A stretch of 64,000 nucleotides of DNA from Eledone cirrhosa. Lineage: Eukaryota. Below are positions 1 through 64,000 of this stretch, in pieces. How positions within the stretch are numbered: the first letter of the stretch is position 1; each line of letters opens with the position of its first letter. The DNA lies in assembly GCA_964016885.1 (NCBI GenBank), contig OZ024747.1:4278001-4342000 (forward strand), written 5' to 3'. Both the position numbers and the translations under genes were made by a program. Below the pieces are notes generated by a model. That model had not been told where the DNA came from and did not search any database. It was given only the letters and a program-made list of their open reading frames with translations.

Positions 1-323
1 TATGGTGATGATGATGATGATGATGACGATTTTGGTGATGGTGATGGTAATTATGATTATGATGTTGGTGATCACGGTTTTGATGGTGATGGTGATGGTG
101 ATGATGATGGTGGTGATGGTTATGGTGATGGTGGTGATGATTATGGTGATGGTGGTGGTGATTATGGTGATGGTGGTGATGGTGATGATGATGATTATGG
201 TGATGGTGGTGATGGTGGTGGTGATAATGGGGTGATGGTGGTGGTGTTGATGATGATAATGGTGGTGATGGTGGAGATGATGATGATGGTGGTGGTGATG
301 GTGGAGATGATGGTGATGGTGAT
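1..323. repeat. degenerate (GAT/GGT)n microsatellite
   Basis: Continuous ATG/GTG triplets; explains the M/V-rich ORF 2..235. Confidence 0.95.
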
Positions 324-639
324 GAAAGCAATGATGTTGACAGACACAACAATGACACCAACCTATAGAAAACAAAAGTTGCATACTTTCCAACACAATC
401 CAAGCTTCTAGAATAAAGTAGATTACTTTGTATTATTCTCTACGGCATCCTCGCCCACCCCAAACCTTTTATTTTAGGGTGATATTTAGACTTAAGAAAC
501 AAATATAAAACATGAGATTTTTTTTTTTTTATTCAATCTTGCAAAATGGCTGACTGAATACACACGTGCTTTTGCTCAAAAGTTTTTTTTTCCCATTTCT
601 TCCTCTTCTCACTTTCTATATTTTTATTTCATCTTTTAT

Positions 640-780
640 TTCTCATTCTATCCACTAATGAAGGAATAGTGTCTGAAACGTAAAGACTTTTCCTACTATA
701 TCAAGCATTAAACTAATATATTTCTTTATTGTACTGTTTTATTTGCTTTGTTGACTCCATTTACTTTTTACTTACATATT
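640..780 (+). mobile_element. degraded Penelope-like pLTR remnant with decayed hammerhead core
   Basis: ctaatga(655-661)...gaaacgta(675-682) resembles CUGANGA...GAAAC-GUA, followed by an AT-rich tail like the other pLTR remnants here. Confidence 0.35.
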
Positions 781-2479
781 TTAAAGTTGTTTAACTGTTA
801 GGCAGCCCTAATTAAGCAGATCTATGTCAAACATGTTCCAGTCATGATGACTGACACATGTAGGACATTATTTAATGTTTCTTTGGACTTGGAGGCAGAG
901 GAACAGGGGGAAAAGAGAAACAGGGAGAAACCAAAAATACAGTATAATATTTGACTAACATAAATAGCTTTGTGGTATCTATACAAAACAGATGCATGTT
1001 TAGAAGACTACTATAACTGCTGACCTTTGAATCCAGGTTTGACTGTTTACTTCTGATTTCATCAGAAGTAAAGAAGTGCAGAAGTCCTACAAATTGTATA
1101 TTAAGAGCGAAAGATAGATTTTAAGCAGCTGAAAACAGATGAACCAATCAGAACTGGATTGTCTATCCTGTGAACTGTTTTAAAAGATGACAGGTTTCTT
1201 TACATCTCTTTCAGATGAGGCTTACTGCAAAGAGTAACAAACTGAAAATATTTGACATATTTTCCCATCTCTCCTTCATCTTGTCAGCCATTAAAATGAG
1301 ATCAAGGTGAATCTACTATTGTATTGAACATGTGAAACTTTCTCTTTTTTTTTCCTTGAGTTGATTTTGTTTTGTTTTGTTTTTTTTTACTATTGAGACT
1401 GTTCTCTCCTTGTTCCTGCTGGCATTGCAATTGTTATCAATGTTGGCTTTGTTGCGAGTCAGTCATCATTTCTTTTGATGCTATTCATGCTGGCTGTTAC
1501 CATTCAAGCTATTGTTGTTACTATTGAAGCTATTGTTGCTACTATTGCAAAACAAAAACATGTAATATGAATATATTTTCTACTCTGTATTATAAAAAAC
1601 TTGTAGTTGACTGTGTCTTGTCTGAATATCTCATGTGTTGCTGAAGATTTAAAAGACAGAAAAAAAAAAACACTTCTGTTTCATCATTAAGAACTGTTGG
1701 ATGTATGCCCCCTCAACAGTCTGTATCTCCCATAATACTTTTGTTCCTTTCTTCTATTATTTCTTGCCATTACTGTCTCTGTCTCCCATTACTGTCTCTC
1801 CCTTCCATTACATTCTACAGCACCCACTCTCATTTCTCTGCCATTCACGCACACATCCTGATTATTTTTCTGTCATTCTCTTCCTCTTGGCCATGTTGTT
1901 TTGAGTGAATGGAGGCAATGTAGAGTGATGACTACTCTTTAGTCCTACCAGATAAAGGCAACTACACTAGTGCTGCTGCCACAATAAAGTGCAAGCAGTA
2001 CATTCTGTAAAGTATTTGGTGATTGAACAAAGACAACGTAGGACGAGAAAGACATAAGAATCTCTCTAGTGCTTGTGCCATGATAAAATATACTCCATAC
2101 CTGTAGATGTATTTTATCAGAGAAACCAGGCCAAAGACGAAAGATACAAACAAGATGTTCTCCTTCGATCCATCTTAGAGGGGCAGTTGCTCTGAATAAA
2201 ACTGACTCAAACTGTGCTGACCTGTATAGTGTGGATGTAGGAGGAGGATTATGATGATATACAGATACACACAACTAATAGTGATAAGCTATTTTATTAA
2301 ACATGTCTTCCAGTGTGACTAGACAAAGAGTCTAGAAGAATTTGGTTCACTGGTAGCAATGTCAGTAGAATGTAATATTCTTTGGGTTGCAACTTATATA
2401 AAAGCCTAATTACTTCTGATGAAAAATGATGCCCATATATGGTGTTGATGGTGGAATCTCCATGTGACATCTACTCATT

Positions 2480-2845
2480 GAATGTACATTCTACAGATAT
2501 GCATATGCAGAGGCCCCCTACAATCATGAATGACCACGGTCTTTGCACCTAGAAAGTTCCCCTTGAGGCACAAAGTTTGGGAAAGGTTTTTATGTGGAAG
2601 ACCAGCAGTCGCCCATGTATACCAGTTTTTCCTTTCCTCGCCACCAATGTTGTCCAAGGGAAAGGTAATGGCTGATACAGCTTGGGACCAGTGATGTTGT
2701 AACTCATTTCTACAGCTGAGTGAACTGGAGCAACATGAAATAAAGTGTCTTGCTCAGGACACAACATATCACCCAGTCCAGGAATTGAACTCACAACCTG
2801 ACGATTGTAAGCCCAATACTCGAACGACTAAGTACTGTATATCCT
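2480..2845 (-). mobile_element. old tRNA-derived CORE-type SINE
   Basis: Minus strand has a box-B-like gtgagttcaattcc, then tgtcctgagcaagacactttatttca...cagctgtagaaatgag, the same head and core as the SINE at 18234. Confidence 0.75.
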
Positions 2846-3179
2846 TCATGTATTTCATGGTATGAATAGTGTGACACAATACATACGACATGGAGGCCTT
2901 TAAATTACAGGTGCAATCCATTCAATGAACTTTCACAGTTTCACTTATATGGAAGCTATGGTAAAAGGCCCAAGAGACCACATTATGGAATTGAACACAG
3001 AACCTTATAATTAACAAGTGAACTGCTTGGTCATATCTGCATCCAAATGTAAATATCTGGACCACCAGTCAGTGTTTTGTAGTTAAACATTGATGAGGTA
3101 TCAGTCAAATCAGCTTGCCAGTGATCATGTCCCAGCCAAACCAATGCCATATAAAATAAAATCCAATTTATTTATCTTC

Positions 3180-3400
3180 TTTTATTATTTTACTGATTTC
3201 CATTATTGGACTGGTGCCATGCTGGAGCATTGCCTTCAAGGGTGTTATTTGATTATAAGAACCCTCTGTACTTTGTCTGGTACTCATTTTGTTGATCTCT
3301 AAATTATTGAATGGCTAAGTTCTTAGGAGTTACATCCCTTTAGTGAGTTGCTTGCCTTTATGGACTTAAATTCCACAAGGCATTTACACCGGTATACAGA
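3180..3400 (-). mobile_element. degraded SINE (3' part)
   Basis: gccatgctggagcattgcc tail motif (reverse complement near 6326-6345) and a ggtactcatttt Meta-like remnant. Confidence 0.4.
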
Positions 3401-3695
3401 AACATGAATATAGACATCCATACAATATACACACACTCATATACATACACATTCATACACTCACACATTATATATATATATATATATATGTATATACGAT
3501 GGACTTCCACTCAGATTCTGTCTGTGAAATAGCACTATCAAGGCATTGGTTTAGCTTTTTCCTTCTCTCATTCCTCTGAAAGAGAAAACTGACTACTATT
3601 GTTATAGAAAACAAGCGATATAACCAGCATAGCTATAATGTACACTTGCTTACACATACAAAAACAAAGTACCAAATTCTTCTCTTAACTTGGAT

Positions 3696-4104
3696 TACTC
3701 TTGTGTCTCGGATACACCCCCCCCCTCTGCCCCACACTTATTAATTTTTCAGACTTTTTCCAAACTCCAACCCCGCTCTAATTCACCCAGCACCACTTAT
3801 TAAATTTTTCTCATGTCAGGCAAAATTTTATTTTAAGTGGTAGCATTTCTGCAACAATTAATTTTCTTTATCCATTAAAAAACATTATACATGACAAAAA
3901 AGTACATTACTAGAAGTTCCATGTGTTATGAAATAAATAGGATGGGTTGGGGGGGGGGGGGGGGGGGGTCACAATATGTAAACTAAATGCTTAATTCTGG
4001 TTTTTTTAAAAGTCAACGTAAGACAACCTAGAAAAATTACCAATTTTCCAACTTCCCTGCTTCTTCCAATGACCCCCATCCCAATTATTTGGGACCCGAG
4101 TGTA
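3696..4104. mobile_element. possible TA-flanked MITE with degenerate TIRs
   Basis: tactcttgtgtctcggata versus reverse complement of tatttgggacccgagtgta (13/19 match). A similar right end occurs at ~62290-62312. Confidence 0.4.
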
Positions 4105-4269
4105 GATATATATAAATAAATGTTCACATCTTATCTACAATACATATTTGATATCTTAACAGTAATTATTACTGATTCAACATAATATCACTTATGTTGC
4201 AGAAACTGATTATTAGAGAATAATAAATATTTTAATTGTCATTATTGTTTCTGCCATAGGCACAAGACC

Positions 4270-4555
4270 ATCTCTTCTTCTTCACCCACTTATTCCAAGA
4301 GGATAGTGGAGGCAGATTCCTCAAACACTCCTTCCAGTGGGTCCTGTTAAAAGCAACTGTCTCCAATTGATTCAGCTGGATCCCCAAGCAAGACCAACCA
4401 AGCTCATAGATGTAACCCAACCCCTGGGTCTCCTGCTGGTTGGTTTTGCCTGTAAGATCTAGCTACTGATTCTTTCCCTAGACATTCTAACCACATGCCC
4501 ATAGTATCTGAGATGTGATCTCTCAATTTGAAGTAGAGAGATGCTGTGCTGAGAA
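4270..4555 (-). mobile_element. Rex3/Expander-like RTE LINE 3' fragment
   Basis: Minus translation YELGWSCLGIQLNQLETVAFNRTHWKECLRNLPP resembles the Rex3-type C-terminus; (AAG)n tail. Related copies at 8535 and 14745. Confidence 0.7.
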
Positions 4556-4587
4556 AGACTCGTCCAGCCCATGCAAGCGTGGAACAT

Positions 4588-5149
4588 CATCGTCATCATC
4601 ATCATCATTTTACGTCCGCTTTTTCCTGCTTGCAAGGGTGGGACGGGTCCTATTCAGCACATCATCTCTCCACTTGTCACGGTCCTTCGTCATCTCCTTG
4701 GTGAGCTCCAGTGATCTGAGGTCCGCTCTCACCACCTCCACCCATGTTTTTCGTGGTCTTCCTCTACTGCGTCTTTCTTCTACCGGGATTTCTTGGCACT
4801 TCTTTATCCAGCGGTCATCCTCCATGCACATCACATGTCCATACCATCTCAGTCTTTTCTCCCACACACTACAACTTATATCTCTTATACACAGTTTCTC
4901 TCTCAACTCATCTATGCTCGGTCGTTCACGTACATTGACATTGCACATCCAACGGAGCAAGCTTGCTTTATTTCTCTCCATCCGTCGCATATCCTCTGCA
5001 GTTGCTGCCCATGTGTCACTACCATGCAGCATCGCACAGCTTACACAGGCAGCATATAACCGTCCTTTCGTACATAGGGAGAAACCCCTCTTTGTCAGCA
5101 AGGGAAGCAGCTCCCTAAACTTCTTCCAACCCGTCCTTATTCTAGATAC
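4588..5149 (-). mobile_element. RTE LINE 3' fragment (subfamily B)
   Basis: ORF 4610..5185 contains KGRLY..MLHGSDTW..RLRWYGHV..RGRPRKTW, ends ..KRT-stop, then an (ATG)n tail. Confidence 0.95.
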
Positions 5150-5911
5150 AGTGGATGTAAAATGATAATGATGCCTCCTTCTCACATTCTCTTATCTGAT
5201 ATTCATGATCTTCTCAATTCTATAATTAGTTCTCTTCTCCCTTCCAGGCTTTTCCTTAGTCAACAACCTATTTTGCAAAAATCTCCATTCTATCACATTA
5301 TGTTTTCATTCTGTATGCACCTTTCATGTTCTTGTCCATCTAACTATCTTTCTTTTATAAATTAACCAATGACTTCTTGACATGCAGTCATTCATTTCCT
5401 CAACTCTCTTGTACTCAGCTTTATAATATTCCTAACATCATAATTACTCCTGTAGTTGAGTAAGAATTCACCTTGCAGTCTTAGCCGTTTACTCCAACAG
5501 AAATGTTTACCTAAACAGATGATGCCTAATGTCATCTGTCACTGACCTCGCCAGATTCCTTTCAAATGACTCCATAAATATCTAGCTCCGTAATCATTAT
5601 ATTTGCTTTGATTATCAACATTTATGTTCTAGGTGTGTACCATAGTGACACCTACAATCCAAGCATGGATACTGGTTATTGGCAACATAGATGGATGACA
5701 TAGAATCAAATTTCAAATTAGATTTTAATTTTGATTCAAGGTTTGCATGAATGAATGGACTCAAAATTCTTGAGGAAGTTATTGACATACTGCACACCCC
5801 CACCACCACATTTGTAAACCTAGTGGGGCCTATTCCCTCTCCACGTGTAAGAGCACACAGTCAAAACAAATTCTACAAGGCATTTTGTCCTTCATTCAAA
5901 TCGTTCACTAC

Positions 5912-6120
5912 CTATAATGGTTTCAGATTTAGGCACAAGGCCAACAATTTTGGGGGAGGAGGAGTCAATTAAATCGATCCCAGTGGATTACTGGTACTTT
6001 ATTTTATCTACCCTCATAAAGATGAAAGGCAAAGCAGGATTTGAACTCCAAACATAAAGGACTGTAACTAATAACCACAAAGCTTGTCTGCTGCTCTACT
6101 GATACTGCCAATCCTCTGCT
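5912..6120 (-). mobile_element. MetaSINE-type SINE
   Basis: Minus strand: ggattggcagtatcagtaga head, gagttcaaatcc box B, ctttgcctttcatc...gataaaataaagtaccag Meta-like domain. Confidence 0.8.
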
Positions 6121-6237
6121 CTGTTATAATGGAAGAATTAAAATTATGAATAAAATGTGCTCTACAGTGCTCAATAGTGACAGAAGAAGCATAGTGCAGA
6201 TGGCAATATTAGAAAAACAAAAAAGCAACAACATTAT

Positions 6238-6309
6238 TCCTCAGTAGTATAGTGGTAAGTATCTCTGATTGCCACATGGGAAACAGAGGTTTGATTCTCC
6301 ACCAGGGAG
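6238..6309 (+). pseudogene. tRNA-Asp-derived pseudogene or SINE head (anticodon position reads GCC)
   Basis: 72 nt, tcctcagtagtatagtggtaagtatc...tttgattctccaccagggag, colinear with eukaryotic tRNA-Asp(GTC). Anticodon and T stems are broken. Confidence 0.8.
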
Positions 6310-6591
6310 GTTTAAATTTTTCAATGGCAGTGCTCCAACATGGTCTCAGACAGTTGGCTGGAACAGGTAATAGAGTATTAGTTTTATCTCTAAAAATGAA
6401 ATTAATACGCCAAAAAAATATAATCTTATGTTTTTAATAGGTTTATATTTTGGAAATTATAGTAATATGTGACAGATAGTCTTAGCTAAAGGTTACTATG
6501 TAAAGAGCTTTGGAACTTGATTTGGTTTTGTTGTCTAAGTAGTGATGGATGGAAAGATAAAATTTTATTACATAGTGTGTATGTGTGTAAA

Positions 6592-6876
6592 TCTTAACTA
6601 TAATAAAGTAAGGAGTGCGGGACTGCATCCAGAATATATTTTGTTATCCTGTTTGTAAAATAAGTTGGATTACTTTGAATAAAATGAATGAATATTACAT
6701 AATTTATCTACTAATTTTCGTTATTCTTGATTAAATATAAATAATTTTGTCGCTTATTTTAAGATTCACTTCTTTAAAATGTTCAAATGTCAACACTTCC
6801 GGTTAGCGATCGCTTAAATAAACAGTCATATATTTCCATCAATGGATTACGTTACTGATTACATAAGACAGTGTAA
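6592..6876 (+). mobile_element. non-autonomous Helitron, 5' part (3'-truncated)
   Basis: Starts A|TCTTAACTATAATAAAG and is colinear with the reverse complement of 16067-16688. Confidence 0.75.
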
Positions 6877-6880
6877 TGCA

Positions 6881-7243
6881 GGTTTTAAAGGATGCAGTGT
6901 CTCGACAGCTAACAACAGATGCAGATAGTTTGTTCCATGGAGGTTTTAAAGGATGCAGTGTCTCGACAGCTAATAACTGATGCAGGTAGTTTGTTCCATG
7001 GAGGTTTTAAAGGATGCAGTGTCTCGACAGCTAATAACTGATGCAGATAGTTTGTTCCATGGAGGTTTTAAAGGATGCAGTGTCTCGACAGCTAATAACT
7101 GATGCAGGTAGTTTGTTCCATGGAGGTTTTAAAGGATGCAGTGTCTCGACAGCTAATAACTGATGCAGGTAGTTTGTTCCATGGAGGTTTTAAAGGATGC
7201 AGTGTCTCGACAGCTAACAACTGATGCAGGTAGTTTGTTCCAT
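6881..7243. repeat. 61-bp tandem repeat, ~6 copies, derived from CR1 ORF end
   Basis: Unit ggaggttttaaaggatgcagtgtctcgacagctaataactgatgcaggtagtttgttccat repeats with period 61. Confidence 0.95.
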
Positions 7244-7520
7244 GCTTCAGCAACTCTAAGCATGAAAAAATGTTTCCGAAATTCATGGGAGCTGTGCTGT
7301 TTTCTGATTTTGTGGTCATGGCCACATGTGTTAGACACATGGAAATCAAAAAAGTACTCAGGGTTGTTGTTGGCAAGATGGTTAATAATTTTGTGGGTGT
7401 TTACCAAGTCAGTTGCCAGATATTGGAGTTTCAATGTATCCATGCCCAGGGAAGCAAGGCGTTCAGAGTATGGTAGATGCCTGATGGGGGGGTATTCGCT
7501 TAGTTGCACATCTCTGAACA
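7180..7520 (-). mobile_element. CR1-like LINE ORF2 C-terminal fragment
   Basis: IRHLPYSERLASLGMDTL...CGHDHKIRK...RKHFFMLRVAEAWNKLP matches the CR1-type C-terminus. Confidence 0.85.
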
Positions 7521-7699
7521 GTGTGTATGTATATGTGTGTGTGTATGTATGTATAATATATATTTCAATTTCATTCAAAATAATAATGTGGTGAATTTTG
7601 TAAGAATTAAATCAGAATTTTTTGTGCTTCATCTTGTTCCTGCAGCCTTTTAGCAGAGTATTTCAGTTTAAATACTTCTAAAGTTATTCACTATTTCTC

Positions 7700-8023
7700 A
7701 CATCTTTGTGATTGTCATTGTCAATGATGCCATCATTGACATCATCAACATTATCGTTATAATCAATATTGTGATGTTCATCAGTGATGGCCACATTATC
7801 ACGTCCAACATCCCATTTGTCATCTTCCTCATCACTTCCATCACCATTTTCATTATCATCTTCATCGCTGCCATCACCACCATCACCACCATCTTCACCA
7901 TCTTCATCGCTGCCATCACCACTGCCATCACCACCATCTTCACCAATGCCATCACCATCTCCATTATCATCATTATCACTGCCATCACCACCTTCATCAT
8001 TATCACCACCAACAACAACAACA
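7700..8023. repeat. degenerate (CAT/CAC)n microsatellite
   Basis: Triplet array. Confidence 0.9.
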
Positions 8024-8314
8024 AAGAAAATTAAAAGGAAATAGCTGAAAAGAGAAAAAGAAACAATGATATGATTTGAGAATAATAAAAGTTTGTTTCA
8101 TTTTTTTCAAATAGTGAATACCTAAAATAGTGAAATAGCTGAAGACTTTAATAGCATGGCTAAAATGTAATAAAGCTATTGCCAATAATTGCTTGAAGAT
8201 ATAGTTGCAGCTGATAGAATCAGTGAACAGATACAAGATGAAAGAGATTTCACAAGATTGTTATCTCATATTTGTGCTTCGATTTATGTCGTTCTGGCAA
8301 ATTATAAAAGAGAC

Positions 8315-8512
8315 AGTATAGTATATATTCTATGTATACTATATTGTATGTAGTGTATATAAGATATTGTATGTAGTGTATATACTATATTGTCTATATA
8401 CTATATAGTTTGTAGTGTATATACTATATTGTATATAATATATTGTATGTGGTGTGTATACTGTATTGTATGTAGTGTATATACAATATTGTATACAGTT
8501 TGTAGTGTATAT
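8315..8512. repeat. degenerate ~24-bp AT-rich minisatellite
   Basis: Recurring gtatatactatattgtatgtagt. Confidence 0.75.
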
Positions 8513-8534
8513 AGATGAACTTTACCACCTGTTC

Positions 8535-8790
8535 AGCTCTGAAACTATGGACGTCTGGTTAGAATATCTCCGCAAAGAATCACTGGACAGATTTTGCGGC
8601 CAAAGACCAACCGGCAGGAGACCCAGGTGTAAACCCTGGGCAAAATGGTTGGATAACATCCATGAGCTTGGCTGGGGATACAGCTGGATCAATTGGAGAC
8701 AGTTGCTTCTGACAGAACCCACTGGAAGGAGTGTTTGAGGAATCTTCCCCCATGACCCTCTCAGGGAGGAGGAGAAGAGATATAGAGGAA
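8535..8790 (+). mobile_element. Rex3/Expander-like RTE 3' fragment
   Basis: RPTGRRPRCKPWAKWLDNIHELGW in ORF 8454..8738. Confidence 0.7.
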
Positions 8791-8794
8791 GAAT

Positions 8795-8938
8795 CAACCC
8801 CAGTACTAGACTGGTACTTTTTTATCGATCTTCTTTAGATGAAAGGCAAAGTTGACCTTGGCAGGATTTGAACTCAGAAACTAAAGAGCTGAAACAAGCA
8901 CTCTCTGATGTTCTAACAACTTTGCCAATTCACCACTT
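8795..8938 (-). mobile_element. MetaSINE-type SINE fragment
   Basis: gatgaaaggcaaagttgaccttggcaggatttgaactcag. Confidence 0.7.
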
Positions 8939-9149
8939 TTGTTCTATCGAACTGCATTGTAACAACTCTGGATTACTTTATATCCTAAAATGAATGAAAA
9001 TAAAAATTTCATTTGAACTTTAAACTTTTGTTAATAATAATAATTTTGTTTAGTGTCTGAAGTAAACAACAACAAAATCAGCCATTGCAGTTGTTTAGCC
9101 TTAAATACAGGCCTAGCAATAATTTAAAAATATGAAGGATTAGGAGGAC

Positions 9150-9486
9150 TGTTAATTTTGTGAAGGACATGACAGCTTCTCTAGTGTTGGTGATGTACAT
9201 AATTAAAGCATCCAGTACTTGCTGTAAAGTGGTTGGTGTTAAGATGGGCATCCAGCCATAGAAAGCTTGCTAAACAAAGAGTTAGGAGGACTGTTTAGTT
9301 TGTGTCAAAAGACATGACAACCTTTCCTGTATACTCAATAGAAGATGAGACCTTACATCAGCGAGATGTAGAGCCTAGCCCCTAGCCTGTCAAGGAGATC
9401 AGTAGCCCCTGCTTCAGTACTTGGTCTATGTAGACCCGTCCAACCCTTGCTAGCAGGGAAAGCAGATATTACATGATGTTGATGAT
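9150..9486 (+). mobile_element. old SINE or LINE 3' end with RTE-type tail
   Basis: gtggttggtgttaagatgggcatccagcc ... acccgtccaacccttgctagcagggaaagcaga..(GAT)n. Confidence 0.65.
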
Positions 9487-9751
9487 ATATATATATATAT
9501 TTACAACAAAGTATATACATGAGTTAACATACCACCTGTGAATGTTTCCTTTAGAAATCAACAGATCAAAGAGTAATGTTGTTTGATGTTAATGGAGTTT
9601 AGAAGATAAACTGATTACAGGAATAACATTTATCCGAATTTCTGAGATAAAGAGTTATTATTTTTATTATTATTGGAAATATATTTATTCAGACTAGTTT
9701 AGTCAGTATAATCTATTATGATTAAGAATTGAGCCCTGTTACTCTGGATGA

Positions 9752-10086
9752 ATCATCATCATCATTTTACGTCCGCTTTTCCCTGCTTGCAAAAGTGGGA
9801 CGGGAACTGATTCTGACTTGATTTCTACAGCTGGATGCCCTTCCTAACACCAACCTCATTTAGAGTGAGTGCTGGGTGCTTTTTTGCCGTGGCACCTACA
9901 CGACCACTTTGCAGTGGAATGATAGGGACCCCAGTCCTATCATCTCATTTCTACAGCTGAGTAAATTGGAGCAATGTGAAATAAAGTGTCTTGCTCAAGG
10001 AAACAAAACATCACCCGGTCTGAGAATTGAACTCACAACCTTTCGATTGCAAGGCCAATGCTCTAACCACTAAGCCATGTGCCTCC
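9752..10086 (-). mobile_element. full-length tRNA-CORE SINE with RTE-derived tail
   Basis: Near-identical to 18234-18578 and 32427-32770. Box A tggcttagtgg, box B gagttcaattc, CORE-like ccttgagcaagacacttt, (ATG)n tail. Confidence 0.92.
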
Positions 10087-10102
10087 ACATATATATATAT
10101 AT

Positions 10103-10738
10103 AAGTATGTATAGGTACATACATATATGTATACAGACGTAGAGTAGTATGTATATATATACATACATGCACATATATATATATATGTACATATGGATTT
10201 ACCGAACATTTATTATAATGCTCAGTTTGTTTGTAAACAAACATCCCGAATTAAGCCGTACAATGTTTAGCAACCATATTTGCCCTTTTGTTCAACACTG
10301 GCAAAGGAACGATGTACTAGTTTCAAGCTTATTAGCTATCGTCAGCACTATACCTTCCTGCCAGATGATTGAACATCTGAAAGTATATACTTTCCTTATG
10401 CATATTAACGGCTGAGCAGCCTAATTTGCATATCGAGTGAGTTAATCGGCCGGGCGTATCGAAAACGATAAATGGAAAAAATGAAACGAATTTCATTTCT
10501 CACTCTTAGTACGGCTGTTACTTAAATATAAATATGTATACGTACATACATATATGTATACAGACGTACTGTAGTATGTATATATATACATACATGCACA
10601 CATATATATATATATGTATATATATACATACTACTGTACGTCTGTATACATATATGTATGTATGTATACATACTTATATTTAAGTAACAGCTGTACTAAG
10701 TGTGCGAAATGAAATTGCGTTTCATTTTTTCCATTTAT
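10103..10738 (-). mobile_element. non-coding hammerhead-bearing element (retrozyme or non-autonomous Penelope-like), ~427-bp unit, tandem plus inverted
   Basis: Direct repeat with period 427 (cagacgt at 10134 and 10561), inverted arms 10468-~10590 and ~10615-10738, hammerhead at 10312-10348, TA flanks. Confidence 0.8.
10312..10348 (-). ncRNA. minimal type I hammerhead ribozyme motif
   Basis: GUG CUGACGA U AGCU AAUA AGCU U GAAAC UA GUA CAU: intact core, 4-bp stem II, palindromic stem III (ACUAGU), 3-bp stem I. Confidence 0.75.
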
Positions 10739-10759
10739 ATATATATATATATATATATA

Positions 10760-10968
10760 ATTAGTACAGATTAAATTTTAAGCAAAGAATTTCTGCTTTC
10801 ACCTTATACGGTATCTTCAGAAGATAGGTGAAAACAGAAATTCTTTGCTTAAACTTTAATCTGTATTAATAATAAATATTTGTTCTACGGGTTTATATAT
10901 ACACTTATAAATATACATCCTTATCTAGTCCTCTTCGGATTTTTGTCTTTGAATTTATTATCACTGTA
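10760..10968. mobile_element. fold-back Penelope-like pLTR remnant
   Basis: Inverted arms ~10760-10804 and 10826-10870. The minus strand has CUGAAGA-UACC..GGU-GAAA near the centre, and a unique tail runs to (TA)n. Confidence 0.65.
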
Positions 10969-10977
10969 TATATATAT

Positions 10978-12767
10978 ATCATCATCATCATCGTTTAACG
11001 TCCATCTTCCACGCTAGCATGGGTTAGTTGGGAGTTGTCCCACTTGAGGCAAGGTTGATCGGGTGACCGTGTCTTGCTCATATAGGACTATCTAGCAGGT
11101 TTTCTACGGCTGGATGCCCTTCCTAACACCAACCACATTTACAGTGTGGAACTGGGAACTTTTTACCGTGTTACCTACACGGCCTCATTACAGCGTGGAC
11201 TGTGTTTTTTTTTTTTGTCGTGACACCTACACGATCTCGATCTCATTATCTCGTGGTGTTGGTGGGAGTGGGAGGATAGGGTAGTGGATTGGGGTGTATA
11301 TTTGGTTAAGAGGTGCCTATTGACTATAGGTTTCGCTTTGTACATAGGCAAGGTGGGTCTTCTGTATTACTGCATAGTGCCAAAGATCTCGGTCCAGTGA
11401 CATTGTCTTGGAGAGGTGTAAGTGTGTAAGGTCGGAATTTATCAGATCGTCCCGGGTTTTTCTGGGTCTACCTACTCCGTAACTACCATCAATTTTGATC
11501 ACCCTGCACTTTTTTATGCAGCTGTCGTCTTTCATGCGCATCATGTGACCATACCAACGTAGTCTTCTCTCAAGTAAACAACATGTGATCCCTCTTATTC
11601 CTAATTTCTCACTTATTTCATTTATGCTTTGCCGTTCACGTATATTACTATTACACATCCAACGGAACATGCATGCTTCGTTCCTTTCCAGTCTGCGCAG
11701 GTCCTCTGCACGTAATGCCCATGTCTCACTGCCATGTAGCATTGCTGTTCGTATACAGGCATCATACAATCTGCCTTTCATTTTTAGAGAGAAACCTTTT
11801 GTGGCCAACAGCGGTATAAGCTCTCTGAACTTTTTCCATCCCGTTCTGACTCTGGCTACTGTACTTTCAGAACACCCTCCACCACTGCTGATTTCGTCAC
11901 CCAGGTAACGGAAAGTGTCTACTATTTCTATAGAACCATCTGGGCAATAGAAGGAGTTAGTATCCTTTGGGCACTTGCTACTTATTGCACCTGAGCATTG
12001 GCCACATATAAAGTCTACGTTCTTAGATAGTTTACCTGTGATCCCACTACATCTTTTATGTACCCATACTTTGCATTTGGGACATAAAATAGAATCTCTG
12101 CCTACTCCTTTCCTACACACTGAGCATGGCCCTGAGGGCACCTGTGCCTTATTTTCCTTTCTACAAACTATAACTTTAGTCTTAGACAAGTTAACTTTAA
12201 GGCCTTTTGATTCTAGGCCATGCTTCCATGTTTCAAATTCTTCTCTAGTTCAGCCATTGATTCAGCTATGAGCGTTAGATCATCTGCGTATAGGAGTTCC
12301 CATGGACAGCCAGTCTTGAACTCCTCTGTTATAGCCTGAAGGGCAATAATAAATAGGAGGGGGCTAAGGACAGAGCCTTGATGAACGCAAACTTTTACAC
12401 TAAATTCTTCACAATATTTATTGTTAATTCTAACCTTACCGACTGTTTCATTATACATAGCTTCTATAGCTCTCACAAGCCATTCATCTACACCTAGTTT
12501 TCTAAGAGCCCACCAGATAATGGAGCGGGGGACTCTGTCAAAGGCTTTCTCCAGGTCTACAAAAGCTAAGTAGAGGGGTTTACTTTTAGTTAGGTACTTC
12601 TCTTGTAGTTGCCGTACAAGGAAAAGAGCGTCTGTGGTACTTTTACCTGACACAAACCCAAACTGCATTTCATCTAGATCAATTCGCTCTCTGGTTAGTT
12701 GCGCTATAACTCTTTCTGTGACCTTCATGACCTGGTCAACTAACGTAACGCCTCTATAGTTTCCCCT
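10978..12767 (-). mobile_element. RTE LINE, 5'-truncated (subfamily C), frameshifted RT
   Basis: ORFs 12213..12728 (FVDLEKAFD, QGSVLSP, YADD) and 11317..12189, then a 3' UTR and (GAT)n tail. Confidence 0.97.
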
Positions 12768-12833
12768 ATATATATATATATATATTATAAAATAACAGGA
12801 GGCTGGACTGGTGTAATTCCTTAAAGGTTTATT

Positions 12834-12891
12834 ATACTATGAACATTTCAATGACCGGGCTCAGTATGAATCTGGTGACATCATCAGATAT
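12834..12891 (-). ncRNA. hammerhead-like motif in pLTR-like remnant (~12785-13120)
   Basis: AUAU CUGAUGA [irregular stem II] GAAAU GUUC AUA GUAU, followed by AAUAAA. Confidence 0.5.
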
Positions 12892-13424
12892 TCCGAAATT
12901 TAACAAAGGAATATAATAGACACAATCCAAGGGGCTGAAAAGCAGAGACATGCCCAAGACGAGAAGGCGGCCAAAATATCAGCAGTTGCCAGGCCGGGCA
13001 GGGTGGAGAAGAGATAACATGTTTGTCACAGATTATTAATGATAAATTTAGAAAAATTAACAGAGAGGACAAGACAATGAAGGAAAACAAAGAAAAATGA
13101 AAAATATTTTTTTAATATGAACATTAAAAAATTGTTTTTTTACAAAATAAAAATACAAAAGACAGAACTCCAGAGTCATTGTCGATTGAGATGGACTTTG
13201 GCAGTTTTGGCTCCTACCAACGGTACTGTCCTCACACACACACAGGCACATGCACACATATACACACATTTACATGCACTCATATACATGCCACCCACAC
13301 ACAGCAGGCTTCTGCACAGTTTCTGTCTATTAGTTTCACACACAAGGTTATTTACTGAGATTGAATTGAAAACCACATGATTATAAACCAAACTTCTTAA
13401 CCACAGTCATGCCAGTGCCTATTA

Positions 13425-14008
13425 TTATATCAGTAGAGGGTCGGACGCCATGCTTTGCAACATAGAGTTACGGCCCTTTATGATCTGAGTTCAAATCCCG
13501 TCGAGGTTAACTTTGCCTTTCATCCTTACGGGGTCGATAAAATAAGGTACCAGTAATGTCCTGGGTAATTTCTGTACTTGTGCCAAAAGTAGAAACAATT
13601 ATTATTATTATTATTACCAGGATGGTAAGGGCGGAGGATTGGCAGTATCGGTAGAGGGTCGGACACCATGCTTTGCAGCATAGAGCTTATGGCCCTTTAT
13701 GATCTGAGTTCAAATCCCGCCGAGGTTAACTTTGCTTTTCATCCTTACGGGGTTCGATAAAATAAAGTACGAGTCACGCATTGTAGTTGATTTAATCGAC
13801 TTTCCCCTCCCCCAAAATTGCTGGCCTTGTGCCTAAGAAACCATTATTACTAGGGTGGTGGATTGGCAGTATCAGTAGGGTCTGAAATAAAACAATGAAA
13901 TAAAGTACCAGTAATGCACTGGGATCAATTTAATCAACTTTCCATTCCCCTTCAAATTGCTGGCCTTGTGCCTAAAGTAGAAACAATTATTGTTATTGTT
14001 ATTATTAT
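13425..14008 (+). mobile_element. three head-to-tail MetaSINE-type SINEs
   Basis: Copies at ~13425-13617, ~13629-13850 and ~13851-14008 (internally deleted), each with an (ATT)n tail. Meta-like gttaactttgcctttcatccttacggggtcgataaaat. Confidence 0.88.
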
Positions 14009-14744
14009 AGAAAGTTAATGTTTACTAATATCTAATTTTTATAGAATTTGCTAATATCAAAATTGATTTGATGATTAACAGTTAGTTAACAGTCAAATAA
14101 CTAAGGCTTTACTTTTTTCTGTTCATTTTCTGATTTTAGCTCTCTCTCTCCTTTGTCAGGAATTTTATTTTACATATTCTTCTAACAATAATTGCAGTCT
14201 TCTCCTTTCTCTTTCCCCCTCTCCCCCAATTTCCATCTCACCAAATGCATTACTAGAAATATAGTTTCATTGAAACATCTAAGCAGTACTTTTGATTTTA
14301 CGAATAAGAAAAAAGGGGGAAGGGTACAAAACAGCAAACAACACCTCCTCCACCACTTCTACAACGACCGCCACCACTATTTCTCTTATTATTGATTCTA
14401 ACCCTTGGTTCAACTCAATACTTTAATGGACCGTAAATCCATTCCTGAAAAATGTCTTTTGCATCAAAGGAAACAAGAGACTTCAGAATTCTTTTTTTTC
14501 TTTAGTTTTTGTCAGTTTATTTCTATCACCATTGTTATTGTTGTTGTTGTTATTAGTAGTAGTATTGGTAGTAGTAGTAGTAGTAGTAGTAGTAATAGTA
14601 GTAGTAGTACTATCATTATTATTTTTCATTGATTAAAAAAACAGCATCATTCTTATAATTTCACATTGTAATATATACTTAGCTGTTGCCCCTGAGGCAA
14701 ATAAAGGAATCAAGAATGGCTGAATTGTTTGAGTATTAGACAAG

Positions 14745-15075
14745 TATTTTCTTCTTCGTCTTCTCCATCTCCTCTCTGAGAGGATCATGGGGGAAGAGTC
14801 CTTCGACACTCCTTCCAGCAAGTCTTGTCATAAGAAACCATCTCCAACAGATCCAGCTGGATCCTCAAGCGTGACCAGCCAAGCTCATGGATGTTATCCA
14901 ACCATCTTGCTTGGGGTCTACCCCTGGGTCTCCTGCCGGTTGGTTTTGTCCAACAATTCTATTCTGAGACATTCTAACCACATGTTCATTCTATCAGAGC
15001 TGTGATCTCTCAATTTGGAGAAGCAGCAGCTCTACCTGGAGCGACTCTCTCATCTCCGAGCTGTTATTAGAGTGT
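14745..15075 (-). mobile_element. Rex3/Expander-like RTE 3' fragment
   Basis: Colinear with 4270-4555 (cccctgggtctcctgc.ggttggttttg, gacattctaaccacatg, gtgatctctcaattt). Confidence 0.7.
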
Positions 15076-15157
15076 TGGATGAACAAAATGATAGAGTGGC
15101 AGTAATAAGTATTGCTCAACTCAAGTTCACATGACTTGTCTATTATTATTATTACTA

Positions 15158-15548
15158 GCGGTGGATTGGCAGTATCAGTAGAGAATCGGATGCCATGCTA
15201 TGCAGTATAGAGTTGCGGCCCTTTACGGTCTGAGGTCAAATCCCGTTGAGGTTAACTTTGCCTTTCATCCTTACAGGGTTGATAAAATGGAGTACCAGTA
15301 ATGCACTGGGATAATTGCTGGCTTTGTGCCAAAAGTAGAAGTAATTATTACTATTGCTATTAGGGTGGCAGTTTGGCAGTCTTGGTAGAATGTCAGACAA
15401 CATAGTTACGTCCCTTTATGTTCTGAGTTCAAATCCTGCCGGTGTTAGCTTTGCCCTTCATCCTTATGGAGTCAATAAAATAAAATACCAGTAATCAACA
15501 TCCCCTTCCCCCATAATTATTGGCCTTATTCCTAAATCAGAAACCATT
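15158..15548 (+). mobile_element. two tandem MetaSINE-type SINEs
   Basis: Copies at ~15158-15360 and ~15362-15548. Confidence 0.85.
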
Positions 15549-16066
15549 TGTTTTATCACACAGACATCATAACAGCAGAAAGATTTCTGTTTCTGTTGCG
15601 TGATCCAACATTGTGAAATAGTCTGAGAGGTGATAGGGTGAAGATGTGTGAACTTCTACATCGTCTTTATTTCCCTCTCTCATTTCTATGTGAAAATGCA
15701 CTTCTCCTTGTCTTCCTCCTATTTTAATCTTTTCTATATTTCATCAGCCTGTCATCCACCTCATGGATTGTCTCTCTCTAGACCACTGGTCGCTGGTCTC
15801 AGTCCTCTCATGCTGTCCTTGACAGCATTTAGTTGTGTTAACAGCTGTTCTAGCGATGAATTTTCTCACTTTTATATTAATTTAAATACAGTCTCGCTTC
15901 ATCTCGATCAGAGACAACAACGTTTATTTATATGCATTATCCTTATTATCATTATTATTGTATTTTTATGATGGCAGGGTGTAATTTGAGGGAGATTTGG
16001 CTGCTGTCATCTTCAACATAATCATCTCTACTGTCATCATCATCATTCCCACCACCATTATGATCA

Positions 16067-16688
16067 CTAGCAGAAAAACCACCCTTCGGGTGGTTTTTCT
16101 GCTAGCATGTGTAGTGTGTATATTGATATTATACGCAGGTGTATATACATGTAGATATGATACATCAAATAACATCGTAATTGACAATATACACAGAAAT
16201 GGAACGGAGACTGTGTTACACTCTCTTATGTAATCAACAACGTAATCCATGATACATTAAAAAAAAGACGATATTATATATAAACTGCATTAGGAGAAAA
16301 TTAGTGATGGAAATATATGTATGTTTATTTAAGTGATCGTTAACCGGAAGTGTTGACATTTGAAAATTTTAAAGAAGTGAATCTTTAAATAAGCAATAAA
16401 ATATATTTAATCAACAGCCACAAAATTTAGTAGATAAAACATGTTATATTCATTCATTATTTATTCAAAGTAATACTGACTGAGTTCAAATCCCACCAAG
16501 GTTAACTTTGCCTTTCATCCTAACGGGGTCGATAAAATAAAGTACCAGTAATGCACTGGGTAATTGCTGGCCTTGTGCCAAAAGTAGAAACAATTATTTA
16601 TTCAAAGTAATCCAACTTATTTTACAAACGGGATAAAAAAATATATTCTGGACGCAGTCCCGCATTCCTTACTTTATTATAGTTTAGA
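16067..16688 (-). mobile_element. complete non-autonomous Helitron
   Basis: Minus strand A|TCTAAACTATAATAAAG ... hairpin-CTAG|T, no TSD, inserted in a (CAT)n tract. A second partial copy is at 6592. Confidence 0.85.
16475..16597 (+). mobile_element. 5'-truncated MetaSINE-type SINE nested in the Helitron
   Basis: Flanked by direct repeat attatttattcaaagtaat (16456-16474 and 16593-16611). The site is empty in the 6592 copy. Confidence 0.9.
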
Positions 16689-16895
16689 TTGTCATTGTCA
16701 TCATCATTGTCATCATCATTGTCATCATCATTGTCATCATCATTGCCATCATCATCAATGTCATCATCATTGTCATCATCATTGCCATCATCATCATTGT
16801 CATCATCAATGTCATCATCATTGCCATCATCATTAATATTTATCGTAGTTCAACATCCTCATTGTCATTCTTATTGTCATCATCATTGTTTTGTC
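16689..16895. repeat. (TCA)n-derived 12-bp repeat
   Basis: ttgtcatcatca units. Confidence 0.9.
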
Positions 16896-16979
16896 ATGTA
16901 TGCTTTTAACCCCCCCCCCCCTCTCAGACAGACAGATGACAAATGTTTCCCATGTGAAGTGTTAGCTGAAACAATCATC

Positions 16980-17408
16980 ATTCTCTCACATGTCCCCATT
17001 TCTCTCAGATGTCCCCATTTCTCTCACATGTCCCCATTTCTCTCACATGTCCCCATTTCTCTCAGATTTCCCCATTTCTCTCAGATGTCCCCATTTCTCT
17101 CACATGTCCCCATTTCTCTCACATGTCCCGATTTCTCTCAGATGTCCCCATTTCTCTCAGATGTCCCCATTTCTCTCACATGTCCCCATTTCTCTCACAT
17201 GTCCCCATTTCTCTCAGATGTCCCCATTTCTCTCAGATGTCCCCATTTCTCTCACATGTCCCCATTTCTCTCACATGTCCCCATTTCTCTCAGATGTCCC
17301 CATTTCTCTCACATGTCCCCATTTCTCTTAGATGTCCCCATTTCTCTTAGATGTCCCCATTTCTCTTAGATGTCCCCATTTCTCTTAGATGTCCCCATTT
17401 CTCTCACA
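16980..17408. repeat. 19-bp minisatellite, ~22 copies
   Basis: ttctctca(c/g)atgtccccat. Confidence 0.97.
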
Positions 17409-17703
17409 CAAAGTTATTTGTCATGCTGTAGTTTCTTTGGAGTTCCATGTAAGGAAAATAGGGTTGGATTGGCATGGGTGGAGAGGTTGTTCTTTTGGGG
17501 TTGGTTTACTGAGGAGGGGTTTCGAAGAACAACAATAAAACATACTACTACTACAACTCCTGCTGCTACCACTACTACTACTACTGCTACTAAGACAGGC
17601 AATTGACAGTCATTTGTGCATCACATGCAATTATCAACATTATCCATTCTATTTCCATGTTGACATATTCTGAAAGTAGCCGACATACTCATATCACCAA
17701 CAA

Positions 17704-17897
17704 CTTTACAGAGTGTACTGGGTGTATTATATCATGACACCAACACTACCACTTTACAGCGTGTACTGGGTGTATTTTATCATGACACCAACACTACCAC
17801 TTTACAGAGTGTACTGGGTGTATTTTATCATGACACCAGCACTACCATTTTACAGAGTGTACTGGGTGTATTTTATCATGACACCAGCACTACCATT
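17704..17897. repeat. 48-bp tandem repeat x4, derived from an RTE 3'-UTR module
   Basis: tttacagagtgtactgggtgtattttatcatgacacca.cactacca; adjoins a degraded minus-strand RTE tail at 17625-17703. Confidence 0.85.
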
Positions 17898-18076
17898 ATA
17901 TATATATGTCTCTTTTTCTATTACCCACTCACTACCCTAAGTATTGAGTACTCTGGTGCATTATGGTCCACCTGGTTCCTTACCACACTTTCTTTGTTTG
18001 TATATGAATATATATATATGTGTGTGTGTATATATATATATATGTGTGTGTGTGTATATATATATGTGTATGTGTG

Positions 18077-18107
<31 letters not shown>

Positions 18108-18173
18108 ATATATTTCTGTTTCTCTCTATCTCCCCATATATATATATATATATACATGTATATATATATATAT

Positions 18174-18233
<60 letters not shown>

Positions 18234-18235
<2 letters not shown>

Positions 18236-18578
18236 AGGCCCATGGCTTAGTGGTTAGAGCATTGGCCTTGCAATCGAAAGGTTGTGAGTTCAATTCTCAG
18301 ACCGGGTGATGTGTTGTTTCCTTGAGCAAGAGACTTTATTTCACATTGCTACAGTTTACTCAGCTGTAGAAATGAAATGATAGGGACTGGGGTCCATATC
18401 ATTCCACTGTAAAGTGGTCGTGCAGGTGCCACGGCAAAAAAACACCCAGCACTCACTGTAAATGAGGTTGGTGTTAGGAAGGGCATCCAGCCATAGAAAT
18501 CAAGCCAGAATCAGTTCCCGTCCCACCCTTGCAAGCAGGGAAAAAGCGGACATAAAATGAAATGATGATGAATGATGA
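18234..18578 (+). mobile_element. full-length tRNA-CORE SINE with RTE-derived tail
   Basis: tRNA-like head, CORE-like domain and RTE 3' end; inserted in (TA)n. Confidence 0.92.
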
Positions 18579-18627
18579 CATATATATATATATATATATA
18601 TATACATATTATATACATATTATATAC

Positions 18628-18698
<71 letters not shown>

Positions 18699-18707
18699 CA
18701 TATATAT

Positions 18708-20187
18708 AGAATTAACAACGAATATAGTGAAGAGTTTAGCGTAATAGTTGGCGTCCATCAGGGCTCTGTTCTCAGCCCCCTACTATTTATTATTGCCCTT
18801 CAGGCTATAACAGAGGAGTTCAAGACCATGGGAGCTCCTATACACAGATGACCTGACACTCATAGCGGAATCAATGGCCGAGCTAGAGAAGAAATTCCAA
18901 ACATGGAAGCACGGCCTAGAATCAAAAGGCCTTAAAATTAACCTGGCTAAGACTAAAGTTCTAGTTTGTAGGAAAGAAAATAAGGCAGCGGTCCCTTCTG
19001 GGAAATGGTCGTGCTCGGTGTGTAGGAAAGGCGTAGGTAGAAACTCCATTTTATGTCCTAAATGCAAAGTATGGGTGCATAAAAGATGTAGTGGGATCAC
19101 AGGTAAGCTAACTAAGAACATAGATTTTACATGTGGCCGGTGCTCTGGTGCAATAAGTAGCAGCAAGTGCCCACAAAATACTAGCTCTTTCAATTGCGCA
19201 GAGGGTTCTATAGAAATAGTGGACAGTTTCCGTTACCTGGGTGACAAAATCAGCAGTGGGGGAGGGTGCTCTGAAAGTACAGTAGCTAGAGTCAGAACTG
19301 GTTGGAAAAAGTTCAGAGAGCTTATACCACTATTAGCTGCTAAAGGGTTCTCCCTAAAAATGAAAGGCAGGTTGTACGATGCCTGCATACGAACAGCAAT
19401 GTTGCATGGCAGTGAGACCTGGGCATTGTGTGCAGAGGATATACGCAGACTAGAGAGGAACGAAGCTTGCATGCTCCGCTGGATGTGTAACAGTAATATA
19501 CGTGAACAGCAAAGCATAAACGAACTAAGGAAAAAATTAGAAATAAGAGGGATCAGATGTTGTTTACTCGAGAGAAGGCTACGTTGGTATGGACACGTGA
19601 TGCGCATGAAAGTCGATAGCTGTATAACAAAGTGCAGGGCAATAAAGATAGACGGTAGCCACGGAATAGGCAGACCTAGAAAAACCTGGGACGAGCTGAT
19701 AAACTCCGACCTCACACACTTACACCTCTCCAAGACAATGTCACTGGACCGAGACCTTTGGCGGTACTCAGTAACAGAGAAGACCCGCCTTACCTAAATA
19801 CATAGTAAAACCTACTACAGCCAGTAGGCATCTCTAACAAAATACCCCCGTCCCACCACCCCCACCCCATCCACACCACCCCGTTCTATGTAAAGTTATG
19901 TTGGTGCCACACCATCCAGGCCAAAACAAATGAGATCGTGTAGGTGTCACGACAAAAAAACACACAGTCCACGCTGTAATGTGGCCGTGTAGGCAACACG
20001 GTAAAAACCTCCCAGACCCACACTGTAAATGTGGTTGGTGTTAGGAAGGGCATCCAACTATAGAAAACCTGCCAGACAGTCCTATGCGAGCAAGACAATC
20101 ACTCTTGCCTCAAGTGGGACTACCCCCGTCCAAACCCATGCAAGCGTGGAACACGGACGTTAAACGTTGATGATGATGATGATGATG

Positions 20188-20189
<2 letters not shown>
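18708..20189 (+). mobile_element. RTE LINE, 5'-truncated (subfamily C')
   Basis: ORF 18874..19797 with C4HC3 finger, FRYLG and RLRWYGHV. Catalytic motif reads YTDD after a small deletion; (GAT)n tail. Confidence 0.96.
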
Positions 20190-20236
<47 letters not shown>

Positions 20237-20249
20237 CATATATATATAC

Positions 20250-20282
<33 letters not shown>

Positions 20283-20295
20283 CATATATATATAC

Positions 20296-20332
<37 letters not shown>

Positions 20333-20337
20333 CATAT

Positions 20338-20601
<264 letters not shown>

Positions 20602-20640
20602 CATATATATATACATATATATATATATATACATATATAT

Positions 20641-21238
20641 ATGGTGGCTGCCAACTCGTTTTCGAGTACGGCCACTACTTTATATCCATGTAGGAGAACC
20701 CCTACCGATGCGCTGAACGAGTGTGACTTTTTAGTCCAGCCAGCGACTTGAAAACTCTGGTACAAACACTACACTTGTGACAATTACTGACACATAGTGC
20801 TGGGCCCATGGTACCATGTGACGACAAGTGCAGAGAGATCTCCAGATATAAAGCAATGCCTGTGCCGTGAAGCTTTTATAGTGAGCAAAGGCACTGCACA
20901 AAGCCAGTCCCACTCTCTTAACCAAGATGATATTTACCAAAAAGAAGAACAAGTCAACATCATTGGATACCATCAGGGTTGCAGGTGTTATATCAGAGTT
21001 TTCCTTCTCCTAGAATTCTGCCTTGACAAAGGCTAAGGGGTCATCTCTCCCGGTGATTTTGGATGGCCATTGACTCTTAAGAGCTCCTTTGCCCTTTGAC
21101 AGGTTTTGTTTTTAGTCCTGCAGGATGTCCAAAGTCACCCTCCTCACCAAGAAACCTTGGTGGGGTTGCCAGTTTAGTCGCCAACGACCCGACCATGAGA
21201 CAGGTTGTACTGGGATACATGTTACCAGTAGCACCAAC
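20641..21238 (-). mobile_element. ~600-bp non-autonomous RTE-derived retroposon
   Basis: Near-identical to 62424-63011. Has the RTE 5'-UTR-like motif ctaggagaaggaaaactctga, a remnant C2H2 finger ([17 protein letters not shown]) and a terminal stem-loop. Confidence 0.85.
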
Positions 21239-21642
21239 ATATATATATATACATATATATATATACATATATATATATATACATATATATATACATATAT
21301 ATATACATATATATATACATATATATATATATACATATATATATACATATATATATACATATATATATAAATACATATATATATACATATATATATACAT
21401 ATATATATACATATATATATATATACATATATATATACATATATATATATATACATATATATATACATATATATATACATATATATATATATACATATAT
21501 ATATACATATATATATACATATATATATACATATATATATATATACATATATATATACATATATATATATATACATATATATATAAATATATATATATAC
21601 ATATATATATATATACATATATATATAAATATATATATATAC

Positions 21643-21677
<35 letters not shown>

Positions 21678-21885
21678 CATATATATATACATATATATAT
21701 ATATATGAAATACGTCCTTTTACGCACAAGGCGCCAAGGTACGCATGTATTGTCCAACCAAGTGCCAGTGTGGTTCAATGGCGGGTTAATAAATTAACGA
21801 GCCAGAACAAATATAAACAAGGTTTAGTAAATAATGAAAAAGTTTCAAAATAAATTTTAAAAAATTGACTTTACCTACTATAGTT

Positions 21886-21969
21886 ACCTTTACCGATCGG
21901 TTTCGAATCCCAAAAATAAAATGTAGGTCATACGGCCTTCGTTGCAAAGAGAGATTCTCGTCAGAAGGT
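21886..21969 (-). ncRNA. type I hammerhead ribozyme, copy 1
   Basis: ACCUU CUGACGA GAAUCU..GGAUUC GAAA CCGAUCGG UA AAGGU: complete core, stems I-III pair, GUA cleavage triplet. Confidence 0.88.
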
Positions 21970-22368
21970 TCTTTTCATTCAAAGAATATAAAATTCCTGA
22001 ATTTAAATCACAAACTAGCGCTATCAAAGACTGTTCCTGGGATGAGAGTGGATGATGTAGAACAGGTTTATCAAGGGCCGTAGTAAAGATAGAGGCAAAA
22101 GGAGGTAGGTCAAACTAGCCACCGCTGTTATCAGCAGCAGTCGGAATGACCCGGTTTGTTCTCAACGTTTGTGGAGGTAGTAGTAATATGAAATACGTCC
22201 TTTCACGCACAAGGCGCCAAGGTACGCATGTATTGTCCAACCAAGTGCCAGTGTGGTTCAATGGCGGGTTAATAAATTAACGAGCCAGAACAAATATAAA
22301 CAAGGTTTAGTAAATAATGAAAAAGTTTCAAAATAAATTTTAAAAAATTGACTTTACCTACTATAGTT

Positions 22369-22452
22369 ACCTTTACCGATCGGTTTCGAATCCCAAAAAT
22401 AAAACGTAGGTCATACGGCCTTCGTTGCAAAGAGAGATTCTCGTCAGAAGGT
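22369..22452 (-). ncRNA. type I hammerhead ribozyme, copy 2
   Basis: Same as 21886-21969 with one change in loop II. Confidence 0.88.
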
Positions 22453-22600
22453 TCTTTTCATTCAAGCAACGAAGGCCGTATGACCTACGTTTTATTTTTG
22501 GGATTCGAAACCGATCGGTAAAGGTAACTATAGTAGGTAAAGTCAATTTTTTAAAATTTATTTTGAAACTTTTTCATTATTTACTAAACCTTGTTTATAT

Positions 22601-22826
22601 ATATATATATATATACATATATATATACATATATATATACATATATATACATATATATATATATACATATATATATACATATATATATATATACATATAT
22701 ATACATATATATATACATATATATATACATATATATATATATACATATATATATAAATATATATATATACATATATATATATATACATATATATATAAAT
22801 ATATATATATACATATATATATATAC

Positions 22827-22905
<79 letters not shown>

Positions 22906-22922
22906 CATATATATATACATAC

Positions 22923-22953
<31 letters not shown>

Positions 22954-22954
22954 C

Positions 22955-22991
<37 letters not shown>

Positions 22992-23290
22992 ACAAAATAT
23001 ACCGATGTATAAATATAGAAATGAGTGAATTATTCTAAATATCCAACATACGCTTCCCTCAGTCTCTCCTCTCTCTCCCTCACTCTCTTCTCTCTCTCCC
23101 TCACTCTCTCTCTCCCTCCCCCACTCTTTCTCTCTCTCCCTCCCCCACTCTTTCTCTCTCTCCCTCACTCTCTACTTCACTCTCATTCTGTATGCATCAA
23201 TATGCAGTTATTTGTGCTCATAAATCAATCATTGTGACAGGATCAATATATATATATATGTGAATATATGTATGTATGTGTGTATATATG

Positions 23291-23324
<34 letters not shown>

Positions 23325-23479
23325 TGTATGTGCATGTATGTGTATATATGTATATATATATATGTATGTATGTATGTGATGTATGTATGTGTATATATGT
23401 ATGTATGTGTATATATGTATGTATGCATGTATATATGTATATATATGTATATATATATATATATGTATGTATATATATG

Positions 23480-23512
<33 letters not shown>

Positions 23513-23985
23513 GTATGTATGTATGTATGTATATGTGTATATATGTATGTGTATATATGTATGTATGTGTGTATGTATGTGTGTGTGTATGTATGTGTGT
23601 GTGTATGTATGTGTGTATGTGTGCGTATGTATGTGTGTATGTGTGTGTGTGTATGTGTGTATGTATGTATGTGTGTATGTATGTATGTGTGTGTGTATGT
23701 GTGTATGTATGTATGTGTGTGTGTATGTGTGTATGTATGTATGTGTGTGTGTATGTGTGTATGTATGTATGTGTGTGTGTATGTGTGTATGTATGTATGT
23801 GTGTGTGTATGTGTGTATGTATGTATGTGTGTGTGTATGTGTGTATGTATGTATGTGTGTATGTATGTGTGTATGTATGTATGTGTGTGTGTATGTGTGT
23901 ATGTATATATGTGTGTGTGTATGTGTGTATGTATGTATGTGTGTGTGTATGTGTGTATGTATGTATGTGTGTGTGTATGTGTGCA
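22601..23985. repeat. (TA/TACA)n, (CT)n and (TG/TATG)n microsatellite block
   Basis: Simple repeats with short unique spacers. Confidence 0.9.
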
Positions 23986-24081
23986 TAGTCTGCAGAAGGT
24001 AAAGTAGGTCATTGGAGGAGAAAGTCATTGCATGTAATATTAGTAGGATGGGGGGGGGGGGGGGTACACCTAATTACACAG

Positions 24082-26040
24082 TACTACCAGCACCACCACT
24101 ACTACCACCACTACTACCACCAGCACTGCTACTACCACCAGCACCACTACTACCACCACTACTACCACCAGCACCACTACTACCACCAGCACCACTACTA
24201 CCACCACTACTACCACCAGCACTGCTACTACCACCAGCACTGCTACTACCACCAGCACCACTACTACCACCAGCACCACTACTACCACCACTACTACCAC
24301 CAGCACTGCTACTACCACCAGCACCACTACTACCACCAGCACTGCTACTACCACCAGCACCACTACTACCACCAGCACCACTACTACCACCAGCACTGCT
24401 ACTACCACCAGCACCACTACTACCACCAGCACTGCTACTACCACCAGCACCACTACTACCACCACTACTACTACCACCACCACTACTACCACCAGCACTG
24501 CTACTACCACCAGCACCACTACTACCACCACCACCACTACTACCACCAGCACCACTACTACCACCAGCACTGCTACTACCACCAGCACTGCTACTACCAC
24601 CACCACCACTACTACCACCAGCACCACTACCACCACCACCACTACTACCACCAGCACCACTACTACCACCAGCACTGCTACTACCACCACCACCACTACT
24701 ACCACCAGCACTGCTACTACCACCAGCACTGCTACTACCACCAGCACTACTACTACCACCAGCACCACTACTACCACCAGCACCACTACTACCACCAGCA
24801 CTGCTACTACCACCAGCACCACTACTACCACCAGCACCACTACTACCACCACCACTACTACCACCAGCACCACTACTACCACCAGCACTGCTACTACCAC
24901 CAGCACCACTACTACCACCAGCACCACTACTACCACCACCACTACTACCACCAGCACTGCTACTACCACCAGCACCACTACTACCACCACTTCTACAACC
25001 AACACCACTACTACCACCAGCACTACTACTACCACCAGCACTACTACTACCACCACTACTACTACTACCACCTCTACTACCACCAGCACCACTACTACCA
25101 CAACCACTACTACCACCACCACTGCTACCAGCACCACTACTACCACAACCACTACTACCACCACTACTACCACAACCACTACTACCACCACTACTACCAC
25201 AACCACTACTACCACCACTACTACCACAACCACTACTACCACCACTACTACCACCACCACTGCTACCAGCACCACTACTACCACAACCACTACTACCAAC
25301 ACTACTACCACCACCGCTGCCACCACCAACACTGCTACCAGCACCACTACTACCACCACCGCTGCCACTGCTACCAGCACCACTACTACCACCACCGCTA
25401 CCACCACCAACACTGCTACCAGCACCACTACTACCACCACCGCTGCCACTGCTACCAGCACCACTACTACCACCACCGCTACCACCACCAACACTGCTAC
25501 CAGCACCACTACTACCACCACCGCTGCCACTGCTACCAGCACCACTACTACCACCACCGCTGCCACTGCTACCAGCACCACTACTACCACCACCGCTGCC
25601 ACCACCAACACTGCTACCAGCACCACTACTACCACCACCGCTGCCACCACCAACACTGCTACCAGCACCACTACTACCACCACCGCTGCCACTGCTACCA
25701 GCACCACTACTACCACCACCGCTACCACCACCAACACTGCTACCAGCACCACTACTACCACCACCGCTGCCACCACCAACACTGCTACCAGCACCACTAC
25801 TACCACCACCACTACCACCAGCACCACTACCACCAGCACCACTACTACCACCAGCACTGCTACCACCAGCACCACTACTACCACCAGCACCACTACTACC
25901 ACCAGCACCACTACTACCACCACCACTACTACCACCAGCACCACTACTACCACCACCACTACTACCACCACCACTACTACCACCAACACCACTACTACCA
26001 CCAGCACCACTACTACCACCAGCACCACTACTACCACCAC
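24082..26040. repeat. ~2-kb degenerate (CAC/TAC/CAG)n array with higher-order units
   Basis: Triplet-phase array, open in several frames only because of its composition. Confidence 0.95.
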
Positions 26041-26207
26041 TCTCTCACTCTCTCTCACTCTCTCTCACTCCCGCTCTAAATCTCTCCCTCTCTAGCTATC
26101 TCTCTAACTCCATCTCTCTCTAACTCTCTCCTTATCTTTCCTTATCTCTTTCTTTTATTGCTCTCCCTCTCTACCTTTCTCACTTCCCCTCTCTACCTTT
26201 CTCACTT

Positions 26208-26333
<126 letters not shown>

Positions 26334-26442
26334 GATATACCTATGTCAGGTGAACAGATGTTAGATGACATGTTAGTTAAACTATGACAAGATAATAGTA
26401 ATGGCGATGATGATGATTGTGATGGTATTGTTGATGATGATG

Positions 26443-29185
26443 ATCATCATCATCACCTTTTTTCGTCCGCTTTTCCCTGCTTGCAAGGGTGGGACGGGTC
26501 TTATTCAGCACAGCATCTCTCCACTCGTCATCTCCACCGTGAGCTTCAATGATCTGAGGTCTGTTCTCACCACCTCCGCCCATGTTTTTCGTGGTCTACC
26601 TCTACCACGTCTTCCTTCAACTGGCAATTCCTGGCACTTCTTCACCCATCGGTCATCCTCCATGCGCATCACATGTCCATACCACCTGTCTCCTCTCCCG
26701 TACACTACATTCTATCCCTCTCAGACACAGTTTCTCTCTCAACACATTTATGCTAGGTCGTTCACGCACATCCAACGGAGTATGCTTGCCTCATTTCTCT
26801 CCAGCCGTCGCATATCCTCTGCAGTTGCTTCCCATGTCTCACTACCACGCAGCATCGCGCTCCTCACACAGGCATCATACAACCGGCCTTTCGTATGCAG
26901 GGAGAAACCCTTCTTCGTCAACAGAGGAAGCAGCTCCCTAAACTTCTTCCAACCCGTCCTTATTCTAGATACTATGGCCTCGGAACACCCTCCCCCCATG
27001 CTAATCTGATCTTCTAGGTACCGGAAGCTATCCACCACTTCTATAGCGCCCTCCTGCATTTAAAAAATGTGTCTATCAATGCGACTTCTACTGTCTAATT
27101 TCCCTGTACATCTACTGCATACATATTTCTCCCTACCTGTTAGTTTGCCTGCTATCCCGCTACATCTCTTGTGTACCCAGGATCTGCATTGTGTGCATTT
27201 TATAGAATTTATGCCAGTTCCTTTTCTGCATATCGAACATGGCCATTTCCCTGACGGAATCCAGGTTTTATCCTCTTTTCTACTCATCAACACTTTTGTC
27301 TTAGTTAGATTCACTCTCAGTCCTCTTGCTTCCAACTGCTGTTTCCATAGCCAGAATTTATTCTCTAGCTCCTCTACTGATTCTGCTATAAGAACCAGAT
27401 CGTCAGCATAGAGAAGTTCCCATGGACAGCCAGTCTTAAACTCCTCTTTTATGGCTTGGAGGACTATAATGAACAAGAGCGGGCTGAGGACCGAACCCTG
27501 ATGTACTCCTACTTGTATCTGGAATTCCTCACTAAACTCCATTCCTACCCTGACTTTACTGAGTGTACCTCTGTACAAAGTTTGTACTGTCCTCACAAGC
27601 GATTCCTCAACACCTAGCTTCCTTAGGGACCACCAAATGACAGATCGGGGTACCCTATCAAAGGCCTTCTCTAGGTCAACAAAGGCTAAGTATAGTGGCT
27701 TATTCTTCTCTAAGAACCTCTCTTGCAATTGTCTCACCAAGAAGAGGGCATCTGTTGTACTCTTCCCAGGCACAAAACCAAACTGCATCTCATCTAGTTT
27801 GACCCTTTCTCTAATTAGTTGTGCTAAAATCCTTTCTGCCACTTTCATAACCTGATCTATCATTTTTATACCCCTATAATTGCTCCTCTCCAAAGCATCC
27901 CCTTTACCTTTGTAGCAATTTATGAGAATACTGCTGCACCAGTCTTTGGGTATGACACCACCAAATATAGCCTGATTGATGATGCATGCAACCAGTTTAG
28001 TGCCTACGTCCCCTGATGCCTTCAGCATCTCAGCAACTATTCCCGATGGTCCGGCAGCCTTACCATTTTTCATTTCCCTAATCGCCTCTTGGACCCTATA
28101 TTCGTCAATCTCAATAGCTGGTCCCTCTGTCGGATCTACCAAGGGTAATTTCTCTCTCTCCCATTTGTTCTCCACATTCATCAGTCTCTCATAATGACAT
28201 TTCCAGGCCTCCTTTTTCTGATCATTCGTGACACTAAGTACACCGGCATCATCCCGGACACATTTATCCCCAACAACATCCTGATTTGCATTGACACACT
28301 GCCTTGCAATGTGGAACACCGCACGCCTCTGATCTTCCCGTCGCAGAACATTGGCAAACCTCCTACTCTCTGCCTCTCTGCGTGCTAAGTACACCTGACG
28401 TCTAGCTTCTCTCTTAGTGGCTGTATATTCTTCCCTACTCCCAACTTTTTTCCAAGCCTTCCATGCTAGTCTTTTGTCTCTAATGGCCTTATCTACTGTG
28501 CTGTTCCACCACCAGGTCACTCTCTGTCTGGTTGGAGCTCTGCTCCGGCCACAAGTTTCATGAGTAGCCTGCAGCAAGTTGCCATGTAAGAAATTCCAGT
28601 TATTATCTATGTCATACGTCTCTAAATCGTCTTCTTTTTCGTCATATACATCTTGAAGGGCTTTCCTAAATTTGTATTTTAGTGAAAGGTCTTTTAGCTT
28701 CCAGACCTTTCTTCTCCACACCTTCCTATATGTCTCATTCCATCTCTTGCTTACTGAGATATCACTAACAACTAACCTATGCTGTGGGGTACATTCTTCC
28801 CCAGGGTATGCCTTGGTATTAGACACTATCTGCCTGTCCCGCTGCCTAACTAGTAAGAAGTCAATCTGGCTTATGTGCTCACCAGATTTGTAGGTTATTA
28901 GGTGATTGGCAGGTTTCTGGAAGTTTGTGTTGCAAATAGTCAATGTACCTGCATCACAAAATTCAAGAAGTCTCACTCCTTCTTCATTTCTTGAACCGTA
29001 ACCGTGCCCACCATGTACCCCAGTGTAACCATCCTGGAGCTATCCAACATGACCATTGAAGTCTCCTGCTAGCATAACGATGTCTCCGTCCTCTGTCATT
29101 GCGGTTGTTTGCAAAAGTTGCTCATAAAAGCAGTCTTTCTCATCTTTGCCTCGGCCTGCTTGGGAAGCATAGACCGAGATGATTG
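26443..29185 (-). mobile_element. RTE LINE (subfamily B), 5'-truncated in APE domain, disrupted
   Basis: APE C-terminal motifs (GDFNGHV, IDFLLV, QHRLV), RT and 3' end, with several stops and frameshifts. Confidence 0.97.
27060..28976 (-). pseudogene. RTE ORF remnant, 638 aa: partial AP endonuclease, reverse transcriptase, PHD-type finger
   Basis: NYRGI, QFGF, FVDLEKAFDRV, GVHQGSVLSPLLF, YADD, CSIC..CTQC..WVHKRC..CSRC. Confidence 0.93.
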
Positions 29186-29631
29186 ATAACAATAGTAAAT
29201 TAAAGAAAGGCAAGTCAGGTGGGTAGATGTGGTAGATGTGACAGGTGATGCTGGTTAACTGTTATAGAAGACTATAGCTATGGTTATGTAGAAGTAGCAG
29301 CAATTGTGAAATATGAAGTTATTTCAATAATTCTTTACTGTTTTTTAGTCATAACTGATCACATTGTATTGAATTATGACCTTTACAATGGCTTTCATAC
29401 ACTGTTACACACACACACACATATATATATATAGATATGTGTATATATATATATATATATATGTATATACATGTGTGTGTATATATATGTATATACATGT
29501 GTATATATATATCTGGTCTTTTAGCCCATGGAGCACTTGCCAGCATGACTCGGAATTTGCATTACGTTTCACTTTTTCTATATATATTTACATGTATATA
29601 TACACACACACATATATGTGTGTGTATAACT

Positions 29632-30430
29632 TTGATAACTTTCGGTCAGTATTGGCCCAGGTCATGTCTAACTTAATAGCACCACCTGGCGAAGTCTTTC
29701 AAATCAGGATTTGGGCACCATGACCCACTCGAGCAGAGAGTTATTGTATACCGAGGCATATCCGGGTGTAGGAGGCTTATCTGGAATTTCTTGAAGGAAT
29801 TTGTCTAAAGACTTCTTGAGCTTTAAGGGGTCTGTTTCTGTTTTATTGTGTTTTGGTGTAATGTTAAAGAGAGTGGGGCCAATTGAGGGGAAATAATTGT
29901 GCCTTATTGTTGTTGTGAGATTTTTGTCATGGGCGGATAGCACTGGGCCCAAGCCTTGGGTGTACCTTAAAGGTGATGCCAACATCATTTGGGCAAAGCT
30001 AATGGAATATTTTCCACATCATGCAGATAATGTAGCGCTCACGGCGACGTTGGAGAGAATAAAGTTTGAGCTTTTCTAATCGACTCCAATATTCAAGGCA
30101 TGTCATGCCATCTATCTTTTTTGTAATTGACCTTTGGGGTGCTTCAACTTTCATGATACTTTGTTTCGTGTGGGGTGACCACAGTGGACAACAGTAATCA
30201 ACGTGGGGTCGGGCAAAAGTGGAGAAGAGAAGAACAACAGTGTGGATATCTCTTGACTGGAAAGTTCTGAGAATCCAGGAACACATTCTGCAGGTCATGT
30301 CAACTTTGCTGTTTATATGAGTGGCTCAGCTTATGTTGTTGTCCACAATTACTCCCAAGTCTCTGATGTTGTTGGATGCCACGAGAGTTTCACCTGAAGG
30401 AAGAAGAGAGTATGGGAGTTTCAGGGCATC
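29632..30430 (-). mobile_element. CR1-like LINE 3' fragment
   Basis: WILRTFQSRD..RPHVDYCCPLWSP..LYSLQRRRER and IGPTLFN..KSLDKFLQEIPDKP. Confidence 0.9.
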
Positions 30431-30902
30431 TTTCATCACATATTCTGTGACTTCCTCAGTGACTAGGTTTTTATTTTGTTTCTCTCCTTTGTTCTGTCCT
30501 ACACCATCTTGTTTTTGTGTGTTGTGTGCTTAGTTTGCACATGCATTACATCCATGTGTGTGTGTGTGTGTTTATTTATTAATGTGTTTATTTACATGTC
30601 ACTAGTTGGTTGTTTGTTCTATCTGTATATGTCAGATTTGTTTTGTTAGTTTGGTTTTTGTGTGAGTCTGTATGTCTTCATATGACCTTAATTACTAGTT
30701 GTGATGCTGCTATTCCACTCATGTTTTCTGTTTAATTTTGGTTGGAGTTCGTTTATATTTGTTGCCTCTGTGATTTATCTGAGCTTTACATCTTTTGTGT
30801 GTGTGAATATCATTTTTATCTCTATGTTCTCTAATGTGCCTCTATGTTCTATTTTGGTATGTTGGTGGAGTACTGATGAGTTTTTCCCATCTTGGAGTTC
30901 TC

Positions 30903-31730
30903 GGTCTCTCTCTTCTTTCTCTCTCCTTCTTTCCTTCCCTCTCTCCTCTCCCTCCTCCTCTCTTTCCCTCTGTCCACTCCCTCTCTTCTTTCTCCCTTTG
31001 TCCTCTTCTTTCTCTCTCCTTTTCTTCCCTCACTCCTCTCCCTCTTCCCTCCTCCTCACTCTCTTCCCTCCTCCTCACTCTCTTCCCTCCTCCTCACTCT
31101 CTCTCTCTCTCTCTCCTTCTCTCTCCTTCTCTCTCTCTCTCTCTCCTATTCACTCTCTCTCTCCCCTTCTCTCTCTCTCTCCCCTTCTCGCTCTCTCTCT
31201 CCCCTTCTCTCTCTCTCCTTCTCTCTCTCTCCCATCTCTCTCTCCCTAGTAATTTACTAACTAATCTATCTGACTCATGTTTGACCAGCCTCCATCCTCA
31301 GTCACTTCCCCGTTACATCATAACATCTCTCAGATTATTCTCTCTATGACGTCATAGCAACCAAACCATTAGAACCATTTTCAAAAGCATTTTACTTCTC
31401 ATTGCATTATCCTCTCCTCCATCCTCGGTCCTCGGTCAATTTTACTGTACCGCCCCATCTCCCTCTCTCTCCCTCCCACTTTCCCTCCCTCTCTCCCTCT
31501 CTCTCTCCCCCACTTTCCCTCTCTCCCCCATTTCCCTCTCTCTCTCTCTTTTCCCCTCTCTCTCTCCCCCACTTCCCCCCACCCTCTCTCTCTCCCTGTC
31601 ACTCCGTCTCCTCATTTTTTCATTTTTCTCTTATCTCTCTGTCCATTTCCATCTCCCTCCATCAATCCCACAGTCTCTCCATTCTCTTTTTCTAAACATT
31701 TCTAACTCTCTCTCTCTCTCTCTCTCTCTC
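30903..31730. repeat. polypyrimidine (CT)-rich low-complexity tracts
   Basis: Two C/T tracts separated by ~150 bp. Confidence 0.85.
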
Positions 31731-31753
31731 CCTTGCTTTGCCTTTCTTGTTTT

Positions 31754-31791
<38 letters not shown>

Positions 31792-32426
31792 TCAGACAAT
31801 ACATAGAGACTTACACACATTCAAATAGCTACATACACACACACACACACATACATAGAGACTTACACACACACGATCACAGACACATACATAGAGACTT
31901 ACGCACACACATATATAGAGATTTACACACACTCAAATAGCTACACACTCTCACACATACAATCACAGACACATACATAGCGACTTACACACATACACAT
32001 AAAGAATTGTTTGAAGAGTAACTTTAACTGAAGCAGTTATTATTTCATCAAAAACTTCACTATTTTGTTCTTTTGACAAAATATTCTTCTTCTTCTTCTT
32101 ATTATTATTATTATTATAATTATTATTATCATTTATAATTTCTCATATAGCTTTACAAATGTTCTTCATTGTGATTGCAAGTAGAATAGAGCAGAGCAGT
32201 ATAGTATACATCATATATATATATCATCATCATCATCATATATGTCTTGATATGAACATTTTATTGGTGTTTTTCAATCTCTCTCTCTCTCGCTATATAT
32301 ATATATATATATATTCTTTCCATTAAAAGCATCTTTGCTTTCTGAATGGACCAACCAACTAATCAAAATGAAGCTTTATATATATATAGTGAAAGATAAT
32401 TTGTTATCCCATATATATATATAATG

Positions 32427-32770
32427 GAGGCACATGGCTTAGTGGTTAGAGCATTGGCCTTGCAATCGAAAGGTTGTGAGTTCAATTCTCAGACCGGGTG
32501 ATGTGTTGTTTCCTTGAGCAAGACACTTTATTTCACATTGCTCCAGTTTACTCAGCTGTAGAAATGAGATGATAGGGACCCCAATCCCTATCATTCCACT
32601 GCAAAGTGGTCGTGTAGGTGCCATGGCAAAAAAGCACCCAGCACTCACTGTAAATGAGGTTGGTGTTAGGAAGGGCATCCAGCTGTAGAAATCAAGCCAG
32701 AATCAGTTTCCGTCCCAACCTTGCAAGCAGGGAAAAAGCGGACGTAAAATGAAATGATGATGATGATGAT
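32427..32770 (+). mobile_element. full-length tRNA-CORE SINE with RTE-derived tail
   Basis: Third near-identical copy, flanked by a duplicated gtgaaagataatttgttatccc target. Confidence 0.92.
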
Positions 32771-32795
32771 ATAGTGAAAGGTAATTTGTTATCCC

Positions 32796-32838
<43 letters not shown>

Positions 32839-32858
32839 GTGAAAGATAATTTCTTATC

Positions 32859-32939
<81 letters not shown>

Positions 32940-33502
32940 ATATATTTTTAATAATATGTCTGTTTCTGTTGGACCCTTCCTAAAAACTAACCTTCTAGTA
33001 TTGTTATTAAATAATTATTCTAGAACCTTCCTGCATCTCGCTCGCAAACTTTGTAAACACTTTGCTCCTTCTCTCATACCCCCTGCCTGATCGCAAGTAT
33101 AAAATAAATCTTGCTGGTTCCCAAAGACAGAATTTATCTATCAAAATATCTTAAGGGCGAACTGTCGATTTTGAGAATGTAAGCAAAGCCTGTCTTTTCT
33201 TTATTCCGTAGTCTCCTCAAATAAGCAGTTTTAAACTCTTATTTATACCACTCTAAAATTCAAATTCTCCGTTTTCCTCTCTGATTTTAAATTATTATTT
33301 TACATGTTTTTAATATGTCTCAATCTATTGGACCCTTCCTAAAAACTATACTTCTCCTAAAGTTACCCATTTCCCGCCCTCCCACCCACACACACCACCA
33401 TTGCTATATGGTCCAATCATAACTCAGCGGCTTTAGTAAGTTCTCTAACAAATCATATAGCAAAGCTACCACCTCGGTTACTACTCCTTAAGTTTAGACC
33501 TG

Positions 33503-35740
33503 TTAGATGGGTGGACTGCGGAAATTTGAAAAGTCTAAGCACTCAATGTCAATGTCACAGATAAAGATAAATTCACCTCCCGCTGCAAGACGAGAATACA
33601 AGGACCCCTCTATATTTCAGACACGGATGACCAACAAAATTCCGTCTCCTACACCCCCTCACCCCTTCCCCTCCAACCCATCCATCCCACCCTCCCAACT
33701 TCAGAGTTGGTACCATGAACGTAGGCACATTGAAAGGTCGCACAAATGAGGTTGTAGAGATGCTTGAACGTAAAGAAGTTGATGTTTGTTGTATTCAAGA
33801 GACTAGGTGGAGAGGGGGATCTGCCAGATTCATCGTGGGTAAAAAACGATGCTATAAACTTTTCTGGGTGGGAAATGGCAACAGACAGGGTGGTGTAGGA
33901 ATTATGTTAGCTGAAAAATGGGTAGATAAGATAATTGACGTAGAGTGAATGACAGAATAATTGAATTAAGACTAGTTCTAAATAGAACTACTGTGACAAT
34001 AATATCTGCTTATGCACCCCAATCTGGTCTACCTGACGTTATAAAGGACAGGTTCTATGAGACGCTAATACACACTACCTCCCAAATAACCGACAGTGAC
34101 TACTTAATTATTGCTGGTGATCTAAACGGTCACGTTGGACAACATAGTGATGGCTATGATGGAATCCATGGAGGCTATGGGGTTGGAAATAGAAATGAGG
34201 AGGGCTTCAGAATCCTGGAATTATGTGATGCAAATAGCCTAACTATCTGTAACACAAACTTCAAAAAACGTGAAAACCACTTGATCACCTATAGATCAGG
34301 GGAACATGCCAGCCAAATAGATTATATCCTTACTAGAAGACGGGACAAAATGTCTGGTGTAAACTCTAAATCCCTCCCCCGTGAAGAATGCCCCTCCCAA
34401 CATAGCCTAGTAGTTAGTGACCTCATAGTCAGGAATAGACGTACTCGACAACAGAGGAGGCCTACCTTGAGGAGAAGAATATGGAAATTGAAGGACCCCA
34501 TAGCCAGTGACATATTTAAAAGCTTATTACTTGATGCCTTTGACATTAAGGAAGAGCAATTAGAGACGTGCAATATAGAGGAACAGTGGCAATTCTTGAA
34601 AGTGAACCTGCTGAAAGCAACGGATGAAATCTATGGCTGGGGCAGACCTATTGGCAGGAGGAGAGTAACTTGGTGGTAGAACAGTAAGGTGGAAGAGACA
34701 ATCAAGGCCAAAAAGCAGGCTTGGAAAGTATGGCAGGATGGGGGAAGTAGAGAGCACTATCAAGTGGCCAGGAGAGAAGCTAGGAGACAAGTGTACCTTT
34801 CAAAAAGAGTAGCAGAGGATAGAAAGTTCAAGCATGTTCTACAACGTGAGGACCAAAAACATGAGGTGTTCAGGATTGCTAGACAATGTGTCAAGGAAAA
34901 CCGTGATATTGTCGGGGAGAAGTGTGTCCATAATGATAATGGTGTACTTGCGCTCACTGATAGTGATAAGAAGATAGCCTGGAAGTGTAACTACGAGAGA
35001 CTATTAAATAAGAAGATAGCCTGGAAGTGTAACTACGAGAGACTACTAAGTGTAACTACGAGAGAATAAAGGGGAAAAAGATAGTCTGCCCCAAATCGAT
35101 CCAATAGAAGCATAAATGAACTAAGTGAGAAATTAGGAATAAGAGGGATCAGATGTTTACTCGAGAGAAGACTATGTTGGTATGGTCACGTGATGCGCAT
35201 GAAAGACGACAGCTGCATAAAAAAGTGCAGGGCGATCAAAATTGATGGTAGTTACGGAGTAGGTAGACCCAGAAAAATCTGGGATGATCTGATAAATTCC
35301 GGCCTCACACACTTACATCTCTCTAAGACAATGTCTCTGGACAGAGATCTTTGGCGCTACGCAGTAATACAGAAGATCCGCCTTGCCTATGTACAAAGCG
35401 AAACCTGCAGTCAGTAGGAACCTCTTAACCAAATATACACCCCAATCCACTACCCCTACCCTATCCTCCCTCCAACAGCACGAGAAAATGAGATCGAGAT
35501 TGTGTAGGTGTCACGACAAAAAACACATACAGTCCATGCTGTAATGTGGCCATGTAGGTAACACGGTAAAAAGTTCCCAGTTCCACACTGTAAATGTGGT
35601 TGGTGTTAGGAAGGGCATCCAGCCATAGAAAACCTGCCAGATAGTCCTATATGAGCGAGACACGGTCACCCGACCAGCGTTGCCTCAAGTGGAACAACTC
35701 CCGCTAGCGTGGAAAATGGACGTTAAACGAAGATGATGAT
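33503..35740 (+). mobile_element. RTE LINE (subfamily C) retaining the 5' APE domain, RT internally deleted
   Basis: GTMNVGTL..CCIQETRW..SAYAPQ..GDLNGHV..IDYIL. It jumps at ~35108 from the pre-RT linker to the C-terminus, and its 3' end matches 10978-11600. Confidence 0.93.
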
Positions 35741-36657
35741 CATCATCATCATCATCATCATCAGGTTTAGCGTCCGTGTTCCACGCTTGCATGGGTTTGG
35801 ACGGGGGTTTTCCCACTTGAGGCAAGAGTGGTTGTCTTGCTCGCATAGGACTGTCTGGCGGGTTTTCTACAGTTGGATGCCCTTCCTAACACCAACCACA
35901 TTTACAGTGTGGGGCTGGGAGGTTTTTACCGTGTTGCCTACACGGCCACATTACAGCGTGGACTGTCTGGCGGGTTTTCTACAGCTGGATGCCCTTCCTA
36001 ACACCAACCACATTTACAGTGTGGGGCTGGGAGGTTTTTACCGTGTTACCTACACGGCCACATTTACAGCGTGGACTGTGTGTTTTTTTTGTCGTGACAC
36101 CTACACGATCTCATTTGTTTCGGCCTGGATGTTGTGGGACCAACATAACTGTACATTGAAAGGGGCGGTGTGGATGGGGTGGAGGTGGTGGGACGGGGGG
36201 GTGTTTTGATAGAGATGCCTACTGACTGTAGTAGGTTTTTACTTTGTATTTAGGTAAGGCGGGTCTTCTCTATTACTGAGTACCGCCAAAGGTCTCGGTC
36301 CAGTGACATTGTCTTGGAGAGGTGTAAGCGTGTGAGGTCGGAATTTATCAGCTCGTCCCATGTTTTTCTGGGTCTGCCTACTCCGTGGCTACCGTCTATC
36401 TTTATTGCCCTGCACTTTGTTATACAGCTGTCGTCTTTCATGCGCATCACGTGACCGTACCAACGTAGCCTTCTCTCGAGTAAACAACATCTGATCCCTC
36501 TTATTTCTAATTTTTTCCTTAGTTCGTTTATGCTTTGCCGTTCACGTATATTACTATTGCACATCCAGCGGAGCATGCAAGCTTCGTTCCTCTCTAGTCT
36601 GCGTATATCCTCTGCACACAATGCCCAGGTCTCACTGCCATGCAGCATTGCTGTTCG
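35741..36657 (-). mobile_element. RTE LINE 3' fragment (subfamily C'), tail-to-tail with the previous copy
   Basis: ORF 36250..36648 is near-identical to the end of 18874..19797; ~110-bp duplication in the 3' UTR. Confidence 0.95.
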
Positions 36658-36660
36658 TGA

Positions 36661-36697
<37 letters not shown>

Positions 36698-36721
36698 AAG
36701 ATAATTTGTTATCCCATATAT

Positions 36722-37051
36722 ATCAACTGGGAAATAACACGTTTCGCACCTTTCCGACAGACAACCTTCTCCCCCCTCCCCCCAGTTGATGGATGTGAAT
36801 CCGAAATATATAGGGACAATTAAATCTCTCCCAAGGTAACTCTATCTCGTGTTATTATTTTTATTTTTACGCTCTTTCCTACATTCTTCTACACACTATA
36901 CATCTCATTCTACACTCACTTACATCTCTCTCTTCACCAGCGGATCTTGTTACCCAGAGAATTACCCATCTGCATTGTTGAAGCTTCCAAAACGACCTAA
37001 AGAAAATATATCTTATTATTCCACAATGCTTCAAGCAAACTACAATACTCT

Positions 37052-37054
<3 letters not shown>
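36722..37054 (+). mobile_element. possible pLTR-like insertion with partial hammerhead
   Basis: ggat-gtga-atcc GAAA UAUA UA ggga at ~36791-36815 with the 5' core incomplete; tcaactggg/cccagttga inverted repeat; flanked by the duplicated target motif. Confidence 0.4.
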
Positions 37055-37119
<65 letters not shown>

Positions 37120-38083
37120 AAGATAATTTGTTATCCCATATATATATATATATATGTATAGATACATACAGAGAGAGAGAGATAGATATGTGTGTGTGTG
37201 TAAGGCCTCCCCTCTACATTTTATTGATGTTTGTCCAATGTCATATGACCTTATCATTAGGTTGTCCAACCTCACATTCACAGATGTTAAGTGTCTGTGT
37301 TGTTTCTATATTATTCCTAATCATCAGTTCCTTGCTATTGGTTATTTTAAAAAAGAGTAAATGAGTGTTAGGAGAGATTGGAAGTGATTGGTATCAATGG
37401 ATGGCATTGGAATAAGGTGGAAACAGAAGACATAGAGGGGTGAACTATTTAACGCATTTTCTAAGTAATCACTTTGTGCTGTGAAAGTTGATTTATATGT
37501 TCGTTTGGGGATATTGGTACTGACTTTATTTGTGGCTAGGGCCTTTAGAATAGCTGTAGATGTTTTAAAGAATTTTTAGTTATTGATTCATTCTATGCTA
37601 TTATGAATTCGGTTTTGTTAAGTGATGCATTACAATGCCTCTTTGTTGTAGGTGCATAGTCAGGTTTAGTGAAGTGTGTGGTGTTTGACCTTTGTAACGT
37701 TTACTTTATTTGAAAGTTTACAACTTCAAAGTTTATGTTTAAAATGATGTATGACATTTTCTATTCCTTTGCTATTGCTATATATATATTGTTAGGTGTT
37801 TGTATATACACATGAGCATGTAGACATCACAAACATCATATATACATATATGTATGTATGTGTACATATATATATTGTTGTGTTTGTATGTTCACATGAA
37901 CATGTGGTCATCACAGTAATCATATATACATATATGTATGTATACATACATGCATGCATACATATATGCGTGTGTGGTTGTGGGTATGTGTATATGCTTA
38001 TATATAAATATATATCATTATCATCATCATTGTCATTTTAACATCCACTTACCCTGCTGGCAAGGGCATGTATATATATATAT

Positions 38084-40766
38084 ACACAAAAGCCTTCCCT
38101 AGTGAGGAATGTACATCCCAACATAGCTTAGTTGTCAGCGACCTCACGGTCAGAACTAGACAAGCCCTGAAACAGAGGCCAACCTGGAGAAGAAAGATCT
38201 GGAAGCTGAAAGTCCCCTCAACCAGTAACAGATTTAAAGATATTTTACTCAACGCCTACGACAGTAAAGAAGAACAGCTAGAGACATTTAATGTAGAAGA
38301 GAACTGGGAGTTCCTAAAAAATAATTTACTAGAGGCGACGGACGAGGTTTGTGGCTGGAGTAAGACCTCAAGCAGGAGGAGAGTGACTTGGTGGTGGAAC
38401 AATAAGGTAGATGAAGCAGTCAAGGCCAAGAGACAGGCATGGAAAGAATGGAAGAACGGGGGGAGCAGGGTACATTACATAGAGACCAAGAGGGAAGCTA
38501 GGCGACAAGTATACTTAGCTAGGAGGGAAGCAGAGGATAGAAAATTCAAGCATGTTTTACAACGTGAGGACCAGAAACAGGAGGTATTCAAGATTGCGAG
38601 GCAGTGTGTCAGAGATAGTTGTGATGTCATTGGAGAGAAGTGTATCCGGAATGATAAAGGTGAGCTTGCCCTCACAAGTGCTGAGAAGTAAGATGCATGG
38701 AAGAGTCATTATGATAGATTACTAAATGAGGAGAATGCATGGGAAGAAGAGACCCTACCCCAAGTAGACCCTATAGAGGGACCAGCAGTACAAGTCAGCG
38801 GCAGCGTAGTAAGTAAGGCAATCAGAAATATGAAGATGGGGAAGGCAACCGGTCCATCGGGTATAGCTGCCGAGATGCTGAAGGCATCTGGGTCTGTAGG
38901 TCACACTATAACCACACGTATCGTTAACCAGGTAATACTAGAAGGGGCCATACCAAAAGATTGGTGCAGTAGCATCATTGTCAACTGCTACAAAGGTAAA
39001 GGCGATGCACTAGATAGAGGAAACTATAGAGGTATAAAGTTGATGGACCAGGTCATGAAAGTAACAGAAAGAGTTATAGCACAGCTGATTAGGGACCGGG
39101 TGAAAATAGACGAGATGCAATTTGGGTTTGTACCAGGAAGAGGCACCACTGATGCCCTCTTCCTTGTGAGGCAATTGCAGGAAAAGTACCTAGCTAAAAG
39201 TAAGCCACTCTACTTGGCATTTGTCGACCTTGAGAAAGCCTTTGACAGAGTTCCACGTGCTGTAATCTGGTGGGCTCTTAGAAAACTAGGAGTAGATGAA
39301 TGGCTTGTGAAAGTGGTACAAGCCATGTATAGGGGAGCAGTCAGCAAAGTTAGGATTAGCAATGAGTATAGCGAGGAATTTAGCGTACAGGTTGGGGTCC
39401 ACCAGGGCTCTGTTCTTAGCCCTCTCCTGTTCATCATAGTCCTGCAGGCAATAACGGAGGAGTTTAAGACCGGATGCCCATGGGAACTCCTGTATGCTGA
39501 TGACCTCGCACTCATAGCTGAATCTATGGTAGAACTAGAGAATAAATTCCAAACCTGGAAGCAGGGACTAGAAAGAAAGGGTCTCAAAGTCAACATGACA
39601 AAGACTAGGGTCCTTGTAAGTAGACGAGAAAACAGAACCCAGATCCCCTCAGGGAAATGGCCTTGCTCAGTATGTAGGAAAGGTGTAGGTAGGAACTCCA
39701 TTCTCTGCCCCAAATGCAAACAATGGGTACACAAGAGATGTAGCGGGATCTCAGGAAGCTTAATTAAGAATGTAGGATTCACATGCAGCAGCTGTGCTGA
39801 GACAGCAAACAGCAAATAGCCACAGGAAACAAGTACCACCAATCTCTGGGAGGGCCCTGTAGAAACAGTTGACAGCTTCTGCTACCTAGGTGACCGAATT
39901 AGCAACGGAGGTGGGTGTTCAGAAAGTGCAATAACTAGGGTAAGAATGGGATGGAAGAAGTTTAGGGAACTACTACCACTGCTAGCTGCAAAAGGCTTCT
40001 CCCTCTGAATGAAAGGCAGACTGTATGATGCGTGTATCCGAACAGCGATGTTGCATGGTAGCGAGACCTGGGCGCTGAAGGTGGAAGACTTACATAGATT
40101 AGAGAGAAACGAAGCCTGCATGCTCCGATGGATGTGTAACAATAATATACGTGAACGACAAAGCATAAATGAATTGAGAGAGAGACTGAGCATAAGAGGA
40201 ATCAAATGCTGTGTGCAGGAGAGGCGGTTGCGCTGGTATGGACATGTGATGCGTATGAAGGATGATAGCTGCATAAAAAGGTGCAGAGCACTAGAAGTTG
40301 ATGGAAACCGCGGAGTGGGGAGACCCAAGATGACCTGGGATGAGGTGATAAAAGCCGACCTTACCCAATTACACCTCTCAAAGACAATGACACACGACCG
40401 TGACTTCTGGCGTCACGCAGTAATACAGAGTACCCGACCTCCCATGGGTACAAGCTGAAGCATATAGACAATATGCCCCCACACCCCCCCACCGCAAGGT
40501 GGTCGTGGAGGTGCCACGGAAAAAAAGCACCCAGCCCACACTGTAAAGTGGACGTGTAGGCGCCACGGAAAAAAAATACCCAGCACTCACTGTAAATGAG
40601 GTTGGTGTTAGGAAGGGCATCCATCTGTAGAAATCAAGCCAAATCAGTTCCTGTATGAGCAAGGCATGGTCAGCCGACCAGACACTGCCCACAACAGGAC
40701 AACCCGTCTAACCCATGCTAGCGTGGAAGAACGGACGTAAAACGGTGATGATGATGATGATGATGA
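38084..40766 (+). mobile_element. RTE LINE (subfamily A), 5'-truncated, with in-frame stops
   Basis: ORFs 38068..38691, 38830..39819 (YADD, C4HC3 finger) and 40009..40458; 3' UTR and (GAT)n. Confidence 0.97.
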
Positions 40767-41168
40767 TAGACCCTGGTTTGGTCAGGTCAGGTTTCTGGTG
40801 TCATGAACCCAGTACAAACTACTTCATAGTTGAGTGACCCCACCAGACCCTGGTGGGGTCTGGTCAGACTTCTACCTGCTACTGGTGTCATGAACATAGT
40901 ACAAAATACTTCATGGTTGAGTGGTTGGTGATGACACCAGCTCCCTCAATAGACCCTTGTGGAACTAGCTCTATTATTTTAATGAAACACTGGGAATAAA
41001 TAATATATATTTATATTTTATCTATAATTTATTTTTTAACTTTTTAATTTATACTTTTTATGCTTTTTGATTTAATACGTTTTTTGTTAATGTAGGTTGT
41101 ATTTTTTTCATAATTCATTTTCGTCCATTTACTAAACAGACCAACTTTCATTATATTTTTTTAAACAA

Positions 41169-41358
41169 AGGGCGGTGAATTGGCAGTATCGGTAGAGGGT
41201 TGGAAGCCATGCTTTCTAGCATAGTTACGTCCCTTTATGGTCTGAGTTAAAATCCCGTCGAGGTTAACTTTGCCTATAATCCTTATGGGGCCGATAAAAT
41301 AAAGTACCAGTAATGTACTGGGTAATTGCTGGCCTTGTGCCAAAAGTAGAAACAATTA
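41169..41358 (+). mobile_element. MetaSINE-type SINE with TSD
   Basis: Flanked by ttatatttttt(t)aaaca at ~41151-41166 and ~41356-41371. Confidence 0.9.
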
Positions 41359-41451
41359 TATTTTTTAAACATTTTAATTTGTATAACTTGAGCTCAGTAA
41401 TATCATCTGTAACCCGATCTTCTTCACTGTCACACTGATTTCTTCTTTCCA

Positions 41452-41575
41452 GCTCAGAGCTGGAACAGTAGATCAGTGTGTACAGATTGATTCCTACTCA
41501 GAGCTGGAACAGTAGATCAGTGTGTACAGATTGATCTCACTCAGAGCTGGAACAGTAAATAAGTGTATACAGATT
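41452..41575. repeat. ~43-bp tandem repeat x3
   Basis: ctcagagctggaacagtagatcagtgtgtacagattgat. Confidence 0.85.
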
Positions 41576-41716
41576 ATTAAAAGTATTTTGCCACATTGCA
41601 TCTTTTTGCATGAATGCAATCAGAGATGTGAATAACATTTTAAGAAACCCATTTCATTCTGTCTAATCTCCAGCACTGTGTGAACAAGCTAGAGCTAGCA
41701 GATACACTCCCCACCT

Positions 41717-42556
<840 letters not shown>

Positions 42557-42760
42557 TGTGTGTGTGGCAGGAGAATCAAGAAAAAATAGACAGAAGTAAG
42601 GAAAAGGAGAATTAAAGGTGAAATCATATAAATGTAAAAGAAAGGAAAGCATTAATGTAAAAGGCCGATGATGTTGGTACATATGATATAGTAATATGGA
42701 TAAAGAGTGAATATTTGTGAATTATGTATGAGTTTACATTTCTGCTTGGCTTATGTCTTC

Positions 42761-42830
42761 TATCTCTGACGGATGCATAGATTAATCTCTTCACTGTTAA
42801 TCTACGGACAGGAGAAAAGTACTTATGATA
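42761..42830 (+). ncRNA. degenerate hammerhead-like motif
   Basis: CUGACGG..uagauuaa/uuaaucua stem..GAAA AGUACU UA with palindromic stem III; the core is imperfect. Confidence 0.35.
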
Positions 42831-43082
42831 AGAACAAGATATTATTTTTGTAAATTTTATAGTGCTGCTGTTGTTGTTGTTATTATTGTATCGTTGTTGT
42901 TGTTCTGTTTTTCTTGGGCCTTTTGTTGTTGTTGTTTCTGTTGGTACAACAATCTGGTGTTGCAGTCGTTGCTGTTCTTGTGTTTTATTGTCAGGTTAGC
43001 AGCACTGACCCTTTGATCAAAGGTTATTCCAGTTGCAAACACTCTCTCTTTTCTATAGGTATAGCAGAGTGCATTTCGCTTG

Positions 43083-43275
43083 AGGCAGTGGATTGGCCGT
43101 ATCGGTAAATGGTCTGACGCCATGCTTTATAGCAAAGAGTTATGGCCCTTTATGGTCTGAGTTCAAATGCTGCTGAGGTTAACTTTGCCTTTCATCCTTA
43201 CGGGGTCGATAAAATAAAGTACCAGTAATACACTGGGTAATTGCTGGCCTTGTGCCAACTGTAGAAACAATTATT
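43083..43275 (+). mobile_element. MetaSINE-type SINE
   Basis: Full head and Meta-like domain. Confidence 0.88.
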
Positions 43276-44303
43276 GAATGCTTCTTTTCTAAGACAATAG
43301 TTTGAGATGTGAGGGATATATGGATGTTATTTCTAACATAGAGGATTGTGGTGTTGCAGTAGTTACGTGACTCTAACAGGTTGTGTTTTTATTAACCAAA
43401 CATTTGTTGTTTCGTGTCATGTGCCTAGTAATGTAGTGTGCCCATGACTATGGTATTTAAATCTTACCTAATATATATTTTAAATATATAAATGTAATGA
43501 CTACCAACAAGAAACAATAAAGGAACTTATTGGACAATATAGTCTTAGATATATTGATGGTGGGATGGTCATGGGGGGAATCTCTTTGATCATAGATTTG
43601 CTCTATCAGGTCTGAGCTGATCAATGACAAATACTAACACTTGTGCAAAGTAGATTAGCTTGTATTAGATACAGTCTAGAACACGGAATTCATATATGAC
43701 AAACATGGCTGGCTGTAATGGATCAATAAGAAGTGGGAGGTAAGTTCTGTTACTTAGGCAACCTTAATCAGTGCTGACTGTTGAGATTGAGTCAATCACA
43801 GCAACTAGAGTTGGCAGTGAACAAGGAAAAAACCAGTGAAATTGGTAGGCTAGTTATGGTCTGCATGTTAGTATGATCAGATTGAAGATAAAAAGGAAAC
43901 CAAAACGAAAAAAGGTGTTTGATGATGTACTTTCAGATGTAAATTTGTTGGCAGAAATGGGTGTTGCTGCCTATCAAAAGAAAGGATTTTTCTCTTCTTT
44001 ATAAATGGTAGATTTAGATAAGCAAATATATGTGTTGGATGTGTGATGCTTTGAAATGAGAAATATTGCAAGAGAAAAATAAAATATATCTGATTTGCTG
44101 ACAGAAAACAATTGCACCAATTCTTTATGGGATTGATAAAATAAGAACCAGTCAAGTATGGAAATTGATTGTTCCCTGCCCTTCAGTTTTCTAGCCTTGT
44201 GCCTGTGGAAGAAAGGTTACTTTAGATTGCATAATCAGTGAATGTTTTTTCACTCAAACCCTGTCATTCTAAAGTCTGATAAATATAAGTTACCTTGACT
44301 ATG

Positions 44304-44342
44304 CTTCACTGAGGAGGTCTAATAAGATGAAACAGCCAGAAG
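44304..44342 (+). ncRNA. degenerate hammerhead-like motif
   Basis: cttca CUGAGGA g gucu-aaua-agau GAAAC..agaag; the cleavage triplet has decayed. Confidence 0.4.
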
Positions 44343-44489
44343 TTGTCACCCAACTTACCAAATGTTGGATTAACTCCTCACTGCATTTTTTTTCATTCAT
44401 TTTTTTTTTTTATCAGTTTAGATTTCAGAGTTGTCTTCCTTGTTTTTCTTGACAAGGATGTGTCATTCCTGCTCATGATTGTTCTTTAA

Positions 44490-44710
44490 CCCTTTAACAT
44501 TTAAACCGGCCATATCCGAACAGAATCGTCTCACCTCTTTCTGTTCAAACCGGCTGTAACCGACTGCTCATACTGATGTTAAGGTATTGTTCCCAAAATA
44601 AATAATATCAAAATCTCATAGATTCTATATTATGTGAGATAATTGTGTGAAATAAAGTATTTACTGTGAAAATATAATAGTAAATATAGGGAAATGTAAA
44701 TAGTAAAGGG
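44490..44710. mobile_element. piggyBac-like MITE
   Basis: TTAA|ccctttaacattta ... taaatagtaaaggg|TTAA (TIR 12/14, TTAA TSD). Confidence 0.8.
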
Positions 44711-45329
44711 TTAAGTATCATTTAAAATTAACTGATTAAAAATGTTTATTTTATTTGTTGCTCATTCTATCAAATATGTTAGCCCCTGGACTTGACTATA
44801 TTTTCTTTTGGGCAGAAGGCATACCTGAGAAATTTCTTTGTGTCATTTAGTCCATTTCTGTACCAATAATGCCAGGTCACTCAGTGCATATTAGTTGATA
44901 GATTTAAAATGGTCATTTACAGTTGAGATATTTATTTGTGTTGGGGCAAGATAGCATTTCCTCTATTCTCAGTTCATATAAATGACAGAAAGCATAGGCG
45001 AGCATATTTCTAAAGAAAGACTAGTTTCCCATCCCAGGGAAGATACATTTCTCATCTATTTAACACATCTCATGCACAACTAAGCTAAACATCAACATAT
45101 TTATCAAGTGCTGTAAGTTTTATGGAGAGACACCAGAGAAGAAAAAGAAAGTTCCTTCATAATTTTCTTTACCAATAAAATAAAATACTTAGATAAAGAT
45201 TTATAAGGATAAAGATTTAAAAAGGCTTTAGATAAATCAGTTATGAGAGAAGAAAGCTTATTGAATATAGCAGACATTATGAGGTGGGGGGGGGGGGGGG
45301 GGGATAATCAGATAAATTTGTGAGTCACA

Positions 45330-45752
45330 TAAACACATGGCTATACACACCCATACATACATACATGGCTATACAGAACACATACACATGGCTATACAGA
45401 AGACACACACACATACATACACATGGCCATACAGAAGACATGCACATACACATACATGGCTATACAGAAGACACACATACATACACACACATACACATGG
45501 CTATGCAGAAGACACATACACATACGCAAACAGATATTCAAACATGCACACAAACACACATAAACACGCAAACACTCTCTATCACACACACACACACATA
45601 AACACACACACACATACACACACACACTCATATACACACTCATGCACTCTGACACACTAACAAGCAGTCACAAACAAACACACTCTCTCTCTTTCTCACA
45701 CACACTCACATACATTTACCTACACACACACACACTCTCACACACACACACA
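45330..45752. repeat. CA-rich minisatellite
   Basis: cacatggctatacagaagaca units followed by (CA)n. Confidence 0.85.
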
Positions 45753-45976
45753 TAGAGAATTTAATATTTAGAATCCAAAGAGTGAAAAAAACAATTGAGA
45801 TTCGAAAATCTGTTAGAAGACCAAGAAGAATGGTTTATATGAGAGTGCAGATGTAAATGTTGTGGTCTTAAGAACAGATAGCTAGAACTAAACAAGGTGG
45901 TATTGACATGAGATATTCAGTCAATAAGTACTTCAAATGGGATGGTCCAGTGAAATAAAATCTATGATTTATTGAG

Positions 45977-46139
45977 TGGAAGCACTTGGTCTAGTGGTAA
46001 GGGTGTTGTACTTACAATGTTAATGCTGTGGGTTCGATTCCTGGACTCGGCTGGGTTGCCTGTTAGTTTCTTGAGCAAAAACACTTCATTTCACATTGCT
46101 TCAGTATACTCCAGTTGACTCAGCAGCTTGCAACATAGT
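45977..46139 (+). mobile_element. old tRNA-CORE SINE head
   Basis: tggtctagtgg, ggttcgattcc, ttcttgagcaaaaacacttcatttcacattgc. Confidence 0.7.
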
Positions 46140-46402
46140 AAGGGCAGGATTTAGACCTTGGTGGGGCCCCTGGGTACTTCAGGCTTGGGGACCCCTCATA
46201 CACAAAAAATTAGAATACACAGCAAACCCCCCAAATGTTACATAGTTTGGTGCAAGTAATTGGAATTGAAAATTTTGCACATACAGATATCAAATTCAAA
46301 AATTCTAACCATCCTAAAACTAAAAGGCCTAGCTTAGGGCACAAATAAATTGCTCTGACCATCACTGGTGGGATCCCCCACTGCAGGGGACCCGAGGGAA
46401 TT

Positions 46403-46437
<35 letters not shown>

Positions 46438-46453
46438 ATTAAGTGCAGCTCTG
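46140..46453. mobile_element. hAT-like MITE
   Basis: Degenerate TIRs (aagggcaggattta / taagtgcagctctg) and an 8-bp TSD aacatagt/aagatagt. Confidence 0.6.
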
Positions 46454-46520
46454 AAGATAGTGAATTTTGCTAAAAACATTTGTCGATATAGTAGTGTTAA
46501 ATGTGGCAGGATTAAGTGAA

Positions 46521-46999
46521 CCATCCTAGTGGTTCACAGCAATATTTGACATCAATGTGACCATCCTAGTGGTTCACAGCAATATTTGACATCAATGTGA
46601 CCATCCTAGTGGTTCACAGCAATATTTGACATCAATGTGACCATCCTAGTGGTTCACAGCAATATTTGACATCAATGTGACCATCTTAGTGGTTCACAGC
46701 AATATTTGACATCAATGTGACCATCCTAGTGGTTCACAGCAATATTTGACATCAATGTGACCATCCTAGTGGTTCACAGCAATATTTGACATCAATGTGA
46801 CCATCCTAGTGGTTCACAGCAATATTTGACATCAATGTGACCATCTTAGTGGTTCACAGCAATATTTGACATCAATGTGACCATCCTAGTGGTTCACAGC
46901 AATATTTGACATCAATGTGACCATCCTAGTGGTTCACAGCAATATTTGACATCAATGTGACCATCCTAGTGGTTCACAGCAATATTTGACATCAACGTG
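46521..46999. repeat. 40-bp minisatellite x12, nearly perfect
   Basis: ccatcctagtggttcacagcaatatttgacatcaatgtga with no spacers. Confidence 0.98.
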
Positions 47000-48010
47000 C
47001 ATCTTGTTTGCTACTCTAACAATTCTGACAATCAACTAGACTTCACTAGAACTTTATTTAACGACCACAAAAGGATGAAGGACAAAGTTGTCCTCAGCTG
47101 AAATTGAACTCAGAGCTCAAAGTACTGGAAGAAATACAGCTTCTGTTACACATTACTGCTTCACATCTTATATTTCAAGACTAGAAATGTTTAGATGCTT
47201 TAGAAGATTTCTTTTATGCTTTCTTACAACTAAATCTATTACATATTTCACGATTGGGTGCCTTTTCAAACATCACCCAGTGAGCCATGAAATGTGAGGT
47301 TTTCAAATATTTGCCAAGTGTCTCACAAGGAAGGCAGTATTGCAACTTTCATGATATGCTTTACTTATCTGTCTCTCTTCCTCTCACCATCCCACCATCT
47401 CTCTCCCTCCCTCTCACCATCACGCTCTCACTCTCTCTCTCTCACCATCTCTCTCTCCCTCCCACCATCTCTCCACCTCTCTCTCTCCCTGCCACAACAC
47501 ACACATCAGTTTCTATAGTAAAGAAATACATCGTTGTTTGTGAAATTCAGATTTTTATAAATGATAACTTGTCATTAATGACATACACACACACATATAT
47601 ATATATACACACACAAACACACACACACATATATACACACAAACACATGTATATACACACAAACACACACACACATATACATACACACAAACACACACAT
47701 ATATATACACACAAACACTCACACATATATATATACACACAAACTCACACATATATATACACACAGAAACACTCACATATATATACACAAAAACACACAT
47801 ATATATATACACACAAACACTCACACATATATATATACACACAACGACTCACATATATATATATATATATACACACAAACTCACACACATATATATACAC
47901 ACACAAACACTCACAAATATATATATACACACAAACACTCACACATATATATACACACACAAACACTCACACATATATATACACACACAAACACTCACAC
48001 ATATATATGT

Positions 48011-48084
<74 letters not shown>

Positions 48085-48088
<4 letters not shown>

Positions 48089-49570
48089 GTTATTAGGAGT
48101 ATTCCAAAGCTTGGTAGAACAAGTTGTGAGGAAAGTTCTCAACATACGTTAAGGTGACTCGACAGGTTGGTAGGGATTCTGTGGTGGAAACACGAACAAA
48201 CGAGGAGTGTAATCAAAGAAGAGAAATAGGACGAAGGTAAACAATTACAAAAGGATTTAATCCACGTATTTACAATTGTTTCATCAGAATTTCAGTCCAT
48301 TATTGCTACACTATGTAATAATAGGCAATCAAGAAAGATACTGTGGCATCCGAATTTTCAAAATACAAAGTTGGAATGACCTTAGGAAATGAAATAAGGG
48401 GTAGTAGTGTAAGATAGAGGAACAGAGAGAGAGAGAGGGGCAAAAGAGAGAGAGAGAAAAGGGATAGAGGAAGGGAGAGAAAGAGATAGTGTGGTGTGAG
48501 AGGATTTGTATAGGGAGGGGGAGGAGGGATGTGTGCTAAAAGTTGTGATGGAGAGAAGGAAGATAGAATTTTAAGAGGCATTTGGAAGTGGACAGGCGAA
48601 AGTCTTACCAGAGAACAGATGAAGGAAGAAAGTATTAAATTTCATATATAGTCTATTTTTAGGGGTGTAGAATTGTTATTTAGGGTAGAAAGATAGGTAG
48701 TGTTATGATTTGGTTGAAGGTTTGAAGTGTGAGAATTTCGCTTTCAGTTTATGCTGGCAAAAAATTGACCTTTCAATTTTGTTGTTGAGTAGTTGGTGGC
48801 TTGAGCTTAGAATATGGAAGAGCTCATTATTACACAACGGGCACGTTTTCATCCCACTCCGGTATGGAGGAGCATGTGAGAGTTTGGTCCATTTAAGGGT
48901 GTATTGTCGGTTACTCCCTTTTAAGTGCCAAATTTTGTCGGCGAGAGTCGTTACGTAACTAATTTTAGTACAGCATTGACGAAGCTTTAGAATACGGCCA
49001 AGCTAGCGTATATGCATAATCGGTCTGTAGCTTGAGCACTCAGATGAGGAAAGACCCCAGAGTAATAACATTACGTTCAGACAGCTTAGCAAATCAGATA
49101 TAGTGGTCGGCAGTCCAGCCGCATCACTAGAGCAACGAAAATACAGGACCCAGGAAAAGATTTTATACTGACGTGGACATAGCGGTGAGGCTGAGTGCAA
49201 AATATATAACTTACCTCGTATATCAACAATATAGATCACATATAGCATCCAACATCAGCGTTAAGTTTCTGCAAATCCAAATCGACAAATTCCTATTGCA
49301 GGAGTCTGTAATATAATGGTTTTTGACGATAGAACATAGAATTTACTTTATCAGCAAGTCTTTTATTCTTAGCCTGAGGGGGTATGTTTTAGCTTTAAAT
49401 GTTGCCACAGACACGTTGTTTACTGCAAGGGAGGTAACGCCCGCTTAGGAATTATCCCTTTAGACAAACCGAATAAAGCACTCAACTAGAAGTTATCAAA
49501 CAAACTTAAACAATTAATCAATCAATAGAATCATCTAATTAAATTAATCAGTTAATCGTTAATTCTAGGA
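48085..49570 (-). mobile_element. internally deleted Penelope-like element
   Basis: Minus strand 48960-48703 translates SYVTTLADKIWHLKGSNRQYTLKWTKLSHAPPYRSGMKTCPLCNNELFHIL..LLNNKIERSIFCQHK, resembling the C-terminal half of a PLE GIY-YIG domain. Degenerate hammerhead at 48266-48366; TA flanks. Confidence 0.75.
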
Positions 49571-49599
49571 GTAAATATATATATATATATATATATATA

Positions 49600-50110
49600 A
49601 AGAAAATGAGGTTTTTTTCAAAATGGAAAAAAAAAACGAGGTACCCTACACGAGTGAAAGTATAAGGAAAAAAGTTGAAATCGAAAATGCAACTGGAGTC
49701 TTTTTAAGAATATTTATTTGTTTCCTTTACTGGTTTCACAGTTCTAATGCTTTTCAAAAGTAGAATTGAGATGGAGGGTTTGTGGTTTTTCTAGCATCTG
49801 GTTGGTGTTGGAATGTTACTTCTGTTTTATGTGAAAAAAAGTGGCTCAAAATGCTAGGCTTTTAAAATATAGTTTAGGGATTGTAACATCAAGTTATTGT
49901 TGGTTCACCCGAGTGAGCACTCGATGAATAGTCCCCAGTATGTACTTTGGGGTTGTACTAAACAGAGTGTAATATTAATAATAAGTATTGATGAGCTTTT
50001 GATTTCAGAGTCAGGCCTGATCGATAGAGATCCAACCTTGAACTGATCAATCATGAAATGCGCGTCACACTTGAATAAATTTAATGAAAATTTTGCACCC
50101 TGTCCATACT
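49600..50110. mobile_element. pLTR-like remnants with degenerate hammerheads
   Basis: Plus strand 49983-50072 reads (U)UGAUGA..ttgat/atcaa..GAAAUGCGCGUC. The minus-strand tail catcgagtgctca is shared with 56519-56531. Confidence 0.5.
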
Positions 50111-50862
50111 TATATATATACTTTTTTAGCAAGTGATTTTATTTAAGACATTGTGTTTAGACTGAGGCAATAGCATCACTGAAGAGTCAACTAAGAGCAC
50201 GTAAAATCTTTTATATTCCATTTTCTCTTAGTTCTTGAGATGCCAAAATTTCCACTGCACTTGTTTCTACATCTGGAGCTGAACTAACAGATGTCTTCAT
50301 AGCCTCAGGTTGACCAATGCACTGTGAGCAAAATCTAGTAGACAAAACCTGTGCCAAAGACCATTGTATGTATGTGTGTATGTATGTGTATGTTTGTATG
50401 TATGTGAGTGTGTGTTTGTTTGTGTGTGTGTTTGTTTCATGACTGAAATATATGCTGGTGTCATGTGTCTAAAATCATTTGACTAATCTGTCCACAGTTC
50501 AATGAAACCAGTAGGAGTAACATTGGTTTCTGACTGTGACACAAAAACTCAAATTAGATGCACCCCTGAGTACATGTCTGGTACTTTAGTTTCTTGGCTC
50601 CTTATGGATGAAATTAAAAGTTGACCTCAGCAGAATTTGAACTTAGAATAACTGCTTCAAGTCATTTTGTCAACAATTTCCAGGAAAAGGAAAGTCAATT
50701 AAATTGACCCCAGTACTTTACTGGTATTTTATTTTATTTTATTGACCCTGAATGGAAGAAAAGCAAATTGACCACGAAAGTATTTCAACTCGAAACATAA
50801 TAAACAATAACAAATACCACAAAGCATTTTGCCAAGCCACGGTCCCTCCAGTCTCCATAAGT

Positions 50863-51085
50863 AATAATGGTTTCTGATTTAAGAACAAGGCCAATAATTT
50901 CCAGGGAGAGGAAAATCGATTAAATTGACCCCAGTGCATTACTGGTACTTTATTTTATCGACCCAGTAAGGATGAAAGGCAAAGCTAACCTGGCAGGATT
51001 TGAACTCAGAAAGTAAAGCACCATAACTCTATACTGCAAAGCATGGTGTCCAATGCTCTACTGATACTGCCAGACCACCACCCTA
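50863..51085 (-). mobile_element. MetaSINE-type SINE (further degraded copies at 50560-50850)
   Basis: ctggtactttattttatcgaccc..gatgaaaggcaaag..ggatttgaactcag. Confidence 0.85.
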
Positions 51086-51345
51086 CTGCCCATTAATAAT
51101 AACAGTTATGGTGTCCAATGCTCTACTGATACTGCCAGACCACCACCCTACTGCCCATTAATAATAACAGTTATGGTGTCCAATGCTCTACTGATACTGC
51201 CAAACCACCACCCTACTGCCCATTAATAATAACAGTTATGGTGTCCAATGCTCTACTGCCCATTAATAATAACAGTTATGGTGTCCAATGCTCTACTGAT
51301 ACTGCCAAACCACCACCCTACTGCCCATTAATAATAACAGTTATG
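51043..51345. repeat. 65-bp tandem repeat made of SINE head plus flank
   Basis: Units start at 51043, 51108, 51173, 51238 (40-bp deleted unit) and 51278. Confidence 0.9.
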
Positions 51346-51649
51346 AAATGCAGAAAAATACACAAAAACCTCACGGTATACACACATATATACAGCACTA
51401 AACACTGCACACACTTCACACACTGCTTTCAATACAATTGAGATGAGAAAATCAAAACAAAACACTATATACATCCAAGGCCCACACACAGAGACGCCCT
51501 CTGGTGTGCAGTGAGCCCATGCAATCAAAAAGAAGACTCCTCAATAATAATAATAATAATAATAATAATAATTGTTTCTACGTTAGGCACAGGAATAATG
51601 ATTTCATTTATTGGCCACAAGGGCCGACATAGGAGACAATACAAAGACA

Positions 51650-51835
51650 ATAATAATAATTGTTTCTACTTTTGGCACAAGGCCAGCAATTACCCAGTGT
51701 ATTACTGGTATTTTATTTTATTGACCCCCGTAAGGATGAAAGGCAAAGTTAACCTTGGCAGGATTTGAACTCAGAAGGGCAAGGGCCGTAACTCTATGCG
51801 TCAAAGCATGGCGTCCGCCCCTCTACCGATACTAA
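51650..51835 (-). mobile_element. MetaSINE-type SINE
   Basis: Reverse complement of the 41169 and 43083 copies. Confidence 0.88.
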
Positions 51836-52424
51836 CAATACTTGGCAAGATATGGGAAAGAAGCAGAATTCAAAGGAAGTTTCAAACAATAATAATGATG
51901 ATGATGATGAAAATCCATCTTTTCATTGTTTCTATTTGAAAGAGAGCAACACATCAAATGATGAAATGTCAAGTCAATTGTATCACAAATGCTAACAGAT
52001 TAATGAAATATTTCCACGGAGCTGTTTTTGATTTGTCATTGCATATAGATAGTAGTGAGGCAAGTGATGTGTGTGTATATATGTATATGTGTGTGTTTGT
52101 GTCAGTATATGTGCGTGTGTGTGTATATATGTATATGTGTGTGTGTGTATGTGCGTGTGTTTGTGTGTATATATGTATGTATGTGTGTGTATATATGTAT
52201 GTGTGTTTGTGTGTATATGTGTGTATATGTATATGTGTGTGTGTTTGTGTGTATGTATATGTGTGTATACACATATATGATGTTATAGTATTTTTTTGAT
52301 GTGTCATATTGCAATATATTAAGATATGTTACGATATATGAAATCAATCAATAAAGACTGACAAAAGAGAGTAGTTAGTTTGATTAGATATATCTCACTT
52401 TTCAACAGCAAATTGGTCTTCAGC

Positions 52425-52680
52425 TCATCATTGTCATCATCATTTAATGTCATCAATGGCACACTAGCATGGGTTAGATGGGTTGTCATATGAGACAAGT
52501 CAGGTCCAGAGAGCATGTCATGCTCAGATGGATCTGTATTTTGGTTTGGTTTCTATGGCTGGATGCCCTTCCTAACACCAACCATTTTATATTGTGGACT
52601 GGGTGCTTCTGTCATGTAACCAGCAGGACTACCTTACAGAATGGACTGGGTGCTTTTTGTCATGTCACCAGCACAACTGG
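52425..52680 (-). mobile_element. old RTE-type 3' end
   Basis: ctagcatgggttagatggg..ggctggatgcccttcctaacaccaacc. Confidence 0.7.
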
Positions 52681-54309
52681 AATCTCACTTGTATGTTGGT
52701 TATGCTTGTTTGTTTATCTATGACATTTCCTTCCATTTACTATATATGATGATAATATGTTTGTTGTTGGTCGAGATAGAATTACTATTAGTGTTGTGGA
52801 TTCAGACATGGCTCAGTGGTTAACATGTCTCCTGTGTTCAGTTCCACTCTGTGATTCTCTTTGACTATAGCTTTGGCTTGAACCAAGATTTGTGAGTGAA
52901 ATTGTGTTGCAGAAGATTGTGTGGAATGTAGGTGATAAGCTCATAATTGATAGTTGGTGTGAATTAAACATTTGGAATATTCACCACAATTTACCTCTTG
53001 GAACATCAATAGATTTCGGTGACTATTCACCTCATCCACAGCTGTTGAATTAAAGGCAAATACTTGTTTAGAAATATAACAACTAAGAGTTGTTAACATC
53101 ACACGTATTTTGTATATAAATTGATCAAGCATGGATAAAGGAACAAAGCAGTTACTTTATGATTGAGAAATATAAACTCTCTGGACAATATTAGTAAATA
53201 CAATCAAAGTACTCTACTAGACTAATATATTGAGATACTTAAATACATGCCAGGAACTATATAGAATGAATATACACATATAAGCAGTACAGTTTTAGCT
53301 CAATGGGGAGAAACTTGTGAAGGGGTGAGCAGACAGCAGGTGGATCTTTTGAGGAAGAACTCCCATCAAGCAAGTGTTATGGCCCTTGATTCCTCCTAAC
53401 ACTGTAAGGGAGCAGGGCCCACCTAGGTCATGACTTCTAGGTGTTCTCTTGTTTCTTCTCCTCAAGCCAATGAGCTTGTCTCCCATTCCTGTGGTTTATA
53501 TGACTCTGTCACAAAGACCATAGTTAGAACTAACACTTTACATCTATTTAAACAGCAGTGTTCGCAACTCATATAATAATGTATTTAATCAGAGAGAATT
53601 CAACAAGTTGTTAGTGCTATGAATTTGTGTTGAAGTAAATCTAACAAACGGAAAGTATAAGTTTTAAATATACAACCTAAAGAAAATGTAGATTATTGTC
53701 CTGCAGTTACCTTCTGGTTGGTGTGTATATGTTTGTAAAATTGAAGAATAGGTTTAGTTGAATATATTTGATTAAAATTAGCAAAAAGGGTGTGGAGAGG
53801 GGCTCAGACTCGGGTCCTTAGGATTGTAAAGCAAACTTTTTAATGACAATATTGATGATGATAATGATGATGAAAGCGATCACTTACATGAGAAAAGTTT
53901 CATCTGAGGTGTATGTGTGCGTATCTATTTTTTATGTATAAGGATATTTAGTTCAGCCTTACTAAATATATATGTAATCTATGCTAATGTGGAAGTGATA
54001 TAGAATGGTGATGATGATGATATTGACAACAAAAGCAAATATGAAGTGTTTATTACTCTCTGTAGACAGAATGACCTCAGAGGGTGTCGAGGGAGCTTTT
54101 ACAGGTAGGCAACTCTGCCCCAATAGCAGTGAGTATGGGTGTGGTCATGAGGCCAAGAAAACTGGAAGTATCCACTGCCACAGGCTGAACCTATTAGAGA
54201 ACAGATGATACTTTGACAGTTTGTTCTTTTTGACCTATCAAACACTTTATTGTCCATTGTATTTTTAATTTTCAAATCTATAAATTTATATTCATTAGGT
54301 TATGTTTGG

Positions 54310-54559
54310 TTACTCTATATTTACTATTGTATATTCATGGTAAACGCTTTACCTCACATAATATTTACATTGCTCTATATTTACTATTGTATATTCACAG
54401 TAAAGGTTTTATCTCACATAATCTTGAGTCTATGAGATTTTGCTGATGTTGTTTATTTTAAGAATGATATCTCAATGTCAGTGTGAGCTGTTGGTTATGG
54501 CCAGTTTCAAAAATGGGAAATAATTCAGGCCGGATACAGCTAGTTTAAATGCTAAAGGG
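54310..54559. mobile_element. partial piggyBac-like MITE
   Basis: Colinear with the reverse complement of 44490-44690; ends ctaaaggg|TTAA. Confidence 0.65.
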
Positions 54560-55580
54560 TTAAAGCCTATTGTATTTTGTACATATTCAATATGAAAATA
54601 TTTTAAACATATCATATAGACAATAGTATTTTTATAAATTCTGTAACTAAATATTTCTAAATATGTTACATAAAGCAATATATATATATATGTGTGTATG
54701 TACAAATATGAGTGTATGTCCCTTTGAATTTTCAAATGCAATATTACAGTAAAATGTGATAACACAACAGAGAAAATGTACAATGTAGATTTGGCTAAAT
54801 TAATCCCATACATTTCTGTGCAAATGGCACTAGTAAACACACTCAGGCCTTACCTTAAGTAATAGATGGTGGCTGTCTCAAATAACAACATTGATAATGT
54901 TAGACCATTTAGAATAGTTCTCTAACCCCCCCCCCCCCCCCCCGCTCTCTCTCTCTGCTTGATACCCTCACAGAGAAAATGAGAAGAAAATTAGCTTTAA
55001 CAAAAATGATTGTTAAAAGTAGTCTCATTAGGCTCAAATGTTCTGTTGCATTGTCTGCAACAACAGTCTTTCGGACATTTGACGCCTCTCACTTGCAATG
55101 AAAAATAAAAATAATAAAGTATTGATCAGAAGTTAATAGAAGACCAAATGTTAGTTGATATATATGTATTATATTATTGCCATGTATGTGGTAACAGTGA
55201 ATGCTAAAACCCAGTCTTTGTGGATACATCAGTGCATAATAATAAAGATTTATTAGTTTGGCATGAAGGAAGACATTTTAAAAGGAGACATTGTTGATTA
55301 AATCTTTTGCAGTTAATGTATTGTATTTATTTTATCAGCCTTAGGATGAAAAAATACAAATTAAATCATGGAGAAATTTGAACTCAAATATTTAATGCAA
55401 TAGCTGTATAGTCTTGTGAAAGTGAGTGGCTAAGTGGATTGAGAATTGGATTCACAATCAGAAAGTTGCTAGTTTGATTCCAGGACTTGGTGATGTGTTA
55501 TCTCCTTCTGGAAGATTCCTTATTTCATGTATACTTCATTATATATTTATTTATATATATATATATTTATATATATATTT

Positions 55581-55857
55581 ATAAATGGAAAAAATGAAAT
55601 TTCATTTCTCACTCTTAGTACGGCTGATACTTAAATATAAGTATGTATATGTACATACATATACGTATACAGACGTACAGTAGTATGTATATACATACAT
55701 TCATGCACACATATATATATGTACTTATGGGTTTACCAAACATTTATTGTAATGTTCGGTTTGTTTGTAAACAAACAGCCCGAATTAAGCCATACAGTGT
55801 TCCGCAACCACCGTCGCCCTTTTGTTTAACACTGACACAGGAACGATGAACTAGTTT
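55581..55857 (-). mobile_element. second copy of the ~427-bp hammerhead element, beginning inside the ribozyme
   Basis: Matches 10468-10530 joined to 10103-10323; homology stops at hammerhead stem III. Confidence 0.85.
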
Positions 55858-56162
55858 TTAAAATGATTAATCTTCCTTGATTCATCATTTTAAAAGGTGT
55901 TTATATTTGAAATTCTAGTTAAACTTTAATTAGTTTCCTACCTAGCTGTGTGTGCTTAAACACTTTACAAATTATCCCCTGTAAGTGTTTCATGTGTTTA
56001 TTTTAGATATATATATATGTCAATCAATTTCTAGTTGATATAAAATGCTCAGATCTATTCATTGGAATCTTTGAGCTTATTCTACGGTGGATGTAGCACG
56101 TCTCTCGGACATGACACCCTCAATTTAATTTTGGATATATATATTTATATATATATTTATAT

Positions 56163-56578
56163 ATATCACAGAAAAAAGAGAATCAGTGTTGCAATGAAAG
56201 GAATTTATTGGACATATTACAATTGTTTCTCGGGCGACCAGCTCAAGGCACGATCGATGTGGTGATCAAACCTGACTCTGAGATCGCACGATCCTAGGAT
56301 ACGTCTTGATTCTACGAAGCAGATTTTCCTACGAAGCAAATTTTCGTAGAATCGAGACGTATCCGAGAACCGTGTGATTTCAGAGTCAGATTTGATCACC
56401 ACATCGATCGTGCCTTGCGCTGGTCACCCGAGAAACGATTGTAATATGTCCAATAATTTCCTTTCATTGCAACACTGATTCTCTTTTTTCTGTGATATCA
56501 TACTCTGCTCTATGAGGGCATCGAGTGCTCATATGGCCTATCGCATACGGACGCTTTAAGCATCCAACACCAATTATA
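56163..56578 (+). mobile_element. fold-back pLTR-like element
   Basis: ~150-bp imperfect inverted arms (56163-56318 and 56343-56498) containing GAAAC(A/G)ATTGTA, then a tail atactctgct..gagtgctc. Confidence 0.7.
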
Positions 56579-56592
56579 TTTATATATATATA

Positions 56593-56639
<47 letters not shown>

Positions 56640-56772
56640 TTATGTATATATATATTATGTATATATATATTATGGTCCACCTGGTTCCTTACCACATTTC
56701 CTCCATTATATATATTTATATATTTATATATATTTATTTATATATATTTATTTATATATATTTATTTATATA

Positions 56773-56815
<43 letters not shown>

Positions 56816-56938
56816 TTATATATATATATTTATATATATATATATTTATGCATTTATATATATATATTTATAAATATATATATTTATATATATATATATT
56901 TATATATATATATTTATATATTTATATATATATATATT

Positions 56939-56970
<32 letters not shown>

Positions 56971-56994
56971 TATATATTTATATATATATATATT

Positions 56995-57061
<67 letters not shown>

Positions 57062-57063
57062 AT

Positions 57064-57584
<521 letters not shown>

Positions 57585-57603
57585 ATTTATATATATATAT
57601 ATT

Positions 57604-57690
<87 letters not shown>

Positions 57691-57701
57691 TTATATATAT
57701 A

Positions 57702-57752
<51 letters not shown>

Positions 57753-57809
57753 TTATATATATATATTTATATATATTTATATATATATTTATATATATAT
57801 ATTTATATA

Positions 57810-57852
<43 letters not shown>

Positions 57853-57933
57853 TTATATATATATATTTATATATATATATTTATATATATATATATATAT
57901 TTATATATATAAATTTATATATATAAATACATA

Positions 57934-58291
57934 AATGTGCAGTATAAATGTGCGTGAACGACCCAGCATAAATGTGTTGAGAGAGAAACTGTGTCTGAGA
58001 GGGATAGAATGTAGTGTACGGGAGAGGAGACTGAGGTGGTATGGACATGTGATACGCATGGAGGATGACCGATGGGTGAAGAAGTGCCAGGAAATGCCAG
58101 TTGAAGGAAGACGTGGGAGAGGTAGACCACGAAAAACATGGGCGGAGGTGGTGAGAACAGACCTCAGATCATTGAAGCTCACGGTGGAGATGACGAGGGA
58201 CCGTGACGAGTGGAGAGATGCTGTGCTGAATAAGACCTGTCCCACCCTTGCAAGCAGGGAAAAGCGGACGTAAAATGATGATGATGATGAT
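57934..58291 (+). mobile_element. RTE LINE 3' fragment (subfamily B)
   Basis: ORF 57935..58273 ends ..ASREKRT-stop directly before (ATG)n. Confidence 0.95.
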
Positions 58292-58298
58292 ATATATT

Positions 58299-58373
<75 letters not shown>

Positions 58374-58452
58374 ATTTATATATATATATATTTATATATA
58401 TATATATTTATATATTTATATATATATATATTTATATTTATATATATATATT

Positions 58453-58484
<32 letters not shown>

Positions 58485-58619
58485 TATATATATATATTTA
58501 TTTATATATATATATATTTATATATATTTATATATATTTATATATTTATATATATATATTTATATATATTTATATATTTATATATATATATTTATATATA
58601 TATATATATTTATATTATT

Positions 58620-58651
<32 letters not shown>

Positions 58652-58681
58652 TATATATATTTATATATTTATATATATATA

Positions 58682-58872
58682 TTTAATATAGATGAGATTC
58701 TACAGGACTAGAACTGTTTCATTCTTTAGAAATCATCAGGAATCCTGATGATTTCTAAAGAATGAAACAGTTCTAGTCCTGTAGAATCTCATCTATATTA
58801 AAACTTTTATACTCTGCTATGTATTGAGTACCTTACTTACTGTGGTTACCTCCGATTCAACCCGGAATAACG
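58682..58872 (+). mobile_element. perfect 60-bp-arm palindrome with hammerhead core plus pLTR tail
   Basis: 58682-58741 and 58743-58802 form an exact inverted repeat. CUGAUGA-UUUCUAAAGAAU-GAAAC lies next to the axis; tail atactctgct..tgagtac. Confidence 0.75.
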
Positions 58873-58875
58873 TAT

Positions 58876-58907
<32 letters not shown>

Positions 58908-58991
58908 ATATATATTTATATTTATATATTTATATATATATATTTATATATGATATTAAATAAATGGAAACTATATTTATAAAACCATATT

Positions 58992-59057
58992 TATTTCGTT
59001 ATATATATTTCAGGGATATCATATTAACAATATGTTATGCCATCTTCAGACAAAATA
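58992..59057 (-). ncRNA. type I hammerhead motif
   Basis: UAUUUUGU CUGAAGA U[GG..CAUAUU-GUU-AAUAUG..CC]CU GAAA UAUAUA UA ACGAAAUA: 8-bp stem I, palindromic stem III. Confidence 0.65.
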
Positions 59058-59225
59058 CAATATAAACAGTCTTATAAATAAATAGATACGACATACCTTT
59101 CAATCACCTTGCATTTGTGAGGTTGATTTGGCAGTAAAAAAATATTGTGGACCTATAAATATTTACTCGTTGTTAACCCAACAATTTAAATATAACTTTC
59201 CATGTATATTTATATATATATTTTA

Positions 59226-59257
<32 letters not shown>

Positions 59258-59299
59258 ATTTATATTTGGATATAATGCTCTGAAATAGTGATATATATG

Positions 59300-59526
59300 T
59301 GAAGACAAACATAGAATATTCGAAAATATTCTGTATGTTTATAATAAACATTTCGAAGACCCAATCGCTATAGAATAGAATACGTCACGTATTAGGTTAC
59401 TTCCCTTGCTTTTATCGAGAATCTCAAATTGTAATACGTGACGTATTCTATTCTATAGCGATTGGGTCTTCGAAATGTTTATTATAAACATACAGAATAT
59501 TTTCGAATATTCTATGTTTGTCTTCA
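59300..59526. repeat. fold-back element, 95-bp arms with 37-bp spacer
   Basis: 59300-59394 is the reverse complement of 59432-59526; TA-rich flanks. Confidence 0.9.
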
Positions 59527-59678
59527 TATATATTTATATATATATATATATATTTATATATATTTATATATTTGTATATATATATACAATTAAGTTAAAG
59601 TGTACATCTACATATGTATACGGAAGTATTAGTATGCATATAAATATGTATACATATAAATACACATATGTATACATA

Positions 59679-60444
59679 TTTTCTGGGTGGGAAATGACGA
59701 TGGGATGGGTGGTGTAGGTATACTATTAGCTGACAAGTGGGTAGATAAAGTAATCTCAGTGTACAGGGTAAATGCAAGAATCATTAAACTCAGACTAGTC
59801 CTGAATAAGACAATTACCACAATAATATCAGCTTACGCACCCCAATCGGGGCTGCCAGACGAACTTAAGGATAGGTTTTACGAGTCCCTAATACACACTA
59901 CTGCTCTAACAGACGACAAGGACTTCCTAATCATTGCAGGAGATTTTAACGGACACGTAGGTAAACACTGCGACGGCTTCAATAGAGTATATGGAGGCCA
60001 TGGAGTTGGCACAAGGAATGAGGAAGGATTCAGACTTCTAGAATTCTGCGACGCCAATGACATGTCGATATGTAACACAAACTTTAAAAAACCCGACAAC
60101 CACCTGATCACCTATAGATCAGGGGAGCACTCTAGTCAGTTAGATTTTATCCTCATCGGAGGACGTGACAGATGGACGGTCGTAAACACAAAAGCCTTCC
60201 CTAGTGAGGAATGTACATCCCAACATAGCTTAGTTGTCAGCGACCTCACGGTCAGAACTAGACGAGCCCTGAAACAGAGGCCAACCTGGAGAAGAAAGAT
60301 CTGGAAGCTGAAAGTCCCCTCAACCAGTAATAGATTTAAAGATATTTTACTCAACGCCTACGACAGTAAAGAAGAACAGATAGAGACATTTAACGTAGAA
60401 GAGAACTGGGAGTTCCTAAAAAATAACTTACTAGAGGCGACGGA
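59679..60444 (+). mobile_element. internal RTE (subfamily A) APE fragment lacking both ends
   Basis: ORF 59687..60481 (SAYAPQ, GDFNGHV, LDFIL). 60187-60444 is near-identical to 38084-38342. Confidence 0.93.
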
Positions 60445-60725
60445 TGGCTCTCTGGAGAATAGAGGAAGTGTGTTTCCTTGAAAACCCGTATGACTTTAAA
60501 ACCCAGTTCGTCTGTGTGTTTACATACAGACTAGCTGGACACTCACTGCAAAGTGTCTAGTGAAAAGCTCGGTACATGTACATATGTATACATATGTGTA
60601 TTTATATGCATACTAATACTTCCGTATACATATGTAGATGTACACTTTAACTTAATTGTTTAAGCGTCAGTCATACAAAAATGAGTTAGAAGCGAAACAA
60701 AATTTAATTTTGTTTCGTTATTATT
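60445..60725 (+). mobile_element. diverged relative of the ~427-bp hammerhead element, with its inverted arm at 59586-59678
   Basis: Shares gtttaca.aca.act, tcggta..catatgta and the terminal gcgaaa..tttc hairpin with the minus strand of 10103-10738. 60582-60659 is inverted relative to 59586-59678. Confidence 0.6.
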
Positions 60726-60741
60726 TATATATATATATATT

Positions 60742-60772
<31 letters not shown>

Positions 60773-61667
60773 TTATATATATTATATATATATATATTTA
60801 TATATATATTTATATATATATTTATTTATATATATACACACACATCTGTTTTGACACACTTATACATATACATATATATATAAATGAGTTTGGAATAGCA
60901 ACCAGGTGAAAAGCGAAAAAGTAAAGAGCCACATAGGATAATAGGTAACTGAAAGTGTCATAGTGATCTTGTGATAGAAAGGAATATGTGAAGCAGTAAA
61001 TAGTAGGAAAAATCTCTCATTAACAAACGTCTTCCTATTGTTAAGATGAAGTAAAACAACAAACTGTGGAAAGTTGTAAAAACCTCCAGTAAATTCTTAT
61101 GACATATTAAAAAATGCAGAGAAAATATAAATAACTAAAAGAAATTAACTAACTATATGACAGATATCTTAATAGTCTCAGAGAAGTCGAAGGAATTGTT
61201 TAATAAAAAATATATTATAGAGAAAACTTGTAGGGAAATTTTAGCATAAAAAAACAGTGTTGTTGCAATGAAATGGCAAAGAAAGAACACCACAAAAAAA
61301 AAATTAAATTAAAACAGCAAGGGGGAAAATATATTTAAAGGAAGAGACTATACCGGGGGTTATGTAGGAGGAAATAAGAAATAAGTGATGTTACGATTGT
61401 AGTTGTGAGTTCTGAAAGGGGAAGATGGAAGGATAAAATACTTGAGTATTAATACAAAGGAGAAAAATATGTGAAAAGTAGTAGGTCTAAGTTTAAGGTG
61501 AGTCAAAGCTTAATTGGATAAAATAGGTTATTGCAATAAGAATATGAAAAAAAAAAAAAGATAATATAAAGAGAACATAGGTATATAAAGGTATAGAATA
61601 TCAAAGGTAGACACAATTAGGAATGTTTGTATTGAAATCTGATAAATGTATTATATAAATTAGAGGA

Positions 61668-61933
61668 ACAAGCCGAAGCTGATGCCTATAGACAATATGC
61701 CCCCACACCCTCCCACTGCAAAGTGGTCGTGGAGGTGCCACGGAAAAAAAGCACCCAGCACTCACAGTTAATGAGGTTGGTGTTAGGCAGGGCATCCAGC
61801 TGTAGAAATCAAGCCAAATCAGTTCCCGTATGAGCAAGACAAGATCAGTTGACCGGACACTGCACACAACAGGACAACCCGTCTAATCCATGCTACCGTG
61901 GAAGAACAGGCGTAAAACCATGATGATGATGAT
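61668..61933 (+). mobile_element. RTE subfamily A 3'-UTR fragment
   Basis: Matches 40450-40766, with one fewer UTR module. Confidence 0.9.
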
Positions 61934-62411
61934 CTATGACCATCAGAAGTTATACATGTTATACATTTTAACCAACACACACGCAGACATACATACATAG
62001 ACACACACACACACATACACACATAGACACACGCATAGACACACACACATAGACACACACACACATACATAGACACACACACACACACACACATACATAT
62101 ATGTTGACATTGTCAATGTAGGAATTAAGAAGCACAATGTTACATATAGTTTCATGACAAAGTTTTAAAATAAAATCAACAAATTACCAATTTTCTAACC
62201 CACATGCTTATTCCCCACTCCCATCTATTCCAACTCCCCCATTTATTCTCCCCATCAATTCTCCCCATCAATTATTCCACCCCCACCCCCTATTATTTGG
62301 GATTTGAGAGTATATATGAATATATATATATATGTATGTATATGTGTATGTATGTATGTATGTATGTATGTATAAAGTGTATGTATGTATGTATGTATGT
62401 ATGTATATTAT

Positions 62412-63040
62412 GTCAGGTCACCAGTTGGTGCTACTGGTAACATGTATCCCAGTACAACCTGTCCCATGGTCGGGTCGTTGGCGACTAAACTGGCAACCCC
62501 ACCAAGGTTTCTTGGTGAGGAGGGTGACTTTGGACATCCTGCAGGACTAAAAACAAAACCTGGCAAAGGAGCTCTTAAGAGTCAATGGCCATCCAAAATC
62601 ACCGGGAGAGATGACCCCTTAGCCTTTGTCAAGGCAGAATTCTAAGAGAAGGAAAACTCTGATATAACACCTGCAACCCTGATGGTATCCAATGATGTTG
62701 ACTTATTCTTCTTTTTGGTAAATATCATCTTGGTTAAGAGAGTGGGACTGGCTTTGTGCAGTGCCTTTGCTCACTATAAAAGCTTCACGGCACAGGCATT
62801 GCTTTATATCTGGAGATCTCTCTACACTTGTCGTCACATGGTACCAAAGGCCCAACACTATGTGTCAATAATTGTCACAGGTGTAGTGTTTGTACCAGAG
62901 TTTTCAAGTCGCTGGCTGGACTAAAAGTCACACTTGTTTAGCGCATCGGTAGGGGTTCTCCTACATGGATATAAAGTAGTGGCCGTACTCGAAAACGAGT
63001 TGGCAGCCACCATGTATGTATGTATGTATGTATGTATGTA
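62412..63040 (+). mobile_element. ~600-bp non-autonomous RTE-derived retroposon with (TATG)n tail
   Basis: Near-identical to the reverse complement of 20641-21238. Confidence 0.88.
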
Positions 63041-63041
63041 T

Positions 63042-63428
63042 GAATTCTAGGAGAAGGAAAACTCAGATATAACACCTGCAACCCTGATGGTATCCAATGA
63101 TGTTGACTTATTCTTCTTTTTGGTAAATATCATCTTGGTTAAGAGAGTGGGACTGGCTTTGTGCAGTGCCTTTGCTCACTATAAAAGCTTCACGGCACAG
63201 GCATTGCTTTATATCTGGAGATCTCTCTGCACTTGTCGTCACAGGGTACCATGGGCCCAGCACTATGTGTCAATAATTGTCACAAGTGTAGTGTTTGTAC
63301 CAGAGTTTTCAAGTCGCTGGCTGGACTAAAAAGTCACACTCGTTCAGCGCATCAGTAGGGGTTCTCCTACATGGATATAAAGTAGTGGCCGTACTCGAAA
63401 ACGAGTTGGCAGCCACCATGTATGTATG
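63042..63428 (+). mobile_element. 5'-truncated tandem copy of the same retroposon
   Basis: Repeats 62637-63020. Confidence 0.88.
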
Positions 63429-63459
63429 TGTATATATATATGTGTGTATGTATGCATGT

Positions 63460-64000
63460 ATGTAGTAGAAAGCCTATTCGTGCCTGAGTACAGCCACTTC
63501 TTAGAAGAGAAAAAAAAAGTTACTAATAGACATCTCCCAAAACATGTTATTGATGTTGCTGTCACTGATGCCATCTTAGATGACTCATCAAACCAGGAAG
63601 TGACTTACATGCCATACCACACAGTGTGCAGTTTCCCACCTGCTCGAGTCTGGTTGGCATGGCATGCCTCGTGGTGCAGAGTGACACATCTTGTTTCAGA
63701 TGCCGGAGGCAAAATCAATGTCTATGGTGTACTCAAATGGGTTATTTCTGTATGACATCTGCTATGGCTTAGTAGCCCATCCCTTGGCATATATACATGT
63801 TCTCATTCCCCACAGGTAAAAGCTTCTTTCAAATCTCGTTCAGGTCTTAGATCCTCTGTTTCTTTTCAGATTCCTCATCACCAGCAGCAATGAGATATTG
63901 CCACTGGGTTCTATTGGTTGCAAGATTTTCCCATGGTTCCGTATTGATCTGACTTTCTTCAAGGTACCTTCCAAGCAAACTTTGAAGCACTTATGTGGTT
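63460..64000 (-). mobile_element. old RTE LINE 3' end with C2H2 zinc finger (runs off window)
   Basis: Minus strand INTEPWENLATNRTQW and CTLCGMACKSLPGLMSHLRWHQ-stop; terminal gtggctgtactc..cga hairpin and CATA tail. Confidence 0.75.

What the first reader, a model, noticed from the sequence alone, without database searches (positions are those of the whole stretch)
10103..10738. Second hammerhead family: ~427-bp unit with a minimal ribozyme, tandem plus fold-back
Seen: no evident sequence similarity to the 483-bp family, but the same architecture. It has a direct repeat of period 427, an inverted terminal copy, TA flanks and a 37-nt minimal hammerhead (10312-10348, minus) with palindromic ACUAGU stem III. 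The unit embeds its own TA/TACA microsatellite segment. Inference: an independent retrozyme-like family whose internal TA repeats might help priming or integration at (TA)n targets.
Basis: partly seen in the sequence, partly recalled or inferred. Interest (0 to 1): 0.75.

Follow-up and report, generated by a model that had tools for sequence, protein, structure and literature searches.

The report
Two-armed hammerhead retrozyme in TA repeats
This is one worn copy of an abundant, non-coding jumping repeat with a hammerhead (self-cutting RNA) motif that sits in TA microsatellites as two back-to-back arms ending at two different fixed points, a footprint shared with the genome's protein-coding Penelope-type elements, whose enzyme likely copies it from both cut DNA strands at once.

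Summary
The observation mostly holds. There is a 427-bp period, an inverted arm, TA flanks and a hammerhead at 10312-10348 (minus), with no similarity to the 483-bp family. Three corrections: the ribozyme is the canonical metazoan type I form, not the minimal one; this copy has one ribozyme with a shortened helix I; and the inverted arm is usually not a simple fold-back. The family is large (25,179 exact hammerhead-pattern matches, at least four subfamilies), non-coding, and keeps its predicted RNA fold between subfamilies. It is a new member of the known animal non-LTR retrozymes. Its 3' ends fall at two fixed sites 62 nt apart, the Penelope-like-element (PLE) 'tail'. In 68 of 73 two-armed insertions one arm ends at each site (independent choice gives at most half), as in 6 of 6 of an intact Neptune-like PLE. 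In the youngest subfamily both arms share one haplotype. The likely mechanism is coupled priming from both nicked target strands on one circular or multimeric RNA by a PLE enzyme. Cleavage, circles, expression and the partner enzyme are untested. This scan noted the same footprint before on other DNA. My literature searches did not find the quantified rule.

The parts
10089..10101 (.). Left (TA)n target flank; boundary with the element ambiguous by a few bases; no target-site duplication discernible
10102..10604 (-). Left arm: one full 427-bp unit (10102-10528) plus a 5'-truncated start of the next; ends at the tail-less 3' site (N site, 10102)
10103..10194 (-). Embedded TA/TACA microsatellite segment, predicted long AU/AC-rich hairpin; length-variable between copies
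10290..10375 (-). Type I hammerhead domain with extended helix I (fold z = -5.25); core 10312-10348; predicted cleavage between 10315 and 10314; this copy has a 2-nt deletion leaving a 3-bp proximal helix I
10424..10431 (-). ATGCAAAT octamer in a 38-nt block with 1 variable position across four subfamilies; possible promoter element, untested
10469..10528 (-). Internal copy of the ~62-nt 'tail' between the two fixed 3' end sites
10605..10609 (.). Junction of the two 5'-truncated arms, inside the palindromic TA segment (approximate)
10610..10737 (+). Right (inverted) arm, no hammerhead; carries the tail (10677-10737) and ends at the tailed 3' site (T site)
10738..10760 (.). Right (TA)n target flank
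55581..55857 (-). Second, single-armed family member in the window (86-92% identical), tailed end in TA, truncated inside the hammerhead

Best explanation
This is a decayed copy of a non-coding, high-copy hammerhead repeat (an animal non-LTR retrozyme) that is likely mobilised in trans by a Penelope-like element (PLE) enzyme, which likely nicks both strands of a (TA)n target and primes two cDNAs on one RNA template, one at each of two fixed internal start sites 62 nt apart. SHOWN from DNA: copy number, subfamilies, lack of coding capacity, TA targeting, two sharp 3' ends, scattered 5' ends, one tailed plus one tail-less end per two-armed insertion, shared haplotype of both arms, and the same end rule in an intact Neptune-like PLE. 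INFERRED from published work: tandem loci are transcribed, the hammerheads cut multimers to unit length (the weak palindromic helix III is predicted to need a dimer), host ligase makes ~430-500-nt circles, and the end sites are reverse-transcription start sites as shown in vitro for a lizard PLE. INFERRED here: the two cDNAs run independently, read through the ribozyme site (circular or uncut multimeric template), stop at random, and are joined 5' end to 5' end with short microhomology or filler. This window copy, with one damaged ribozyme, would not release a unit-length RNA by itself.
For: 25,179 / 10,333 / 3,224 exact pattern matches, controls 0. Four subfamilies 9-17% apart. Across their consensuses the core-to-cleavage stretch varies at 2 of 31 positions (N7 and loop 2) against 34 of 96 downstream. 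97.9% of cells pair in a 74-pair structure, with double changes at 4 pairs. 241 of 292 3' termini lie at two sites. 129 of 160 typed ends are followed by (TA)3. Mixed ends in 68 of 73 two-armed insertions (strict typing 33 of 37 and 20 of 20), while single arms split 48:43. Intact 832-aa Neptune-like PLE: 6 of 6 pairs mixed. Junction offsets are spread over the whole unit, 28 positive and 31 negative of 61; the longer arm is tailed in 34 and tail-less in 34. In 17 of 67 pairs neither arm is contained in the other. Young subfamily: inverted arms differ by 1.0% (50 pairs, 16 loci) against 3.3% between loci. 1 of 294 5' ends lies at the cleavage site against 6.6 expected; 123 of 295 arms exceed one unit. 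Literature: PMC11167929 (two internal start sites define the tail; both strands cut and extended), PMC7229834, PMC8557442, 10.64898/2026.07.22.740005.
Against: No autonomous partner identified. Neptune-like B shares no sequence with the unit (score 21-22 against shuffled maximum 30-37), and the match in the family A locus is a retrozyme copy that A inserted into. Li et al. found pLTR homology for 24 of 57 frog families. 5 of 73 two-armed insertions have like ends. 15 of 52 pairs and 5 of 25 were uncertain under strict typing. The hammerhead helices themselves show no double compensatory change, and the count of 4 covarying pairs is not above shuffles (90 of 500). The structure was partly derived from these sequences, which are related. 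The monomer's lowest-energy fold is inactive. In older subfamilies arms at one locus differ as much as close copies elsewhere (5.2% vs 5.2%). Shared haplotypes could reflect two RNAs from one source locus or gene conversion. In vitro the lizard PLE showed no start-site difference between strands and did not need ribozyme cleavage (PMC11167929).
Confidence: 0.72

Rival explanations
1. Same element class, but the inverted arm arises by fold-back: one cDNA self-primes, copies itself, and the endonuclease resolves the hairpin at the other fixed site; later deletions at the palindrome centre make junctions asymmetric.
For: Explains shared haplotypes and mixed ends without dual priming; the window junction is symmetric; PMC8557442 attributes the tail to endonuclease resolution of an intermediate; centres of palindromes are deletion-prone (own knowledge).
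Against: Only 7 of 61 junctions are near-symmetric and offsets have no preferred sign, also in the youngest subfamily; 17 of 67 pairs have neither arm contained in the other; tail ends were mapped as reverse-transcription start sites in vitro (PMC11167929).
Confidence: 0.13
2. The unit is just the pseudo-LTR of an autonomous PLE, and these copies are its truncated ends.
For: Same tail, inversion and TA-target footprint as PLE ends; PLE coding fragments near 23 of 165 loci; only about 165 of thousands of loci were examined.
Against: Head-to-tail arrays of up to 6.4 units have no ORF between units; neighbouring PLE fragments belong to several families with their own different ribozymes and tails; the ribozyme is canonical rather than the PLE minimal type (PMC4209133).
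Confidence: 0.07
3. The template is a linear read-through transcript of tandem loci and the hammerhead is a passenger; no RNA circle is involved.
For: No RNA data; ribozyme cleavage was dispensable for PLE insertion in vitro (PMC11167929); 8 of 9 frog dimers did not cleave (10.64898/2026.07.22.740005); one young array alternates two unit variants (L214).
Against: Core and helices are held nearly invariant between subfamilies 17% apart; units within young arrays are near-identical and share locus-private alleles (0.9% divergence), as expected from repeated copying of one unit; circles are shown for coral, mussel and axolotl retrozymes (PMC7229834).
Confidence: 0.2
4. Chance motif in a microsatellite-derived satellite or MITE-like DNA element.
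For: Inverted termini and TA flanks resemble MITEs; Rfam gave no hammerhead hit.
Against: The inverted ends are two 3' ends of variable-length, 5'-truncated arms, not fixed terminal repeats; many insertions are single-armed; the full catalytic core and three helices are kept across subfamilies.
Confidence: 0.02

Closest known systems
Metazoan non-LTR retrozymes (Cervera and de la Pena 2020, PMC7229834; Li, Clavereau and Pollet 2026, 10.64898/2026.07.22.740005)
   Same: Short (150-450 bp, here 427-500) low-GC (35-38%) tandem units, one canonical type I hammerhead per unit, no ORF, no LTR/PBS/PPT, thousands of copies; U.U at the base of helix II as in axolotl HHR_Amex2; co-occurs with PLEs.
   Different: Strict (TA)n targeting, two fixed 3' ends with a 62-nt tail and two-armed insertions were not described in the parts read; no pLTR homology to a PLE found here; embedded microsatellite; cleavage and circles not shown for this family.
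Insertion units of endonuclease-bearing Penelope-like elements, Neptune/Naiad type (Craig et al. 2021, PMC8557442; Frangieh et al. 2024, PMC11167929)
   Same: [quoted passage not shown]
   Different: No RT or GIY-YIG ORF; tail 62 nt rather than 30-40; canonical rather than minimal ribozyme; here the one-tail rule is counted (68 of 73) and tied to a shared template.
Minimal hammerheads (min-HHR) of metazoan PLE pseudo-LTRs (Cervera and de la Pena 2014, PMC4209133)
   Same: Type I topology, palindromic helix III predicted to work as a dimer.
   Different: min-HHRs have a 7-8-bp helix II, a 4-5-bp helix I and G10.1-C11.1; this family has a 4-bp helix II, a 6-7-bp helix I and U.U at the base.

Membership tests
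Non-LTR retrozyme | Type I hammerhead in each repeat unit | tested here: met
   Core intact in 45 of 51 copies spanning it in BLAST-selected loci; 25,179 pattern matches
Non-LTR retrozyme | Short tandem units of a few hundred bp, low GC | tested here: met
   Subfamily consensuses 431-490 nt, GC 35-38%; arms up to 6.4 units
Non-LTR retrozyme | No protein-coding capacity; not part of a longer coding element | tested here: met
   Longest M-ORF 47-110 aa; none of 165 loci showed the unit continuous with its own ORF; not a genome-wide test
Non-LTR retrozyme | At least two consecutive intact hammerheads at the locus (Li et al. 'active' criterion) | tested here: not met
   The window copy has one; other loci meet it (26 hammerhead-to-hammerhead monomers)
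Non-LTR retrozyme | Self-cleavage of the transcript | not testable with these tools
   Needs an in vitro assay
Non-LTR retrozyme | Expressed as linear and circular unit-length RNA | not testable with these tools
   Needs RNA from the organism
PLE-type insertion footprint | Fixed 3' ends with optional tail, variable 5' truncation | tested here: met
   241 of 292 3' termini at two sites; 5' ends in all ten deciles
PLE-type insertion footprint | Adjacent inverted 5'-truncated copy | tested here: met
   73 two-armed insertions typed among 165 loci
PLE-type insertion footprint | Microsatellite target bias | tested here: met
   129 of 160 ends followed by (TA)3
Autonomous PLE / PLE pseudo-LTR | RT plus GIY-YIG ORF within the element | tested here: not met
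Autonomous PLE / PLE pseudo-LTR | Sequence homology to the pLTR of an autonomous PLE | tested here: inconclusive
   None with Neptune-like A or B; only two of many PLE families compared
PLE minimal hammerhead | Helix II 7-8 bp, helix I 4-5 bp, G10.1-C11.1 | tested here: not met
   4-bp helix II, 6-7-bp helix I, U.U base (definition)

The most novel reading that the evidence does not exclude
A dimeric PLE enzyme binds one retrozyme RNA circle that shares structure but no sequence with its own RNA, and obligately primes the two nicked target strands from two different fixed start sites. That single rule would explain the PLE tail, the inverted copy and the tandem arrays together, and would make this footprint direct genomic evidence that PLEs mobilise animal retrozyme circles in trans.
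Probability: 0.4. Interest if true: 0.72.

Novelty: new member of a known kind. Interest (0 to 1): 0.48.

Why it matters
The element class is known, so the family alone is a modest addition. Its value is as a test system. Which enzyme moves animal retrozymes has been proposed from co-occurrence and phylogeny but not shown, and how PLEs make tails and inverted copies is stated as unresolved in PMC8557442. Here tens of thousands of copies, a very young subfamily and intact PLE ORFs coexist in one genome. The counted one-tail-per-insertion rule gives a sharp prediction for the existing in vitro PLE assay.

Tried and rejected
Rfam scans: only sub-threshold microRNA and tRNA hits from TA-rich hairpins, no hammerhead row. 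Sequencing runs: no RNA holder listed; contigs of two runs from one sample and study confirmed family variants but say nothing on expression. DNA search with a sister-subfamily stretch returned nothing although the query is in the genome, replaced by a pattern count. First end-typing script mis-scored subfamily variants and was replaced. Rare-allele sharing in older subfamilies (12.6% inverted, 19.1% tandem vs 1% between loci) is inflated by the few young-subfamily loci in that set and is not relied on. The zero 'shared private alleles between loci' is true by definition and not used. Partner search: Neptune-like A and B share no sequence with the unit. Their clade label rests on motifs (YRDD, C-terminal GIY-YIG-like stretch, cysteine linker) and recall; Pfam gave only GIY-YIG at E = 0.024 for B, PDB nothing, and no Atlas result was obtained. 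The octamer occurs 4 times in the window against 5.3 expected, so it is only a lead. The newt promoter paper was not available and is cited second-hand. Internal-TA priming and simple fold-back were considered and lowered. Literature searches for the coupled-end rule and for cephalopod retrozymes found no description; supplements were not read.

Full report
1. Observation. The window lies in a 3.0-Gb animal assembly. Its repeats look cephalopod-like to me, which is recalled and untested. At 10102-10737 there is a left arm (one 427-bp unit plus a short start of a second) and an inverted right arm of about 130 bp, both ending in (TA)n. The hammerhead core is at 10312-10348 on the minus strand, with predicted cleavage between 10315 and 10314. 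The surrounding 91 nt fold far better than shuffles (z -5.25), though the 45-nt core alone does not (z -1.03). There is one hammerhead in the insertion. Rfam did not list it. No similarity to the 483-bp family was found.

2. The family. A DNA search gave 2,968 candidates, of which 40 were scored, with full-length matches at 95-97%. Exact-pattern counts were 3,224 for the window's motif, 10,333 for a sister motif and 25,179 for a pattern covering both, with reversed controls at 0. Twenty-six hammerhead-to-hammerhead monomers fell into four clusters of two or more, 9-17% apart, plus one singleton. The window copy belongs to the ~430-nt cluster, whose 48 full units average 96.7% to consensus. No ORF over 110 aa occurs in subfamily trimers. 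PLE coding fragments lie near 23 of 165 loci, from several families. The two cases read in full were a Neptune-like element inserted into the unit's internal TA run (L031) and a copy lying between two Neptune-like fragments, one of them joined directly at the truncated arm (L032).

3. The ribozyme. By the definitions in PMC4209133 (parts 1-2 of 4 read), canonical metazoan type I motifs have helix I of 6 bp, helix II of 4 bp and a 1-2-bp helix III with a palindromic loop, whereas PLE minimal motifs have a 7-8-bp helix II. The consensuses here have a 6-7-bp helix I, a 4-bp helix II over U.U and a 2-bp helix III, so they are canonical. The U.U pair matches axolotl HHR_Amex2 (PMC7229834 passage). 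The window copy keeps only 3 bp of helix I because of a 2-nt deletion. In BLAST-selected loci 45 of 51 copies have all 11 core positions intact (1.1% change vs 3.4% elsewhere). Between subfamilies the core stretch varies only at N7 and loop 2. A 74-pair structure is 97.9% paired over 21 monomers, with double changes at 4 pairs, two of them in a long-range helix that joins the region after the cleavage site to the tail. That pair count is not above shuffles (90 of 500), the sequences are related, and the monomers were picked by their hammerheads. The monomer's lowest-energy fold is inactive, consistent with the dimer requirement described in PMC4209133.

4. Insertion anatomy. Of 292 arm 3' termini in 165 loci, 118 map to a tail-less site 214 nt past the cleavage site and 123 to a tailed site about 62 nt further; 24 map to the internal TA run and 27 elsewhere, many of both being alignment breaks. 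129 of 160 typed ends run into (TA)3. 5' ends fall in every decile of the unit, with 1 of 294 at the cleavage site against 6.6 expected, and 123 of 295 arms exceed one unit (loci were chosen for holding a hammerhead). So copying reads through the ribozyme site. This is the PLE footprint described in PMC8557442 (passages). PMC11167929 (parts 1-2 of 4) showed that the tail lies between two internal reverse-transcription start sites and that both target strands are cut and extended.

5. The end rule. Single arms are tailed or tail-less about equally (48:43), so independent choice would give mixed ends in at most half of two-armed insertions. Observed: 47 of 52 lenient and 33 of 37 strict among 126 loci, 25 of 25 lenient and 20 of 20 strict among 47 young-subfamily loci (four pairs overlap the first set), and 68 of 73 combined. 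Six opposite-strand pairs of an intact 832-aa Neptune-like PLE, picked, were all mixed. The 483-bp insertion and the element at 58686-58870 in this window also have one tailed end.

6. Fold-back or dual priming. Among 61 clean junctions (7 of 68 dropped for long gaps or noisy labels) the offsets between the arms' truncation points span -234 to +218, 28 positive and 31 negative, and 7 lie within 20 nt. The longer arm is tailed in 34 and tail-less in 34. In 17 of 67 pairs (one with a 610-nt gap dropped) neither arm is contained in the other, which simple self-copying cannot give unless later deletion removed the centre. In the young subfamily both arms carry the same haplotype: 1.0% divergence over 50 pairs at 16 loci against 3.3% between loci, with locus-private alleles shared across arms at L179, L193, L199, L211 and L214. 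Two RNAs from one source locus, or gene conversion, remain possible. In older subfamilies this signal is largely lost.

7. Mechanism. Most likely a PLE enzyme cuts both strands of a TA repeat and primes two cDNAs on one circular or multimeric retrozyme RNA, one at each start site; the cDNAs stop at random and are joined 5' to 5'. Transcription, cleavage, circularisation and the identity of the enzyme are inferred. Intact candidates exist (family A, 832 aa, 143 matches scored; family B, 758 aa), but neither shares sequence with the unit, so recognition would be by structure or by another family.

8. Relation to known systems. The family meets the sequence-testable features of non-LTR retrozymes (PMC7229834: passages, Results part 1 of 3 and Discussion read; 10.64898/2026.07.22.740005: parts 1-3 of 5 read, no mollusc among its 35 species). 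Both papers propose PLEs as mobilisers. Searches found no account of a cephalopod retrozyme or of coupled use of the two start sites; supplements, which I did not read, could hold either. Earlier notes of this scan describe the same footprint in other families and genomes. I had the end asymmetry before that look-up, took the term 'two-armed' from those notes, and do not count them as evidence.

9. Verdict. A real feature and a new member of a known kind. The window copy itself is probably inert. Interest 0.48, carried by the testable insertion rule rather than by the family.

Noticed in passing
L239:3084-5579 and L067-L095; window 57040-57480 and 58686-58870: Two young Neptune-like PLE families with intact ORFs (832 aa and 758 aa), each with its own hammerhead and tail (about 165 and 75 nt); ends of family B and of a relative of family A lie in this window. 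Family B has a microsatellite-rich 3' region of its own.
   Followed up: partly
L031:4071-8393 and L239:1710-7575: Neptune-like family A has inserted into the retrozyme's internal TA run at two loci, so the embedded microsatellite acts as a landing site.
   Followed up: partly
L214:1905-5533: A young array alternates two unit variants (484 nt with one substitution; 494-502 nt without), suggesting a dimeric template or a later two-unit duplication.
   Followed up: partly
L121, L140 (alignment A1): Some units look like mosaics of two subfamilies, hinting at template switching or recombination.
   Followed up: no
window 10424-10431: An ATGCAAAT octamer in a near-invariant block upstream of the ribozyme; newt satellite 2 is reported to use an snRNA-type promoter (second-hand, PMC2220036 passage); that the octamer belongs to such promoters is recalled.
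   Followed up: partly
window 10761-10879: A different small two-armed element with a hammerhead-like motif shares the right TA flank; relatives flank other loci (L003, L006).
   Followed up: no
window 21703-22595: The 483-bp family also has a tail (about 105 nt) at one end only; my GAAA-based patterns found no hammerhead in it, and the best candidate reads GAAG in the core.
   Followed up: partly
window 10015-10088 and 11410-12500: A tRNA-derived SINE-like head abuts the left TA flank (Rfam tRNA 28.1 bits, below threshold), and a LINE reverse-transcriptase fragment lies on the minus strand to the right; neither is part of the element.
   Followed up: no
window 62637-63453, 35108-36535, 56140-56500, 59280-59530: A 405-bp direct repeat (96%), a 580-bp inverted pair (80%) and two further TA-flanked inverted modules, unexamined.
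   Followed up: no

What the first reader, a model, noticed from the sequence alone, without database searches (positions are those of the whole stretch)
59586..60725. Internal RTE endonuclease fragment captured between the inverted arms of a hammerhead-family element
Seen: a 766-bp open APE fragment (59679-60444) has neither an RTE 5' end nor a 3' tail. It differs from 38084-38342 by about 5 mismatches in ~260 bp. It sits exactly between an inverted arm (59586-59678) and the body (60445-60725) of a relative of the 427-bp family. Known: LINE TPRT starts at the 3' tail, so tail-less internal pieces are not normal products. Inference: a template switch by the PLE-type machinery onto an RTE mRNA, meaning these elements can transduce foreign RNA.
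Basis: partly seen in the sequence, partly recalled or inferred. Interest (0 to 1): 0.7.

Follow-up and report, generated by a model that had tools for sequence, protein, structure and literature searches.

The report
Retrozyme insertion captured a LINE fragment
A 766-base middle piece of one jumping gene sits at the seam of a two-armed insertion of an unrelated ribozyme repeat, similar mixed seams occur in 6 of 138 other copies checked, and the piece was likely picked up when the copying enzyme jumped from one RNA to another during insertion.

Summary
Observation confirmed. The host is a 470-nt hammerhead-motif tandem repeat (non-LTR retrozyme type, at least 2,045 insertions). It usually lies in (TA)n as two head-to-head arms that begin at two fixed sites (monomer ~226-235 and ~300), a Penelope-like footprint that this scan has already noted on other DNA. 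This copy keeps both ends, lacks the hammerhead, and holds a tail-less RTE-type APE fragment (763/766 identical to young copies) at the central seam, with 1-nt and 2-nt microhomology. The right junction is unique in the genome. The event recurs: of 138 resolved loci, 2 hold other tail-less LINE pieces at the seam (RTE RT, R2-like) and 4 more join an arm of another element (Penelope-like element, other repeats). None holds a tailed RTE inside the repeat. Best reading: template switch during two-ended integration. Whose reverse transcriptase did it is open. Against: the body has 3 of 18 CpG bases mutated and the cargo 0 of 50 (p=0.016), no reads bridge the junction, and RTE also targets TA-rich DNA. 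'Transduction' is overstated: the cargo is a one-off, dead copy.

The parts
59526..59585 (.). (TA)n-like left flank (target microsatellite)
   Evidence: sequence
59586..59679 (-). Inverted arm, monomer 228 to 151 of the 470-nt repeat; starts at the family's second fixed end; 16-nt internal duplication at about 59647-59662
59679..60446 (+). Internal, tail-less fragment of a young RTE-type LINE (APE domain without its N-terminal motifs, plus linker); T shared with the arm, TG shared with the body
60445..60722 (+). Forward body, monomer 14-291, starting 13 nt after the predicted hammerhead cut site; no hammerhead in this copy; 4 near-private substitutions
60723..60836 (.). Degenerate element end (monomer 292-300) running into the (TA)n-like right flank
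38081..40767 (+). Sister RTE-type copy, 5'-truncated with (GAT)n tail; comparison only, not the donor
10096..10738 (-). Copy of the related ~430-bp family with a hammerhead-like core read from 10345 on the minus strand; comparison only

Best explanation
This is a two-armed insertion of a hammerhead-motif repeat in (TA)n with a tail-less RTE-type fragment at its central seam, and the fragment was likely copied in when a Penelope-type reverse transcriptase jumped from the repeat's RNA onto RTE mRNA during integration. Shown: both arms begin at the family's two fixed ends, the junctions share 1 and 2 bases, and other foreign pieces occur at the same seam elsewhere. Inferred steps: a GIY-YIG PLE protein cuts both strands of (TA)n and primes one cDNA from each end, at monomer ~300 and ~228. 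The cDNA from 300 stops at 14, close to the predicted self-cleaved 5' end, pairs by TG with RTE mRNA and copies 766 nt. The product is then end-joined to the short second cDNA, whose 16-nt slip marks the joining. The result is a dead copy.
For: Architecture: of 138 resolved loci, 85 have an inverted arm starting at 222-236 and 14 more a short (<30 nt) one. A purified PLE protein cuts and extends both strands and starts at two internal sites (PMC11167929). Recurrence: L174 has a ~63-nt internal piece of an R2-like LINE (98% to its best other copy; 9 matches including itself) between both arms, joined near monomer 11-14 by local similarity. L153 has a 143-nt RTE RT piece (100% to a copy on C13) between a GIY-YIG PLE arm and the repeat. 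That seam is no palindrome, so later cruciform breakage does not explain it. L262 joins a whole PLE 3' end on (TA)n head-to-head with the repeat by CC. L260, L237 and L256 join arms of other repeats. L096 and L091/L027, from other samples, also join PLE ORF pieces. Ordinary self-seams mostly show 0-5 nt overlap (57 of 92), like this one. Inverted arms end within 20 nt of the cut site in 11 of 85 loci (p=0.001). Non-CpG divergence is equal in body (1/260) and cargo (3/716).
Against: CpG bases: 3 of 18 mutated in the body against 0 of 50 in the cargo (Fisher p=0.016; all sites 4/278 vs 3/766, p=0.09). The body's nearest neighbour among 109 loci is 5 differences away, and one variant pair is unique in the genome. 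The repeat may therefore be older than the cargo, or its source carried these changes. Forward-arm starts are not enriched near the cut site (9 of 135, p=0.12). In 24 loci picked for a seam near the cut site, only this one had cargo. All 3 cargoes are LINE pieces and none is host mRNA, which fits the LINE's own RT equally well. The left junction lies in TA-rich sequence of the kind RTE uses. The autonomous partner is not identified.
Confidence: 0.45

Rival explanations
1. The RTE's own reverse transcriptase used a free 3' DNA end at the seam (the unfinished integration intermediate, or a later break at the palindrome centre) to prime inside its own mRNA, without its endonuclease.
For: All 3 seam cargoes come from LINE families with near-identical copies (99.6%, 100%, 98%) and none from host mRNA. 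Tail-less, TSD-less L1 pieces at breaks are described (PMC1920257; abstract, section 11 and passages). A later date would explain the CpG mismatch.
Against: The same seam also joins arms of PLEs and of non-coding repeats (L262, L260, L237, L256), which have no LINE RT. L153 has no palindrome to break later.
Confidence: 0.27
2. An ordinary RTE inserted into the TA-rich part of an existing arm; a later deletion removed its 3' ~2.4 kb, its tail and the inner part of the repeat.
For: Many young RTE copies have (TA)n 5' flanks. The arm ends at monomer 151, and L228 has another element inserted at 155-168. The body looks older at CpG sites. Palindrome centres are deletion-prone (own knowledge).
Against: It needs two events. 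19 of 20 sampled RTE copies keep their tail, and 29 of 29 run at least 1.2 kb past the fragment's end. No RTE tail abuts an internal repeat position in the 149 loci, whereas 2 of 138 have tail-less LINE pieces at the seam. The L174 and L153 junctions are not TA-rich.
Confidence: 0.15
3. A DNA-templated repair patch (polymerase theta or strand invasion) copied from one of the genomic RTE copies.
For: At least 1,256 genomic copies carry this region. Short microhomology and a local templated duplication are typical of such repair (own knowledge).
Against: The L174 cargo comes from a family with only 9 matches. All identified cargoes are retroelement sequence, not random genomic DNA.
Confidence: 0.09
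4. Assembly chimera.
For: Both partners are high-copy, and the region is palindromic and microsatellite-rich. No read support was obtained.
Against: The junctions share only 1-2 bases, both canonical ends are in place, and other loci show the same kind of seam.
Confidence: 0.04

Closest known systems
Animal non-LTR retrozymes (PMC7229834, passages; bioRxiv 10.64898/2026.07.22.740005, parts 1-2 of 5)
   Same: Non-coding tandem units, each with a type I hammerhead motif; PLE proposed as mobiliser.
   Different: In what I read there is no head-to-head two-site architecture ('inverted' occurs 0 times in PMC7229834) and no foreign cargo. This window copy lacks the hammerhead.
EN+ Penelope-like elements (PMC8557442 passages; PMC11167929 parts 1-2 of 4)
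   Same: Inverted 5'-truncated copy, a tail at one end, (TA)n target, both strands extended, two internal RT start sites.
   Different: The unit has no RT gene; the two ends are about 70 nt apart against a 30-40 bp tail; the two arms can come from different elements.
Penelope capture of foreign sequence in Adineta vaga (PMC3846280, passages)
   Same: Unrelated sequence framed by pLTRs; template jumps proposed.
   Different: There, host DNA or genes lie between direct pLTRs with TSDs. Here, internal pieces of other retroelements lie at the inverted seam.
Chimeric retrogenes by LINE template switching (PMC2104539, abstract)
   Same: Copies of different RNAs fused directly, up to three parts.
   Different: LINE-driven, with LINE tail and TSD. 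Here the outer ends are PLE-type and the LINE is the passenger.
Non-classical (endonuclease-independent) L1 insertions (PMC1920257; abstract, section 11, passages)
   Same: Tail-less internal LINE piece with microhomology junctions.
   Different: Those fill genomic breaks; this one sits at the seam of another element's insertion.

Membership tests
Non-LTR retrozyme (host family) | Tandem units each carrying a type I hammerhead motif | tested here: met
   463-470-nt units, up to 10 or more in tandem; CUGAUGA-stem II-GAAA core; Hammerhead_HH9 E 1.4e-5, 34.2 bits, below the gathering score of 52
Non-LTR retrozyme (this copy) | Hammerhead present in the copy | tested here: not met
   Copy spans monomer 14-291 and 151-228 only: a truncated, dead copy
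Non-LTR retrozyme (host family) | Self-cleavage and circular RNA expression | not testable with these tools
   The minimal fold of the 61-nt motif does not show the hammerhead (z -0.36); a dimeric fold was not tested
PLE-type insertion | Inverted 5'-truncated arm | tested here: met
   99 of 138 resolved loci (85 long, 14 short)
PLE-type insertion | Two fixed internal RT start sites (tail at one end) | tested here: met
   Arm starts at 224-235 opposite ends at ~300; the 300 end was the selection criterion
PLE-type insertion | Microsatellite target | tested here: met
   2,045 exact ends followed by (TA)n
PLE-type insertion | Autonomous RT plus GIY-YIG partner identified | tested here: inconclusive
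   Three different PLE-like ORFs are found fused to the repeat (L091/L027 and L262; L096; L153). Pfam support is weak: RVT_1 E 2.5e-4, GIY-YIG E 0.004 for L153 only
RTE clade (cargo) | Single ORF with APE and RT, short-repeat tail | tested here: met
   APE; long ORF in L036 matching both the APE piece and an RT piece; (GAT)n tail in 19 of 20 copies
RTE clade (cargo) | RT phylogeny places it in RTE | not tested
The labels R2-like and Hydra-like are also recalled from motifs
Non-classical LINE insertion | 3' truncation, no tail | tested here: met
Non-classical LINE insertion | No TSD; pre-insertion site reconstructed | not testable with these tools
   No related genome is held; flanks are (TA)n

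The most novel reading that the evidence does not exclude
The central seam of Penelope-type two-ended insertions is a general RNA-recombination point: the two target ends can be primed on different RNAs, and the enzyme can bridge them through any retroelement mRNA nearby. About 4% of retrozyme insertions would then be mosaics of retrozyme, PLE and LINE RNAs. These mosaics would physically link retrozymes to their PLE drivers and offer a route for domain shuffling between retroelement classes.
Probability: 0.45. Interest if true: 0.68.

Novelty: new variant of a known kind. Interest (0 to 1): 0.5.

Why it matters
How PLEs build their inverted and tandem insertions, and whether they drive animal retrozymes, are open questions in the papers read (PMC8557442, PMC11167929, PMC7229834). 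Mixed seams, with one arm from a PLE and one from a retrozyme, or a LINE piece in between, are direct footprints that the two arms are made separately and that templates can be exchanged. They give a simple in vitro test and name candidate partner PLEs. The single window event has no likely function: the APE piece lacks its N-terminal motifs and the copy cannot self-cleave.

Tried and rejected
Reads: four contig sets (2 studies, at most 3 samples) were laid on 59690-60560. No listed contig bridges the right junction; loose ends continue as ordinary RTE or ordinary repeat. These may be other individuals or species, so this is no evidence either way. The left junction was not tested with reads. 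No RNA holder listed. Amplification of the chimera: rejected, 1 match with 1 mismatch allowed. 38081-38342 as donor: rejected, 6 differences in 262 against 3 in 766 for many copies elsewhere. Cargo orientation as evidence: rejected by symmetry. Position 14 as the base of a stem: rejected, the predicted stem spans about 1-28. General CpG hypermutability in these arrays: not seen (0.28% against 0.36% per site in 104 loci), so the body's CpG changes are not explained by it. A-to-G editing scars in cargo: one change each in the window and in L174, too few to use. The ESM Atlas look-up of a PLE protein gave no result. Ungapped difference counts were off by one base and were redone.

Full report
Observation. 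The window is G000:C7:4278001-4342000 of a 3.0-Gb genome. 59679-60446 is an internal piece of an RTE-type LINE: open frame, Pfam Exo_endo_phos_2, starting about 80 codons into the ORF. It is 763/766 identical to each of 29 fetched copies, which all extend on both sides. At least 1,256 places carry an exact 32-mer of the region. It differs from 38084-38342 at 5 of 259 bases. On its left is an inverted arm (59586-59679), on its right a forward body (60445-60722). One base (T) is shared at the left junction and two (TG) at the right. The right junction occurs once in the genome.

The host element. Body and arm belong to a 470-nt tandem unit. Numbered from the predicted cut site, the hammerhead core lies at 440-470 (Hammerhead_HH9 E 1.4e-5, below gathering). 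The window copy covers 14-291 and 228 to 151, so it has no hammerhead. An exact end at 300 followed by (TA)n occurs 2,045 times.

Survey. I fetched 152 loci from the first listed places of two end patterns (81 of 2,045; 71 of 269; C1-C3 only). I dropped 3 as duplicates, and 11 had arrays running off the stretch, leaving 138. Automatic classes: 85 with an inverted arm starting at 222-236, 14 with a short arm, 15 with (TA)n directly, 9 with an arm from another start, 15 with another flank. I checked the last two classes by eye. This is the layout described for Penelope-like elements (PMC8557442, passages). It matches the in vitro result that a PLE protein cuts and extends both strands from two internal start sites (PMC11167929, parts 1-2 of 4). 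The window copy has both canonical ends; only its seam is unusual.

Other mixed seams. L174 has both arms with a ~63-nt internal piece of an R2-like LINE between them, joined near monomer 11-14 where the two RNAs resemble each other. L153 has the repeat arm, then 143 nt of RTE RT (100% to a copy on C13), then the 3' part of a GIY-YIG PLE. L262 has a complete PLE 3' end on (TA)n joined head-to-head to the repeat by CC. L260 joins the ~430-bp family; L237 and L256 join other repeats. That is 6 of 138 clear cases, 2 of them with LINE cargo. Six more (L144, L166, L228, L233, L234, L284) abut other repeats and were not resolved. Outside this sample, L096 and L091/L027 fuse the repeat to PLE ORF pieces, L091 with the same PLE family as L262. 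A targeted pattern for seams near the cut site gave 24 loci, and only the window's had cargo, so cargo is rare.

Insertion plus deletion. RTE copies often have (TA)n flanks, the arm ends in TA-rich sequence, and L228 shows a secondary insertion at monomer 155-168. But 19 of 20 sampled RTE copies keep their (GAT)n tail, 29 of 29 run on for at least 1.2 kb, and no RTE tail abuts an internal repeat position in 149 loci. Tailed insertions should outnumber trimmed ones; they do not.

Dating, which cuts both ways. Non-CpG differences are equal (body 1/260, cargo 3/716) and close to the within-array level of 0.36%. CpG bases differ: 3 of 18 against 0 of 50, p=0.016. Two of the three keep a hairpin pair, and each of those two occurs singly in other loci, so they may come from the source RNA. 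The body may also be older than the cargo.

Mechanism. Shown: two fixed ends, seam position, microhomologies, recurrence. Inferred: two-ended target priming by a PLE protein, a jump onto RTE mRNA near the repeat RNA's 5' end, and end-joining to the second cDNA (0.45). The main rival differs only in the enzyme and perhaps the timing: the RTE's own RT priming on a free end (0.27), as in non-classical L1 insertions (PMC1920257; abstract, section 11, passages). All 3 cargoes are LINE pieces, which keeps that rival alive. Read support could not be obtained, and the left junction was not tested.

Relation to what is known. PLE capture of foreign sequence (PMC3846280, passages), LINE template-switch chimeras (PMC2104539, abstract) and the PLE origin of retrozymes (bioRxiv 10.64898/2026.07.22.740005, parts 1-2 of 5; PMC7229834, passages) are in print. 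Seven searches listed no paper on LINE pieces or foreign arms at the seam of retrozyme insertions. The library lacks most subscription papers and I read no supplements; the supplements of PMC8557442 and PMC3846280 could show such structures. Earlier notes of this scan describe the two-arm architecture for several families in this genome; the 8 notes listed for a cargo query did not describe mixed seams.

Verdict. Real, and a new variant of a known kind. The single event is a dead chimera. Its value is as one of a recurrent class of mixed seams that make PLE template switching and the retrozyme-PLE link testable. Interest 0.5.

Noticed in passing
L091:6390-9843 (G000:C2 near 90.364-90.367 Mb) and L262:2850-4297: A PLE with RT, a C-terminal GIY-YIG-like region and its own hammerhead-like core, ending on (TA)n in L262, is fused to the 470-nt repeat at two independent loci: a candidate autonomous partner.
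   Followed up: partly
L153:2699-4496: Three-part insertion: GIY-YIG PLE 3' part, 143 nt of RTE RT, and the retrozyme.
   Followed up: yes
L194-L198: Low-copy R2-like LINE (RT plus a restriction-like nuclease motif, label recalled) with a 3' UTR of short TTTTGTTTTAGAC-led repeats; one copy's 5' end lies in (TA)n.
   Followed up: no
window 58474-59008, 59206-59615, 56163-56498, 22294-22600, 10468-10738, 10751-10879: Further head-to-head palindromic insertions in (TA)n from other families; hammerhead-like cores at 58745(+)/58739(-) and 10820(-).
   Followed up: no
window 38008-38080: The sister RTE copy is preceded by an inverted RTE-type tail piece and (TA)n: a nested or inverted insertion.
   Followed up: no
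L228:1469-2743; window 20617-21341, 62311-63464: A ~700-1,300-bp repeat ending in GGCAGCCACC inserts into TA/TACA-rich DNA, including inside a retrozyme unit.
   Followed up: no
L008, L147, L275, L143 left flanks: Some copies have short inverted or direct copies of the flank at the 5' junction instead of a second arm.
   Followed up: partly
G000:C1:95620998-95637955, L124, L136, L179: Some arrays run to 10 or more units, one over at least 17 kb; two subfamilies (469-470 nt and 463-468 nt) differ by about 10-14%.
   Followed up: no
window 23989-26100: 2.1-kb (CCA/CTA)-type repeat array with 9- and 18-nt periods, open in several frames.
   Followed up: no
runs X4 and X5 on 59690-60446: Contigs labelled as two other organisms carry the same RTE region with only the same 3 differences, and X4 also carries the repeat.
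   Followed up: no
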